Positions 1 through 64,000 of a DNA stretch of 64,000 nt are shown here, piece by piece. The stretch comes from an uncultured Planctomycetota bacterium (lineage in GTDB: Bacteria > Planctomycetota > Planctomycetia > Isosphaerales > Isosphaeraceae), in NCBI GenBank assembly GCA_963845755.1, contig CAWJTV010000024.1:96001-160000 (forward strand). Direction: 5' to 3'. Position 1 is the stretch's first letter. Every line of letters starts with the position of its first letter. Made by a program: the position numbers and the translations under genes. The notes beneath the pieces were generated by a model. The model ran no database searches, was not told where the DNA came from, and saw only the letters and a program-made list of their open reading frames with translations.

Positions 1-806
1 TGTCTGCGTCCAGTGGCCGGAGGTGCTGCGGACCGTCGATCTCTACGTGAAGAAGGGAGTCTTTACTTCCGGCGACGATTACCTCCGCGAATTCGCCGGC
101 AAGAGCAACCTGACCGACTACGTGGCGCGGGAGCTCGGCACCCCGGCGCCGACGGATATCCCGAGATCGGGGGTGCTCCAGCCCTCGGACCTCACCAAGA
201 TCCACCTGGGATGGAGCACCGCGCTGGATGACAAGCACGCCGATTTGTTCCGGGAAGTCAAGCCGCCGCCGGCGGCGAAGAAGGACGTCGACATCCTCTG
301 CCGTGCCTCCCTCCCGAAAGACTGGAGCTCCCCGTTACGCGGCGCGGTCGCCCCGAGGCTGGAACCGCTGCGCGACCGCCGTCGCATCATCCTGTCGATA
401 CCCACCAACCGCGTCCCTCGACGAGAATACTACGACGAATTGCTCCGATAGCCGGATCTGCATCAGCCCGTTCGGTTACGGCGAGGTCTGCGGCCGCGAT
501 ATCGAGGCGACCCTCTGTGGCTGCCTCCTGCTCAAGCCCGACATGGGCCACCTCCGCTCCCATCCGGACATCTTCGTACCCGGCGTGACCTACGTCCCCG
601 TGCGGTGGGATTATGCCGACCTGGCCGAGACTTGCGAGTATTATCTGGACCGGGAAGAGGAGCGAGCCCAGATCGCTGCCAACGCCTACCGGGTATTGGC
701 CAATGCCTACGGTTCCGATGCATTCGTCGCGATGTTTGCCGGCGTGCTCGAGCGGCTCGGGCTCCAATCTGCCGGGCTAGCACACCGAGCCGCCCCTTCG
801 GGATAA
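1..806 (+). CDS. Glycosyltransferase (GT-B/CgeB-like), 5'-truncated by the window edge, frameshifted near 450
   Basis: ORF 23..451 ends ..YYDELLR and continues in another frame as SRICISPFGYGEVCGRDIEATLCGCLLLKPDMGHL..YVPVRWD, a typical GT-B C-terminal motif. Confidence 0.7.
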
Positions 807-1017
807 TCCTCGCGATGAATCGTGCGGTTCACTCATCCTGGCCGCGCCGATCGGCTCGGCTCGCATCACCCGTTGCTCCCGCTTCCGTAGGCGAGACCCG
901 CGACCATGCCGAGCCCCGTCCGGTTCTCGATCGAAGCCAGGCGAGGTCGTAGCACCCCGCGTCTTGTCACCCCTCCGCGGCGATCCCCACACCATCGATC
1001 AAAGGCGACCTGTTGAC

Positions 1018-1941
1018 ATGATTCAAAGTCAAACCGACGATCTGCCGATCATACGGCCGCGGTCCTCCCCCCCTTCGCCGGCGTCCGCGGCCGACCACTC
1101 GCCCGAGGACGAACCGGCCGATACGTTCGAGACGGTGATCCGTCCCCACAAGGGGTGGATCGCCATCGACTGGAAGGAACTGCTCTCTTATCGGGAACTG
1201 CTCTGGTTTCTGCTCTGGCGCGACGTCGTGGTGCGGTACAAGCAGACGATCCTGGGCGGCGCCTGGGCCGTCCTTCAGCCCTTGATGACGATGCTGATCT
1301 TCACCTTCGTCTTCAGCCGTATCGCCAAGCTTCCCTCCGAGGGCTTTCCATACCCGGTGTTCGTCTTCGCGGGCCTGATCCCCTGGACGCTGTTCTCGCA
1401 AGGGATGCCCCAGGCGGCGACGAGTCTCGTGAGCCAACAGCAACTGCTGACCAAGGTCTACTTCCCCCGCCTCTTCGTGCCGACCGCGGCGGCGACCGTC
1501 TACTTGGTCAACCTGGCCATTTCGCTGGTCCTTTATGGGTTCATCCTGCTCTACTATCACGTCGTGCCGGCCTGGACGGCGGTCTTCCTCCCGGTGTTGA
1601 TCTTTCTGACGCTGATCAGCACGCTGAGCCTGGGCTACCTGTTCTCGGCCCTCATGGTATTCTACCGCGACGTCCGCCACGCGATCCCGTTCCTGACGCA
1701 GATGTTCCTGTACGTCTCCTTCGTGATCTACCCCGGGAGCGAGATCAAGAATGATTTATATAGGCATATTCTCTCAATAAATCCGATGTTCGGCCTCATC
1801 ATGGGTTATCGTTCGGCCATCCTGGGGATCCCCTGGGACCGCACCTGCCTGGCGATCTCCACGGCGAGCGCGATGCTGTCGTTCGTCCTCGGCCTCTTCT
1901 ATTTCCGACGCACCGAGCGCCGCTTTGCCGACTTCATCTGA
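1018..1941 (+). CDS. wzm: ABC-2 polysaccharide export permease
   Basis: YRELLWFL.WRD..VRYKQT.LG..WA..QP and LLTKVYFPR motifs, hydrophobic segments, NPM near the C-terminus. Confidence 0.92.
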   Translation: MIQSQTDDLPIIRPRSSPPSPASAADHSPEDEPADTFETVIRPHKGWIAIDWKELLSYRELLWFLLWRDVVVRYKQTILGGAWAVLQPLMTMLIFTFVFSRIAKLPSEGFPYPVFVFAGLIPWTLFSQGMPQAATSLVSQQQLLTKVYFPRLFVPTAAATVYLVNLAISLVLYGFILLYYHVVPAWTAVFLPVLIFLTLISTLSLGYLFSALMVFYRDVRHAIPFLTQMFLYVSFVIYPGSEIKNDLYRHILSINPMFGLIMGYRSAILGIPWDRTCLAISTASAMLSFVLGLFYFRRTERRFADFI

Positions 1942-2018
1942 TGCGTCACGACAGCGGCCGGCTCCCTCCGGCCGCCAGCATCGGGGCTTTCACAGGATCG
2001 AGGATTGGACCATCAACC

Positions 2019-3337
2019 ATGAGCCGACCCATCATCGTCACCGAGAACATCGGCAAGTGTTACAATCTCGGCAAATTACAGCAGTCTTCCATGATGAAAT
2101 CCTACGCTGCCGGGAACTTCACGCTGCGTGAAGCCGTCAGCCGGACGGTGGACGCCGGGTTGCGTCGCCTCAAGGGGGATCGGCGGGAGTCGAACGATCG
2201 AGATAGCGTCTTCTGGGCGCTGCGGGACATCTCCTTCGAAGTCCAGCGGGGCGAGGTGGTCGGGCTGATCGGACGCAACGGCGCGGGCAAATCGACGCTG
2301 CTGAAGATCTTCAGCCGGATCGTCGAGCCGACCGAGGGGTTCGCACGGCTGCGCGGGCGGGTGGCCTCGCTACTGGAAGTGGGCACCGGATTTCATCCCG
2401 AGCTCTCGGGACGCGAGAACATCTACCTCAACGGGGCGATCCTGGGGATGAAGCGGGCCGAGATCGACCGCAAGTTCGATGAGATCGTCGCCTTCGCCGA
2501 ATTCGAGCAATTCCTGGATACGCCGGTGAAGCGCTATTCCTCGGGCATGTGCGTGCGGCTGGCGTTCGCCGTGGCCGCCCACCTCGAGCCCGAGATCCTG
2601 ATCGTCAACGAAGTCCTGGCGGTGGGCGATCACGCGTTCCAGAAGCGATGCCTGGGCAAGATGCACGACGTGGCCTCGGGCGAGGGACGAACCGTCCTGT
2701 TCGTCAGCCACAACATGGGAGTCCTCTCCCAGCTCTGTCAACGGGGGATCTACCTGGAACACGGACAGATCAAGACCGTCGGCCCCATCAAGGATGTGAT
2801 CGAGACCTATCTCCGATCGAGCCTGGATCAGAACTCCGCGCAGCCCAGTTCCCCACCGATCCGGCCAAGGCCGCCCAGTTCGTCTCGGCGGAGATCGTCC
2901 GGAGCGATCGCAGCCTGGGATCGGACTTCAGTTGCGACGAGCCGGTGATCATCCGGCTGCAATACGAGGTGCGCAAGCCGGTCCCCGGCACGTTCCTGAC
3001 CCTCTACCTCCAGAACCTCGAAGGGATCCGCGTCCTGTTTTCCGACATCTGTGACACCAACCCGTCAGCCACCGAGAATCTGGCCACACGACGGCATACC
3101 TTCGAGATCCAAATCCCCCCGAGACTGCTGTCGCCGACGACCTATTTGCTGTCGATCAGCAGCGCCAGCAAGTACATCGGGCCCATCGACCACCAACACG
3201 CCTGCTGCGAGTTCACGCTCCGCGATTTCGCGGTGCCCGAAAAGATCCGGCCCGAGAACCGCCCCGGCGTGCTGGGAATTCGGCTCCCGTGGGAACATCT
3301 GCCGGACCGGGCGGAAACGGTCTCGGCCGCGCCCTGA
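2019..3337 (+). CDS. wzt: Polysaccharide ABC exporter ATPase with Wzt C-terminal domain (frameshift ~2840)
   Basis: Walker [15 protein letters not shown] signature, LFVSH; Walker B reads ILIVNE; C-terminal domain lies in the frame of ORF 2549..3337. Confidence 0.9.
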
Positions 3338-3404
3338 TTCGCGCCGCGGATGTCCCCGAATTCCTGGCGAGACCCCCGAGAACCGACCCGAGGACACCAG
3401 CCGG

Positions 3405-5414
3405 ATGGAAAGCAGTCCCACCCTCATATGCCTCATCATGCTGCTCGGCCTGGCCCCCCTGACCGTGATGTTCTTCATGGTCCTGCCGTCCCGGCGCGCG
3501 ATGGTGCTCGGGGCGATTGTTGCGTCGGTGCTCCTGCCGCCCATCGCCATCGATTTCCCCGGCCTGCCGCCCTACGACAAGTTCATGGCCGCGTCCATCG
3601 GCATCCTGTTCGGCACGCTGATCTTCGACATGGGTCGAATCGTGTCCTTCCGACCCCGCTGGTTCGACCTTCCGATCCTTTTGTTCTGCCTGAGCCCCTA
3701 TGCCTCCTCGATTTCTAACAACCTGGGACCATACGATGGCCTGTCTGCCTCGTTCCGCCAGACGGTCCAATGGCTGCTCCCCTACCTGATCGGGAGACTG
3801 TATCTCACCGACGCCGAGAGCTTCCGGGAGCTCGCAACCGGCATGATCATCAGCGCGGTCTGCTTGCTGCCCTTCTGCTTCCTCGAGATGAGGATCGGCG
3901 CCCAATTGCAGCAGCGAATCTACGGCACTGGCGGATGGGAGGGTATGAGGGACGGCGGCTATCGCCCCCGGCTCTTCTTCCAATCCGGGCTCGCGCTCGG
4001 GCTCTGGATGAGCACGACAACGCTGTTGGCCTGGTGGTTCTGGCGAGTGGGCCGGTTCCGAGCGTTGTGGGGATTGCCGGCCGGCAGCGTGATTCTGCCC
4101 GCCCTGGCGATCACCTCGCTCCTGTGTAGAGCCCGAGGCGCGACACTCCTGGGCCTCACTGGCTGTTTCGCGCTCTGGTCCTGCCCGCGGTTCAAGTCCA
4201 AATGGATAATGTGGGGCCTGCTGGCCATCGCACCGACCTATTGCTTCCTTCGCATCACAAACCTCTGGACGGGCGAGAACGTCGTCAACCTGCTCGAGGC
4301 GTATGTCAGCAAGGAACGATCCATTTCGGTCGATGCGCGTCTACGACAAGAAGACGTGCTCATCGTGAGAGCCCTGAAGCAACCGATCTTCGGCTGGGGC
4401 GGCTATAATCGGGCCCGCATCCTCGAGGATGAAATCACGGATGCCAGGGTCGCGGTCGGCGTCCAGGATCGCATCAGATACCTGCAGAATGTCAACTCAC
4501 TCTGGAGCATCGTTCTCGGAGAGCAAGGATTCGTCGGCCTGATGACAATGACGATCGCGATGACCCTGCCGGTGATCCTGTTCCTGGTGCGCTTTCCCGT
4601 GGGACAGTGGGGCCACCCCGCCCTGGCCCCCGTCACCGTGATGGCCGTGATCCTGTCTCTCTTCCTGCTCGATAGCCTGGCCAACGCGATGCTCAACCCG
4701 ATCTATCTCATGATCGCGGGCGGGCTGCTCAACATCAACCCGGCCCGCGTCAGGCTGGAGGCATCAGCTCGTGTCGCCGGGTCGCGCACGGCGAGCGGTG
4801 GCCGGGACGAGGCAACCGTCGCGGTCGCCACCGGGTCCCTGGTTCCCGGCAACGACCTGGCGGCTCGCTATCAGTCCCTGGGACGCGCCGCGAAGGATCG
4901 CGGTGAACTCTGCGAGGCGGAGGCTGCCTGGCAGCATGCGCCTCGACCTCCTGGCCAGGTCGCTGGCGATCCATCGCGAGCATCCGGCGCTCCGCCGGCG
5001 TTGGTGCGACTGCGCCAATGACCTGGCCTGGCTGTTGGCCTGCGCGGCGGATCCGGCCGTCCGCGACCCTGCCGGCGCCGTAGCACTGGCCGCCAGGACG
5101 GTCGAGAGGATCCCGAGTGCAGCACCTACTGGAATACCCTGGGGGTGGCCCACTATCGTGCCGGCAATCTCCGGGCCGCGATCGCCGGCCTCGACCAGGC
5201 CACCGCCCTGGGTAACGGGGGCACCGCCTTCGACCATGTCTTCCTGGCCATGGCCCATGCGCGGTTGGGCAACCCGGACGACGCTCGACGGTGGTTCAAC
5301 CTGACGCTGATCGAGATGGAACAGGATCCACCGGGTCATGCGGAATTATGCCGTCTCTGCGAGGAAGCCAGTACCCTCCTGTCCGCAGCCTCCACCGCAA
5401 TCGCCGCTCCTTGA
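3405..5414 (+). CDS. O-antigen ligase/polymerase-like membrane protein with C-terminal TPR extension (frameshifts ~4940 and ~5120)
   Basis: Multiple TM segments with YRP.LFF, P.FGWGG and SLW...LGEQG motifs; downstream frames give NDLAWLLA..WNTLGVAHYRAG..FLAMAHARLG (TPR). Confidence 0.75.
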
Positions 5415-5525
5415 CGTCCCGATACCGGCACCCGGCCTGCGCCGAAAACCGTTCTATGGTTCTCGAAAACCTCGTCGAGACGCGATCGCCAGCCGACGTG
5501 ACGGAGGCGCCGCGAGGAAGGTCCC

Positions 5526-6563
5526 ATGAAACTATTGATCGCGATCAGCTCGTATCGCGTGACCGGCCTCACGATCGACTGCCTGCGATCGCTGAGCCAA
5601 GAGATCCACCGAGTCCCCGGCACGAGAGTCGGGGTGTGCGAGAACGGGACGGGTGGCGACGCCGCCGAGCGGCTGCGTCGGGCCATCGACGAGAATGGGT
5701 GGAGCTCGTGGGTCGAGCTGATCGAGGTCCATCCGAATCGGGGGTTCACGGGGGGGACCAATGCGGTGATCCGCCCGGCGCTGGAGTCGGATGACCCGCC
5801 CGAGTACGTGCTGCTCCTGAACGCCGACACGATCGTTCTGGAGCACGCGCTGGATACCCTGGTCGCGTTCATGGACGATCATCCCAAAGCCGGAATGGCC
5901 GCGAGCACTTTCCTGTCACTGGCAGGAAAAGTCCAGCCGACGGTGTTCCGCTTTCCCGGGATCCTGAACGAGCTGGACCGAGGGCTGCGGTCGCAGATCG
6001 TCTCGAAGTTGCTGTCACCCTGGGCGGCCGTACCGCCGCCGCCGAAGCAGACCTGCAAGGCGGACTGGCTCTGCGGGGCCGGCGTGATCCTCCGCCGGAC
6101 CATGCTGGAGCAAATCGGTCTGCTGGATGAGGGCCTCTACACCTATTTCGACGACGTGGACATGGGCCTGCGAGCGAGGCGGTCGGGCTGGGAAGCCTGG
6201 TACGTCCCCGAAAGCCGGATCATCCATCTCGAAGGGGAATCGACCGGGGTCGCCTCGCATCAGAAGAAGCCGAAACGTCTTCCGGCTTACTGGTATCAAG
6301 CACGACTGCGGTTATTCCTGAAGCATTACGGGGCCTTGTACACGGCACTGGCGGACTCCGCGTTCATCTTCGGATATGCCCTCTGGCGACTGCGGCGGCG
6401 GCTCCAGCGCAAGCCGGACGTCGACCCGCCACAGATGCTGATCGACTCGATCCGCCACAGCGTCTTCTGCGCGGGGTTCAAGGTTCGTGTGGTCGAGAAT
6501 CCCGCGCTCATGCCGAACGCGGAAAAACGGAACACGGAAAACTGGAGCCCAGCAACGAAATGA
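5526..6563 (+). CDS. Glycosyltransferase family 2
   Basis: NRGFTGGTN, LLLNAD, GLLDEG.YTYFDDVD, IIHLEG motifs. Confidence 0.92.
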   Translation: MKLLIAISSYRVTGLTIDCLRSLSQEIHRVPGTRVGVCENGTGGDAAERLRRAIDENGWSSWVELIEVHPNRGFTGGTNAVIRPALESDDPPEYVLLLNADTIVLEHALDTLVAFMDDHPKAGMAASTFLSLAGKVQPTVFRFPGILNELDRGLRSQIVSKLLSPWAAVPPPPKQTCKADWLCGAGVILRRTMLEQIGLLDEGLYTYFDDVDMGLRARRSGWEAWYVPESRIIHLEGESTGVASHQKKPKRLPAYWYQARLRLFLKHYGALYTALADSAFIFGYALWRLRRRLQRKPDVDPPQMLIDSIRHSVFCAGFKVRVVENPALMPNAEKRNTENWSPATK

Positions 6564-7559
6564 AGATTTTCGCCACCGGCCATCGCGGTTATATCGGGGC
6601 CCATCTGGTCGATGTGCTCAAACAGGAGGGTCATACCGTCATCGGCTGCGACGTCGGTCTTTTCGAGGGGTGCCAATGGGAACCCCTGGTCGATCCCGAC
6701 CGCGAGCTGGTCAAGGATGTCCGCAAGATCGAGGCCCGGGACCTCGACGGCTGCGACTGCGTCATGCACCTGGCGGCGATCTCCAATGACCCGATGGGCG
6801 AGCTCAATGCCCAGCTCACCTTCGATATCAATCGGGACGCCTCGATCCGCCTGGCGGAGACCGCTAAGCGAGCCGGCGTGCCGCGGTTCCTCTTCTCCGG
6901 GAGCTGCTCGATCTACGGCCAGGGGGAGAAGCTCGACCTGGCCGAGACCGACCCGCTCAACCCGCTGACCGCCTATGCCCGGTCGAAGATCGAGACCGAG
7001 CAGGCCGTCTCGAGGCTGGCCGATGCATCCTTCAGTCCGGTCTATCTCCGCAACGCCACGGCCTACGGTCATTCGCCGATGCTGCGGATCGACCTGGTGG
7101 TCAACAACCTGCTGGCCTCGGCGATGGCCTACGGCGAGATCCGCATCCAATCCGACGGCACGCCTTGGCGGCCCTTGATCCATTGCCGCGACATCGCGCC
7201 GCGCCTTCGCGGCCTTCGCCGCAGCACCCCAGGAGGTCGTCCACAACCAGGCCCTCAACGTCGGCGGCAACCCGGAGAATTACCAGGTCCGCGATGTCGG
7301 CGACCAGGTCCAGCGGCTGATCCCCACGGCGCGGGTCGTCTACACCGGTGAGGTCGGCGCCGACCCGCGGAACTACCGCGTCAACTTCGACCGGCTCAGT
7401 CGGCTCCTGCCCAATTTCCGGCTCCAGTACAACCTCGTCAGCGGCATGGAGGAGCTCCACCGCAAGATGGTCGAGCACGGCTTCGCCCAGAAGGACTTCG
7501 AGGGTGAGCAGTTCGTCCGCCTCCGCACGCTCAAGCACCGCTTCCACCTGCTCAGTTGA
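6560..7559 (+). CDS. NAD-dependent epimerase/dehydratase (frameshift ~7200)
   Basis: TGHRGYIG, HLAAISNDP, YARSK; continues in another frame to ..FVRLRTLKHRFHLLS*; overlaps the upstream GT2 gene by 4 nt. Confidence 0.88.
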
Positions 7560-7578
7560 CCCGAGGACCCGAGAACCG

Positions 7579-8127
7579 ATGATCTTCACCGAGACACCCC
7601 TCAAAGGTGCGTTCCTGATCGACCTGGAGAAGCGCGGCGACGAGCGCGGCTTCTTCGCCCGGGCCTTCTGCGTGCGCGAGTTCGCCGACCATGGGCTGAC
7701 AACCCAGATCGTCCAGGCGAACAACTCGCTCAGCGCCACGAAGGGGACCTTGCGCGGCATGCACTACCAGCTCGCCCCCAAGGCCGAGACCAAGGTTGTC
7801 CGCTGCTTCCGCGGGGCCCTGCACGACATCATCCTCGATCTGCGTCCGGACTCGCCGACCTTCGGCCAGACATTCGGCGCGGACCTGACGGCCGATAACC
7901 GCCGCATGATGTACGTCCCCAAGGGATTCGGGCACGGTTTCATGACCCTGGCCGACGACACCGAGGCCCTCTACCTGGTCGACGAGTTCTACGAACCGCA
8001 ATACGAGCGCGGCGTCCGCTGGAACGACCCACGATTCGCGATCCCGTGGCCGGCCCAACCGGTCGTGATGTCCGAGAAGGACCGCAACTACCCCGACTTC
8101 GATCCGGCCTGGCACCTGACGGCTTGA
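7579..8127 (+). CDS. rfbC: dTDP-4-dehydrorhamnose 3,5-epimerase
   Basis: DERGFF, GTLRGMHYQ, DLRPDSPTFG, VPKGFGHGF, WNDP motifs. Confidence 0.93.
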   Translation: MIFTETPLKGAFLIDLEKRGDERGFFARAFCVREFADHGLTTQIVQANNSLSATKGTLRGMHYQLAPKAETKVVRCFRGALHDIILDLRPDSPTFGQTFGADLTADNRRMMYVPKGFGHGFMTLADDTEALYLVDEFYEPQYERGVRWNDPRFAIPWPAQPVVMSEKDRNYPDFDPAWHLTA

Positions 8128-8249
8128 GCTCATCCGTCCCGGTCCCGGGGGCCCCGAGTCCTTCGTCCTCGGTCGGACACGACGGCGCTCTCGCCGTTGA
8201 GAACGAGACTTCGGGCGGGTGGAACCGATATAAGCAAAAGGATAATCTG

Positions 8250-9380
8250 ATGACAATAAATCAGATCGGATCGGCGGTTGCTCCGTCTCCTGAAGCGAGA
8301 TCGAACGGGATCAACCTGCCCGGCGCCTTGATCATCGGAGCCGCCAAGTCAGGGACGACAACCCTGTTCGACTATTTGCGCCGCCACCCGCAGATCTACC
8401 CGAGCCCGATCAAGGAACCGTCGTTCTTTTCTTTCCCGACCGGCGGGCCGCGGCCCCAGCCCTGGCTCGGAATGTGCGGATTCCACCACCATCGCCGACG
8501 CCGAGAGCTCTATCAAGTCCTGGCACGGTGCGGGTTCTTTCGCAAGACCGGGCCCCGGAAGCTCGATCCCTTCGCCCTGCCCGCGGATGCGATCCCGGCC
8601 GACTTGACCTGGGACGCGGCCCTGCCCTATTACCGGGCGCTTTTCGCGAACGCCCGACCCGACCAGATCTGTATGGAGTCATCCACCGACTACACGCGCT
8701 GGCCGCAGGTTCCCGAGGTCCCCTCCCGGATCGCCTCGATGTTGCCCGACGTCAAACTCATCTACCTGATGCGCCATCCCGTCGACCGCGCTTACTCCCA
8801 CTTTGTCCACAACGTGCTGAGCTCATCGCCCGACTGGAAATGGAGAGGCAAGACTCTTCGCAAGCCGTCGGACTTGACCTTCGAGACCTACATCGAAGAT
8901 GAGGAGTCGTGCCTCGATAGCAGTGATTACATGATGCAAATCGAGCAGTTTCTGGGTCACTTTCCCAGGGAGCAGCTCCTGTTCCTGTTTCTCGACGACC
9001 TGGAGAAGGCCCCTCGATCGGTCTTGCAAAAGGTGTTCGAATTCCTGGAGATCGAAGACCGTTCCGACGCGATGATGGAGGCTCCGATTCGATCCAATGT
9101 GGCGGCGACCCGGGAAGAGGGGGTCCTGAGGCAATGGGTCACCAGAATGTTCCATCAGAACCGAATGATGCGGACGGTGATTCGCATGGTACCCCGGCGA
9201 TTGTGGACCCACGTGGAGACTCTCATGGTTCATTCGCCGCATGGCCGGCGGATACGTGCAGGGTGCCGCATGCAGCCGATGCGGACGGAGACGCGGCAGA
9301 CCTTGATCGAGCGGTTCCGGGAGCCGAACCGGCGGCTGAGCGAATTCCTCGGCGTCAACCTGAGTCACTGGAACCGCTAA
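8250..9380 (+). CDS. PAPS-dependent sulfotransferase
   Basis: 5'-PSB IGAAKSGTT, HPQI..KEP.FF, 3'-PB MRHPVDRAYS. Confidence 0.9.
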   Translation: MTINQIGSAVAPSPEARSNGINLPGALIIGAAKSGTTTLFDYLRRHPQIYPSPIKEPSFFSFPTGGPRPQPWLGMCGFHHHRRRRELYQVLARCGFFRKTGPRKLDPFALPADAIPADLTWDAALPYYRALFANARPDQICMESSTDYTRWPQVPEVPSRIASMLPDVKLIYLMRHPVDRAYSHFVHNVLSSSPDWKWRGKTLRKPSDLTFETYIEDEESCLDSSDYMMQIEQFLGHFPREQLLFLFLDDLEKAPRSVLQKVFEFLEIEDRSDAMMEAPIRSNVAATREEGVLRQWVTRMFHQNRMMRTVIRMVPRRLWTHVETLMVHSPHGRRIRAGCRMQPMRTETRQTLIERFREPNRRLSEFLGVNLSHWNR

Positions 9381-9442
9381 CTCTTGGAGGCGCGGCCCGT
9401 CCCCATGGCGGATGCCGGGGATCTCCGCCGCGACGGAATCCG

Positions 9443-10393
9443 ATGAAGATCCTCTTTACGGGGGGGAGCTCGTTCACGGGGTACTGGTTCATCCGCGAGC
9501 TGGCGGCCGCCGGCCACGACGTCACGGCGGTCTTCCGTCGCCGCTCCGAGGATTATTCGGACGAAATCCGGCGGCGGCGCGTCGCCCTGGCCGCCGAAGT
9601 CTGCCGGCCGGTCCACGGCTACTCGCTCGGCGACGAGCGATTCCTCGAGCTGATCGGCGAGGGGGGCTGGGACCTGCTCAGCCATCACGGCGCCGATGTC
9701 ACCAACTACAAGAGCGCCGACTTCGACACCGTCGCCGCGCTTTCGAACAACACTCACAACCTGCCGGCGGTGCTCAAGGCCCTCGGGGCCGCGGGTTGCC
9801 GACGCGTGCTCCTGACCGGCAGCGTCTTCGAGGGAGGCGAGGGCGCCGGCTCTCAGGGCCTGCCCGACTTCTCCCCCTACGGCCTGTCCAAGGCCCTCAC
9901 GGCGCAGATGTTTCGTTTCTACTGCGCACGCGCCGGCCTCGGCCTGGGCAAGTTCGTCATCCCGAACCCGTTCGGCCCTTACGAGGAGCCGCGGTACACG
10001 TCCTATCTGATCAAGAACTGGCTGGCCGGCGGCACAGCCGCCTGCTCCAACCCGTCCTATGTTCGAGATAATATTCACGTGTCCTTGCTGGCGAAGGTCT
10101 ATGCCCGGTTCGCCGGCGAGTTCCCGGCCCAGGGCTTCACCCGGATCAATCCCAGCGGATACGCCGAGAGCCAGGGGGCATTCACGCTCCGGCTCGCCCA
10201 GGAGATGCGCCCCCGGCTGGGGCTGCCTTGTCCGGTCGAGCTGAAGAAGCAGGTCGACTTCTCCGAGCCGCGGGTCCGAATCAACACCGACCTGCCGGAC
10301 GTCAACGCCCTGGGCTGGGACGAGTCGGCTGCGTGGGACGACATGGCCCGGTATTATGTCTCGATCCTCGGCCCGGGGAACCGATCGCGTTAG
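9443..10393 (+). CDS. NAD-dependent epimerase/dehydratase
   Basis: TGGSSFTG, YGLSK, NPFGPYE, RDNIHV. Confidence 0.85.
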   Translation: MKILFTGGSSFTGYWFIRELAAAGHDVTAVFRRRSEDYSDEIRRRRVALAAEVCRPVHGYSLGDERFLELIGEGGWDLLSHHGADVTNYKSADFDTVAALSNNTHNLPAVLKALGAAGCRRVLLTGSVFEGGEGAGSQGLPDFSPYGLSKALTAQMFRFYCARAGLGLGKFVIPNPFGPYEEPRYTSYLIKNWLAGGTAACSNPSYVRDNIHVSLLAKVYARFAGEFPAQGFTRINPSGYAESQGAFTLRLAQEMRPRLGLPCPVELKKQVDFSEPRVRINTDLPDVNALGWDESAAWDDMARYYVSILGPGNRSR

Positions 10394-10520
10394 GCGAGCC
10401 GTCCGTCCGGGACGACATGGCTTGGCATGATGTTTTGAATCTTTACCCCTGTTCTCTTATCAAGAGGAGGGCGGCAATTCCTCCGTCGCCTGAACGCGAC
10501 GGTCTCCTTGCTGCGTTCTC

Positions 10521-11309
10521 ATGAAAGTCGTGATCTTCTGCGGGGGCCTGGGCGTCCGGATGAGGGAAGTCTCCGAGGAGATCCCCAAGCCGATGCTCCG
10601 CATCGGCGACCGGCCGATCCTCTGGCACATCATGAAGTATTATGCCCACTACGGCTTCCAGGACTTCATCCTCTGCCTGGGCTACCGGGCGAATACCGTC
10701 AAGGAGTTCTTCCTCAACTACGCCGAGCTGCGGGCCAACAACTTCGTCATCTCCCAGGGTGGAAAGGAGATCCACCACCTGCCCAGCGAGATCGACGGCT
10801 GGAACATCACGCTGGTCGATACGGGCCTCCACAGCAACATCGGCCAGCGGCTCAAGAAGATCGAGCCCTTCCTCGAAGGGGAAGAGATGTTCCTGGCCAA
10901 CTACGGCGACAACCTCACCGACGCCCCGATCGATGAGATGGTGCAGGACATGCGCGAGGACTCCACCAAGGTGGCCTCGTTCGTCTGCGTGCCGCCCAGC
11001 TCCAGCTTCCACATCGTCTCGTTCCAGGGAGGCGGGCGGAAGTGTTCGGTCACCGGCATCGCGTCGGCGAAGGAGAGCAACATCTGGATCAACGGGGGTT
11101 ACTTCGTGCTCCGCCACGAGATCTTCGAGCATCTCAAGGGCGGACGGGAACTCGTGCCCGATACCCTCAACGCACTCCGGCAGGAAGACCGGGTGGTCGC
11201 GTGGCGTCACGAGGGCTTCTGGGCGTCGATGGACACCCCCAAGGAGATGTATTACCTCAACGAACTCTATAGCAACGGCCGCGCCAAGTGGGCAAAGTGG
11301 GAATCCTGA
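10521..11309 (+). CDS. rfbF: Glucose-1-phosphate cytidylyltransferase-like
   Basis: GGLG.R...PKPM..IG..PILWHIMK, LVDTG, YGD, WINGG, H.GFWASMDT. Confidence 0.88.
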   Translation: MKVVIFCGGLGVRMREVSEEIPKPMLRIGDRPILWHIMKYYAHYGFQDFILCLGYRANTVKEFFLNYAELRANNFVISQGGKEIHHLPSEIDGWNITLVDTGLHSNIGQRLKKIEPFLEGEEMFLANYGDNLTDAPIDEMVQDMREDSTKVASFVCVPPSSSFHIVSFQGGGRKCSVTGIASAKESNIWINGGYFVLRHEIFEHLKGGRELVPDTLNALRQEDRVVAWRHEGFWASMDTPKEMYYLNELYSNGRAKWAKWES

Positions 11310-11404
11310 ACCGCTCGATCACGAACCGATCCGAGGATTAGCATAATGGCCTGGGATTTGCCAGGACTTCGACCGAGAGACGGAACTGCAAGGAAGGTCC
11401 CGGC

Positions 11405-12495
11405 ATGAGTAAGTTCCAGCACAGGCCCCGATCGAAACCGAGATTCGAGCCGTTGGGGACCACCCGGGAGATCCCGGATGCCTCACACGGTAACGATCCC
11501 CCCAGGAGCCTCATCGACGGAGGCCCGACGCACCACTGGCAGCATATCCCCGGCGATCATCGTAGGCCCGCCAGTCCGGAAAAGTTCGACCTCTACTGGG
11601 ACACGGCGAATCAGTTCGGCATGGTCCATCCCCGGGCCGAAGATCCCTCGCAAACCCTCATCTACTACGATACGGCAGACGAGGTCTACTACACCCACTC
11701 CGCTTCCCGGGGAGGGATGAAGGGCGCGATTCGCTGCCGTTTCTGGCCCGCCTGCTTCGCAGGCTGGCCTGGATGGCGGATCGGGGCACGTTGCTTTCCG
11801 ATCAGGAAATCGATCATTTCTGTCCCCGAAGGCCCGCGGCGATCCTGGACATGGGCTGCGGACCTGGTTACCTGCTCGCCAAGTGCCGAGATCTGGGCCA
11901 TGACGTCCAGGGCGTCGAACCCGATCCGGTAGCCCGCGAGCTTGCGCTGGCTCAGCAGTTGGTCGTCTACACAGGCACCGGCGAATCCTTACCCGAGCCC
12001 ATCCAGGCTCAGACGTTCGACATCATCGTCATCTCGCATGTGCTCCATCACTGCGTCAATCCCACCGTCGCCCTCCGTAACCTGGCGGACCGCCTCGCAC
12101 CTGGCGGCCGATTGATCTGCGAAGTGCCGAACCAGGCGTGCCTCGGCGCGATCTGGGCCGGGATCGCCTGGGGCCACCTCGACATCCCGCGCCAGCTCAA
12201 CGTCTTCACCCCGCAGAGCCTGAGCCGGATGATCGAGCAATCTTCGCTCCGCATCGAGGACGTTCGATGGGCCCAGTACTGTCAACAGTTCCTCTCGGCC
12301 ACGATCGAGAACGAGCGACATAAGTTCGATTTCTTCAAGGCCCGGGGAACGCGACGCGCCTCCCTCCCCGTGAAGCCGAGCATGCTCAGCCGATACGCCC
12401 TGCTGGCCCGGACCCTGTTCGCTCAATGTAAACATAAATACGATAGCATAAGGATCATTGCTCGGAAACCGGGCGGGGCCGATGAAACGGCTTGA
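11405..12495 (+). CDS. Class I SAM-dependent methyltransferase (frameshift ~11725)
   Basis: ILDMGCGPG, GVEPD, FDII..SHVLHH, L.PGG.L..EVPN, D.PR.L..F. Confidence 0.8.
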
Positions 12496-12692
12496 TCATC
12501 CGGTGGCGGCAACCGGTGTTGGTTATCGGGCGGCTGGTTGACGGAGAGCCCCACACCTGGACTCGACGTGCGCGGCGTCCGGATGAAAGGAGGCTCCACG
12601 ACGGCCTTCCGTCGCAGTCGCGCCCGCCAGCGTGGCGGGGAAGCCCCGTTCCGCCGATGCCCTCCGACGGCACACTTGCGAGATGAAACGAT

Positions 12693-13350
12693 ATGCGTGG
12701 ATTCGGCTTTGATTTTCCGCGGAACCGTGCTCCTCGCGTGCTGGCCATCGGCGCCCATGCCGACGACATCGAGATCGGCGCGGGCGGCACGGTGCTCCGC
12801 CTGGCCGAGGAGCATCCGGGGCTGGAGTTCAAGTGGGTCGTCCTGACCGGCCAAGGCGACCGGCAGACCGAGGCCCGCCGCAGCGCCGAGGCATTCCTCG
12901 GACCGGTGGGCGGCATCCGTCGAACTGCCCGGCTTCCGCGACGGATTCCTCCCCTATGACGGCCGCGAGGTCAAGGCGTTCTTCGAGACCCTCAAGCCGT
13001 TCGAGCCCGACCTGATCCTGACCCACTGCCGCGGCGACCTCCACCAGGACCATCGCCTCGCCTGCGAACTGACGTGGAATACGTTCCGCAACCACCTGAT
13101 CCTCGAGTACGAGATCCCCAAGTACGACGGCGATCTCGGGACGCCCAACTTCTACGTCCCGTTGCACGAGGACCAAGTCCACCGGAAGATCGATCTCCTT
13201 GCCGAGCACTTCGCCAGCCAGCGCGTCAAGCACTGGTACGAGCGCGAGACGTTCCTCGGCCTGATGCGCATCCGGGGCCTGGAATGTCACGTCGCTGGCC
13301 ACGCCGAGGCCTTTTATTGCCGCAAGGTCGTCCTGGGCGGCACCGACTGA
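12693..13350 (+). CDS. PIG-L/LmbE family deacetylase (frameshift ~12915)
   Basis: GAHADDIEIGAGG, D.HQDH, LEYEIPKYDGD, FLGLMRIRGLEC..AEAF. Confidence 0.85.
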
Positions 13351-13399
13351 CCGGTGGCCAGGGAATCCACAATCGGTCTTGGCTTGTTGCGACCGGCGA

Positions 13400-14308
13400 C
13401 TATTCCGAGTGATAGAGCTCGCGTAACTTCTCGGCCACGACGGCGTCCCAGGGGAGGATCTCCTGCTCCGGAACGGCGGCCAGGTCCGCGGTGCGGTAGC
13501 GGACGAAGCAGCAATGCGACCGCCCCAGCTCGAATTCCGTCGGGGCGGTCCGGAGCGATTCCCGGATCTCCTCCTGGACCCCCGCCAGCGCGGCGACGAA
13601 GCGATCGTAACCGTCCCTCGGTCGGCCCGGCCCCGCCCACGGCACGGGAGTGACGGCCCCCAGAACCAAGAAGACGTCATTGTCCCGATCCGTCTCCTTC
13701 TCATGATACTTGTGAATGATGTGGAATAACTCCGCCCCCTTGCGGAAATCCAGCAGCGCCGGCCGGATGACGCCGCCGGTGATCGGCCACCCGATGGCGA
13801 CGATCAAACCATCCTGGCGGATGGTGAAACTCCGTTCGAATGGGGGGCGTTGATCGTAAGGATTGGCATCGGCCGGGGAGAAGCCTCCGAATCGGAGCCG
13901 GATCGGCCATTCGATCCGGCGGATCGACTTGACGAAGCCTTCCAGATCCATGGGACGCAGGTCGGCGCCCGGCCGGCTCCTCCTCTCATTCGCGTTGACC
14001 AACCCGCCCTGTTCGAGGCTCGCTTCCATCCCGATCAAGGTGGCATGGACTTGGCTGGCGGGAGCCAGGCGGATCCAATCGCAATCCAGCCACCGGGAGA
14101 GCCGGCGGCGTAGGGAGTCCTGCAGCCGATCGATCAGGCCATCGATCACCCGGGGCCGGCGCTCGTGGAAGAACGCCACACACGTCACCCCCGGATTCAC
14201 TCTCGACCGGCCCTCCCAGGCCCTGGCCACGGACACCCGATCCAACATGGCTTTACCCTCCAAGGACTCCGGCAATGCGACGACCGCCTGCTGGCAAGTC
14301 GAGATCAA
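13400..14308 (-). CDS. Hypothetical protein, possibly 2H-phosphoesterase-like
   Basis: 302-aa ORF with protein-like composition and one HxT motif (VHATLIG); start uncertain. Confidence 0.55.
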   Translation of the reverse strand: MISTCQQAVVALPESLEGKAMLDRVSVARAWEGRSRVNPGVTCVAFFHERRPRVIDGLIDRLQDSLRRRLSRWLDCDWIRLAPASQVHATLIGMEASLEQGGLVNANERRSRPGADLRPMDLEGFVKSIRRIEWPIRLRFGGFSPADANPYDQRPPFERSFTIRQDGLIVAIGWPITGGVIRPALLDFRKGAELFHIIHKYHEKETDRDNDVFLVLGAVTPVPWAGPGRPRDGYDRFVAALAGVQEEIRESLRTAPTEFELGRSHCCFVRYRTADLAAVPEQEILPWDAVVAEKLRELYHSE

Positions 14309-14334
14309 CGCCTCGGCTGAGGGGAGGCGAAAGA

Positions 14335-14420
14335 ATCGGACAGAAGATTCAAAATTCGATACAGATAAATATTAATTTTTAAAAAATCTTGAATTTGTGA
14401 TTTTAAATAGATTCTTTCAC
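14335..14420. promoter_or_regulatory. Very AT-rich tract between divergent genes (likely divergent promoter region)
   Basis: ATAAATATTAATTTTTAAAAAATCTTGAATTTGTGATTTTAAATAG in a GC-rich background. Confidence 0.5.
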
Positions 14421-14547
14421 AGCCTGTGAATCCACTCCTAGGCCGAGCGGATCCCAACCTCACATCGCCGGGGACCCCAGGCCCCACTGCGGCTGCCCCA
14501 CTGAATAGATCAGTCCACCTGGCCGACAACTTTGCAGGGTAAGGACC

Positions 14548-15364
14548 ATGAGCACGACCGAGAGCGAGCAGCAGCACACCTCGAGGAACGCGCGGACCGT
14601 GCTGGCTCTTCGACATCCCGTTCGCACCGTTGACCCTCGACGAGACCGCCTACGAAGTGGAACGGCTCATCCTCCGGAAGGTCCCGTCTTATCTCATCAC
14701 GGCGAATACCAACTATGCGATGCTCGTGGCCGAGCTGCCGGATCTGCATGAGGTGAATCGAAAGGCGGCGCTGATCGTTGCCGATGGCATCCACCTGGTG
14801 CGTGCCTCGCGGATGACGCGGTGTCCGCTACCAGAGCGCGTCACGGGCACCGACTTGCTGTATCGATTCAGCGAATTGGCTGCACAAAGGGGTTACCGCC
14901 TGTTCTTCCTCGGCGGAGCACCCGGCGTGGGCGATCAGGCCGCGCAGAATCTGTGTGCTCGATATCCCGGCCTCCAGATCGTCGGGACGGAGTCACCGAT
15001 GCTCAAGGACCTGACGCACGAGCAGCACGAGGCGCTGATCGCTCGCATCCGTGAGGCACGGCCCGATGTTGTGTTCCTCGCGATGAGCCAACCTCAGGGG
15101 GAACGCTGGATGCATCGAAATCACGAGACGCTGGGGGTCCCGGTTTGCATTCAGGTCGGATCGGCCGTCGACTTCGCCGCCGGCAGAATGCCCCGGGCAC
15201 CATGGTGGATGCGAAAGGCCGGCTTGGAAGCCCCCTACCGCATGTTTCGAGAGCCCTTGCGGCTGGCACCTCGTTATAGCCGCAACGCCCTGTTCCTGGC
15301 TAAATCCCTCGTCCGATTCGCACTGAGTCCCGAATATCGGCGTCAGGACCGGTCTCCTGACTGA
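14548..15364 (+). CDS. WecB/TagA/CpsF glycosyltransferase (frameshift ~14610)
   Basis: ITAN, ADG, ERVTGTDL, FFLGG, DFAAG..RAP.WM...GLE..YR..REP.RL..RY. Confidence 0.9.
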
Positions 15365-15521
15365 CTCGACCATCGATCCGGTCGGGGCGACGTATTGCCG
15401 AAAATTAAGAGGGCGGCGATTTTCTCCATCGAGGGAGGAAATCGCCGCCCTTGGTCGTCGAACGGAATTGGCAGATCTTCGGGGCAGGCAGGATCCTGAC
15501 CATTCCGTTTGGATGGCCGGC

Positions 15522-16376
15522 TCAATACGCACCAACTCGGAACAATACCACGAAGAAGGTCTTGCAGAGGATCACGAGGTCCCTACCCAGAGACCAGTTA
15601 ACGACGTAATCGGTATCGAGCTCAACCATGCGTTCGTGATTCAATCGGCTACGTCCGCCGACTTGCCAAGGCCCCGTCACCCCGGGCAGGACCACGAGGC
15701 GACGTTCGAAGCCCTCGGGATTCAAGGCGAAGAGCAGATCGCTGTCGCGAAGGGGAAGGGGTCGTGGTCCGACCAAACTCATCTCGCCCTTTAATACGTT
15801 GATTAACTGAGGGATTTCATCCAAGCTATAGCGACGCAGTTTCGCTCCCAACCGCGTGATGCGCGGATCGTTGCGAACCTTGAACAGAACGCCGCCATCC
15901 GACTCGTTGCTACTCTCCAGCTCCACAATCTGCTGCTCCGCGTTCACAGACATGGTCCGAAATTTGAGGATCCAGAATAACTGGCCCCGATAACCACGCC
16001 GTAACTGCTTGAACAGAACGGGGCCGCGGGAATCCAACCGGATCATCAGGGCGATCACCCCGATGATCGGCGCGAGCAGGAAAAGGCCCAACAAGGCGCC
16101 CGTGAGGTCAATCACACGCTTGACCAGGAACTGCAAACTACCCTTCGCCAGCCTCTCCGTGCCCAAGGGGAGGGACGATGGCACGGGGCCCGCATCTTGC
16201 GTGATCGCTGCGCTGTCGAACGTTGCTGAATTCAAGGGAGACATTGACGTGGGGATCAAAGTACTCATCGGGGAGGATTCTCCGTGGCATCGCAATTCAC
16301 TCTGGCTCTCAATCTCATCGGAGAGCTGTGCCGCCAATCCGGCTTCCATAAATATGCGTCGCTCTACAAGCGTCAT
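15522..16376 (-). CDS. Bacterial sugar transferase (priming phosphoglycosyltransferase)
   Basis: KR..D, KFRTM, DPRITRLG..LRR.SLDE.PQL.NVLKGEMSLVGPRP, PG.TG.WQV.GR. Confidence 0.93.
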   Translation of the reverse strand: MTLVERRIFMEAGLAAQLSDEIESQSELRCHGESSPMSTLIPTSMSPLNSATFDSAAITQDAGPVPSSLPLGTERLAKGSLQFLVKRVIDLTGALLGLFLLAPIIGVIALMIRLDSRGPVLFKQLRRGYRGQLFWILKFRTMSVNAEQQIVELESSNESDGGVLFKVRNDPRITRLGAKLRRYSLDEIPQLINVLKGEMSLVGPRPLPLRDSDLLFALNPEGFERRLVVLPGVTGPWQVGGRSRLNHERMVELDTDYVVNWSLGRDLVILCKTFFVVLFRVGAY

Positions 16377-16774
16377 TTATTCCATGGTTTTGGGACCCGG
16401 TCAATCGGAATAAAGGGCTAGCCTAACACGGGCTTTCCGGAGGGTCAATGAATTGCGACTCCTTGGCCTCGCCGTGTTGATTTTTGGAATCAACCGTGAG
16501 ACTTTGATTGGCGACCGTTCCGGGCTCAAGAGCCCTGGCGACCTCTCCGACAGGAGGAAAAAACCCCCGATTTCCGGCGGCAAGTCGGATACGACTCCAT
16601 GGAACGTCTTGAACTCCAACCACTTGCGCCGGGGACCCCTTCTGCCTCGCGATCCGTCTCCTCGTTGCCACCGGAAAAACTAAGGGTTTCGTTTTGACAA
16701 CGCGGTCGATCCGCGGCAAGACCTCGAGATTGCGACACAGACCGGGTGAAAGGCTGCATCCTTCCTCCGTATTG

Positions 16775-18361
16775 TCAGGAAACGCCGGGCAAGAGTTTGA
16801 GGATCTTCTGCCAGCACGTCTCCCGCTCACCCTGAATGGTCACGATTCGCTGATGTATCCAGGCGACGGTATCGCGGTCCGGAGCAGAGGGTGCCGGAAC
16901 GCCGGGAGAACCGGGAGGGATGGGCCCGGAGTGGGATTGATCGGGGCGTGGGGGCGGGGGCGAGAGCGGGGGTATCCCGGGGAGGCCCGCCCCGAGGGGT
17001 GAACGGAGTCCTGGTGGGGTGGCCGCCGGGGCGAAGGGTGGAACCATCGCGGATGGTCCAGATGAAGGAAGCAACGCATCCCCCAAACGAGCCCAGGCGG
17101 CGGCTGGACTGAACGGCTCCGCAGCGGGCCGTTGATCGCGGGCTGCCGCGGCAACGGAGTCGGTTCGTTCGCCCGACGTCGGATCCGACTGCCGTGACGG
17201 CTTGGCCAGCTCCACTTTCAATTCCTGAAGCTCTCGGGAGAGCTGATGGAGCCGGTCGAGCTCCTCTCGGATCACCACCATCTGCTCGCGGTGCATGGTG
17301 CCGAACATCTGGACCAGCATGCCCATGGCTTGCTGGAACTGATCGAACATCTGCTGTTGCATCATGCTGAACTGGCTGACCAGCGGCATCAGGACCGATT
17401 CGTGCAGCTCGGGTTGGGCCAGCCTGCCGGAAAGTGCGGCGTCCGTGGGGACGACCTCGATACCGGAGGCCGCGGCGACGAACGGGATGGGAAAGGAGGG
17501 CGCCGGCCCCGACGCGCCGCCGGAGCCCGCTGGAGGCGACACCGCGGCATCTCGTTGAGCAGCGATCGACCGCTGGGGGAGACCGGCCGGGTTCCGACGC
17601 GCGATCGCTCGGGCTGCAGGCCTGCGGGCCGAGTCGGCCGCCACACCCTCGGATCCCTGGTCGCGATCCCGGCATTGGATGCGGATTCGATAGCGTCCGA
17701 TGCCGAGCACGTCGCCATCAAGCAGCGGACCGGAACGCACCAGCCCCCCGTTGACGGTGATGCTGTGGTTCCCACGCAAATCGACAACCCACAGGCCCGT
17801 GGGCGTGCGCAGCAAGCTTGCGTGGAAAGCCGAGACACTCGGATCGGTCAGCCGGAACTTGCAACCCTTGGCCGATCCGATCAAGGACATGACCCGGTGC
17901 ATCGGCCAGATCATCGACTGCGACGGGCCGTTGAGGAACTCCAGGGCGACGGCGGGTAAGGGCTCGCGTCCCAACACCTGCGCCGCCAGTGGGGTTTCCC
18001 GTGGGACCTCGCCCAGGGCGGGGTCACCGCCCGAGGCCGTGGTGGGCCGACGGATCACGTAGGAGCCGACCCCGATGAACCCACGCCCTTCCAACCAGCC
18101 GGACTTCTGCGTCCCGGCTTCCGCCCGTGTCCCCGTCCGGCTCTCGAGATCGATCCAGAACAGCCGTCCCTCGACCGCCTGCAGATAGACGTGCCGCCGA
18201 CTGACCCGCGGGTCATCGAGGATCACGTCGGCCCGGTCATCACGGCCGATCACGGCGAACGGCTGGGGGAATTGCCGCGCCTCACCACCCTTGGCCCCCG
18301 GACCCTCGACGGTGATCCGGAGCGAGTCCTTGATCCCACAGGCGTTCAGGAAGGATCTCAT
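16775..18361 (-). CDS. Tandem FHA-domain protein
   Basis: Two FHA modules (IGR..DDPRVSRRH..DLES and IGS..DPSVSAFH..NG) followed by a Q/M-rich coiled coil. Confidence 0.85.
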   Translation of the reverse strand: MRSFLNACGIKDSLRITVEGPGAKGGEARQFPQPFAVIGRDDRADVILDDPRVSRRHVYLQAVEGRLFWIDLESRTGTRAEAGTQKSGWLEGRGFIGVGSYVIRRPTTASGGDPALGEVPRETPLAAQVLGREPLPAVALEFLNGPSQSMIWPMHRVMSLIGSAKGCKFRLTDPSVSAFHASLLRTPTGLWVVDLRGNHSITVNGGLVRSGPLLDGDVLGIGRYRIRIQCRDRDQGSEGVAADSARRPAARAIARRNPAGLPQRSIAAQRDAAVSPPAGSGGASGPAPSFPIPFVAAASGIEVVPTDAALSGRLAQPELHESVLMPLVSQFSMMQQQMFDQFQQAMGMLVQMFGTMHREQMVVIREELDRLHQLSRELQELKVELAKPSRQSDPTSGERTDSVAAAARDQRPAAEPFSPAAAWARLGDALLPSSGPSAMVPPFAPAATPPGLRSPLGAGLPGIPPLSPPPPRPDQSHSGPIPPGSPGVPAPSAPDRDTVAWIHQRIVTIQGERETCWQKILKLLPGVS

Positions 18362-18524
18362 GAGCTACCATTGAGAGAATCGAGGGACTCGACCGACTTC
18401 GTCGCGCGGATCGGCTCCGATGGCCGGCAGCGAAGCCTCGCATGGCCATCGGCCCGTGATGGCACAACCTCCGGCGGCCATCCCCACCGATAGAGATGAC
18501 CGGCCGTGTACCACAGATCAACGG

Positions 18525-21500
18525 TCAAGGTCTGCTGAACTCGTCGAGCACCTTCTGATAGGTGAGTATCTCCAGCTTGTGCAAGCCATTGGGTAATCCC
18601 CGACTCTTGGCGGCCTCCCAGCTCTGCTTTGCCTTTTCTTTGTCTTTCACCTTGAGATACGCCTGCGCCAGGTGAAAGTACTTGGGGCCGGTGGGCTGCG
18701 CATGGACCGCCGCTTCCAGGTCCTTGACGGCGTTCTGGCCCTCACCGGCGCAGAGATAGACGACACCCCGTGTGTCCAGGAAGTCGGGCTGCGCCCCTGG
18801 TTCTGGATCGCCTTGTTGATCAGATCGAGAGCATCGCTCGAATTACCACCCCTCAGCGCTATCAACCAGGCGAGGTTGTTGGACGCAGTCCCCCCGCGAT
18901 CATCGATACTAATGGCGGCACGGTATTGGTCCTCGGCCTTCCGGTGCTCCTCCAGCCGCTCGTAGAGGTTGCCCAGGCCGAACGGATAGAGCGGCGATTG
19001 TGGCTTCTCCTTCATCCCCCTCTGGAGCCAGCCGATGGCGAGGTTGATCTGGGCCGGGCTAACGGGGACATTGGGGTCGGCGAATGTCAAGATAATCAGA
19101 CGGGCGACCTCATCATGGTCACCCTCCTGTTTCCACAGGGACTGGCACAACTCGACGATCGCATCGAGCTTCTTCTGCCGCACGAGGAACTGGACCAGCT
19201 TGAGGTGGTTCGGCAAGGTGGCCGATTCAGCCGCGATCCGGCGGTAGATCTGCTCGGCCAGCTCGAACTCGCCGATCTGCTCGGCCAGCCCGGCCAGGCG
19301 TTGCCGGACCTCGGGGCCGAGATTGGGCCGATCCATCGTCGAGCGGATCCGGGCTTTCGCCGCTTCGACCTGGTTCCGGGCCTTATCAAGCTTCACCTCG
19401 AGGACCAGGACCGCCAGCAGATCCGGCTGGATCTGCCTGAGTTTCCCGATCAGCTCTTGGACCTCGACGAGGTCCCGATCCTCGTTGGGTTGGTGGTGGC
19501 GCAGGAGGCTCTCTGCAAATTGATTGAGGTAAATGGGCCGCCGTCGATTGGCCTCCAGGTCGGTGGGGGTGTTGGTGCGCAGGATCAGCTCGCGATACTG
19601 GTCACGGGCATTGGTCCACTCGCCGGCGGCTTCCTCGATCTGGGCCAACAGGAACCGGTCCTCGGCATTGGCGAGGTTCCGATTGACCAGCGTGTTGAGG
19701 ACTTCGATCGCCCGCTTAAGGTGCTGCGGAGTCCCCTGGGCCTCGAGCACTCTGGCCAGGACCCTCAATTCCTCCGGCTCGTCGGCGCCGTCCTGGCGGC
19801 CGACCGCTTCCAGGATGGCCAGGGCCTTGGCCGGCTGCCGCGGGTTGCCGGTGACATACGTCAAGGCGAGGTTGCGCCGGGCCCAGGCGACCGTGGTCTC
19901 GGCCTGGGATCCGCCCTTCCGGCCCAGGATCTCGCTCAACTGCTTCTGGGCCTCGGCAATCTGGTTGGTCCGCAGGAAGAACGCGGCGAACAGGCGATCG
20001 ATCGTCGGGTCGCCGGGGTCCTTCTGGCCGGCCTTCGCCTTGACGAACCATTGCCGCGTCGCGTCATACCACTTCTTGACCTGGTCTGCCTTGTTCGTCG
20101 CCTGGTAGCCGCCCCCCAGGGTCTCGCAGCACTGGGCCAAGACCAGCGGGGCCTGGGATAGACTGGCCTCGGCCTTCTGGACTTCCAGTTCGGCATCCTG
20201 GAGTCGCCCGGTCCTGACCAGGAACTCGACCAACGTGGTGATCCACCGGCCGGGATCGGTCTTGGCCTCGGCGAGGGCGGTGCGGATCTCGGTCTCCGCT
20301 TCGGGCAGCCTCCCGCTGTCCATAAGGACCTTGACCAGCCAGATCCGCTCCTCGAAATTGCCGGGCCGGGCCTTCACCGCGTTGCGCGCGATCTCCACAG
20401 CCTGGCGGAAGTCGTGTGTCTCGACGGCGTACCGCGACGCCAGCCGCCCGAGGTCGATGAACTGGGAGATCGAGGGGAGCCGGCTCATGAGTTGGAGGGC
20501 CTCGCCGCCGCGGCTTGCGGCGAAGAGGAGCTGGACGGTGCGCCGCAAGACGGCCGGGTTGTGCGCCCCCAGATCGATGGCCCTGAGATAGGTGCTGATA
20601 AGCGATTCCTGCTTCTCTCGCACCTGGGCCGCTTCGAGCCCCCCCTGGACCAGCTCTTGCTCTTCCATCTTGGCCGTCGCCAGGGAAATCGACGCCCAGT
20701 CGGGACGGCGCGTCTTCAAGTCGGTCAGCAGGGCCCGCGCGTCGGTTCGCAGCCGCTCCCGATCGGCCTTGTCCTCGCTACGACCCGCCTGCCAGATCAG
20801 GTAGTCCACCTGGCAATAGCGGCCGTGCAAGGGGTCGAGTTTCCCGATGGACTCGATCTCCTTCTCGATCTTGGCCCGGTCGGCGGACTGGAGTGCCAGA
20901 GCGAAGAGATTGAGGCGGGGATCCAGGCTCTCGGGATCCAGCTCGGCCAGCCGCGACCACATCCGGGCCGCCCCCTCCAGGTCCTGCTGGCGGGTCAACT
21001 CGGTGGCCAGGATGGCCAGCAGGCGCCGGCGGCTCTCCTTGGGGAAGGCCTCGAGATCATCGCCCAGGCTGTTCAAGGCCGCCAGGGCCTTCGGGCCCCC
21101 CTTTCGCACCCAGATCTGCGCGCGGCCGAGCCGGAACTCCACCCGATCACCCAGCGCCGCGCGGGCTCGCTCCAGCACGTCCAGGGCCTCGTCATACTTC
21201 TTCTCCTGCACCAGCAACTGGGCCTCGGTGGTCCAGGGTTCGACGGACTGGGGAAACTGCGAGCGGGCCGTCTTCAGCGCGTCCGCCGCCTTGGCTAGCT
21301 GGCCCTGCTCCGCGAACAGCCTCGCCCGCAGGACGACCGGCTCGGCGGACCCCGGCGCGGCCTTGACCGCCGCCTCGACCAGCCGATCGATCTCGCTCCA
21401 GTCCCGCTGGCCCGGCGAACGCTGCTGGTTCCGCATGATCAGCAACCGCACCAGACCTAGCTGGACCTGGGGCACCTGGGCGACGATACGCTGGTACTGC

Positions 21501-22831
21501 TCGATCGCCCTGTCGAGGTCGCCGCGATTGACCAACCCCTGGATCCAGTCCAGCTTCGCCTGCAGGTCATCCGGGTTGGCCGCCACCGCCCGCTGGCTGG
21601 CGTCCCATTGCAAGTCCGGTTCCCCGAGCTGGCCATAGCACCGCGCCAACAGCACGTTCACACGCGCCTTGAAATCCCCCCCGAAACGGGTCACCAGCGG
21701 CTGGAGCGACGCCAGAAGCCGACGCGCCTTTGCAAATTCGTTCTTATTGACATGATAATAAGCCGTGAAATAATCGATCAGGGCCTGATTGAACCCAGCG
21801 TCTTTCATCTCCTGGATGTGCAGGAGTAGCTTGCCGGTATCGCCGCGCGCCGCCAGGATCATCGCGAGCTGATAGCGGATCGCGACCTGCTCGGGCATCG
21901 TCTTGAGGGCGATCTCCATGACCTCGATCGACCGATCCATCCGCCCGGCCCGCCGCTCGAGGTCCGCCAAGGCCAGGTAGAGCTTGGGCGCATTGGGCAC
22001 CATCTTCAGCCCCCTATCCAGCAGTTGACGGGCCGCGTCGAGCCCCGACTTGCGCTGGGCCAATTGTGCGGCCTCCAGATACGTGTCGGGCTGATCCGGC
22101 GCGAGCTCCATCGACTTCCGGAAGTCGTCTTCGGCGCCCTTGAGATCGAATCGGTGGCGATAGCGCCCGCGCTCCAGATAGACCCGATAGTTCTTGGGTT
22201 CGGACTGCACCATCGCTTCGATGACCCGATCCGCCTCCTCCGCCCGGCCGAGCCGATCGCGGAGCAATGCCGCAACACGCTGGGCGGCATCGAGCCGCTC
22301 GGGGGCCCCGTGCTCGATGGCCGACCGGTAGTAATTCGTGGCGATCGCGGGGTCGGCTTCGCGGTCCTGTTCGCAGCACCGTCCCATCAGGTACTCGAGA
22401 TGGCCGTCATCCTTCGCCTGCTTCAGGAGGCTCGTCAGGTGCTGGCGCGCCAGTTGGAATTGCGGCCCGCCCATCTCGACGGCCAGCTCCGCCGCACGCC
22501 GCCGTACGTCCACCCGACCGGGCTGACGCCTCAGGATGTCGCCGAGGATCGTCATCGCATCTTGCTGCTGCTTCTGCGTTTTTCCTTGAGTTATGAGAAT
22601 GTCAGCATATTTAATTTGTACTTCCACGTCGTCCGGGACGACCAGCAGGTGCTGCTGATACAGCTCCACGGCCTTGTTGTAGTCCTTCTGCTCCGCAAAT
22701 TGATCGGCCTGCTCGACCACGCTCCGGGCCATCCTGTCAACTTGGAGCCTCCAGATGAAATAACCGGCCAGACCGATCAGGCTGGAGGCGGCAATCAGGA
22801 CCATCAGACGCTTCAAAGTCTTTCTGCTCAT
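18525..22831 (-). CDS. Large TPR protein with N-terminal TM anchor (frameshift ~18795)
   Basis: Repeated TPR-like helices, NNLAWL; C-terminus continues in another frame as FLDTRGVVYL..YFHLAQAY to a stop at 18525. Confidence 0.85.
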
Positions 22832-23092
22832 CCCGGGATGCCCCTCAACGAAAACAACGCGGCCCATCCGCCAACTTCGGCGCCGTCCAGACGACGCTTT
22901 TTCCGACGTCATCTCCATGAACAGCTTACGATTCTCACCCTGCTATCATCAACCATGCGCCACGGAAAAATCCAGGTTCCTCCCATTCCACCGCGGACAG
23001 TTCGACCCGTCGTTGATCTACAACAACATACTCCGCCCACGCCTGCCCCGGCCGCCCACTCTCACCAATCCCTCATGGTCACCAGTCCAGTA

Positions 23093-23790
23093 GCGATATC
23101 CCGAGCATAGATCGCCGCGAGCGGGCCGCTCACATCCCCCCTCCTGGCCCGGGACTCGAAGCCCCTCCGGTGCATCGAGGGCCACTACCGATGCACCGGA
23201 CATACTTCCGCGGGAGGCCCCGGCCCGGCCGGATCCTCGCCACCCCGGCATACCGATTAACCGGACATACTTCCTGCGACCGCCCTCGGCTACCTGGCCA
23301 TACGTCCTGCCGATTAACCGGACATACTTCTTCGTACGCGATGACTTCCGAAAATGCCCCTCTGGACAACCCAGATCCTATCCTCCGAACCTCCACCCAA
23401 GACCGCTTCACCAGGGGACCAGACGCTATCTGGAATTTAGTACATAACGATTCCTGGGACATGGTTCGGGGACCCGCGCGTTTTAAACGGTTTGTCCACT
23501 AGCGATACTCTGACCGTAGTGGACGTTTGAACCCCACGATTACGGGAGCATGAAACTGAGGGGATTTCGCGATTAACCGGACATACTTTCCACGATAGTC
23601 CGGACATACTTCGGGCGTGCACTCACGATATCCCGAGCATACCACTACCGATTAACCGGACATAGTTACGGTCTGTAAGTTATTGTTTTCTAACCCCTTG
23701 CGTCGCAGAGAATTTGTTATAGACTCTTGTTAAGACAAAAAGACAACAACACGGCGGCGCCGTTTGTTGTTGTTTTTTCTTTTTCTCGAC
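23093..23790 (+). repeat. Iteron array plus AT-rich tract: putative replication origin
   Basis: CGATTAACCGGACATACTT at 23254, 23311 and 23570; 1 mismatch at 23649; variants at 23189, 23593, 23626, 23093, 23448, 23503 and 23537; AT-rich 23670-23790; lies directly upstream of rep. Confidence 0.88.
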
Positions 23791-23862
23791 CAGGAAGACG
23801 GGAGGCAGCGGAGGCCGTCGATAGGGCGATCGTCCAGGCTTACGAATTGGGAGGGGTAGCGG

Positions 23863-25410
23863 ATGGACGAATGGGACGTGCCTCTGGAAGAGATCGGTGC
23901 GTTCGACCACCTCAGCGATGAGGGGACATCTCCGGCGGATGCGGGGTGGAAGGACGAGCTGAACCTGGCGGAGTTCCCGATCGCGGCGTTGACGGACCGC
24001 ATCCCCGACGGCCAGACGACGATGGTATTCGAAGACCGGATGGAGCGGCGTGACAGCGCCCCGATCGTCCGCCGGCTCACGATCATGGGGACGCACAAGC
24101 ACGGCCTGCCCACTTCGCTGGACGATGAGGTCCTCGTTGGCCTGATCCAGTTGACGAAACGGCGGAGCAACTTCACCGATCCTCGGGTCCAGTTCTCGCG
24201 CTACGAGTTGATCGAGCTGCTCGGATGGCCGCAGAGTGGGCAGAGCTACCGCCGGATCGAGGAGGCGCTGCACCGCTGGGTGGGCGTCGTGCTGATGTAC
24301 GAGAACGCCTGGTGGGACAATGCGGCCAAGAGCTGGGTGGACGAACAGTTTCACGTGCTCGACAACGTGACCCTCTACGATCGGGAGCGGTGGCGGACCT
24401 CGGCGCGATCGGGGAAGACGGGGAGAGGAGACCGGGGCGGCTCGAAGGCCGACAAGCCCCCCCTGCCCTTGTCGAGCTTCCGCTGGAATGAGGTGATCTT
24501 CCAGAGCTTCCAGAGCGGCAACCTCAAGCAGCTCGACCTGGAGTTCTACCTCACGCTGAGGCTGCCGACGACCAAGCGGATGTATCGGTTTCTGGACAAG
24601 CGCTTCTACCGCCGATCGCGGCTGGACTTCGACCTGCGGACCCTGGCCTGCGAGCACATCGGCCTGAGCCGTTCCTACGCGCCGACCGAGTTGAAGCGGC
24701 GGCTCAAGCCGGCGCTGGAGGAGCTGGAGCAGCTCGGATTCCTGGAGCCCCTGGGGCCCGAGGAGCGGTACTCCTACGTCAAGCGGGGTTGCTGGCGGAT
24801 CATCTTCATCCGCGGTCGTGCCACCGCGGCCGAGGCCCAGGACCCCGCCGTACCGGAGGGCCAGCAGCCCAACGAGTTGATCGAGGCTCTCCGGACGCGC
24901 GGGATCACGTCCAAGACCGCTCAGGAGCTGGTCGAGGCGCATCCGCCCGGCCGCATCCGCACCAAGCTCGAGGTCTTCGACTGGTTGCTGCGCAACGAGG
25001 ATCGGCGGGTCGGCAAGAACCCGGCCGGCTACCTGGTCGCCTCGATCCGGTCCGACTACCAGGCCCCCGGCGATTACCAGACCCGAACGAGTGAGGCCAA
25101 GCCGTCCGCGGACAAGGTCAAGCGGCTCGCGGCGGCCGCGGAGGCCCAGCGCAAGGCCAGCGCCGAGGACCTGGACCAACGCGAGAAGGCTCGCGAGGCC
25201 AAACTCCGCGCCGCCTGGGAGCGCCTGACCGAAGTCCAGCGCGAGGAGATCCGGGCCGCCGTCAGGACCGAGAACCCCGGCCTGGGCCGCTGGAAGAACA
25301 TGCTCGAACCCCTCTGCCTGACCGCACTCGAGGCCCGGATGGGGGATTCGAGCGAGGCCGGCGGCAAGGGCCAGCGGCTGCTCTTCCCCGACGCCGCGCC
25401 CGCGAAGTAA
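23863..25410 (+). CDS. repA: Plasmid replication initiator protein A (RPA-like)
   Basis: KDELNLAEFP, GLPT..D..VL..LIQL, FSRYEL..LLGW, RMYRFLDKRF, NPAGYL..SI; adjacent to iterons; GGAGG upstream of start. Confidence 0.85.
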   Translation: MDEWDVPLEEIGAFDHLSDEGTSPADAGWKDELNLAEFPIAALTDRIPDGQTTMVFEDRMERRDSAPIVRRLTIMGTHKHGLPTSLDDEVLVGLIQLTKRRSNFTDPRVQFSRYELIELLGWPQSGQSYRRIEEALHRWVGVVLMYENAWWDNAAKSWVDEQFHVLDNVTLYDRERWRTSARSGKTGRGDRGGSKADKPPLPLSSFRWNEVIFQSFQSGNLKQLDLEFYLTLRLPTTKRMYRFLDKRFYRRSRLDFDLRTLACEHIGLSRSYAPTELKRRLKPALEELEQLGFLEPLGPEERYSYVKRGCWRIIFIRGRATAAEAQDPAVPEGQQPNELIEALRTRGITSKTAQELVEAHPPGRIRTKLEVFDWLLRNEDRRVGKNPAGYLVASIRSDYQAPGDYQTRTSEAKPSADKVKRLAAAAEAQRKASAEDLDQREKAREAKLRAAWERLTEVQREEIRAAVRTENPGLGRWKNMLEPLCLTALEARMGDSSEAGGKGQRLLFPDAAPAK

Positions 25411-26078
25411 CGAGGACTCCGAGACTCCCGCGTCAGGCGGGCCGGGTTTCCGGCAACCGTGTTCCGTGGTCAGCATGGCATGGCGACGGACTTGCCGGGG
25501 CGGCATCATCGGCCGGGGATCGCCCTGACCGCCTGGAACGACCCCCGATCCCTCACCGGGCATTCGCCCGCTTCGCATGGGGCCATCGCCCCGTGATGAT
25601 CGCGGCGCAAGTTGGCATATCTTGCCAGCTTTTTGGCGGAGCTCCATCCCCGATCTCTCTGGTTGGAAATGAGTTGTGGCGAGCCTGCGAATCCGTCGGC
25701 GCAGTCCGACGGCCCGTCTGGGGAGTGATCGCGCGTAGGTCATACTATTAGGATGCCGCAACTTTTCGAAAGCGTTAATGCACCTAGCGCCGACTTAGGC
25801 CGTTGAGACTCCCGAACTCTCGACTTCGGCGGCAGATACGAAAATCCAAAAAAAATTCAAGGCGGGTGATTAACCGACCTCCCGGTGCTCCTGAAGGGAC
25901 GGGTGCGTGGCGAGGACTCATCCTGGTATAACCCAAATTCATCGCCAGACAGGTGACGGGACGGTTATTTCTTGGAGAGGATCCGGTCGAGCTGGTCGGG
26001 GATCTCCAGGTTCAAGGTGGACAGCCTGTGTCTCAGCTCCTCGAGATAGTCGAAGTTGAACTGAGAGTCGGTTCCAAA

Positions 26079-26210
26079 AGCCCCAGAGGGGCGACCGGAC
26101 GTAGCCAGGGGCGTGAGCCCCTGGACGATCGACCGCGACCCCCTCGACCGTCGTTCGAGACCCGGAGGAGCGACAGACGTCCTCAGGGCCACAGAGTTTC
26201 TGTCGCCCCT
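26079..26210. repeat. Left part of a REP-like palindromic element (insertion target)
   Basis: 30-bp arm 26099-26128 is the exact reverse complement of 34028-34057; inner arm AGACCCGGAGGAGCGACAGA pairs with the reconstructed TCTGTCGCCCCT|CCGGGGCT. Confidence 0.85.
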
Positions 26211-26272
26211 ACCTTCTAGACATATGTCTGACCGGGTACAATCGGTCAACACTTGTTTAGGAGGTCTGGCCT

Positions 26273-27091
26273 ATGGGCGTTCGCAATCGAGACCGCGAAG
26301 TCATTGAGCGGTTGGATTCCAAGACCCTCGATGCTCGCTTTACCACTGAGATCGAGCAGGGACTTAACTGTTCCCCCTTCGAGTCCGAAGCCGTTCTCGG
26401 CGTCGTCAAAGAGGTCTACTTTCCCTTCCTCTCCGCCGAGGCCACCACGCCTTCCCCAGGGAAGATCTCGCTCATGGCGGTCGCCGCGGACGAGCCGGCC
26501 GGAAAGCCCGTCGCCGCCTGTCAAAAGCAGACCGTCTGCCTCACACTCCATCGCGGCAAGATCGACGATCTCTTGTTTCAGCAACACGGCCCAGCCGGCT
26601 TTCGCCGGGCTCGAATCCTCGACCTTTGCCAACAGGCCCTCAGTCAAGGAGCCTTGCTCACCGCTGAAGACCTCGCCTATCGCGTCTTCTTCGTCACACC
26701 GCGAACCATCTCGCGCGACCTGATCGCGGTCCGCCAGGCCCACCCCGATGTCCTGATCCCGATGCGCAGTACGCTCCACGACCTCGGACCGGTCCTCACC
26801 CATCGCACTCAAATCGTCCGCCTTGCACTCCAAGGCAAGACCACGTCGCAGATCTGCCAGATCATGCACCACTCTCCCGAAGCGGTCGCCAACTACCTGT
26901 CCACCTTCGCGCGCTGCGCTCAACTCGCCCACAAGGAGATGCAAGCCGGGCAGATCGCCTTCCTCCGCCGCCGCGGGGTCTCCCTCGTCAACGCCTATCT
27001 CCAGATCCTGGAGGAATGCCGGCGCGATCGCAACATGGCCTATCATCTGGACGAACTCCTCAGGATCGGCTCCTGCGGCGGCGGAAAAAAA
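26273..27091 (+). CDS. DUF1670 protein A (3' end interrupted by an IS)
   Basis: A..QGALLT.EDLA..RTI.RD..P.R..HD.G..TH R..HS.EAV..Y pattern; AGGAGG RBS and TACAAT upstream. Confidence 0.8.
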
Positions 27092-28796
27092 CTAGGCTGG
27101 CAAAAGTGGCTGGAAAGCCCTCCGGGAGCGTAGAAAGAGGAGATCGAACCCCGGGAGGAATCCACCCATGCGCAAACGACGACAACGACCACGCCCGCAA
27201 CCGGACCGGGCCCTGACCCTGACGCCGGTCCTTCTTGACTGCCCCGAATGCCAGCACCGGACCTATGCCGACTACAATAACTATCGCACCATCAGTACTC
27301 TCGACGGCGTCTTCCGACTGACCCTGACCATCCGACGCTGCCCCAATCCCACCTGCCCCCGCTTCCTCCGCCCCTATCGGCCCGAGGCCGAGCCCCACTT
27401 CGCCTTGCCTTATCATGAGTTCGGACTCGACGTCATGGCGCTGGTCGGCCGGCTCCGCTATGCCGAGCACCGCAGCATCCCCGAGATCCACCGCGAGCTC
27501 ACGCACCGCGGGCTCATCCTGGCCGAACGCACCGTCACCAACCTGTTGGACCGCTACGACGAGCTGCGGTCCCTGGCCACGGCCGATCCCCAGCGACTCG
27601 GTCCGCTGTTGCGCCCGCAGGGCCGCGTCATCCTGGCCATCGACGGCCTGCAGCCGGATGTCGGCCACGAGGTCCTCTGGGTGCTGCGCGACTGCCTCTC
27701 CGGCGAGATCCTCCTGGCCAAGAGCCTGCTGTCGTCCACGGCCCAGGACCTGGCCGGCCTGATCGACCAGGTGCGGAAGGTCCTGCCGGTGCCGATCACC
27801 GGCGTGGTCTCCGACGGTCAGGAGAGCATCCGCAACGCCGTGGCTATCGCCCTCAAAGGTGTCCCCCATCAGCTCTGCCATTTCCACTACTTCCGCGAGG
27901 CGGCCAAGCCGATCTACGAGGCGGATCGCCACGCCAAGAAGGAGTTGAAGAAGCGGGTGCGGGGCATCCGGAAGATCGAGCGCCAGGCGGAGAAGGAGCT
28001 GGAGGACGACGCGGAGGACGCGGAGGCGGAGGTGGTGCGGGACTACTGCGCCGCGGTGCGCGGGGCCTTGACCGACGACGGACTGCCACCGCTTTCGGCC
28101 TCCGGGCTGAAGCGGCAGGATCGATTGAGCCGGATTGCCGCCAGCTTGGACGATGTCGTCGCCAAGGCGGGCGACCTGCCCGGGGGTTTGAAACGGCTGA
28201 GGCAATTGCTGCGGCGCGGGCTGGAGGAGACGGCCGCGCTGTTCCCGGCGGTGCGCGAGTCGTACCAATGGGTCAAGCGCGCCGCCCGGATCCTCAAGAA
28301 CGAGGAGGGGCTGCCGGCGAAGAAGGTGCGACGGCGGCTGGTGCAACTGCTGGCGCGAATGCGCCGGGCGGTGGCGACGACGGACGAGCCCGCGGTGCGG
28401 GCGGGTTTGAAGCAGTTCGTGAAGGTGACCCGGAGCTACTGGCCGGGCTTGTTTGCCTGCTACGAGTCGTCGGATCTGCCGCGGACGAATAACGACCTGG
28501 AGCACACCTTCGGCAGTCATCGCTACCACGAGCGCCGGGCCAGCGGTCGGCGTCGGGGGTCGCCGGGCCTGGTGGTGATGGGCTCGGCGCGGGTGATCTC
28601 GGGGCTGGCGACGCGGCTGCGGCCGGACGAAGGCTTGGTGTTGAGCCCGGGCTATGTTGAGGACTGGCAGGAATGGCGCGCGGAGTTGGAGGTGCGACGG
28701 GAATCGCGGCGGAAGCAACGCCGGTTCCGTCACAATCCCGAGGCCTATCTCAAGGACTTGGAGCAACGCTGCCTCCAGCTAACTTTGCCAGCCTAG
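27092..28796 (+). mobile_element. Insertion sequence (ISNCY-like) inside the DUF1670 element
   Basis: Terminal IRs CTAGGCTGGCAAA / TTTGCCAGCCTAG; A7 on both flanks. Confidence 0.88.
27168..28796 (+). CDS. Transposase (DDE-type, ISNCY-like)
   Basis: CPEC..RRCPNP.C zinc ribbon, AIDGLQPD, VSDGQ, QLCHFH, PRTNNDLE; the stop lies in the terminal CTAG. Confidence 0.88.
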   Translation: MRKRRQRPRPQPDRALTLTPVLLDCPECQHRTYADYNNYRTISTLDGVFRLTLTIRRCPNPTCPRFLRPYRPEAEPHFALPYHEFGLDVMALVGRLRYAEHRSIPEIHRELTHRGLILAERTVTNLLDRYDELRSLATADPQRLGPLLRPQGRVILAIDGLQPDVGHEVLWVLRDCLSGEILLAKSLLSSTAQDLAGLIDQVRKVLPVPITGVVSDGQESIRNAVAIALKGVPHQLCHFHYFREAAKPIYEADRHAKKELKKRVRGIRKIERQAEKELEDDAEDAEAEVVRDYCAAVRGALTDDGLPPLSASGLKRQDRLSRIAASLDDVVAKAGDLPGGLKRLRQLLRRGLEETAALFPAVRESYQWVKRAARILKNEEGLPAKKVRRRLVQLLARMRRAVATTDEPAVRAGLKQFVKVTRSYWPGLFACYESSDLPRTNNDLEHTFGSHRYHERRASGRRRGSPGLVVMGSARVISGLATRLRPDEGLVLSPGYVEDWQEWRAELEVRRESRRKQRRFRHNPEAYLKDLEQRCLQLTLPA

Positions 28797-29453
28797 AAAA
28801 AAATCACTCGTGGGAGGTCCGCCCATGAGTAGCAAACCTGACTTCATCCGCAAGAAATACGGCCCCCTCCGCGAGAAGACCTTGCGGAACGCACTCGCCC
28901 ACCGGATCGTCAAGGAGTTCCCGCGAATTGGAGGAAACCGCATCTGTCAATTGTGCGCAGATATGATACTTGAAGTTGTCTTCAAACATATGCGCCCAAA
29001 GACCACCTCGTTCACGGCCAGGCGCTCTGGATGGCCGTCAGCCTCAACGACCCGCCCGGTCGTCGCCAACGCATCGCGGACGTTCGACCTGATCCCCGTC
29101 CTCCTCGAGATCTCCACCGCCGAGGACGCGCAACGGCGCATCGATCGCCTCCCCGCTCCTCAACGCTTGTTGTGCAAGGCCGTCCGCCTCTGCGAGCAGG
29201 CCTACAAACAGGGGGGATTGCTCTCCAACTGCGACCTCGCCGAGCTGCTCGGCGTTGACGACAGTCGGATCGCTCATGTGCTGGCCGAGCATGAGCGCCT
29301 CACCAGCACCGTCATCCCACGACGCGCCACACTCCACGATGTCGGAACAGGATTGACTCATAAGCGGATTATTTGCTGGAAGCGATACGCCGAAGGCAAG
29401 GAGCCGCATGTTGGGACCGATCTTTGATTCGGCAGCGCTTTCGATCATTGGAC

Positions 29454-29615
29454 CGGCAGCGCCTTCGTCTGGTTCCCAGCGCGGCACTTCTGACCGTTTG
29501 TCTCTCCGTTCTCGTTCTCGAGAGGGCGATCGCTTCAACGGCAGCGCCTTCGTCTGGTTCCCAGCGCGGCACTTCTGACCGTTTGTCTTGCCGTCCTTGT
29601 TCTCGAGAAGACGAT
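29454..29615 (+). repeat. ~85-bp tandem duplication with a 50-bp identical core at the IS21 left end
   Basis: 29454-29503 is identical to 29539-29588. Confidence 0.9.
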
Positions 29616-29713
29616 ATACTGGCATGTCAGCGTCGGGTCTGCGTTGGAATAGCGCTCGAGGAGAACGCGATCAACATTCTCCCCGAGCTTTTCCCTCGAG
29701 AGTAGCCGCTCCC

Positions 29714-30291
29714 GTGGGCACTCCTCACGTTACGAAACGATACCGCCGTCTGCCCAGAGGCCGCCGACCGCGCCCACGGATCTGCCTGCGCAAAGGTTGC
29801 CGACGCAAGTACCAGCCGCGATGCTGGAACCAGCGCTACTGCCAGGACCCGGAATGCCTGCGGGAAGTCCGCCGTTGGCAAGCGGCTCGCCGCCAGGCAA
29901 AACGCCGCCAAGACGCCCGCGCCAAAGCCCAGCATGCCCAGGCCGAGAAACAGCGCCGCCAGCAAGCCAAAGCCACGCCCAAAGCTATTGAGAACCCGGA
30001 CGTTGCGCCCGCGCGTGGTCACGCAGCAGAAAATTTTTCCCCCACCCCTTCTGCGATCGGCCTGGCTGCTACCAACCCCCGGTGAACTCATCGCGCAACC
30101 CGGCTCGCTACTGCGGCACCGCCTGCCGTCAGGCCGTTCGCAACGTCCGGGACCGCGAACGTAAGTGGCTCGCTCGCGGCACCTTGGATGGCCGGAACAA
30201 GCGCGCCATCGAATACCAGGCCGCACACCGCAATCGATCCCGGTGTCAGCAAGACACCACCGATCGGCCACCCCGGTCACCGCCGCTATGA
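29714..30291 (+). CDS. IS21 accessory Cys-rich protein(s): two overlapping ORFs, 29714-30085 and a -1 frame to 30291
   Basis: CLRKGC..YCQDPEC and CDRPGC..YCGTAC modules. Confidence 0.55.
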
Positions 30292-30388
30292 CGACCCTTC
30301 CCCCAAGGCGCCGGTCGTCAATTATCGCGTGGTACCGGCAGACTGCTTTAGCCTGGGCATCCTGTTGTTCACCCCCAGGAGCCCCAGC

Positions 30389-30802
30389 ATGATACCCAAG
30401 CGCATTCTGGTTCCCCACCGACTGCGGCGGCCTCCCGCAACCGGTTGGTCCTGGCTCGACGGTCGCTTCGTGCGCGAGCACATGGACCAGCTCTCACGCG
30501 AGGCCGTGCTGTTGTACTTCTTTCTGTCAGCCGTGGCCGATGTCAACGGCCTGTCCTTCTACAGCGATGGCACCCTGGCCGCTCGGTTGCGCATCCCCCT
30601 GCCCAGCTTGCTCCAGGCCCGTGACGAGCTTTTGGCCTACGACCTGATCGCCTACGAACCGCCGTTAACCCAGGTCCTTTCCTTGCCTCCGCGCTGTCAA
30701 CGCCGCAGATCCGAGCCCGGCGGCGGGCTGATGCAACTGGGCGATATCCTGCGCCAGGCTATCGCGTCGACACCTCTTGACAAGGAAAGGAGTCAGCCAT
30801 GA
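30389..30802 (+). CDS. Small HTH-like accessory protein upstream of istA
   Basis: WSWLD.RF..LLYFFL.AVAD..GLSFY pattern; ATGA overlap with istA. Confidence 0.7.
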   Translation: MIPKRILVPHRLRRPPATGWSWLDGRFVREHMDQLSREAVLLYFFLSAVADVNGLSFYSDGTLAARLRIPLPSLLQARDELLAYDLIAYEPPLTQVLSLPPRCQRRRSEPGGGLMQLGDILRQAIASTPLDKERSQP

Positions 30803-32308
30803 AGGTGGCCTTGTGGGCCGAGATTCGTCGCCTGGCCGAGATCGAGAACCTCTCCGCTCGGGCCATCGCCGGGCGACTTCACTGTTCCTGCCGCACGGTC
30901 GCTCGAGCGCTCCAGTTGCAGCAGCCTCCCACTCACCGCGACCCCTGCCGTGTCAGTTCCTTGGACCCCTACAAGTCCAAGATCGACGCCCTGCTGGCCC
31001 AGTATCCCGAGCTGTCGGCGGTGCGCGTCCACGAGGAGATCGCTCGCGGTCCCAATGGCTACACCGGCAGCGTGATTACCGTCCGCCGCTACGTGCGGTC
31101 CCTTCGCCCCGCGCGGTCGCGTCTATCAAGAAGTCCACTACGAACCGGCTCAGGCCATGCAGGTCGACTGGGGCGAATGCGGCCACGTCCAACTCGGGAC
31201 CACGACCCGCAAGGTCTCGGTCTTGGTGGCCGTCCTCTGCTACAGCCGGATGACCTACATCGAATTCACCCTCTCGCAGCGCAAGGCGGAATTCTATCGC
31301 GGCCTGGTGCACGCCCTGGAGTTCTTTGGTGGCAGTCCCCGTGCCATCATCTTCGACAACTTGAAAGCGGCCGTGATCAATGGCTCCGGCCGCGCGGCCT
31401 GCTTCCATCCCGAGTTCCTGGCGCTCTGCGGCCACTACTACTTGCAGCCGATCGCCTGCCAACGGCGCGATCCGGAATCCCAGGGGATTGTCGAAGGGGG
31501 CGTGCGCTACGTGAAACGAAACGCCCTGGCCGGTCGCAGCGACGAGCTCGTCCGCTTCGAGGACTACCTCGCGCTGGCACCCCGGTGGCGCGACGAGATT
31601 GCCAACGTCCGGATTCATGAGACGACTCGAGAACGCCCGGTAGACCGGTTTCATCACGAGCGATCGCGGCTCCGCGCACTTCCCACGATCCCGTTTGACA
31701 CCGCCGAGATCGTGCTGGCGGTTGCCAGTCCCCATGCGCGGGTCAAGTTCGATGCGAACCGTTACTCGGTGCCGCCGCACCTGGCGCGGCAGACGGTCAC
31801 GATTCGCGCCGACGGTCAGGAAGTCGGCATCGTGCACCAGGGCCAAGTCGTGGCCCGGCATTCCCGCTGCTACGGGCGCCGGCAACTGATCGTGCTGCCC
31901 GAGCACCGCACCGCGGCACTGAGTATGGGCCGGCGGTCGCCGAGCTCGGCGCTGGAACAGGCCTTTGATGCCCTCGGCCCCGAGGCTCGGCAGTTCCACC
32001 TCGGCCTGAACCGCCAGCCGGTGCAGACGGGGGTCCATCTGCGACGCTTGCTGGGTCTGGCGCGCGTCTACGGCACGGCCGAGGTGGTCTCGGCCATCGC
32101 CCGGGCCCTGGAGCTGGCGGCCTATGACGCGGCCTACGTCGAGAACCTTCTCCTGGCGGAGCGGCGGCGCCGGCAGCTTCCCACACCCACACTGCCGACT
32201 CCCAAACGGCGCGAATTGATTGACGAGATCGATTTGGAACCGACGGATCCCGGCATTTACGACCGCTTCTGTAACACCAGCGACGAGGACTCTGATGGCA
32301 CGGCGTGA
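30799..32308 (+). CDS. istA: IS21 transposase (frameshift ~31115)
   Basis: LDPYK..I, QVDWG, LCYSR, FDNLKAAV, G.VE..V.YVK, R.H.TT.ERP, N.YSVP. Confidence 0.92.
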
Positions 32309-33065
32309 GGATAATCTCCAGGCACGGCTCGACCGCGACCTGGCCGAATTGAAGCTGTGAGAGATCGCCAAGAGCTACCGCGACGTCCTCGACGAAGCCG
32401 CTCGCAAAGGGAGCTCCTTCTTGGAAGTTCTGGCGATCCTGATCGGGGCTGAACAGGCCGCCCGTGAGCAACGAGCTCTGGAGCGTCGGCTGCGTGAGGC
32501 GCGGCTTCCCAAGCCAAAGACCCTGGCTGAATACGACTTCAGGTTCCCCAAGCGAATCCCCAAGGCCGCGATCGTGCGCTTGTTCGACTGCGACTTCATC
32601 GAGCAGCACGGCTGTGCCGTTCTGATTGGGCCGACCGGAACGGGCAAGTCCCATCTTCTCACGGCACTGGGTTACACAGCCGTTGAGCGTGGCCATTCGG
32701 TTCGCCATACGCGTGTGGTGGACATGATCAATCATCTGACCGCGGCCCAGCTCAATGGGTCGCTGGGCAAAACGCTCCGAAGTTATGTCCGTCCCAGTCT
32801 TCTCCTCCTTGATGAGCTGGGCTATCTGCCCATCGACAAGCGTGGGGCCGATTTGTTGTTCCAGGTTGTCGCCGCCCGTTATGAAGTGGGATCGATCGTG
32901 ATCACCACGAATCGACCGTTCCGGGAATGGGGCAAACTCTTCGATGTGGACAACACCCTGGCCACGGCCTTGATCGACCGGCTGATGCATCACGGGGAGG
33001 GGATCGTGATTCAAGGAGACAGTTATCGCATGAAAGACAAAGATCCCGATTCGACCGACGAGTGA
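32295..33065 (+). pseudogene. istB: IS21 helper ATPase with an in-frame TGA at 32358
   Basis: GPTGTGKSH, LLLLDELGY, ITTN..F.EW, DRL.H; the N-terminus from ATG 32295 is in frame across one stop. Confidence 0.88.
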
Positions 33066-33774
33066 CCAAATCGCGGTACGCCAACGTCCGGATCGGGTGT
33101 TCGACGCGATGAGAGTGGTTTCGGCGTGAGTGGTGGGGATCGTCCAGCCCACCCTTGAGCCAACCCAGCCACCGTGCTGGGTCACTCGAGCGGCCGGTTC
33201 CTTGAAGGGCGGGCTCGCGTTGGCTCCAGGCTCTGATCCAGAATCCGCGAGCAGCTTCCTGCGGGGGGCTTCGTCTCGGCGGCCTGGTCATCCTGTTTGC
33301 GGCCCGTGACGGTTCGCAGCGAGGAATTGGCGGTGGCCCCGGCCACCACGCCGGACTCAACAAGCGCGAACGCCTGGCCGGCTCGTCCGTTCCGGGCTTT
33401 GCCACGCTCAACTCCAGGTTCGAATGGACTCCGCGCTTTTCGCAACGTGCCGAGTGGTGCTGGTGTACGCGCCCATCGCGCCACACCCTCCGCAACCCGC
33501 AGCGCGCTGCCGTCCTGGTGATCGAAAACGACGCCATCTCGATGATCGGTCCCACATGTCGTCGCTCGCGAGACCTACCACAGCCTTGAGGCGGTCAACC
33601 GTTACCTCGGCCAGTACGATCGCGTCCGTCATTGCCGTCTGGAGGGGCTCACGCCCGAGCAGACCGCTCACGCCTTGGGGTGCGGCCTGCCTCTGGTGAA
33701 GGAGTACCTCGCCATCGACGACCTGCTGGAGACGCGTCGCACTTGACACGAGGGCTCCTCTCCCGCCGATAATC

Positions 33775-33960
33775 GCGGTTGGCAGGCGAGAGGATAGGGC
33801 TCTGCTGAGGAGCAACCCGAGCGCTCGTCCTGCTGCCGAAACATGGCTGGGGGCCTCCCTGATCCGGAGGCCCCCGCTGTGTCGCTCCCTTGCCATGTTT
33901 TGGCTCCAATGCGTTAAACCTTCGTGATTGGGGCGTAGCCCCAACCACGATTCTTTTGTT
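33775..33960 (+). ncRNA. Putative structured ncRNA in the right end of the DUF1670 element
   Basis: TTGACA (33743) and GATAAT (33768) with a 19-nt spacer; stems 33835-47/33892-904 and 33849-58/33866-75; terminator-like hairpin 33922-33950 followed by TTCTTTTGTT. Confidence 0.55.
33922..33960 (+). terminator. Intrinsic terminator-like hairpin
   Basis: TCGTGATTGGGGC-GTA-GCCCCAACCACGA followed by a T-rich tail. Confidence 0.65.
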
Positions 33961-33997
33961 CAGATCAAGCCGCGCGGTCAGACATATGTCCGGATCT

Positions 33998-34080
33998 CCG
34001 GGGCTCCCCGAATCGGGGGAACCCGCCTCGTCCAGGGGCTCACGCCCCTGGCTACGTGCTTCCGCCCCCATCCGGGGGCT
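33998..34080. repeat. Right part of the REP-like palindromic element
   Basis: Reverse complement of the 26079-26128 arms. Confidence 0.85.
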
Positions 34081-34502
34081 CAGGAAGGGACTTAGGGAAC
34101 AGACTCTGATGGGCGCCCGGGGCGTGCCAGAAGATGTAACGTTCCTTGTACTGGAAGTCGAGGTGGGCGACCGCCATGCTCGTGTCCTGGTAGATCCAGA
34201 TGGCGATCACCGTCCGCGAGGCGGAGTCCCTGGCGAAGGCCGAAGGGGTGAAGATTTCGATCTGCTTTCCCTGCTGCATCCCCTGCAATACCGCCCGAAC
34301 GGCCGACCGGCTCCGGTGCGCTGATCGCGCACGATTGCCCCTCGGGATGACCGCGAGCTCGTACTGCCCGACCGGGATGGTCCGGTGAAGCAGATCAGGC
34401 AGCAACGGAAAAGACTGGAAACTTGGTCTGACCCCGACCTGCCATTTACGACTTCCGAGCAAGCTCGAAGGCCAAGGCCAGCTCCTTGTCTTCTCCCTCT
34501 AG

Positions 34503-36150
34503 GAGCCTGTCCGAGAATTCGCCCGTGTCTCGCCTTGGCCCCTGGGTTCCCACCGGGCCTTGGCCATTTCGGCCTCGGCCGCGCCCTCGGCGCGCACTAT
34601 CCCACTCAACTCTCGGCGGCGGCGCAGGTGTGGCGCCAAATCTTCAGTAGATTGTGGGTCAGGCAGATCAGTTGCCACTCGGCGGAGACTTTCTCCAAGC
34701 CACGGAGCAGAAACTGGCGAATCCCCCGCGCGAATTTGATCTGGCCGAAGACCGGTTCGACGATCTGCTTCCGCGCCGCGTACAGGGCTTTGCCGGCCGC
34801 CGTACGCAGTTTGTGCTGCATCTTCTCGTTCACACTCGCTTCCGGTGCGGGAGCCGTCGTCGCCGACGTCACCGCAGCCACGTGGTGCTTCTGACGCTCA
34901 ACAGCCACATACGGGTCCATGCCGAGCTGCTCCAGTCCCGCCACCGCTTTCGCGCTGAAATAGCCCGTGTCCGCCGTGTTCGGAATCGGCGTCGGGGTCC
35001 CGTCGCTGGCCATCGGCCGCGGGATCCCAGCCGCCTCCAGATTGTTTAAGGCTGCTTGCGCCATCGGCACCGCCTGTTCCTTGTCGTTGGGCGCTGAGGT
35101 CACGTCCGGGGCGACGATGATCTGGTGCGCGCCATCCACCACCGCCTGGGCGTTGTACGAATAATCGAACCCCTTGTTGCTCTGCTTCATGATCTTCGCT
35201 TCGGGGTCGGTGAAGTTCATTTGCGCCTTCTCCTCGGGACTCGGATCGATCGGAGCCGGTGGCTTGCCCCGGCGTTTGCGGCCGTCCGCTTCCCGCTGGG
35301 CTTGGGCCTGATCCCGGCGGCGTTGTTCTTCGTCCGCCCGGGCAGCCGCCTCGGCTTCCAGCCGCGCTTTCGCCTCGCGAATCTTGGCCAACCGATCGTC
35401 ACGCCGCTTCAATTCCGCCGGCAGTTCGTCGCCGCGACGGCTCCCCAACGCCGCATCTTGCTCGGCGTCGAGCTGCTCAGCTTCCTGGAGCATTTGCTCG
35501 ATCTCGGCCTTCAGCCGTTCGATTTCCTTCCCCATGTAGCCGTAGCTCATCGCCTTGTGCCGCGAGGCGTTGGCCCCCATCTTGGTCCCGTCGGTGGACA
35601 GGTTCCCCAACTTGACCATCCCCAACTCGCCCGCGATGCGCAGCACCTCAAGGAACAGGGGCCGCAGTGCCGCCAGGTGGATCTTGCGAAAATCGCTGAT
35701 AGTGCGGAAGTCGGGCCGATCGATACCGACAATGGCTCGGAACGCCAGATTGCGCTCACAGGCGGCGGCGATCTTCCGGCTGGAGCGGACACCGATGCAG
35801 TAGGCATAGACCAGCAGCGTCACCATCATGGTCACGTCGAAGGGGGGTTGGCCGCGCAGTTCCTGGGCATAATGCTTGTGGAACGGAGTGAGGTCAAGCT
35901 GCGGGATGAGATCGATGAGGAAGAACACCAGATCGTCTTCGGGGAGCGCCTCCCGCGGCGAGATGGCGTCGTGACCATTCTGTCGAGGGTCCCAGGCTCG
36001 GTAGGTCTTGCGTCGGCCCTCCATGATTCGGCTCCCCGATCAGGCACCAAGGTAGAGGAAAGGTCGGAAACCCGCATTGTGCCCGAACCGACTCCGTCCG
36101 TACACCTGGCTCATCCGCGACAATGCGGGTCAGAGTTCTCAGACAGGCTC
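34503..36150 (-). mobile_element. IS1182-family insertion sequence
   Basis: IRs GAGCCTGTCCGAGAA / TTCTCAGACAGGCTC; CTAG duplication at 34499-502 and 36151-54. Confidence 0.92.
34606..36024 (-). CDS. IS1182 transposase
   Basis: LL.YAY..G.RSSR.I, PDFRTI.DFR, DGTK..ANAS, TDPEA.IM, YNAQ, AD.GY, Y..RK..VEPVFG.IK. Confidence 0.93.
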   Translation of the reverse strand: MEGRRKTYRAWDPRQNGHDAISPREALPEDDLVFFLIDLIPQLDLTPFHKHYAQELRGQPPFDVTMMVTLLVYAYCIGVRSSRKIAAACERNLAFRAIVGIDRPDFRTISDFRKIHLAALRPLFLEVLRIAGELGMVKLGNLSTDGTKMGANASRHKAMSYGYMGKEIERLKAEIEQMLQEAEQLDAEQDAALGSRRGDELPAELKRRDDRLAKIREAKARLEAEAAARADEEQRRRDQAQAQREADGRKRRGKPPAPIDPSPEEKAQMNFTDPEAKIMKQSNKGFDYSYNAQAVVDGAHQIIVAPDVTSAPNDKEQAVPMAQAALNNLEAAGIPRPMASDGTPTPIPNTADTGYFSAKAVAGLEQLGMDPYVAVERQKHHVAAVTSATTAPAPEASVNEKMQHKLRTAAGKALYAARKQIVEPVFGQIKFARGIRQFLLRGLEKVSAEWQLICLTHNLLKIWRHTCAAAES

Positions 36151-37636
36151 CTAGCAATTCCTCGATGGTATATTCGACGGGACAATCGGGGAGCACTCCG
36201 TGCGCTTTGGCCGGGTAGCCGCGGACAGCCATGTAATAGGTCATCAGCGGCACGGCCACCTGGACCTTCGAATGGGGCAAGGTCAGCCGAAGACGGGGGC
36301 CAGAAGTGTTGCCATAATAACCGCCACCGGACTCTTCGCCGATGAATGTTGCCCGCTTGTGAAAGTGGGCATGTGACAGGAACTCGGAGGTCGTCGAGAA
36401 ACTGCCACCATTGATGAGAATCAGCACCTTGCCGCGAAATGGCGGCTTGCTCGGCTGCTGCATTCCCCAGTTGGGATGTTTGACCATCCGGTACTTCCCG
36501 TCGGGCTGGACCTCAAGGAGGTCGGCCGGCAGCGGTTCCGTGTGGTCGGTGTACTTCTGGAAAGTAAACTGGCGCGCATTGATCACCAGGTCGTCATAAT
36601 ACTTGAACGGCTCATCCAGGAGGTAAGAAAGCAGTAACTTGCCCAACTCGTCCGCGCCGCCGCCGTTATCGCGCAGGTCGAGGATGAGCGATTTCGTGCC
36701 GCTCTCGTTCATGGCCTCGAAGGATTCACGGTAGAACTCCCTGAGCGACTTCTTGCGACCGTATCCACGAAGCCGCCAAATCCGTTGATCTTCATCACCG
36801 CAATCTTGCCCTTGTCCCTGAGCTTGAACTCGCCTGCTGCCTCGGCACGCTGATCCTGTGGGAACTTGGCGCGGGCGGCCTCCTGGAGCCGCGGTAGTTC
36901 TTTCCCCTCGAGATGCACCGTGGCCTCGCGGTTCTCCTTCGCGTCCCAAACGCTTACCTCATAGGGATTCTGCACCCCCAACAGCGCCGGGAGTCGACGG
37001 GCAAGTGTCCAGCCACTCATCCCCGATATTCGGCCGGTCTGACTGTCGCCATCTCCCGGGGTGGTTGCCAACATCGTCTCCACGATCTTGGCGGCCGGAA
37101 TGCCGTTTATCGATCGAATCTCCCGCCCCGCTAGGGTCGTCGCGCCGTCGGAGAAGTCCCGAAGGATATAGACCTTGCCTGCGAGTACACGGATCCGAAG
37201 AGGTAAGAGAAGCACCTTGGTGCTGTATGCCTTTTGCATTTCCTCGGGCAGGCCGACACCCGTGTGACCACACTTGATGGCCGCGACCACCGGGGCAAGA
37301 ATCCGATAGAACTCGACGGCATTCATCGGCCTGATCAGGGATTTCTCAGCACGGTCGAACAAACCGTCCAGTTCTTCCTTGGCAGTGTAGCGATAGATGC
37401 CGCTGTGCCCCTCTTCCAGCGCTTGCCGTGCGAGTCGGAAATCGACAACCAGTTTGTCTGGCTCGATCGTTTTTCCCATCACACCGGGCGGTAGCGAAGC
37501 TTCGGCATTGGCAGCATGTTCGTCCGGCCTGCCCGCCGCCAAAGCGCCCGTCCGTAGCATCGGGCCGGCCAGGAGCGACATGCAAAACACCGGGCTGATC
37601 AACGTTCGCAGACGGTTCATGGATCCCTCCGGTAAG

Positions 37637-38323
37637 TCAGACGTTCTTCTCGGATTCCGCTTGCACGAGAGCGTGCAACCGCTGAGCACTTCCTCGCCAA
37701 TTGCGGCGAACCGCCTGGCGCGCGGCAGGCAGGGAGCGGCCGGATACGGCCTGGATGATCGCGGCATGTTCACGGAAGGATGACAGTGCCCGGGCGGCCG
37801 CATCAAAATAAGCAAGCTCCACACGTCGTAACTTGGTCCTGAACTGACCCAAGAGCGCACTTAACTCCCCATTGTTCGCCCGCTCGATCCAAACCTCGTG
37901 AAAGCGTTCATCAGCAATGACCGCGGTCGCGGGATCCTGCAGCTCGGCAGCCCGCCGCATGGCTTGATTGGCCTCGCGCATCCGAGTCACGTCCTCGGCA
38001 GTTAAACGCCGAATCGCAGTCTCCAGCGCGAACAGTTCCAGGGCTTCGACAATGGCGTAGATTTCCGTGGCCTTGCTTATGTCGATGGGCGCCACGCGTG
38101 TCCAACGGTTCAAAGCAGTTTCGACCAGGCCTTCATCCTCCAAGCGGCGCAATGCCTCCCGGACGGGAGTCCGGCTCACGCCCACCGTGGCCGCAATGTC
38201 CTGATCCCGGAGGAGTTCCCCAGGCCGGAGCCTACCGTCGATAATCCAGGCGCGAAGACGACCGTAAACTTCTTCACGAGCGAGAGTCCGTGACAGCTTA
38301 CTCTCGGATTGCGGCAGCGGCAT
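37637..38323 (-). CDS. GntR (FCD) family transcriptional regulator
   Basis: LR..I..G.L.PG..L...GVSRTPVREAL.RL..EGLV, D..FH, EH..I. Confidence 0.92.
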   Translation of the reverse strand: MPLPQSESKLSRTLAREEVYGRLRAWIIDGRLRPGELLRDQDIAATVGVSRTPVREALRRLEDEGLVETALNRWTRVAPIDISKATEIYAIVEALELFALETAIRRLTAEDVTRMREANQAMRRAAELQDPATAVIADERFHEVWIERANNGELSALLGQFRTKLRRVELAYFDAAARALSSFREHAAIIQAVSGRSLPAARQAVRRNWRGSAQRLHALVQAESEKNV

Positions 38324-38350
38324 GCCCTTGTTTCCACCGTCAACAATTGG

Positions 38351-38366
38351 ATGTTACATGTAATAT
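38351..38366. promoter_or_regulatory. Palindromic operator upstream of gntR
   Basis: ATGTTACATGTAATAT near-palindrome 28 bp upstream of the start codon. Confidence 0.6.
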
Positions 38367-38433
38367 ATCACTCTCGGCTCGCGAGGACAAGTCCTGAAGT
38401 CTGAAGCCCCAGGTCTGCGGAGTGGCCGGTCCA

Positions 38434-39160
38434 GTGTGCGCGGAGAGGATCGTTCGACACGATCGACCGCGGCCATTTACGAGAGTTCCTCAAGCGTCGG
38501 GTGCGCGATGGTGTGATCCTGCGACTGATCGGCAAATGGCTTAACGCCGGGGTGCTTGAGGAAGGGATCTTAACGATCCCTGACGACGGCACACCTCAAG
38601 GCGGAGTCGTTAGAGCGCTTACCTTTTGCATTGCACACGCCCTGAGGCGCTGCGAATTCACCCCCCCGAACCCCCCTTCGCAAGGGGGGGACAGGAAACG
38701 GGCTTTTCCCGATCAATATCCCCCCCTTGCGAAGGGGGGCGTTCGGGGGGGTTCTTCGGGAGCAGGCTTCACGTGTGGGCCGCCCAACTGTGAGGCGTCT
38801 AGCCCTCTCTTGGCCAACATCTTCCTGCACTACGTGCTGGACGAATGGTTCGAGAAGGACGTTCGCCCTCGCCTGAAAGGAGAAGCCTTCGTGATTCGTT
38901 ATGCGGACGATTTTGTGATCGGGGTGGCCCGAGAAGACGACGCCCAGCGCATCCGGGAGGTCTTACCCAAGCGGATGAGCAAGTACGGCCTGACGGTCCA
39001 CCCGGAGAATGGAGAAGCGATACCGTCTTCCCCGCGCCCGAGTGGTCCACGGCCTGCGGAGCGGCGTAGCGAAGTCATGAGATGAAGAGCCAGATGTGTT
39101 TAACGCACACGTCTGGATCTGTGGGGGGCCTGGGTGGGTGACCACCCAGGTCTACCCGGC
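38434..39160 (+). mobile_element. Decayed group II intron: RT fragment plus domains V/VI
   Basis: FDTID, GTPQGG..SPLLANI.LH..LD, RYADDF, L..HPE; DV GAGCCAGATGTG..CACACGTCTGGATC at 39087-39119; DVI ends CTACCCGGC; possible GTGYG 5' end at 38434-40. Confidence 0.85.
38614..38799. repeat. MITE-like palindromic insert in the RT gene (TAG duplication)
   Basis: TAG at 38611-13 and 38800-02; nested CCCCCCTTCGCAAGGGGGG hairpins; removal restores GGVVSPLLAN. Confidence 0.85.
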
Positions 39161-39174
39161 CCGACCTGCTCTGG

Positions 39175-39787
39175 TCAGGGCAGGATGTCGTCAACGGCGA
39201 TCGGGCGGAGCCGATGGCCGCCGATCGTGACCAGGATCTGCTGGCCGGGGAGGTAGTCCTTGCGCGTCTGGTAAACGCCCTTGGCCGGACGCGTGTAGAC
39301 CTCGACCTGGCGGGCGACCAGGTTGATGATCCAGTAGACGGGGCTCCTCCCCTTGGCGTAGGTCGAGCATTTCTTGACCCGGTCCTGGCTCAATGTCGAT
39401 TCGGAGACCTCGACCACCAGTGCCACGTCGGTAGCGGTGGGGATCCGACGGCGGTAATCGGCGTCGGATCCCCGAACGATCGCGATGTCTGGCTCCGGCT
39501 CGTCATACCGGGGAATTCGCACCGGCTCTTCCTTCCGCGACGTCCACCCGGCCGGGAGCCGGCTGTCCAGCGCCTTGAGGGTTTCCTTCGTCGAATAGCT
39601 ATGTCCTGCATTCTTGCCCATCTTGTCCACCATGTAGCCGTCGATGAGTTCGACCCGACTGGGGTCTTCCAGTGCACCCGCCTCGATGATCCGCTCGTAC
39701 TCGTCGACGGTGATCCGGTGGAACGGCGGCGTTGCCAGTGGGGGCCGGGGATGAGGCCGTCGGTCGAGTCGCTGTGGCCGTGGACAT
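39175..39787 (-). CDS. Uma2 family endonuclease (probable frameshift near the start)
   Basis: HRITVDEY, VELIDG, EPEPD.A.V, LVVEVS..L..DR..K, YWIINL. Confidence 0.88.
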
Positions 39788-40074
39788 GGGGTTTGCTCCG
39801 TCTGTCTCCGGAATGGGGCCGCGGTTTCTGCCCTGACAGCCATCCTGTTCGATCCGTCCGCAGCACGCAAGTCGGCCTTCTACCATCCGGCGGGCGTTGG
39901 CGGGCCAGGACGATTCCAAGGCGGAAGCGTGCCGACCCGCCGTCGGGGTCCTCACGCGGCTTCTTCGGGCTGGGTCCCCTGCCCCGCCGCCGCCTCGGCC
40001 TGTGCCAGGGCCTCGCGCAGCGCCAGGATCTTGGTAGCCGCATCCTGGCATAGGCCACGCCCCTTGAGGCGTAC

Positions 40075-40292
40075 TGGCGACTGGCGCTGGATGACCCATC
40101 GCGGGATAATCCGTGGTACCCGACCATGCGGATCTTCCGTCAAATCGAGCACATGGCCTGGGGTCCGGTCTTCGAGCGGATGGCGATGGTGCCGATGCGA
40201 GTGCGGACGCCCTCGGTGATGGTCGGGATCGCGCCGGTCGAGCTGCTGGACAAGATCGCCATCCTGGAGATCAAGACCGAGCGGATCACTTC
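40075..40292 (+). pseudogene. Remnant of a TPR-glycosyltransferase C-terminus plus a DUF6165-like start
   Basis: DWRW..PWYPTMRIFRQ..W.PVFERMA followed by ELLDKI.ILEIK.ERI; ends at AGGATGA x3. Confidence 0.55.
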
Positions 40293-40527
40293 AAGGATGA
40301 AGGATGAAGGATGAATCAGAAGCTGAGAAAGGCGGAAGGTTGAGTGAGGACCAGGCCTTGTCGCTGGATCCCGGGTCCCTTCGTCAACCAAGCATGGGTG
40401 GAACTCCGGAAGACACCGGAATTGAGGCGAGCCTCTTTCGGCCCCTCCCCTCCCCTGCCCTGCCCTGTCCGGCCCCTTCGCTTCCCCCCGCCCGATCGCG
40501 TATTGAGATCGGCGTTGCGACCGGAAG

Positions 40528-40989
40528 TCACGCGGCCTCGCCGTCGGAGTCGCCGCGGTCGAAGGACGGTTCGGCGTTGCGTCCGCCGCGACGTTCTCGC
40601 GAGTCGTAGAGCACCATGGAGGCGACGATGGGCCGCAGCAGGTCGTTGACGACTTCGGAGCGGTCCTTGCCCAGGTGGATGGCGTAGAGCCAGAGCTTCT
40701 TGTCGAGGTCTTCCTCGATGGCGAACATCCGCTGGACGCGCTTGGGCTTGGCGGGCTTGACCCGCGAGGCCCGCGACCGTGACGAGGGCGCGGCGACGGC
40801 TCGGGGCGCGGCCTCGACCTCCGGCGGTGGGGCGGCATCGTTCGGCTCGGCGGGGCTCGCGGGCTCGGCGGCGGCGGCCGGCTGGGCGCCGAGCCGCCGC
40901 TCGAACTCGGCCTCGGTCATGCTCGGCCGGGTCAGACCGGTCCGGTTCTCGGGACCCGGGATCCCGCCACGTCGCATCGCACTGCTCAT
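40528..40989 (-). CDS. Small partition partner protein with a ribbon-helix-helix-like C-terminus
   Basis: Downstream of parA; disordered Ala/Pro-rich N-part then VQRMFAIEEDLDKKLWLYAIHLGKDRSEVVNDLL. Confidence 0.7.
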   Translation of the reverse strand: MSSAMRRGGIPGPENRTGLTRPSMTEAEFERRLGAQPAAAAEPASPAEPNDAAPPPEVEAAPRAVAAPSSRSRASRVKPAKPKRVQRMFAIEEDLDKKLWLYAIHLGKDRSEVVNDLLRPIVASMVLYDSRERRGGRNAEPSFDRGDSDGEAA

Positions 40990-40994
40990 CTCTT

Positions 40995-41080
40995 TGGTCC
41001 TTGAGTCATTAAGTCCTTGAGTCATTAAGCGAGGACCCGGGGACCCAAGGACGCGAGGACCCAAGGACCCAAGGACCAAG
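40995..41080. repeat. Opposed 8-bp tandem arrays (parS-like)
   Basis: GAGGACCC GGGGACCC AAGGACGC GAGGACCC AAGGACCC AAGGACCA preceded by TTGGTCCT TGAGTCAT TAAGTCCT TGAGTCAT. Confidence 0.75.
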
Positions 41081-41083
41081 AGG

Positions 41084-41887
41084 TCAGGATGCCTTCAACA
41101 TCGCGTCGGCCGGCTCGGCAGCGGCGAGATAGGCGCGGGCCGCCGCACGGTATCCGTCGGCACCGGCGCCATACGGGTCGTAATGGATCAGGGGCATCCC
41201 CCGCGCATAGGCCTCCCGGAACTTGACCGAGGCCGGGATCACGCGCTCGTAGACCCGCGGGCCGAAGTAGGCCCGGACCTCCGACTCGATCTGCTTGGAG
41301 ACCAGGGTCCGGTCGGCTCGCGTGATCAAGACCCCGGCGATCGTGAGCGGCCCGGCGTCGGTGAACTCCAGGCGGAATTCGCTGACGGTCCGGATCAGGT
41401 CCTCCAGCGCCCGGACGCCCGCCAGTGCCGCGACGCAGGGATCGATCGGGATCAAGATCTCGGCGACCGCATAGAGGATCGCCACGTTCAACGGCGTCAG
41501 GACCGGGCTGGTGTCGACGACCACGGCATCGTAGCCATCGAGCCCCTTGAGCAGCCGGCGGATGCGGAACTCGCGCCCCTGGCCCAGGCCCTGCGCTGCC
41601 CATCTGCTCCGAGCAGAGGCTCAGGCGGTCGCCGGGAGGCACCAGGTCCAGCCCGGGATACTCCGACGGTACCGCCACCTCGTCGAGCCGGAGCCCGTCC
41701 AGCAGCGCATCGGCCAGCCCCACGGCCGGCGCCCCCGCGCGAAGAACCCCAGCGCGGCATTCCCGGAGGGGTCGGCATCGATCAGCAGGACGCGACGGTC
41801 GAGCTCCACCATCGCCGCCGCGAAGTTGATCGCCGTCGTGCTCTTGCCCACGCCCCCTTTGGCATTGGTCACCGCGACGCTTCGCAC
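41084..41887 (-). CDS. parA: ParA family ATPase (frameshifted)
   Basis: [33 protein letters not shown]...G.P..Y. Confidence 0.92.
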
Positions 41888-43541
41888 GAGCACCCCCCTT
41901 CCCCACCTCGCGGCCCCACGAGGCCGCCGGTTCCAAACCGAGAATCCACCGTGTCTTATCGGACCGATCATGGTCCCTTGTTGAGTCGATCCCTCGACGC
42001 CCAGGGACCTGGGTTCCCAGTCGCCTCGACACCCAGCCCGCTCGATCCCAGGATGCCCGGCAAACTTGCCGAGTCGGCACCAACATCTTGATGTTCCATG
42101 GTGCCTCGGTCCCTCGATCCCTGGATGCCCGGCTCGATGGGCATCGAGGCTTCTTGAGAGCTGGGAACCAGCAGGTCCAGTCTTCAGCATCACCTTGGTG
42201 CCACGGTCCCCAGAAACCAGGGAACCTTGTCTCATCCCGCGACGAGGTATCTTGGGACCACTGTCCCATCGTTATGAGAGGTTTCTGTGAACCCCGATTC
42301 ACTGGCATCCAGCGACCGAGGACTCCACGCCGGCAAGTTGTCGACGGGGACTCGGCACCTTCTCCTCATCGGCCACCTTGGTCCCTGTGCTTGATCGGTG
42401 GCTCGTCAACCCGTGATCAAGTCCGTCATCCCACCAACGTTCCGCATTCAGCATGGTCCCCAGTTCCGCGAGCTTCCCAGGTGCTCGGGACACCTCGATT
42501 GACGTCAGACGTTGGTGTTGACCTGCACCATGCACCAAGGTTCCATCGCGAACTCGAGACCTTGATGCCCTGGTAACCTGGATCCCCAGGGAATCGGGGT
42601 ACCTCTGGAAACTGGGAACCCCGTTGCTCGATATCGCTCGACCCGCTTGATTTCTGGACAGTCCAGGGGTCAACAAAGACGGGATCCTTGGTATCATCTC
42701 CGTCTATGCACCATGGGCCTCGAGGTCCCGCATGGGCCCGGGTACCTTGGTTTCAACCGGGCTTGATGCCGAGGCGGCTTTTGATCAAGATTTCAGGATG
42801 ACTATGGTGCATTGATCTTCAAGGCAACACGACGACCTTGGAACCATGCTTTCAATGGCCCCCATCGACCTCGACACCAGGGAACTGTTGGATCAAGGCC
42901 TCGAGTTTCCCGCTTCCCATGGCGTTACAGGCGGTCCAGGTGCCAACATCCCCGCAGGAACGAGCCGCCAACAGGGTCGATTGACCGTGAACTCTCGCGA
43001 TCCAGGTGCCTGTGCGCCCCGCTGGACCAAGGTCAATTGCGACCAGGGGAGCAACTTGCCTTGATGGCAGGGCCGCCGGGAATCCTTGATCCTTTAGGGA
43101 ACTGGGTCCCTTGAAGTCCGGGCGCAATCGAGAGGTTGCTCCTCAACCGGCCATGATTCCAGGTTGCTGCTTATCCCATGACGACCTGGCTCACTGGTAA
43201 ACTGGTGCGATAGACGCCTTGGAACCTTGGAGATCCAGGCTGAGCGAGCCGCGGGGAGCTCATCGCGGAATTCCGCCGGCATGGCAACGGAGAAAAACGC
43301 GGAGAGGGCAGGGGGGCGCATCCCCCTTTGCACGGAACTCGCCGCAACGCAGAGGTCGGGCCAGCCTGGGTCGAAGCCTCGCAGGCGGCCCGCCCGCCCG
43401 CCCGATCACACCCCGATCGGCGGTCCCTCCGGCAGTCGCGAGTCGCGAGAGCAAGGAAGCCATCTTTGGTTTCGGCTGGCGACTCGGCGCTGGCGACTCA
43501 TCAGGATGTCCCAAAAAGGGGAAAAAAAATCGAGTGCGCTC

Positions 43542-43571
43542 TTGACATGAGTGATTCCTCGTATGCATGAT
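43542..43571 (+). promoter_or_regulatory. Possible sigma70-type promoter for the giant gene
   Basis: TTGACA-18 nt-CATGAT with TG immediately upstream of the -10 element. Confidence 0.4.
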
Positions 43572-43852
43572 GGCAAGGAATTGTGCAGTCATGCGATCTG
43601 CCCGATGGTTTCTAGGGATTGCGAAGACCAGGCAAACTCGACAGGAAATGGCGAAGTTTCCAGACGGACTGAAAACCGGCGGTCTCGGGACGAGAAATTT
43701 GACACCGCCACGTTGAGCCTGCATGTTTTGTCGATTCCTTGAACCTTACCTGGCCTCGGCGTTTAACGCAGGCCGCACAATCGGAATCCCCGCCGCAGGT
43801 GTTTCGCGGTGCTTTGATAGAGGCGACCAAGGCGAGAGTGGGAGGAACGGTC

Positions 43853-46800
43853 ATGGGTATGGGAGCGTGGGGCGGCCGGCTTCGAGGGCACCGAGGTCGG
43901 ATTCAGCCGAAGTCGCGGCTCAAGGAGGCCCGGAAGGCGCAGGCGCGATGGGGCGAGCTGGAGAGTCTGGAGCAGCGAACGCTCCTGGCCACAATCCCGG
44001 GGGCGACGGTCAGTCCGACCGCGTCCGGCCCCCAGAACATCTCGAACCTGTTCGGCAATGCCGGCGGCATGAACGCCAGCGAGAGCAGCGCGCTGGTGGC
44101 GGTGGATCCGGCCAATCCGACGAAGCTGGTGGCGGTCTGGATCGACAATGATCCGTCGGAGCTGCCCCTCACGAACAACTACATCCAGGTGGTGCTGGAG
44201 GGGGCGTATTCGGTCAACGGCGGCCAGAGCTGGCTCCCGTTCCTGGGCGAGCCGACCAACGGGTCTGGCATTCCCGTCGCCCCCTTGCTGTTCGACCCCA
44301 CGACCTCCGGGCCGACCCACCCCTACCAGTACCAGACGGATCCCAGCCTGGGATTCGACGACAGCGGTAACTTCTACATCCTCGACGAGTATCACAGTGC
44401 CGCCACGGCCGGCGCGTCGGGCAGCGGCGCAATCGCGCTCCAGAAGTTCACCTTCACCGGATCCACGCCTTCGGCAGACGCGTTCTCCGGTAACGATCAG
44501 ACTCCGAATCCTTACGGGTTTGGTGGCTTCGGGGGGGGGACCGCCGACCTGAAGGTCCTCTACCAGTGGGACTCGACATCCGATGACCTGGCGATCGAGC
44601 CGACGATGACGGTGGATGACAATGTGGCGACCGCTCCCACCGGCGTGACGACGCAGCCGGATGCGTTCAGCGGCGACGTCTACGTCGCGTGGACGAGCGT
44701 CAACCACAACACGGCGATTCCGATCGTGGATTTCAACCCCAACCGGATCAAGCTGGAGGTCTCCTCGGACGGCGGGAACAATTTCAGCCCGCTGACGATC
44801 ACGGGGAACGGGAACTTCCTGGACGACTTCCTCGTGCCGAATGAGAAGGATTCGACCCCGGCGATCACGGTCGCCCAGGGGCGGCTGCCCAACGAGAGCG
44901 GCCAGTCCGGCGATGCGGGGATCCCCGGCGGCCAGGTCGCGATCACCTTCGACGACTTCGGCAACAACCAGATCGTGGCCAACACGGTGTCTGCCGGCCG
45001 CGATTACTCGTACGGCGGCGAATCCGGGCTCATCCCGTTCGGGACCTACCTCACGGGAGGCACCGCGTTCGGGCTGCAGACGCCGGTCTCGATCCCCAAC
45101 ACCACCGACCTGAATAGTCTCGAGGTCACGGTCAACATCGTCAACTCCAGCGATGCGGACCTGGGGCTCTACCTGGAAGCTCCCAGCGGCGACCTGTTCG
45201 AGCTGGTCGACAACCAGACCATCGACACCAGTCCCACGGCGAGCACGAGCATCACCAGCGAGGGATTCAGCGGCGGCAACGTCGGGGTCGTCACTTACAC
45301 CAACAACAACATCGCCAGTTACGCGATGGGGACGACGTTCGCCGACACCGCGACGCGCGACATCTTCGACCCCACCACCAGCGGCACGAACGGGAATACC
45401 GCGCCGTACATCGGCCAGTACGCGCCGGAGTTTGGCGGGACCCAGCCGCCGGGCGTGAGGGCCACCTCGGGGTCGCTCGACGGGTTCCTCCAGCAGGAAT
45501 TGGCCAAGGGCATCAACGGCACGTGGAAACTGGTGACCTTCGACTCCAACACCAGCGCACCGTCCAGCCCGAATTTCATCATCAACTGGTCGCTGACCTT
45601 CGGCCGGGGGCTGTCGCCGGACGTCCGCACCCTCGTTCCCGCCACTAAAGGGCTGGTGGTCGCCGGCTCGGTCACGGCCTCGGGCACGGTCACGGAGCCG
45701 TCCTCGCCGGTCGCCATCGGCCCCGGCGTGGTCATGACCGAGGACAACACGCTGGGCCAGAACAGCCCCTTCGAGGGGCGGATCTACGTCGCGTTCGTCG
45801 GCTATTACAACGTCAAGATCGACGGCTTCCAGAACCCCGCGAGCAACACCGACATCTTCCTGAGCTATTCCGATGACGATGGCCGGAGCTGGAGCGAGCC
45901 GGTCCAGGTCAACGACGACAATGGGCAGTCCGACGGCAACTCCGGGTCGAGCGAGATCAATCCCTTCGACCAGGTGAGCGGCCACAGCCAGTACGATCCG
46001 CAGCTCGCCGTGGACCCGACGACCGGGACGCTGGTGATCTCCTGGCGCGACGCCCGCAACGATCCCGCGAACGTCCTGACGTCAACCTACATCACCGCCA
46101 GTATCGACGGTGGCAACACGTTCAACGCCCAGGTCTACGCCAACCCGCAGTTAACCGCGATCGACGCCATCACCGGCAAGACCGACGTCCTGGGGCCGGA
46201 GGGCGACAACGCAACGGCGACGGACAACAGCGTGAATGCCACCTACGGCTTCGGCACCGTGATGGGGCTGGCCGTCTACGCCGGCCAGGTCTATCCGCTC
46301 TGGGCCGGCAACTTCGACGAGGCCACGATCGTCAATAGTGCCGCGGCCGGCAATGCCCTGTCGGCCATGTTCCAGCCGATGGTCATCGCCGCCGGCCCGC
46401 GGATCGTCAACAGCACCATGGGGCCGATCCCGCTGTCGGAGGCCAAGAGCGGCCAGGTCAGCTTCACCGTCACGTTCGACCGGCCGATCAATCCGCCGGG
46501 CATCGCCGCATCCTTCACCACGTCCGACATCCAGGTCTTCTACCACGATACCACCAACGGCGACGCCTCCATCCCGCTCGATGTGCTCAGCATCTCGCCG
46601 GTGATCTCCAGCGGCGTCGGGCCGGGGAACAAGTTCGGCTACACCGAGTTCACGGTCGTCTTCGACCCCGCCAAGGTGACCGGCGGCGGCGCCAGCGGCA
46701 TCGCGAATTACACGGGCACCTACAGCTACATGATCACGCCCGACGACGAAGCGGGCGACCCGATCGTGTCGGCGATCCCCTCGTTCGTCATCACCGACGT

Positions 46801-49800
46801 CACCCAGCAGCCCGTCGGCCCCGACTCGTCGGGAACCGTGGATCTGCGGCTCCCCAGCTCGGGCACGGGCGGGTCGAACACCTCCGACGATATCACGACC
46901 TCGACGATCAACGTCGCGGGCTTCGCCAACCAGATCATCACGGGGGTCACGGTCAACCTGACGCTGACGCATCAGAACGACAGCGACCTGGAGATCACCC
47001 TGACGGCGCCCGACGGCCAGGCGAACACCTTCTACACGGGCACGTTCAACGGCCCGGTGACGTTCAACAACCAGGCGTTCAACGTCAACGGCCTGGCGGG
47101 CAGTCGGGTCGGCGGCACCTACACGCTGACCATCGACGATACGGCGTCCAACAACACCGGCACGCTGGATAGCTGGACGGTCACCATCGACTCGACGCTG
47201 CCGACCTACGGGTTGGTGGCCGGCGCCCCGATGGACCAGAACGCCGACGGCACGGCCGACCAGAACCCGCTCACGATCCCGTTCACCGGGCTGACCCCGG
47301 GCGACGTCTACGCGGCGCCCGCCCCGGCCCCGACCAAGAAGGTCACCTTCTCGAACGCCGCGAGCATCCTCAACCCGCCGTTCAACCAGAACACCCTGCC
47401 GCTGAGCGTCCCCGGTCCGCAGATCCTGTCCACCACCGTCGTCGGCACTTCGGGGCAGACCACCAGCGGCGCGTACGGCAGCGCCAACCTGGTGACCGAC
47501 GATACGACCAGCAAGATGCAGGTGACCTTCGACCGGCCGATGCTGGTCAACGCCGCCGGCGCCGGCCAGACGCCCACTCCCGGCTCGTTCAACCCCGGCC
47601 AGGTCCTGTCGATCATGGGCCCGTTGGGCTCGATCCTGGCGCCGCAGAGCTTCGCCTCCAGCTCGGCGGACCAGCAGGTCAACGCCGCGACCTCGCCCAC
47701 CGCCCCCGGCACCCTCAACTCGTCGCTGACGATCAATTCCGGCGGGACCCTCCAGATCGCCGACATCACCGTGGACCTGAGCATCGCGACCACCGCGGAT
47801 TCCGCGCTCACGGCGGTCCTGGTCGCGCCGAACGGGACGACGATCCCGCTGTTCTCGGGCGTGGGCGGCGGCGCCGGCCAGAACTTCATCAACACCGTCT
47901 TCGACGACTCGGCGCCGACGGCCATCAATACGGGGACGGCCCCGTTCACGGGGAGCTACACGCCCGAGTACACCCTCAACTCGGCCACGCTCACCAGCCT
48001 GAAAGGCATGGTCGCCGACGGCACCTGGCAGCTCAAGCTCACCAACACCAACACCGGGGTCACCGCCACGCTCGACACCTGGTCGTTGAACATCACGCCG
48101 CAGGTCACGGTCGCGCCGGTGGCCGCGACCGAGAGCACGATCAACGGGAAGAAGTACGCCACCGAGTTCACCATCGCCTTCCCGCAGCAGCAGCTCAGCG
48201 GTACCTACACCATCCAGCTCGGCCCGAACATCCAGGACCAGTACGGCGACCAGATGGACGTCAATCAGGACGCGGGCCTCGACGTGCTCCGCGGCCAGAG
48301 CCAGAATGGCCCGACGGCCACGGTCTCGTACGTCGCCTCCGATCTGCCCAAGACGGTCTCCAAGGCGTCGACCAGCTCATCGGGCACGGCCGTCGACGGG
48401 CAGGTCGCATCGAGCATCGTCGTGCCCGACAGCTTCGTCATCCAGGGGGATGCGACCTCGTCCCAGATCAGCGGGATGCAGCTCCAGCTCAACATCTCCT
48501 TCGCGAACGATCCCTCCCTCACGGCCACGCTCTACCATTACGACGCCCAGGGCGACCTGATCGGCCAGGCGACGCTGTTCAACGGCGTGGGGACCGGCAC
48601 CAATACGGCGGGTTTCGCCAATACCATCTTCGACGACAACGCGCCCACGCCGATCCAGGAAGGTAGCGCACCGTTCGCCTTCAGCTACAACCCCCAGCAG
48701 TCGCTGGCCACGGCCTTCGCCGGCATGAACGCCCAGGGGACCTGGACGCTGGTCGTTCAGAACGCGTCGAATTCGGTCACGGGCACGGTCAATAACTGGT
48801 CGCTGAGCTTCCAGAAGCCGCTGCCGACCAGCGGGCTGGGCGAGCCGGGCAGCGACGACGCCAGCCTCGGCTTCCGCATCTTCACCCTGAGCCCGACCAG
48901 CGCCCTGTCGAGCCAGGCCTGGACGGCGGTCGGCGGCGCCTCCAGCACCGTCGAGGCCGGCCAGGTGAACGCCATTGCGGTGGACCCGTCCGACCCGTCC
49001 GGAAACACCGTCTACGTCGGCGGTGCCTCCGGCGGCATCTGGAAGACCACCGACTTCCTCACCACCAACCCCGCCGGGCCGACCTGGATCCCCTGACCAA
49101 CTTCGGTCCCAACGCCGCCATCAACATCGCCAGCATCACCGTCTTCCCCAGGAACGCCGACCCCAATCAGTCGATCATCATCGCCGCCACCGGCGGCAAT
49201 ACCAGCGGCCAGTACGCCTCGGACGCGCCCGGCGTCGGCTTCCTGATCTCCTCCGACGGGGGTGCCACCTGGAAGCTGGACGACAGCACGAACAACGTCG
49301 ACTCCAGCGGCAACCCGCTGCCCATCAACTCCACCAGTCGCGATCGCAAGTTCGTCGGCACCACGGCGTACCAGGTCACCGTCGACCCCCAGCTCACCCC
49401 CAACGGCGGCGTGATCATCTATGCCGCCTTGAGCGGGACCAACGGCGGCATCTGGCGGAGCGAGGACACGGGCCAGACCTGGACGCAGGTGCTGACCGGC
49501 AACGCGACCGCCGTCGTCCTGGACCAGGACAGCGGCCTCGCCCTCGACACGCTCACCCAGACCGAGGTCGAGGGGAACCTCCAGATCGTCTACGCCGGGA
49601 TCGAGGGCCAGGGCGTCTTCATCAGCACCAACCAGGGCCAGAGCTGGACCCTGATGGCCGGCGGCGTTGGCAATCCGCTGATCATCAACCTTTACAACGG
49701 GAAGAACGTCAACCCGGCCACCAACCCGACCCCCAACGGTGCCAACGGCCGGATCGTCCTGGCCGTCCCGTCGTTGACCGGCAATACCGCGGAGGACGAG

Positions 49801-52800
49801 ACCTACGCGGGCTGGCTCTACGCGGGGGTCGCCACCGCCGGCGGCGGATTTGACGGCCTGTTCGTCACCAAGGACTTCGGCGAGAACTGGACCCAGATCG
49901 AGATCCCCAGCTTCGCTCCGATCACCAACGGCGGCGTGTACAACCAGGCCGTCCCGACCCAGCTCGGCGACGTGAACGCCCCTCCGGGCGGCACGCCCAA
50001 TTACGCGATCACCGACGATGGCGAAGGCAACCTGGACTTCAGCCTGACCATCGATCCGACCGATCCCAGCGTCACCTACCTGGGAGGCTTCGGCGGCGAC
50101 GGGTACAACAGCGACAGTGGGCTGATCCGCATCGACTCCACCAATCTCCAGGATGCCCACTCGCTGGTATCGCCCCTCGACCAGACTCCGGGCCACGGCG
50201 TGGACATCGGCACGACCGGGGCGACCACGTTCAATACCGTCCTGAATCAGCCGTTGATCTTCCCCCCGCCGAACTTCAACTTCGACTCCAACCCCTACCT
50301 GAACCTGATCCGCAACCCGAACGAGCCGTTCCTGAACGATGCGACCATCGAGGTCAACAATTACAACACCTTCACCAACACCGGCGGCGGCGCCACCTGG
50401 ACGCCGTTCGACGTCCCCATAACCTCCGTGTTCGTCGCGCCGGGGTCGAATAACGAAATCTCCGGGACGGGCTACCAGATCGCCATCTCCGAGGTCAACC
50501 CGACGACCGGGCTGCCACGACTGCTCTTCGGCAGCAATACCGGGATCTACAGCGTCCTGGACAACAAGGGGACGTTCGAGACCACCATCGGCAGCTCGGA
50601 TGCGACGCCCGCGGTCAATCGCAACGGCAACCTCCAGCTCGCCCAGTTCTATTACGGCGCGGCCGAGCCGAGCAGCGCGGCCGCCCAGGCCGCCGGCGCC
50701 CTCTTCTACGCCGGCGCCCAGAACATCGGCGGCCAGGCTTCGGACGCGCTCGAGGTGGGCGACGGCAATATCCAGTGGAGCACCATCGGCCTGGGCGTTC
50801 CCGGTTACAGCGCGGACGCCGCTTTGGACCCGCTGGGCGGCACCTTCTGGATCGCCTCCGGCACCGCGGTCGACGAGCAAGGGAGCGGCGACGCCTTCCA
50901 GTACTATTCGCCCGGCCAGGGGGGCGACTCTACCGATTTCGTCATGGTCAACGGCATCAGCCGGACCTTCGGGCTGCTCCAGGCCAGCAATGGCCTGCCC
51001 GCCCCCGATCCGCAGTGGACGATCACCGGCGATGAGAGTGCCCCCACGAGCTGGGCGAACCTCATCGTCAACCCGGTCAACGACCAGGACATGCTCGTCA
51101 GCTCGAGCACCGGCAACGTCTTCGAAACGACGAACCAGGGCAATACCTGGTTCCCCCTCGGCACCCCGGCAACCTTCGGGCTGCCGACGACGGCGACCGG
51201 CGCCCACTTCAATACCAGTTTCGCCCTGGCCTATGGCGCCCCCGACCCCCAGGCTCCGGAGGGCGTCGGCAACCTCGGCAACTTCATCTACGTCGGCACC
51301 TCGCCGAACAGCGCGGGCACCGCGGGCCAGATCTACGTCACGCAGAATGCCGGCGGCAACTGGACGAACATCTCCACGGGCCTCGACGGTTCCCGCATCC
51401 AGGAAATCATCACCGACCCCGCCCGGGGCAGCCACGACGCCTACGCCGTCACCGCCCAGGGCGTCTATTACCTGGCCAACTCGATCACCTCGGCCACCAA
51501 TCCCACTCCGACCTGGGTCAACATCACCGGCAACCTCAAGACCCTGGCCTACACCATCTTCGGCCAGAGCTACAATCCGGCGACCGACACGAACGCCACG
51601 ACATATGACCTGGCGACGGTCCTCAACTCGATCGCGGCCAACTGGAATTACGCCATCCCCAATAATCCGCAGGCGCTCAGCCAGGGATACCATCCGGTCC
51701 TCTACGTCGCCGCCAACTCGGGCGTCTACATGTCCATCGACAACGGGACGACCTGGAGCCTCTACCCCAGCACGACCTTCGGCGCGGTGGCCAATGGCGG
51801 TTATCTGCCGGACGTCAGCGTCACCGACCTGAGCCTCTCGCAGGGCAACGTCGCCGTGGCCACGGGGATGCCCAACCTGGGCGGCCCCTACAACCCGGAG
51901 GATCCTAGTTCCACGGCCGACCCCGACCTCTTGATGGCCTCCACTTACGGCCAGGGTGCCTTCGCCATCAACCTGGCCCCGATGCTGTTCAACACCCCCA
52001 CCAACCCGGTGCAGGTCAACTCGAGCGATACGGGGGGGACCACCGCCAACGGCACCACGATCGTCAACACCTCCTCGCCCATCATCGACGGCTCCAGCGA
52101 GACCTCCGGATTCGGCAACGCCACCTGGGTCTCGATCGTGGACGAGACGCCGGGCGACACGACCAAGGGCCAGATCATCGGCGGGTTCAACCCCCAGACG
52201 ACCGTGCTCGGCAAGGCGAACTCGGCCAATGCGACCAACTCGACCGACTCCTTCGGCAACTTCAAGATCCCGGTCTCGACCGCGTTCAACTCGAACGGCC
52301 TGAAGACGGTCGAGGTCTACACCACCGACGATGCGGGGGCCGAGAGCACCAAGGTCACCCTCACCTTCATGGTCCAGGCGACCAACATCATCCCGCCTCC
52401 GCCGACGACGCCTCCGCCGTCGCCCACGCTGGCGCTCTCGCCGTCCTTGTCCCTGGTCGGCGGGGTCCCGATCACCAGCAACACGTCCCCGACGTTGACC
52501 GGCACGACCATCCTCGGGACGTTCGTCACGATCACCGAGACCTACGAGAACGGCACCACCAACCCCACCATGACGTTCGTCGTGCCGTCCTCGGATATCA
52601 ACACCGACGGCTCGTTCAGCTTCACCTTCGAGGATTTCACGGACACGAACGGTAACCCGCTCGAGAACGGGAACTTCGAGGTCTCCGCCACGGCGACGTA
52701 TTCGGTCGATCCCCATCATGTCGGCGCATCCGCCCCGAGCAACACCTTCACCGGCACGCTGACCAGCGGATCGGCGAGCGTCACCGGCGTCAGCAGCACG

Positions 52801-55062
52801 GCGGGCCTGGCCCCCGGGGATGTGGTCACCGGGACCGGCATCCCGTCCGGGACCACGATCCTGTCCGTCAACAGCCTGACCTCCACCGTCACGCTCTCGG
52901 CCAATGCCACGACCACCGGCTCGGAGAATCTCCTGGCCGCGGTCTTCTTCGAGATCGACAACACGAAGCCGACTCCGGTGACCAACCTCCACCTGAACCC
53001 GGCCGACGATACCGGGATCGTGGGGGACAACGTCACCACCGACCGGACGCCCCAATTCATCGGGACGGCCCCGGCCGGCGACATCATCGAGCTGTTCGTC
53101 TCCAACCAGGCCGGCATCCAGAACACCGCGGTCGCCTCCGCCTCGACCACGAATAACTTCGCGATCGCGTTGCCTCACAGCCTGAGCGAGGGCCAGACCA
53201 CGGTGTACGTCGAAGTGGTCGATCCGGCCGGGAACGTCTCCCAGGCCAGCAATGACCTGACCGTGGCGATCACCTCGACCCCGGTCGACTACATCGCCTC
53301 CACGACCGCCGATCCCACGGGTGGCAGCACGTCCGACCCGGCGCTGTTCACCCGCAACACGACGACCGGCCAGCTCCAGTGGCTGGTGCAGACCCCGACG
53401 GGGGCAACCCCGCCCTGGTTCGGCGCCAGCGGCACCCTCACCTCCGCGGGACCCGGCACGGTCCAGGTCGTCCCGTTCTACGGCGACTTCGACGCCGATG
53501 GGCTGACCGACCTGGCCTATTACAACACCAGTACCGCGACCTGGACGATCGACGAGTCGTCGAGGTACCAGCCCTTCACGTTCACCGGCACCCTGACGAG
53601 CGGATCGGCGACGGTGACCGGCATCAGCAGTACAACGGGCCTGACGATCGGCCAGGACCTCGCCGGCACCGGCATCCCGGCCGGGACCACGATCCTGAGC
53701 GTCAACCCCCTGACCAACACCATCACGCTCTCGGCGAGCGCGACGGCCAGCGGCTCCAATAACCTCACCGCCACCGAGCCCCCCGTCTCGTTCACGATAG
53801 GCACCCCGAATTCGAGCGTCCCCGTGGTGGGCAACTTCGACACCAACGGCCCGACCGAGACCGCCGTGTTCACGATCAACGGCCAGGGTCAAGGCGTCTG
53901 GACCATCAACAGCGCCCTCACGGGCACCTACACTGTGGCCTTCGGCCAGGCCGGCGACATCCCCGTGCCCGGCGACTACGACGCGATCGGTCACGACGAG
54001 GTCGCGGTCTATCGGCCCAGTACCGGCCAGTTCCTGGTGCTCAACCCCGTCACCAACACCACCGAGACCCTCAGTATTCCCGGGATCAGCACCGGAGTGT
54101 CCGGCTCTTCGTCGTCGCCGGACCTCAGCAGCCTCGTTCCCGTCCCCGGCCAGTACGACAATCTGGCCTATTACAACGCATCGGCCCTGCAGGGCCAGCA
54201 TGTGCCGATCTTCGGGCACACCGAAGCGGCCGTGTTCGACCCCAAGACCGGGGTGTTCACCATCCTCGGGCCCGCCGGCGACCACAGCACCAGTGGCGTG
54301 TACACGGTCTCCGGGTTCCAGACCGGCGTCATCCCGGCCGTGGCCGACTACCTGGGCACCGGCGAGGACCAGGTGGTCGCCTACCAGCCGAGAACGGGTC
54401 AATTCATCGAGGGAACCGTCGGCTCCAATGGACAGACGACGCTGACGACCCTCGCCACGCTGGGTCAGTCGGGCGACATCCCCGTGATCGCCCCGCTCTC
54501 CTATCGGCTGCCCGCCAATGGCATCGGCGGCTCGTCGGGCACCGGCTCGTCGGGCACCGGCTCCAGCGGCGGTGGCTCGACCAGCGGCGGCGGCTCGACC
54601 AGCGGCGGTGGCTCGACCAGCGGCGGTGGCTCGACCAGCGGCGGCGGCTCGACCAGCGGCGGCGGCTCGACCAGCGGCGGTGGCTCGACCAGCGGCGGCG
54701 GCTCGACCAGCGGCGGCGGCTCGACCAGCGGCGGCGGCTCGACGTCATCGGGGCAGAGCACGCCCACACCCGCTGCCGCGCCCACTCCCGTGTCTGCCTC
54801 GAAGCACCACAAGAAGGTGGTGACGAAGAAGGCACACCCGAAGCATCCGGTCAAGCCCAAGAAGGTCGTGAAGCCCCATGCGAAGAAGGAGGCGCACCCT
54901 GTCAAGAAGGTGCACGTGGCTCCGACCGTGAAGCACAAGGCCGTCAAGCCTGCGGCCGTGACCGACGGCCAGGCGTCGCAACGGGCCCATGTGGTGGATC
55001 TGGCCCTGCAGGACGTCCACGTGAATCTACGCCGGTCGCACTCGAAGCATCACGGCGAGTGA
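43853..55062 (+). CDS. Giant (~3700 aa) secreted protein: LEPR-XLL leader, BNR/Asp-box propellers, proprotein-convertase P domains, Ig-like and FG-GAP-like repeats (frameshift ~49093)
   Basis: ESLEQRTLL; S.DGG..W/F boxes; four DL...L.AP.G..G.W.L..W.L-type modules; GDFD.DG..DLA; ORFs 43739..49096 and 49411..55062 join through one indel. Confidence 0.88.
54565..54744 (+). repeat. 18-bp tandem repeat x10 encoding (SGGGST)10
   Basis: AGCGGCGGYGGCTCGACC units. Confidence 0.95.
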
Positions 55063-55261
55063 GCCGAAGCCGGTGGAGGCCCGCGGGGGACCGGAACAGA
55101 GAACCCGCGGGCCCCCCGGCCGGGCATCAGGGCAGGGGGGGCGCCGCTCACCAAACGGCTTGCGAGGGCCGAAGACCTCGCGATAGAATCCGCTGACGGA
55201 TACATTGGTTAACGATGACCCATGATTCGGGGACGACGCACATGGCCGGTTTCGAGCCCGG

Positions 55262-55335
55262 ATGAAGAAGACTGGCGGCGCGACGGCCAGGCTTCACCTC
55301 GATCGAGCTCCTGGTAGTCATCGGCATCGCCGACG
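55262..55335 (+). pseudogene. Prepilin-type N-terminal cleavage motif remnant
   Basis: GGC TTC ACC TCG ATC GAG CTC CTG GTA GTC ATC GGC ATC = GFTSIELLVVIGI, with no intact ORF following. Confidence 0.55.
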
Positions 55336-55792
55336 GGCCGCCGGTCAATCACCAGGCAAGCTGTCGCATTCGTTCGACGACGTTCCGGCAGACGTGCGCG
55401 GCGCCCGCTGCCCCGAAGGCCGTCCCCCAAGTCAAGTTCGACGAAGCTCGGTAGAACCCGGGCAGTGAAGCGAAGCTGAACTCCTACGGGATCCCGATTC
55501 GGAGACCCGATCGACGAGGAACGACTTCCTCCGTGAAGATGCGGCGGTTCTTCCTCCTTCCCATCGAGCTTCGCAAGAAGCGACGTCGATCGGCGATGCT
55601 TCCAGGAAATCTCTGATTTTGCGCGCCCCGTTCGCCGGTCAAACGGCGCCTTCATGGGGTAGGGGACACTGCAATCTGACGAAGATTGTCCCGCGTGTGA
55701 GCGTACAGAATTCCGACCGGTGTCTTGGTAGGGGTCTGGACCAGGTTCTTTCTCATTACCGGCACACTCAAGCTGGACCGAATGGAACGACC

Positions 55793-58700
55793 ATGAACGG
55801 CATTCTTTCATCTCGGGATCGTCGGTTGTCGGAGGTTCCGTGTGACGCCCAGGGATCGCGGCGGAGACGAGCAGTCGGGCGTCGGCGTCAGCGCCTGGAC
55901 TTCGATCCGCTGGAATGCCGGCGGCTGTTGAGCATCTCCAATCCGGTCGCCCAGTTCCCGCTCCGAGGGTCCGGAGGCACGCCGGAGGCGGGCGCGTATG
56001 ACGGCAATGGGAACCTCTGGGTCCTGCTTTCGAACCAGAACATCGCGGAGGTTGGCGGGAGCGGTGCCCAGTACCATATCCCGACGTACGGCTCGCTCGG
56101 CGGTGCTCCGACCGGCAGCGAGCTGGGCCTGATCACCTACGACGCGGTCGACGGCAACCTCTGGTTCTACGAGACCAACAGCAACCAGTTCGGCAGCCTC
56201 AATCCGACGAGCGGCGCGATCAATGAGTACCCCGCGTTGGCCTTCGCGACGGACCCGTTGATCAAGCAGATCACGGCCGGTCCCGACGGGAACATCTGGT
56301 TCACCGAGCCGAACCTGAACCAGATCGGGATGTTCGACGTGACCACGGGCCAGATCAGCCAGTTCACGATGCCGGTGCCGGACACGCAGCCGCAGGGGAT
56401 CGTGGTGGGCGCGGACGGGAACCTCTATTTCACCGAAGGCGGCCTGAACAAGCTGGGCAGTCTGAACCCGTTTACCCACGTGCTCAACAACATTCCCTAC
56501 GAACTGCCCACCTACACCACCAATGACCAGGCCGAGGGGATCGCGACCGGGCCGAACAACACCATCTGGTTCGTGGAGACCGAGAACAACTCGGTCGTCG
56601 AATTCGACATTAAAACGCAGGCGTTCACGAAGCTGCATTACCCCGTTGCCCCCTTCGTCTACCCGACCCCTAACCCGCTCCCTAATCCTCCGGGACCCTC
56701 CGCCGGCCTCTTCTCGATCGCGGAGGGTCCGGATGGGAATATGTACTATACCGAACCATCCTATGGCTCGGAGATCGGAGTCTACGATCCGTCGAGCGGC
56801 GCCGCGAACTATATCGTGCCTGCGCCGATGCAGCCGGCGCCCAATCTGACGGGAGCCCTGATCGTGCCGGGCACCACGGGCACGACGGTTAATATCATCG
56901 ACCCCGCGAGTGGAGCGATCTCCAACTTCGGCACCCCCGTCAACATCGGCGCGACCCCGCCGCTCATGGTCCTCTTCACCGCCACGAGCGGCGCGACTGC
57001 CGCCGACGATGCGAATGATGTCATCAGCTTAGGGGGCGAAATTTACTATACCGACGACAACGATATCAACGGCGAGATCGGGGCGTTCGACCCGGCGACG
57101 CAGATCAACACCATGTTCCCTCTCCCGCCATATCCGACGACCCCACCGCCGCAGCAGGATCCCGGCCAGATGGCGGTGGACGACAACGGCAACATCTGGG
57201 TCACCGAGACGACCGTGAATGCGATCCAGGAGTTCAACCCCACGACCGGCTACGGCGGCACGATCGCCTTGACCACGCTCAGCAGCAACCCCACCGGGCT
57301 GAGCTGGGACAGCATCGAACAGCTCTTCTGGATCACCGAGCCCGGCGCCAACCAGATCGTCAGCTTCGACCCCAAGACCACCGGCAGCGCCGTCGCCCCG
57401 GTCCTGACCCCGAACCAGACGATCCAGGACCCGATCGACATCCTGGTCGATCCCTCGACCGGCTACCTGTGGATCAGCGAGGGATCGGCCGACAAGATCA
57501 TCGAGTACAGCCCGGAAAATGAACAGATTCTTTATTCTTACACCACCAAGGGCAGTCCCAATCAAATGGTGTGGGGCCCCGACGGCAACATCTGGTTCGG
57601 CGAATCGGGCGGCTACGTGGGGGTGTTGAAGCCCGGGACGGGGATCGTCACGGAGATCCCGGTGAGCGGGACGGCGAACTATCTGGCGGTCGCCCCCAGC
57701 ACCGACTCGAGTGGCCAGGCGATCTGGTTCACCGAGTCGGGCAGCAACCAGATCGGCGAGATCGACGTCAACTCCCAGTCGCTGGTGGGTTATGTGACGG
57801 CCCCGGATACCAACGCCCTCGCGATAGCGCTGGGCCCCGACGGCAACCTCTGGTTCAGCAGCGGGCAGGGCAATCCGGGCATGATGGGTGCCGTGGTGCT
57901 CAATCCCAACGACCTGGCCGGTAAGGTGGTCATCACGTCGCAGCCGCCGAACGTCGAGGAGACGATCTTCGGCGGGTTGACCTGGGGCTTCGGTACGACC
58001 GTGTCCATCGAGAGCGTGGGGGGCCAGACCCCCGACCCGTTCATCCAGGAGGGGACGATCACGATCGCGCTGGATAGCAATCCCGGCAATGACACGCTGG
58101 AGCCCTCCCCGGGCGAGTCGCTGACCGAGTCGGTGGTGGACGGTCAGGCGATCTTCGGCGGCATGACGATGGCGATTCCGGCGCAGGGGTATACGATCCA
58201 GGCGACGTACAGCCTGGGGTTGAACGCGCCGGTGACCCATCCGTTCGATGTGGCGGGCCAGCCGACGAAATTGATCGTGACCGAGCAGCCGACGCAACCT
58301 TCGCAACCGACGCCGCCCCCGATCGAGGTCCAGGCCGGCGTGACCTTTACCTTGACCGTCACCGCCGTGGACGCGCTGGGTTCGGTCGTGCCCAGCTTCG
58401 ACGACCCGGTGCTCCTGTCGATTGACAACAACCCTTCCCCCGGCAACGGCGTCCTGAACGGCACGAGTCCCGTGGGCGCCATCTTTGGAGTGGCGTTGTT
58501 CGACGACCTGACGATCGATCAGGCGGGTAACGGTTACACGCTCCAGGCGACCGACGACCAGGCCCAGGCGGCCACGGTCTTGCAGAACCCGGCGGCACCC
58601 GCGGTGACGTCTCCGTTCGACGTGGTCCCGGGCCCGGCGACGCAGTTGGTGTACGCGGCCACCGGCGAGCCGGTGGCGACGGCGACCGCGGGCCAGGATT

Positions 58701-61700
58701 TCGCGGCGTCGCCGCACCAGGTGGTGGTCAACGCCGAGGACCAGTTCGGCAGCATCGCCACCTCGTATAACGGCCCGGTGACGCTGGCGCTGGCGAACAA
58801 TGCCACCGGGACGTTCGTCGGCACCCTGACGGTCAATGCGGTCCACGGGGTGGCGACGTTCAGCAACCTGGCGATCGACACGACCGGGACGTATCAGCTC
58901 CAGGCGACGAGCGCCAGCCTGACGCCGAGCACCTCGACGTCGATCGCGATCACGGCCGCGGCGCCGGCGCAACTGGCCTGGACGACGGAGCCGCCGAGCC
59001 AGGCCACGGAGCTGGTGCCGCTCGGCGCGACGCTCGATGTCGAGGACCAGTACGGCAACCTGGAGACGGGCTACACCCAGAACGTGTCGGTGTCGCTGGA
59101 CCTCAACGGCCACGCCGCCAATGGCGAGCTGGGCGGGACGACGACGGTGGCGGCCACCGGCGGGGTGGCGACGTTCACCAATATCATCATCGATACGATC
59201 GGCAACCCGTACACGCTGATCGCCACCACCGGTGTCGCTCCGAGCACGGTCATCATGTTCAACCTCGAGTGCGATCAACGTGGTGGCGCCGCAACTGGTG
59301 GTGACGACCGAGCCGCCGTCGTCGGTGACGGCCGGCAGCGGGTTCGGCCTGACGGTGACCGCGGAGACGTACCAGGGGACGACGGACACCTACGCGACTG
59401 GCAGCGTGGTGCTGTCGGTCAATTCGGGGCCGTCGGGCGGGGCGATCACGGGGACGAGCTCGGCGCCGTTCTCCAACGGGGTGGCGACGTTCAGCGGGGT
59501 GACGCTGGACAAGGTCGGCACCTACGTCCTGGAGGCCTCGAGCGGCAATGCGGTAACGGGCCTGACCAACAGCATCACGGTGGTTGCCGGTACGACGGCC
59601 GCGCAACTGTACGTGGTGTCGCAGCCGCCGACCAGCGTGCAGGCGGGAGCGACGTTCAGCTTGGTGGTGGGCGCCGAGGACCAGTACGGCAACCCGACGC
59701 CGCTGACGGGGAGCGTGGCGGTGGCGATTGCGGCCAATCCGGGCGGTTCGACGCTGGGCGGTACGACGCCGGTGACGGCCAGCGGCGGCGTGGCGACGTT
59801 CAGCGATCTGACGCTGAACAAGGTCGGCAATGGTTACACGCTGCAAGCGACGGCCGGTGCGTTGAGCGTGACCAGCCGTGGGATCGACGTGACGCCGGGT
59901 GCGGCCAAGCAGTTGGTGTTCTCGGCGACGGGCGAGCCGGTGTCGACGGCGGCGGCGGGTCAGGACTTCGCGGCGTCCCCGCACACGGTGGTGGTCGACG
60001 CCGAGGATGCGCTGGGCAACGTGGTGACGTCGTATAGCGGCCCGGTGACGATCGGCCTGGCGAACGGGGCGACGGGCACGTTCGACGCCAGCAGCGTGCT
60101 GACGGTGAATGCGGTCAATGGCGTGGCGACGTTCTCGAAGCTGGCGCTCGACACGGCCGGGACGTACGAGCTGTCGGCGACGAACCCGAGCGTGCTGACG
60201 AGTGGCACCTCGACGTCGATCACGATCACGTCTGCGGCCCAGGCGAAGCAACTGGTCTGGGTGGTCGAGCCGCCGAGCAAGGCCGCCGACCTGGTCCCGC
60301 TGAGCGTCACGCTGGCCGTCGAGGACCAGTACGGCAACCCGATCACGGGCTACGACCAGGATGTCACGATGGCCCTGGACCTCAACGGCAATCCCGACAA
60401 TGGCAAACTGAGCGGGACGACGACGGTCGCGGCATCCAACGGCGTGGCGAACTTCACCAACATCATCATCGATACCATGGGGAATCCGTTCACGCTGATC
60501 GCCAGCAGCGGCGGCTTCACGTCGGCACCGTCCAGCGCGATCGACGTGGTGGCACCGCAGTTGGTGTGGTCCACCGAGCCGCCGAGCCAGGTGGCGCACG
60601 GGTTCCCGTTCGGCGCGACGGTCGAGCTTCTGGACCCGTTCGGCAACCTGGAGACGTCCTATAACGGGAGCGTGACGGTGGCCCTGGATAACAAAGTGGG
60701 CAGTGGCACGCTGGGTGGGACGACCACGATCACGGCCAGCGGGGGCGTGGCAAACTTCACGGGCCTGACGATCAACGCCATCGGCAACGGTTACACGTTA
60801 CAGGCCAGCAGCGACGGCGTGAGCACGCCGGCGTCGATCGGGATCGACGTGACGCCGATCCCGGCGGCGTCGCTGGAGGTGACGACGCAGCCGCAGTCGT
60901 CGGTGCCGGTGAATCAGGGTTTCAGCCTGAAGGTGACGGCGCTGGACGTGAACGGGGATGCGGACCCGGACTTCCACGGTAATGTGAGCGTGGCGATCAC
61001 CGGCAGCCCGGGGAGTCCGATCCTGGCTGGTACGACGACGGTGACGGCCAGCGGCGGAGTGGCAAGCTTCTCGGGTCTGACGCTGGACACGGTGGGGAAC
61101 TATACGCTGGACGTCACGAGCACGGGCCTGAGCCCGGTGACGACAGGAACGATCGGCGTGACGGCCGGCGCGGCGTCGAAGTTGGTGGCGATGACGGAGC
61201 CGCCGAGCAGCGAGACGGCCGGCGGCGTGTTCAGCTTCAAGGTGGAGGCGGAGGACTCGTACGGGAACCTGGCGACGGGGTTCAACGGGACGGTGTCGGC
61301 GGTGCTGTCGGCCAACCCGGGGCACGCGACGCTGGGCGGCGGTACGGTGACGGCGACGGCCAGCGGGGGAATGGCGACCTTTACGGGTCTGGCGGTGGAC
61401 AAGGCGGGCAGCGGGTACACGATCGGTGTGTCCAGCGGCACGCTGACGGGCCTGACGAGCAGCGCGTTCGCCGTGACGGCGGGCCCGCTGTCGGAGCTGG
61501 TGATCGCGAGCCAGCCGTCGGGTTCGGTGACGGCGGGCACGCCGTTTGGCCTGACGGTGGATGGAGCGGATGCGTTCGGGAACGCGGTGCCGAGCTTCAA
61601 CGGAGCGATCACGCTGTCGCTGTCGAACGACCCTGCGGTGGGCCCGCTGGCGGGCTCCAGCGCGCTGAACGGGACCCTGAGCGGGACGGCGAGCAACGGG

Positions 61701-63275
61701 GTGGCGACGTTCCCGGGTCTGTCGCTGGACGTGGCGGCGTCGGGCTACACGATCGCGGCGACGACGTCGGGATTGAATCCGGGTGGGACGACACCGATCG
61801 ACGTGGTGGCGGGGACGGCGACGCAATTGGTGTTGACGGTGGCGGCGCCGACGGTGATGACGGCGGGAGCGGACTTCGGCCTGGCGATCTCGGCGGAGGA
61901 CGGCTACGGGAACGTGTTGACGGGATTCACGGGGACGATCACGCTGTCGCTGTCGAACAACCCGGGGGATGCGACGCTCCGCGGGGGCGCGCTGTCGAAG
62001 CCGGCGGTGGGCGGGGTGGTGAATTTCGGCCCGGCGTTGACGCTGGACGAGGCGTCGTCGGGTTATACGTTGCAGGCGACCAGCGGCGTCCTGACGAGCG
62101 TGACGACGGGCGGGATCACGGTGGTGCCGGGAGTGGCGACGCACCTGGTGGTGGAGGCGGAGCCGCCGTCGTCGGTGACGTCGGGTCAGGGATTCGGGCT
62201 GGTGGTGGCGGCGACGGACCCGTTCGGCAACGTGAATCCGAACTACGCGGGAACGGTGGTGGTGACGGCGCCGTCGGGTACGGGTGCGAGCGTGGGGGGC
62301 AAGACGACGGTGACGACCGTCGGTGGCGTGGCGAGGTTCGCGGGCCTGACGCTGAGCGGGGCGAGCGAGCCGGTGTCGTTGCAGGTCACCAGCACGGGCG
62401 TGGCGGGGACGACGACGACGGCGGTGGGCCTGGCGGGAGCATCGCAGTTGGCGTTCGCCAGCGGCGGAGTGAGCGTGGATGAGACGTCGGGTACGGCGAC
62501 GTTGCAGGTGTTGCGGACCGGCGACCTGTCGGAGCCGGTGACGGTGGAGGTGTTGACGTCCGGGGGTACGGCGGTGGCGGGAGTGAATTACACGTCGGTG
62601 AACCAGGAGTTGACGTTCGCGGCGGGCCAGGCGTCGCAGACGATCGCGGTGCCGGTGAAGGACGCGGGAGTGCTGTCGCAGCCGTTGACGGTGAACGTGG
62701 TGTTGAGCAGCCCTGGGGGGAGCGGAGCGTCGCTGGGGAGTCCGTCATCATCGACGCTGACGATCCTCAACGCCGGGCAGACATCGACGCCGACATCGAC
62801 GCCGCTGGTAACGCTGGAGGGCGTGGAGATCGTCAAGAAGAAGGGGAAGGTGAAGGAGGTCGTGCTGGGGTTCAGCGGAGGCCTGAACGGATCCGAGGTG
62901 ACGAGCATCGGCGAGTACGAGCTGCTGGTGGCGGGGAAGCATGGGTCGTTCACGGCGAAGAACGCGAAGGTCCTGAAGCTGAAGTCGGCGGTGTACAACG
63001 GAACGACCCATACGGTGTCGCTGACGCCGAAGAAGGGATTCGTGCTGAAAAAGCCTGTGGAACTGATCGTCAATGGCGAGGGGCCGTCGGGTCTGGAGGA
63101 CAGTTCGGGTCGGCTGATCGACGGCAACGACGACGGTCAGGCGGGGGGCAACGCGGTGGCGGTCCTGACGCGTCAGGGAGCGAGGATCAGTGCCTTGACC
63201 GCGCGGATGGCGGCGGTGGATGCGATCCTCGCACAGGGTGAGCGGGTGGCCGTCACCAAAGTTCAGCGAATCTGA
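55793..63275 (+). CDS. Giant (~2490 aa) secreted protein: LEPR-XLL leader, Vgb-like beta-propellers, many Ig-like repeats, Calx-beta (frameshift ~59250)
   Basis: FDPLECRRLL; GPDGN.WFTE repeats; ED.YGN..G..T..A.GGVATF..L.....G.GYTL repeats; GGTAVAGVNY..LTFAAG. Confidence 0.88.
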
Positions 63276-63421
63276 TCGCGATAATTCCCTTCCTCTTCGT
63301 AGGGGAAGGTGGCCCTTGGAAAGAAAGGCTGAAGGAGGAAGGCTGAGTCATAACCGGGACGGCCTTGATTTAGCCTTCAGCCTTCCAGTCTTCCCCCAGA
63401 TTCCAGGAATTCCTTCGTTTC

Positions 63422-64000
63422 GCGCGCCCCGTTCGCTGGACGAACGGCGCCTTCATGGGGTAGGGGGCACTGCAATCTGACGAAGGTTGTCCCGCGTGTG
63501 AGCGTACAGAATTCCGACCGGTGTCTTGGTAGGGGTCTGTGACCAGGTTCTTTCTCATTACCGGCACACTCAAGCTGGACCGAATGGAACGACCATGAAC
63601 GGCATTCTTTCATCTCGGGATCGTCGGTTGTCGGAGGTTCCGCGTGACTTCCAGGGATCGCGGCGGAGACGAGCGAGCGGCCATCGGCGTCAACGACTGG
63701 ACTTCGATCCGCTGGAATGCCGGCGGCTGCTGAGCCTCACCAATCCCGTCGCCGAGTTCCCGCTCCGGACGTCTGGAGGCACTCCCCTCGGAGGCGCGGT
63801 AGACGGTAGTGGGAACATCTGGGTCCTGCTTTCGAACCAGAACATCGTGGAAGACAACGGTAGCGGAGGTACCGTCGCCCAGTACCATATCCCGACATAC
63901 AACTCGCTCCAGGGTACTCCGACCGGCAGCGAGCTGGGCCTGATCACCTACGACGCGGTCAACGGCAACCTCTGGTTCTACGAATCGAACAGCAACCAGT
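63422..64000 (+). repeat. Near-identical duplicate of 55621-~56190 (upstream region plus gene start)
   Basis: Direct sequence comparison of the two segments. Confidence 0.95.
63595..64000 (+). CDS. Paralog of the 55793 giant protein, truncated by the window end
   Basis: MNGILSSRDRRLSEV..FDPLECRRLLS.. is open to the window end. Confidence 0.88.
   Translation, partial: MNGILSSRDRRLSEVPRDFQGSRRRRASGHRRQRLDFDPLECRRLLSLTNPVAEFPLRTSGGTPLGGAVDGSGNIWVLLSNQNIVEDNGSGGTVAQYHIPTYNSLQGTPTGSELGLITYDAVNGNLWFYESNSNQ

Follow-up and report, generated by a model that had tools for sequence, protein, structure and literature searches.

The locus between positions 26209 and 33997 of the window (the whole 64,000-nucleotide stretch analysed, from an uncultured planctomycete) raises the question of whether DNA in which no DNA-cutting enzyme can be recognised is a mobile element in its own right and, if so, what moves it. 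This segment was found to consist of an element of ~1.93 kb and two later insertions nested in it. Subtraction of the latter (7789 − 1705 − 7 − 4143 − 5) leaves 1929 bp, and the CT-to-CT length of intact relatives is 1923–1937 bp. The host repeat, the limits of the element and the nested insertions are as follows:

26061–26208, no strand: left portion of the host repeat (genome searched by BLAST with the flanks; empty copies)
26079–26124, minus strand: match to Acido-Lenti-1 (RF01687) within the host repeat's left outer arm (47.3 bits, E 1.9e-08)
26209–26210, plus strand: left CT (present once in empty sites; relatives)
26211–26218, plus strand: 8-bp extension ACCTTCTA to the left of the inverted repeat (kept in relatives and miniature copies)
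26219–26234, plus strand: left sub-terminal inverted repeat GACATATGTCTGACCG (pairs perfectly with 33975–33990)
27092–28796, plus strand: nested insertion sequence 1, bounded by 23-nt inverted repeats and flanked by seven A at either end (sequence, repeats, genome copies)
29412–33554, plus strand: nested IS21-family element, bounded by 51-nt inverted repeats and flanked by CATGT at either end (sequence, repeats)
33975–33990, plus strand: right sub-terminal inverted repeat, 16 bp (perfect partner of 26219–26234)
33991–33995, plus strand: right 5-bp extension CGGAT (sequence, relatives)
33996–33997, plus strand: right CT (empty sites, relatives)
33998–34110, no strand: right portion of the host repeat (genome searched by BLAST with the flanks)
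34032–34080, plus strand: Acido-Lenti-1 match in the right part of the host repeat (37.9 bits)

The left end of the element measures 62 bp and the right non-coding end 248 bp. The anatomy described in the initial annotation (~1.93 kb, a 62-bp left end, a right end of ~250 bp and perfect 16-bp inverted repeats lying 8 and 5 bp inside the ends, with CT on both sides) was thus confirmed in the sequence throughout. The sub-terminal repeats are conserved in relatives, and their TATGTC/TATGAC core is kept across the whole DUF1670-element family. The first 10 bp of the left repeat, GACATATGTC, form a palindrome in themselves.

The host repeat unit is a palindrome of ~260 bp with the element inserted in its inner right arm; BLAST of the flanks detected at least 16 genomic copies of the unit. 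The outer arms extend over 41 nt at 90%, with a 30-nt core that is perfect as read from the sequence. The restored site, which the initial annotation paired with the inner arm at 26158–26177, matches that arm in 18 of 20 positions; the inner arm is therefore imperfect in the element-bearing copy. A single CT occupies the insertion spot in 13 of the 15 other genomic copies of the repeat, and gtcgccc-CT-ccggggc is identical in 11 of the 15. As CT is single in empty sites, the flanking CT represents either a 2-bp duplication or a crossover core. The target, GCCC-CT-nnGGGGC, is a short hairpin-like site conserved over about 12 bp, which is entered in one orientation, and CCC ends 27 of the 30 tabulated left junctions. 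Of 26 elements compared, 19 had equal dinucleotides at the two flanks (17 with CT/CT and one each with TT/TT and CG/CG); the unequal flanks of the remaining seven are not predicted by a plain staggered-cut duplication.

Several observations support the view that this is a real, site-specific mobile element. The genome carries a sister copy, 99.5% identical, at another site and four miniature derivatives of 119–121 bp which share only the ends of the element and use the same target, one of them occupying the corresponding position of a further host-repeat copy. With one mismatch allowed, the 16-bp repeat is confined in this genome to the two elements and their four miniatures. On 80 metagenome contigs, relatives were found that have these ends and lie in the same target GCCC-CT-nnGGGGC, and one soil contig fuses the flanks of a relative exactly (position 514 is joined to position 2454 of the intact relative, 1939 bp being skipped with two shared letters). 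The element is polymorphic in nature. All the features of an insertion sequence with miniature (MITE) derivatives were present here: the ends are defined, the element is multicopy, its target also occurs unoccupied, and there are short copies made of the ends only. The relatives likewise possess defined ends and empty sites, so that the first observation named in the initial annotation as refuting did not arise.

The genes of the element, together with the A-run at their junction, were located as follows:

26273–27091, plus strand: ORF A (DUF1670), whole but for the last few codons, which were removed by the nested insertion in the A-run (PF07900, E 6.6e-36, 124.2 bits)
27085–27091, plus strand: first half of the A-run between A and B, which continues at 28797–28803 (exactly A9 in close relatives)
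28825–29411, plus strand: ORF B (DUF1670), first part (PF07900, E 1.6e-20, 73.8 bits)
33560–33747, plus strand: ORF B, last part, with the stop at 33745–33747 (PF07900, E 6e-08, 32.8 bits; colinear with the intact sister copy)

ORF A and both pieces of ORF B exceed the curated cut-off of PF07900 (25 bits), and the intact sister copy scored 143.4 bits against this family. The start of ORF B is ATG 28825, which corrects an earlier reading. Compared with the sister copy, ORF B lost 1 nt at 28995–28997 and gained 1 nt at 29083, so that 29 codons are scrambled yet stop-free, and the A/B spacer is ~46 bp shorter. With ORF B split and scrambled and the end of ORF A lost, the copy in the window is unable to move by itself; it is a decayed copy of a ~1.93-kb insertion sequence. 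A and B are paralogues of each other, and in the host genome PF07900 matched the two element copies only. Outside it, the family extends over Archaea and many bacterial phyla. Of the 68 distant loci, bacterial and archaeal, whose contigs extend far enough downstream, 63 have a second DUF1670 gene on the same strand, and inverted repeats surround the pair, spanning 1.7–1.9 kb. The 1420 homologues of B lie mostly on contigs of 1–3 kb. The length of the longest antisense open frame tracks GC content, which indicates that there is no hidden third gene. The Pfam results and the distant loci thus support the claim that the two DUF1670 ORFs are the sole conserved genes of the element family. Its subfamilies vary in ends and targets, and the protein core is constant.

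Protein modelling and fold searches revealed DNA-binding modules only. In the model of ORF A (pLDDT 88.3), the 286-aa chain is fully covered by helical modules and one beta-hairpin, and the Pfam matches of A and B were limited to DUF1670 and helix-turn-helix families. Foldseek returned no match at E ≤ 0.001 for either the whole protein or the N-terminal domain, and a wide structural search found DNA-binding modules alone (best Z 6.2 for the whole protein and 5.0 for the N-terminal domain). The weak matches included the Pax paired domain and, for the N-terminal domain, non-significant HU/IHF-like structures. No nuclease or recombinase fold appeared in any of these searches, and an RNase-H-like DDE domain was neither matched by Pfam nor listed among the folds. 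Fused DUF1670 proteins of 523–952 aa contain DUF1670 repeats only, and no fusion to a catalytic domain occurred among 11 long relatives. Six residues are invariant among DUF1670 proteins of 27–64% identity. Tyrosine recombinases have an integrase catalytic fold with the residues R-K-H-R-H/W-Y; here, the model places the invariant R...H...H...Y pattern in a linker and a helix-turn-helix, and the fold searches returned no integrase. The two motifs which the initial annotation put forward as candidate catalytic residues are not supported as such, since R-x3-H-D-x-G-x3-T-H-[RK] is located in the wing and linker after a winged helix and H-S-x-E-A-V-x2-Y corresponds to the turn and recognition helix of a helix-turn-helix. 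The invariant residues may, judging from their modelled positions, simply contact DNA.

The A-run at the gene junction is conserved. Among 56 loci, 24 have an A9 that precedes ORF B by exactly 30 nt and B in frame +1, seven combine an A8 and frame −1 for B, and 55 have at least A5. This pattern suggests that slippage on the run may yield an A–B fusion protein.

The right end contains further features:

33743–33773, plus strand: promoter-like boxes TTGACA-N19-GATAAT overlapping the stop of ORF B (read by eye; a consensus scan with spacers of 16–18 nt called nothing)
33778–33926, plus strand: structured non-coding RNA module with two helical domains (covariation; model R1)
33923–33961, plus strand: GC-rich hairpin followed by a T-rich run, terminator-like by eye (fold; no terminator called by the scan; absent from several relatives)

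The spacer of the promoter-like boxes is 16 nt in most relatives. Compensatory changes were found at 19 of 35 pairs of the RNA, which has no match in Rfam, and its model matched 65 of 80 metagenome loci, always downstream of ORF B.

On balance, we favour the reading that the locus is a decayed insertion sequence of an undescribed family whose own machinery is the tandem pair of DUF1670 proteins. As the element encodes a pair of related DNA-binding proteins, and as no enzyme that cuts DNA is recognisable in it, it may move by an undescribed mechanism. From the gene content we infer that the pair would itself be the recombinase. A and B, each consisting of a small N-terminal domain and three helix-turn-helix modules, would bind the sub-terminal repeats and pull the two ends together, and the DNA would be broken and rejoined with an overlap of 2 bp at points 8 bp (left) and 5 bp (right) beyond the repeats. 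Transposition would then be conservative and site-specific, probably via an excised circle. Slippage at the gene junction could provide an A–B fusion, as in IS1/IS3-type elements, and naturally fused genes exist in other lineages. The only candidate active-site residues are the invariant R165, H177, H200 and Y208 (ORF A numbering). Weighing against this reading are the failure of all searches to find a catalytic domain, the modelled positions of the invariant residues, the lack of circle junctions in the loci and contigs searched, the unequal flanks of seven of the 26 elements, and the broken state of both copies in a genome that is only 88% complete. We tentatively propose, as a possibility somewhat less likely than not, that A and B or their fusion form a new class of transposase/recombinase built almost wholly of helix-turn-helix modules, with an Arg/His/His/Tyr active site within or beside the DNA-reading helix. 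In both Bacteria and Archaea, such an enzyme would insert DNA conservatively and in a fixed orientation into small hairpins, with a 2-bp overlap.

A rather unlikely alternative, but one to be taken seriously, is that the DUF1670 proteins only select and shape the DNA (ends, target, bending) and that a widespread host recombinase, topoisomerase or structure-specific nuclease cuts and joins it. Some integrating elements borrow host Xer recombinases, and such a division of labour would agree with the exclusively DNA-binding nature of all recognisable parts of the proteins, the HU/IHF-like resemblance of the N-terminal domain, weak as it is, and the lack of catalytic fusions among the long relatives. 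However, given the distribution of the family, the borrowed enzyme would have to be near-universal and act on a 2-bp overlap, and we know of no near-universal host enzyme that works in this way. The fixed protein core in subfamilies with different ends and targets also speaks against it, as do the six invariant residues, which exceed the usual conservation of ordinary DNA-binding proteins.

Guidance by an RNA pairing with target and ends, like the seekRNA or bridge RNA of IS1111/IS110, is very improbable. It would fit the sub-terminal repeats and downstream non-coding region, which match the IS1111 anatomy (PMC11187229), and the covarying RNA encoded in that region. The same RNA family, however, occurs in the 3′ end of IS3-family DDE elements and is found in 59 of 120 other genomes of the host's taxonomic family, as against 10 of 120 for DUF1670. 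It is missing from the miniatures, and the non-coding right end of distant subfamilies is, judged from coordinates, too short for it (about 90 bp in L106). Inspection by eye revealed no conserved target-complementary stretch, and the target-like GGGGCG/AGCCCC hairpin is missing or changed in relatives which use the same target. Its presence in IS3-family elements and absence from miniatures indicate that the RNA is probably not a guide; it could be a regulatory or hitch-hiking module. It is equally improbable that the DUF1670 genes are cargo of a non-autonomous cassette whose movement depends on a transposase encoded elsewhere, for instance one of the IS110/IS1111 type. The genome does contain five IS110-type DEDD genes (PF01548) and many other insertion sequences, and miniatures exist although both DUF1670 copies of this 88% complete genome are broken. 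But none of the five lies near element ends, all being distant from the eight copies of the element's repeat, so that no IS110 transposase flanked by identical ends was encountered; the repeat is confined to the elements and miniatures; and units of ~1.9 kb with the pair only are found on hundreds of contigs across domains of life, a uniform linkage to the ends that is not expected of cargo.

The preferred reading, an insertion sequence served by its own DUF1670 pair, combines traits of several known groups. IS630/Tc1-mariner elements have a 2-bp flanking repeat at the fixed dinucleotide TA, paired helix-turn-helix modules and a DDE domain. The DUF1670 element shares the fixed flanking dinucleotide and the paired modules, but differs in lacking the DDE domain, in using CT, in its unequal flanks (7/26) and in its conserved target of ~12 bp. 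In IS1 and IS3, consecutive ORFs are joined by a slippery A-run and the downstream ORF carries the DDE domain. Here, too, fusion of two consecutive ORFs by slippage is possible, but they are mutual paralogues and the downstream one has no DDE domain. The IS1111-like architecture claimed in the initial annotation was borne out by repeats, extensions, non-coding end and palindromic target. The IS1111 group of the IS110 family (for example ISEc11, ISPa11 and ISKpn4; PMC11187229) likewise has sub-terminal inverted repeats with unequal extensions (7 bp left and 3 bp right, against 8 and 5 bp here), a long RNA-encoding region downstream of the genes, and insertion into folded or palindromic targets, for instance the REP used by ISPa11, with position and orientation both fixed and no long target duplication. 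In contrast to this group, whose RNA carries stretches complementary to both target strands and whose intermediate is a circle with abutted ends, the DUF1670 element has no DEDD/RuvC-type transposase, its RNA has promoter-like boxes of its own, is shared with IS3-family elements and shows no visible target match, and no circle or tandem junction was found among 209 loci, the genome and four runs of contigs, although contigs drop rare forms and a junction could thus be missed. ISPpu9 is reported (PMC12288879) to be a REP-targeting insertion sequence with an IS110-family enzyme and the small-RNA gene Ssr9 downstream of the transposase gene; Ssr9 has extra genome copies, is dispensable for transposition and behaves as a hitch-hiker. 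The position of the RNA gene and its additional copies elsewhere are similar, although the extra copies of the DUF1670-element RNA reside inside another family of insertion sequences rather than standing alone, and no IS110-family enzyme is present.

The initial annotation's view that the family is undescribed is supported by a full-text literature search, in which no paper on it was found. The B homologues with a source name are annotated as "hypothetical protein" or "DUF1670", and current genome annotation overlooks these elements. To our knowledge, the known prokaryotic transposases belong to a few enzyme classes (DDE, DEDD, HUH, serine, tyrosine and Cas1), and the genes of this small, widespread and very site-specific element fall outside all of them. 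If the pair does the chemistry, it would represent an enzyme class not seen before and a compact tool for sequence-specific insertion of DNA; if a host enzyme is borrowed, it would be a new lifestyle for an insertion sequence. Experiments could start from intact copies found in nature, miniatures of 119 bp as substrates, a target of 13 bp and a short list of invariant residues.

In the nested IS21-family element, as read from its sequence, istA is split over two frames and istB carries an in-frame stop. Nested insertion sequence 1 encodes a transposase of 542 aa (27168–28796) with weak resemblance to the IS66/IS256 types; the genome contains 15 near-full copies of it, and each of the five that were examined was located in an A-run.

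Window positions 26209-33997 are filled by one element carrying two later insertions. It measures 1929 bp once both are removed, and its intact relatives measure 1923-1937 bp. The element, its ends, the CT on either side and the two nested IS, all of which had been described in the initial annotation, were confirmed in the sequence. The features are as follows:

26219-26234 and 33975-33990: perfect 16-bp inverted repeat GACATATGTCTGACCG (from sequence)
8 bp outside the left repeat: left extension ACCTTCTA, then CT (from sequence)
5 bp outside the right repeat: right extension CGGAT, then CT (from sequence)
from 26273: ORF A, Pfam DUF1670 match
27092-28796: nested IS 1, with 23-nt inverted repeats, inside an A-run
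28825-29411 and 33560-33747: ORF B in two pieces, both with a Pfam DUF1670 match
29412-33554: nested IS21-family element, with CATGT on each side
33778-33926: right-end RNA

There is strong support for the element being mobile and belonging to an undescribed family. As for the chemistry, the DUF1670 pair may carry it out or may recruit a host enzyme. The flanks of the element belong to a palindromic repeat of about 260 bp, many copies of which are present in the 14.3-Mb genome. A single CT was found at the insertion point in 13 of the 15 other copies aligned there, and 11 of the 15 are identical to the restored site across gtcgccc-CT-ccggggc. Since the element has CT on both sides and these empty copies have only one, the insertion was precise. 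A related genome contains two intact copies in two different 13-bp sites of the GCCC-CT-nnGGGGC type. In a soil contig the two flanks of one of these copies are joined, with 1939 bp missing and two letters in common, although the shorter side of this joint has only 21 letters and the target itself is repeated. For the comparison with empty sites that the initial annotation had called for, such sites were provided by the host-repeat copies and by the soil contig. A sister copy, 99.5% identical, lies on another contig at a different site, which we read as a HEAT-repeat-like gene; it carries two other IS inside ORF A, and its ORF B is intact. No counterpart of the flanking gene was found in 40 related genomes, and an empty site for this copy is, in our reading, suggested only by the frame of the gene that the copy interrupts.

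Eight genomic sites match the 16-bp repeat with at most one mismatch, four in the two elements and four in miniatures of 119-121 bp, which have only their ends in common with the elements. The miniature sites read GCCC-CT/TT ... CT-nnGGGGC, and one miniature is inserted at the identical point of a different host-repeat copy. A search with ORF B gave 1420 homologues (E ≤ 0.001), and the best 120 of them are 79-89% identical and located mostly on contigs of 1-3 kb. The ends are conserved among the 80 metagenome contigs fetched, with junctions of the form ...GCCC-CT-ACCTTCTA-repeat ... repeat-CGGAT-CT-nnGGGGC, and several of these contigs begin or finish within a few bases of the element ends, as assembly repeats do. 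A pattern search of 209 loci and the genome found no circle or tandem junction. No back-joining joint was found in four runs; these were searched as contigs, hence the absence proves nothing.

Both flanking dinucleotides were readable in 26 elements or miniatures. They were equal in 19 (CT/CT in 17, TT/TT and CG/CG in one each) and unequal in seven (CT/CA in four, CC/CG, CT/TT and TT/CT in one each); CT/CA was present in both of two sister elements at different sites. A staggered cut followed by fill-in would yield equal pairs only; mismatch-tolerant strand exchange over a 2-bp overlap could both yield unequal pairs and pass them on. An element starting with T and flanked by a 1-bp repeat of C would suit most of the junctions but fails with CG/CG and CT/TT, and the 2-bp overlap was therefore retained.

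The host repeat (26061-26208 and 33998-34110 in the window; present in the source genome in 16 copies or more) matches the Rfam family Acido-Lenti-1, for which PMC2864571 has a table entry, in its outer arms. The repeat is a landing pad for mobile elements, and Acido-Lenti-1, classed as an sRNA in Rfam, here looks more like REP/MITE-type DNA than a stand-alone RNA gene. In 4 of 20 related loci, too, the element has a match to this family no more than about 200 bp away.

The source genome contains PF07900 (DUF1670) genes in the two copies only. The family was detected in 4/400 other genomes sampled from the phylum and in 10/120 other genomes of the Isosphaeraceae, and a profile-free search with ORF A returned 1113 cluster representatives at E ≤ 0.001. 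A distant search with the narrower alignment A2 gave 80 loci from named genomes of ANME-1, other methanogen-related Archaea, Lentisphaerota, Verrucomicrobiota, Planctomycetota, Desulfobacterota, Chloroflexota and others. Where there was room downstream, a further DUF1670 gene in the same orientation followed the first in 63 of 68 loci. The pair is enclosed by inverted repeats spanning 1.7-1.9 kb, which vary among subfamilies and keep a TATGTC/TATGAC-like core. Among the 1113 representatives, fused forms of 523-546 aa have two repeats and those of 930-952 aa three, with no domain besides DUF1670. The longest antisense open frame tracks GC content (66-136 aa at GC ≤ 0.42, up to 340 aa at GC 0.65), and no hidden third gene was apparent from such frames. 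A search of the full-text literature found no paper on the DUF1670 (PF07900) family, and broader searches of it likewise gave nothing relevant.

The initial annotation had compared the element with IS110/IS1111 elements (the IS1111 features for comparison come from PMC11187229) and had considered that the same ends might flank an IS110 transposase elsewhere in the genome. The five IS110-type DEDD matches in this genome, which is 88% complete, all lie away from the eight repeat copies. In a confident model of ORF A (pLDDT 88.3), residues 1-95 form three helices and a beta-hairpin; next come a long helix, the winged helix (104-171) and a further pair of helix-turn-helix units (172-254). Foldseek returned nothing for it at E ≤ 0.001, and a wide structural search gave DNA-binding modules only, the top row being NiaR (Z 6.2, rmsd 1.6, 56 residues aligned). 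Similarly, comparison of the profile with PDB sequences gave winged-helix regulators only (best E 0.009), and NCBIfam, PADLOC and a protein atlas added nothing past helix-turn-helix hints. A separate model of the N-terminal domain (pLDDT 73.7) had no significant match in a fold search, its top rows being HU/IHF-like but weak. The prediction of a complex of A and B, scoring 0.04 where the mark is 0.32, speaks neither for nor against such a complex. There are six invariant residues: Q125, R165, G172, H177, H200 and Y208. The two motifs proposed as candidate catalytic residues proved to be real and conserved, but they are sited in the wing/linker and in a helix-turn-helix, neither of which is a known enzyme fold.

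At the A/B junction, a run of at least five A was found in 55/56 loci. It is exactly A9, 30 nt upstream of ORF B, in 24/56 loci including all close relatives. In these 24, ORF B is read in the +1 frame and its start overlaps the stop of A; a run of A8, with ORF B in frame −1, occurs in seven of the 56. Since nine A are kept in GC-rich DNA, the sequence points to slippage on A9 that would fuse A to B. In the sister copy, the A/B spacer (L001 5705-5770, contig C20) is longer by a stretch of about 46 bp with 25 A in a row, which is missing from the window copy and from the relatives.

Promoter-like boxes, read by eye, directly follow ORF B, their spacer measuring 19 nt in this element and, in most relatives, 16 nt; a promoter and terminator scan of 33650-34050 called nothing, and both features there are our own reading. 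Downstream of the boxes is a two-domain RNA with compensatory changes in 19/35 pairs of an 18-sequence alignment. It had no match in Rfam. Its covariance model matched 65/80 metagenome loci, always downstream of ORF B, and four further copies in the source genome (contig and locus given):

C33:530419-530550: RNA copy, L174
C12:126894-127030: RNA copy, L175
C34:536483-536616: RNA copy, L176
C48:6173-6275: RNA copy, L177

Three of these four are at the 3′ end of an IS3-family element, whose orfB is of the rve type and which has the frameshift motif A7G. Two unrelated kinds of IS, the DUF1670 elements and this IS3-family element, have the RNA at their right ends. The RNA was found in 59/120 other genomes of the Isosphaeraceae, in up to 25 copies per genome, and in four soil runs it was covered 20-60 times as deeply as the remainder of the element, with variable neighbouring sequence. 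The miniatures are without it, and in distant subfamilies the non-coding right end is, by our reading of the coordinates, too short for it. As for a role as a guide, complementarity to the target or ends sought by eye amounted to 6-nt matches within a hairpin that relatives can do without, and an ACCUUC match to target or ends does not covary. We read the RNA as a module common to different insertion sequences and not as a guide, comparable to Ssr9 of ISPpu9 (PMC12288879).

At the left end (26229-26248), the scan tool called as terminator-like a hairpin, TGACCG ... CGGTCA, with T-rich sequence after it. This feature shares sequence with a TACAAT box and with the outer half of the inverted repeat, and could be a block to read-in transcription or a second protein-binding site.

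Nested IS 1 encodes a 542-aa transposase with weak resemblance to IS66/IS256 types and has 15 near-full copies in the genome. Runs of 7-8 A hold it in 5/5 copies checked, which explains why it hit the A/B junction and why the original A-run length of the window copy is not recoverable. In locus L044, a related element has a similar IS end in the corresponding A-run. Compared with the sister copy, ORF B in the window has lost 1 nt at 28995-7 and gained 1 nt at 29083, which scrambles 29 codons without creating a stop. The nested IS21-family element has istA split over two frames, istB with an in-frame stop, 85-bp tandem repeats at its left end and two extra ORFs (29588-30085 and 30188-30802) without a Pfam match. 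A copy 99.95% identical to it is present on contig C40.
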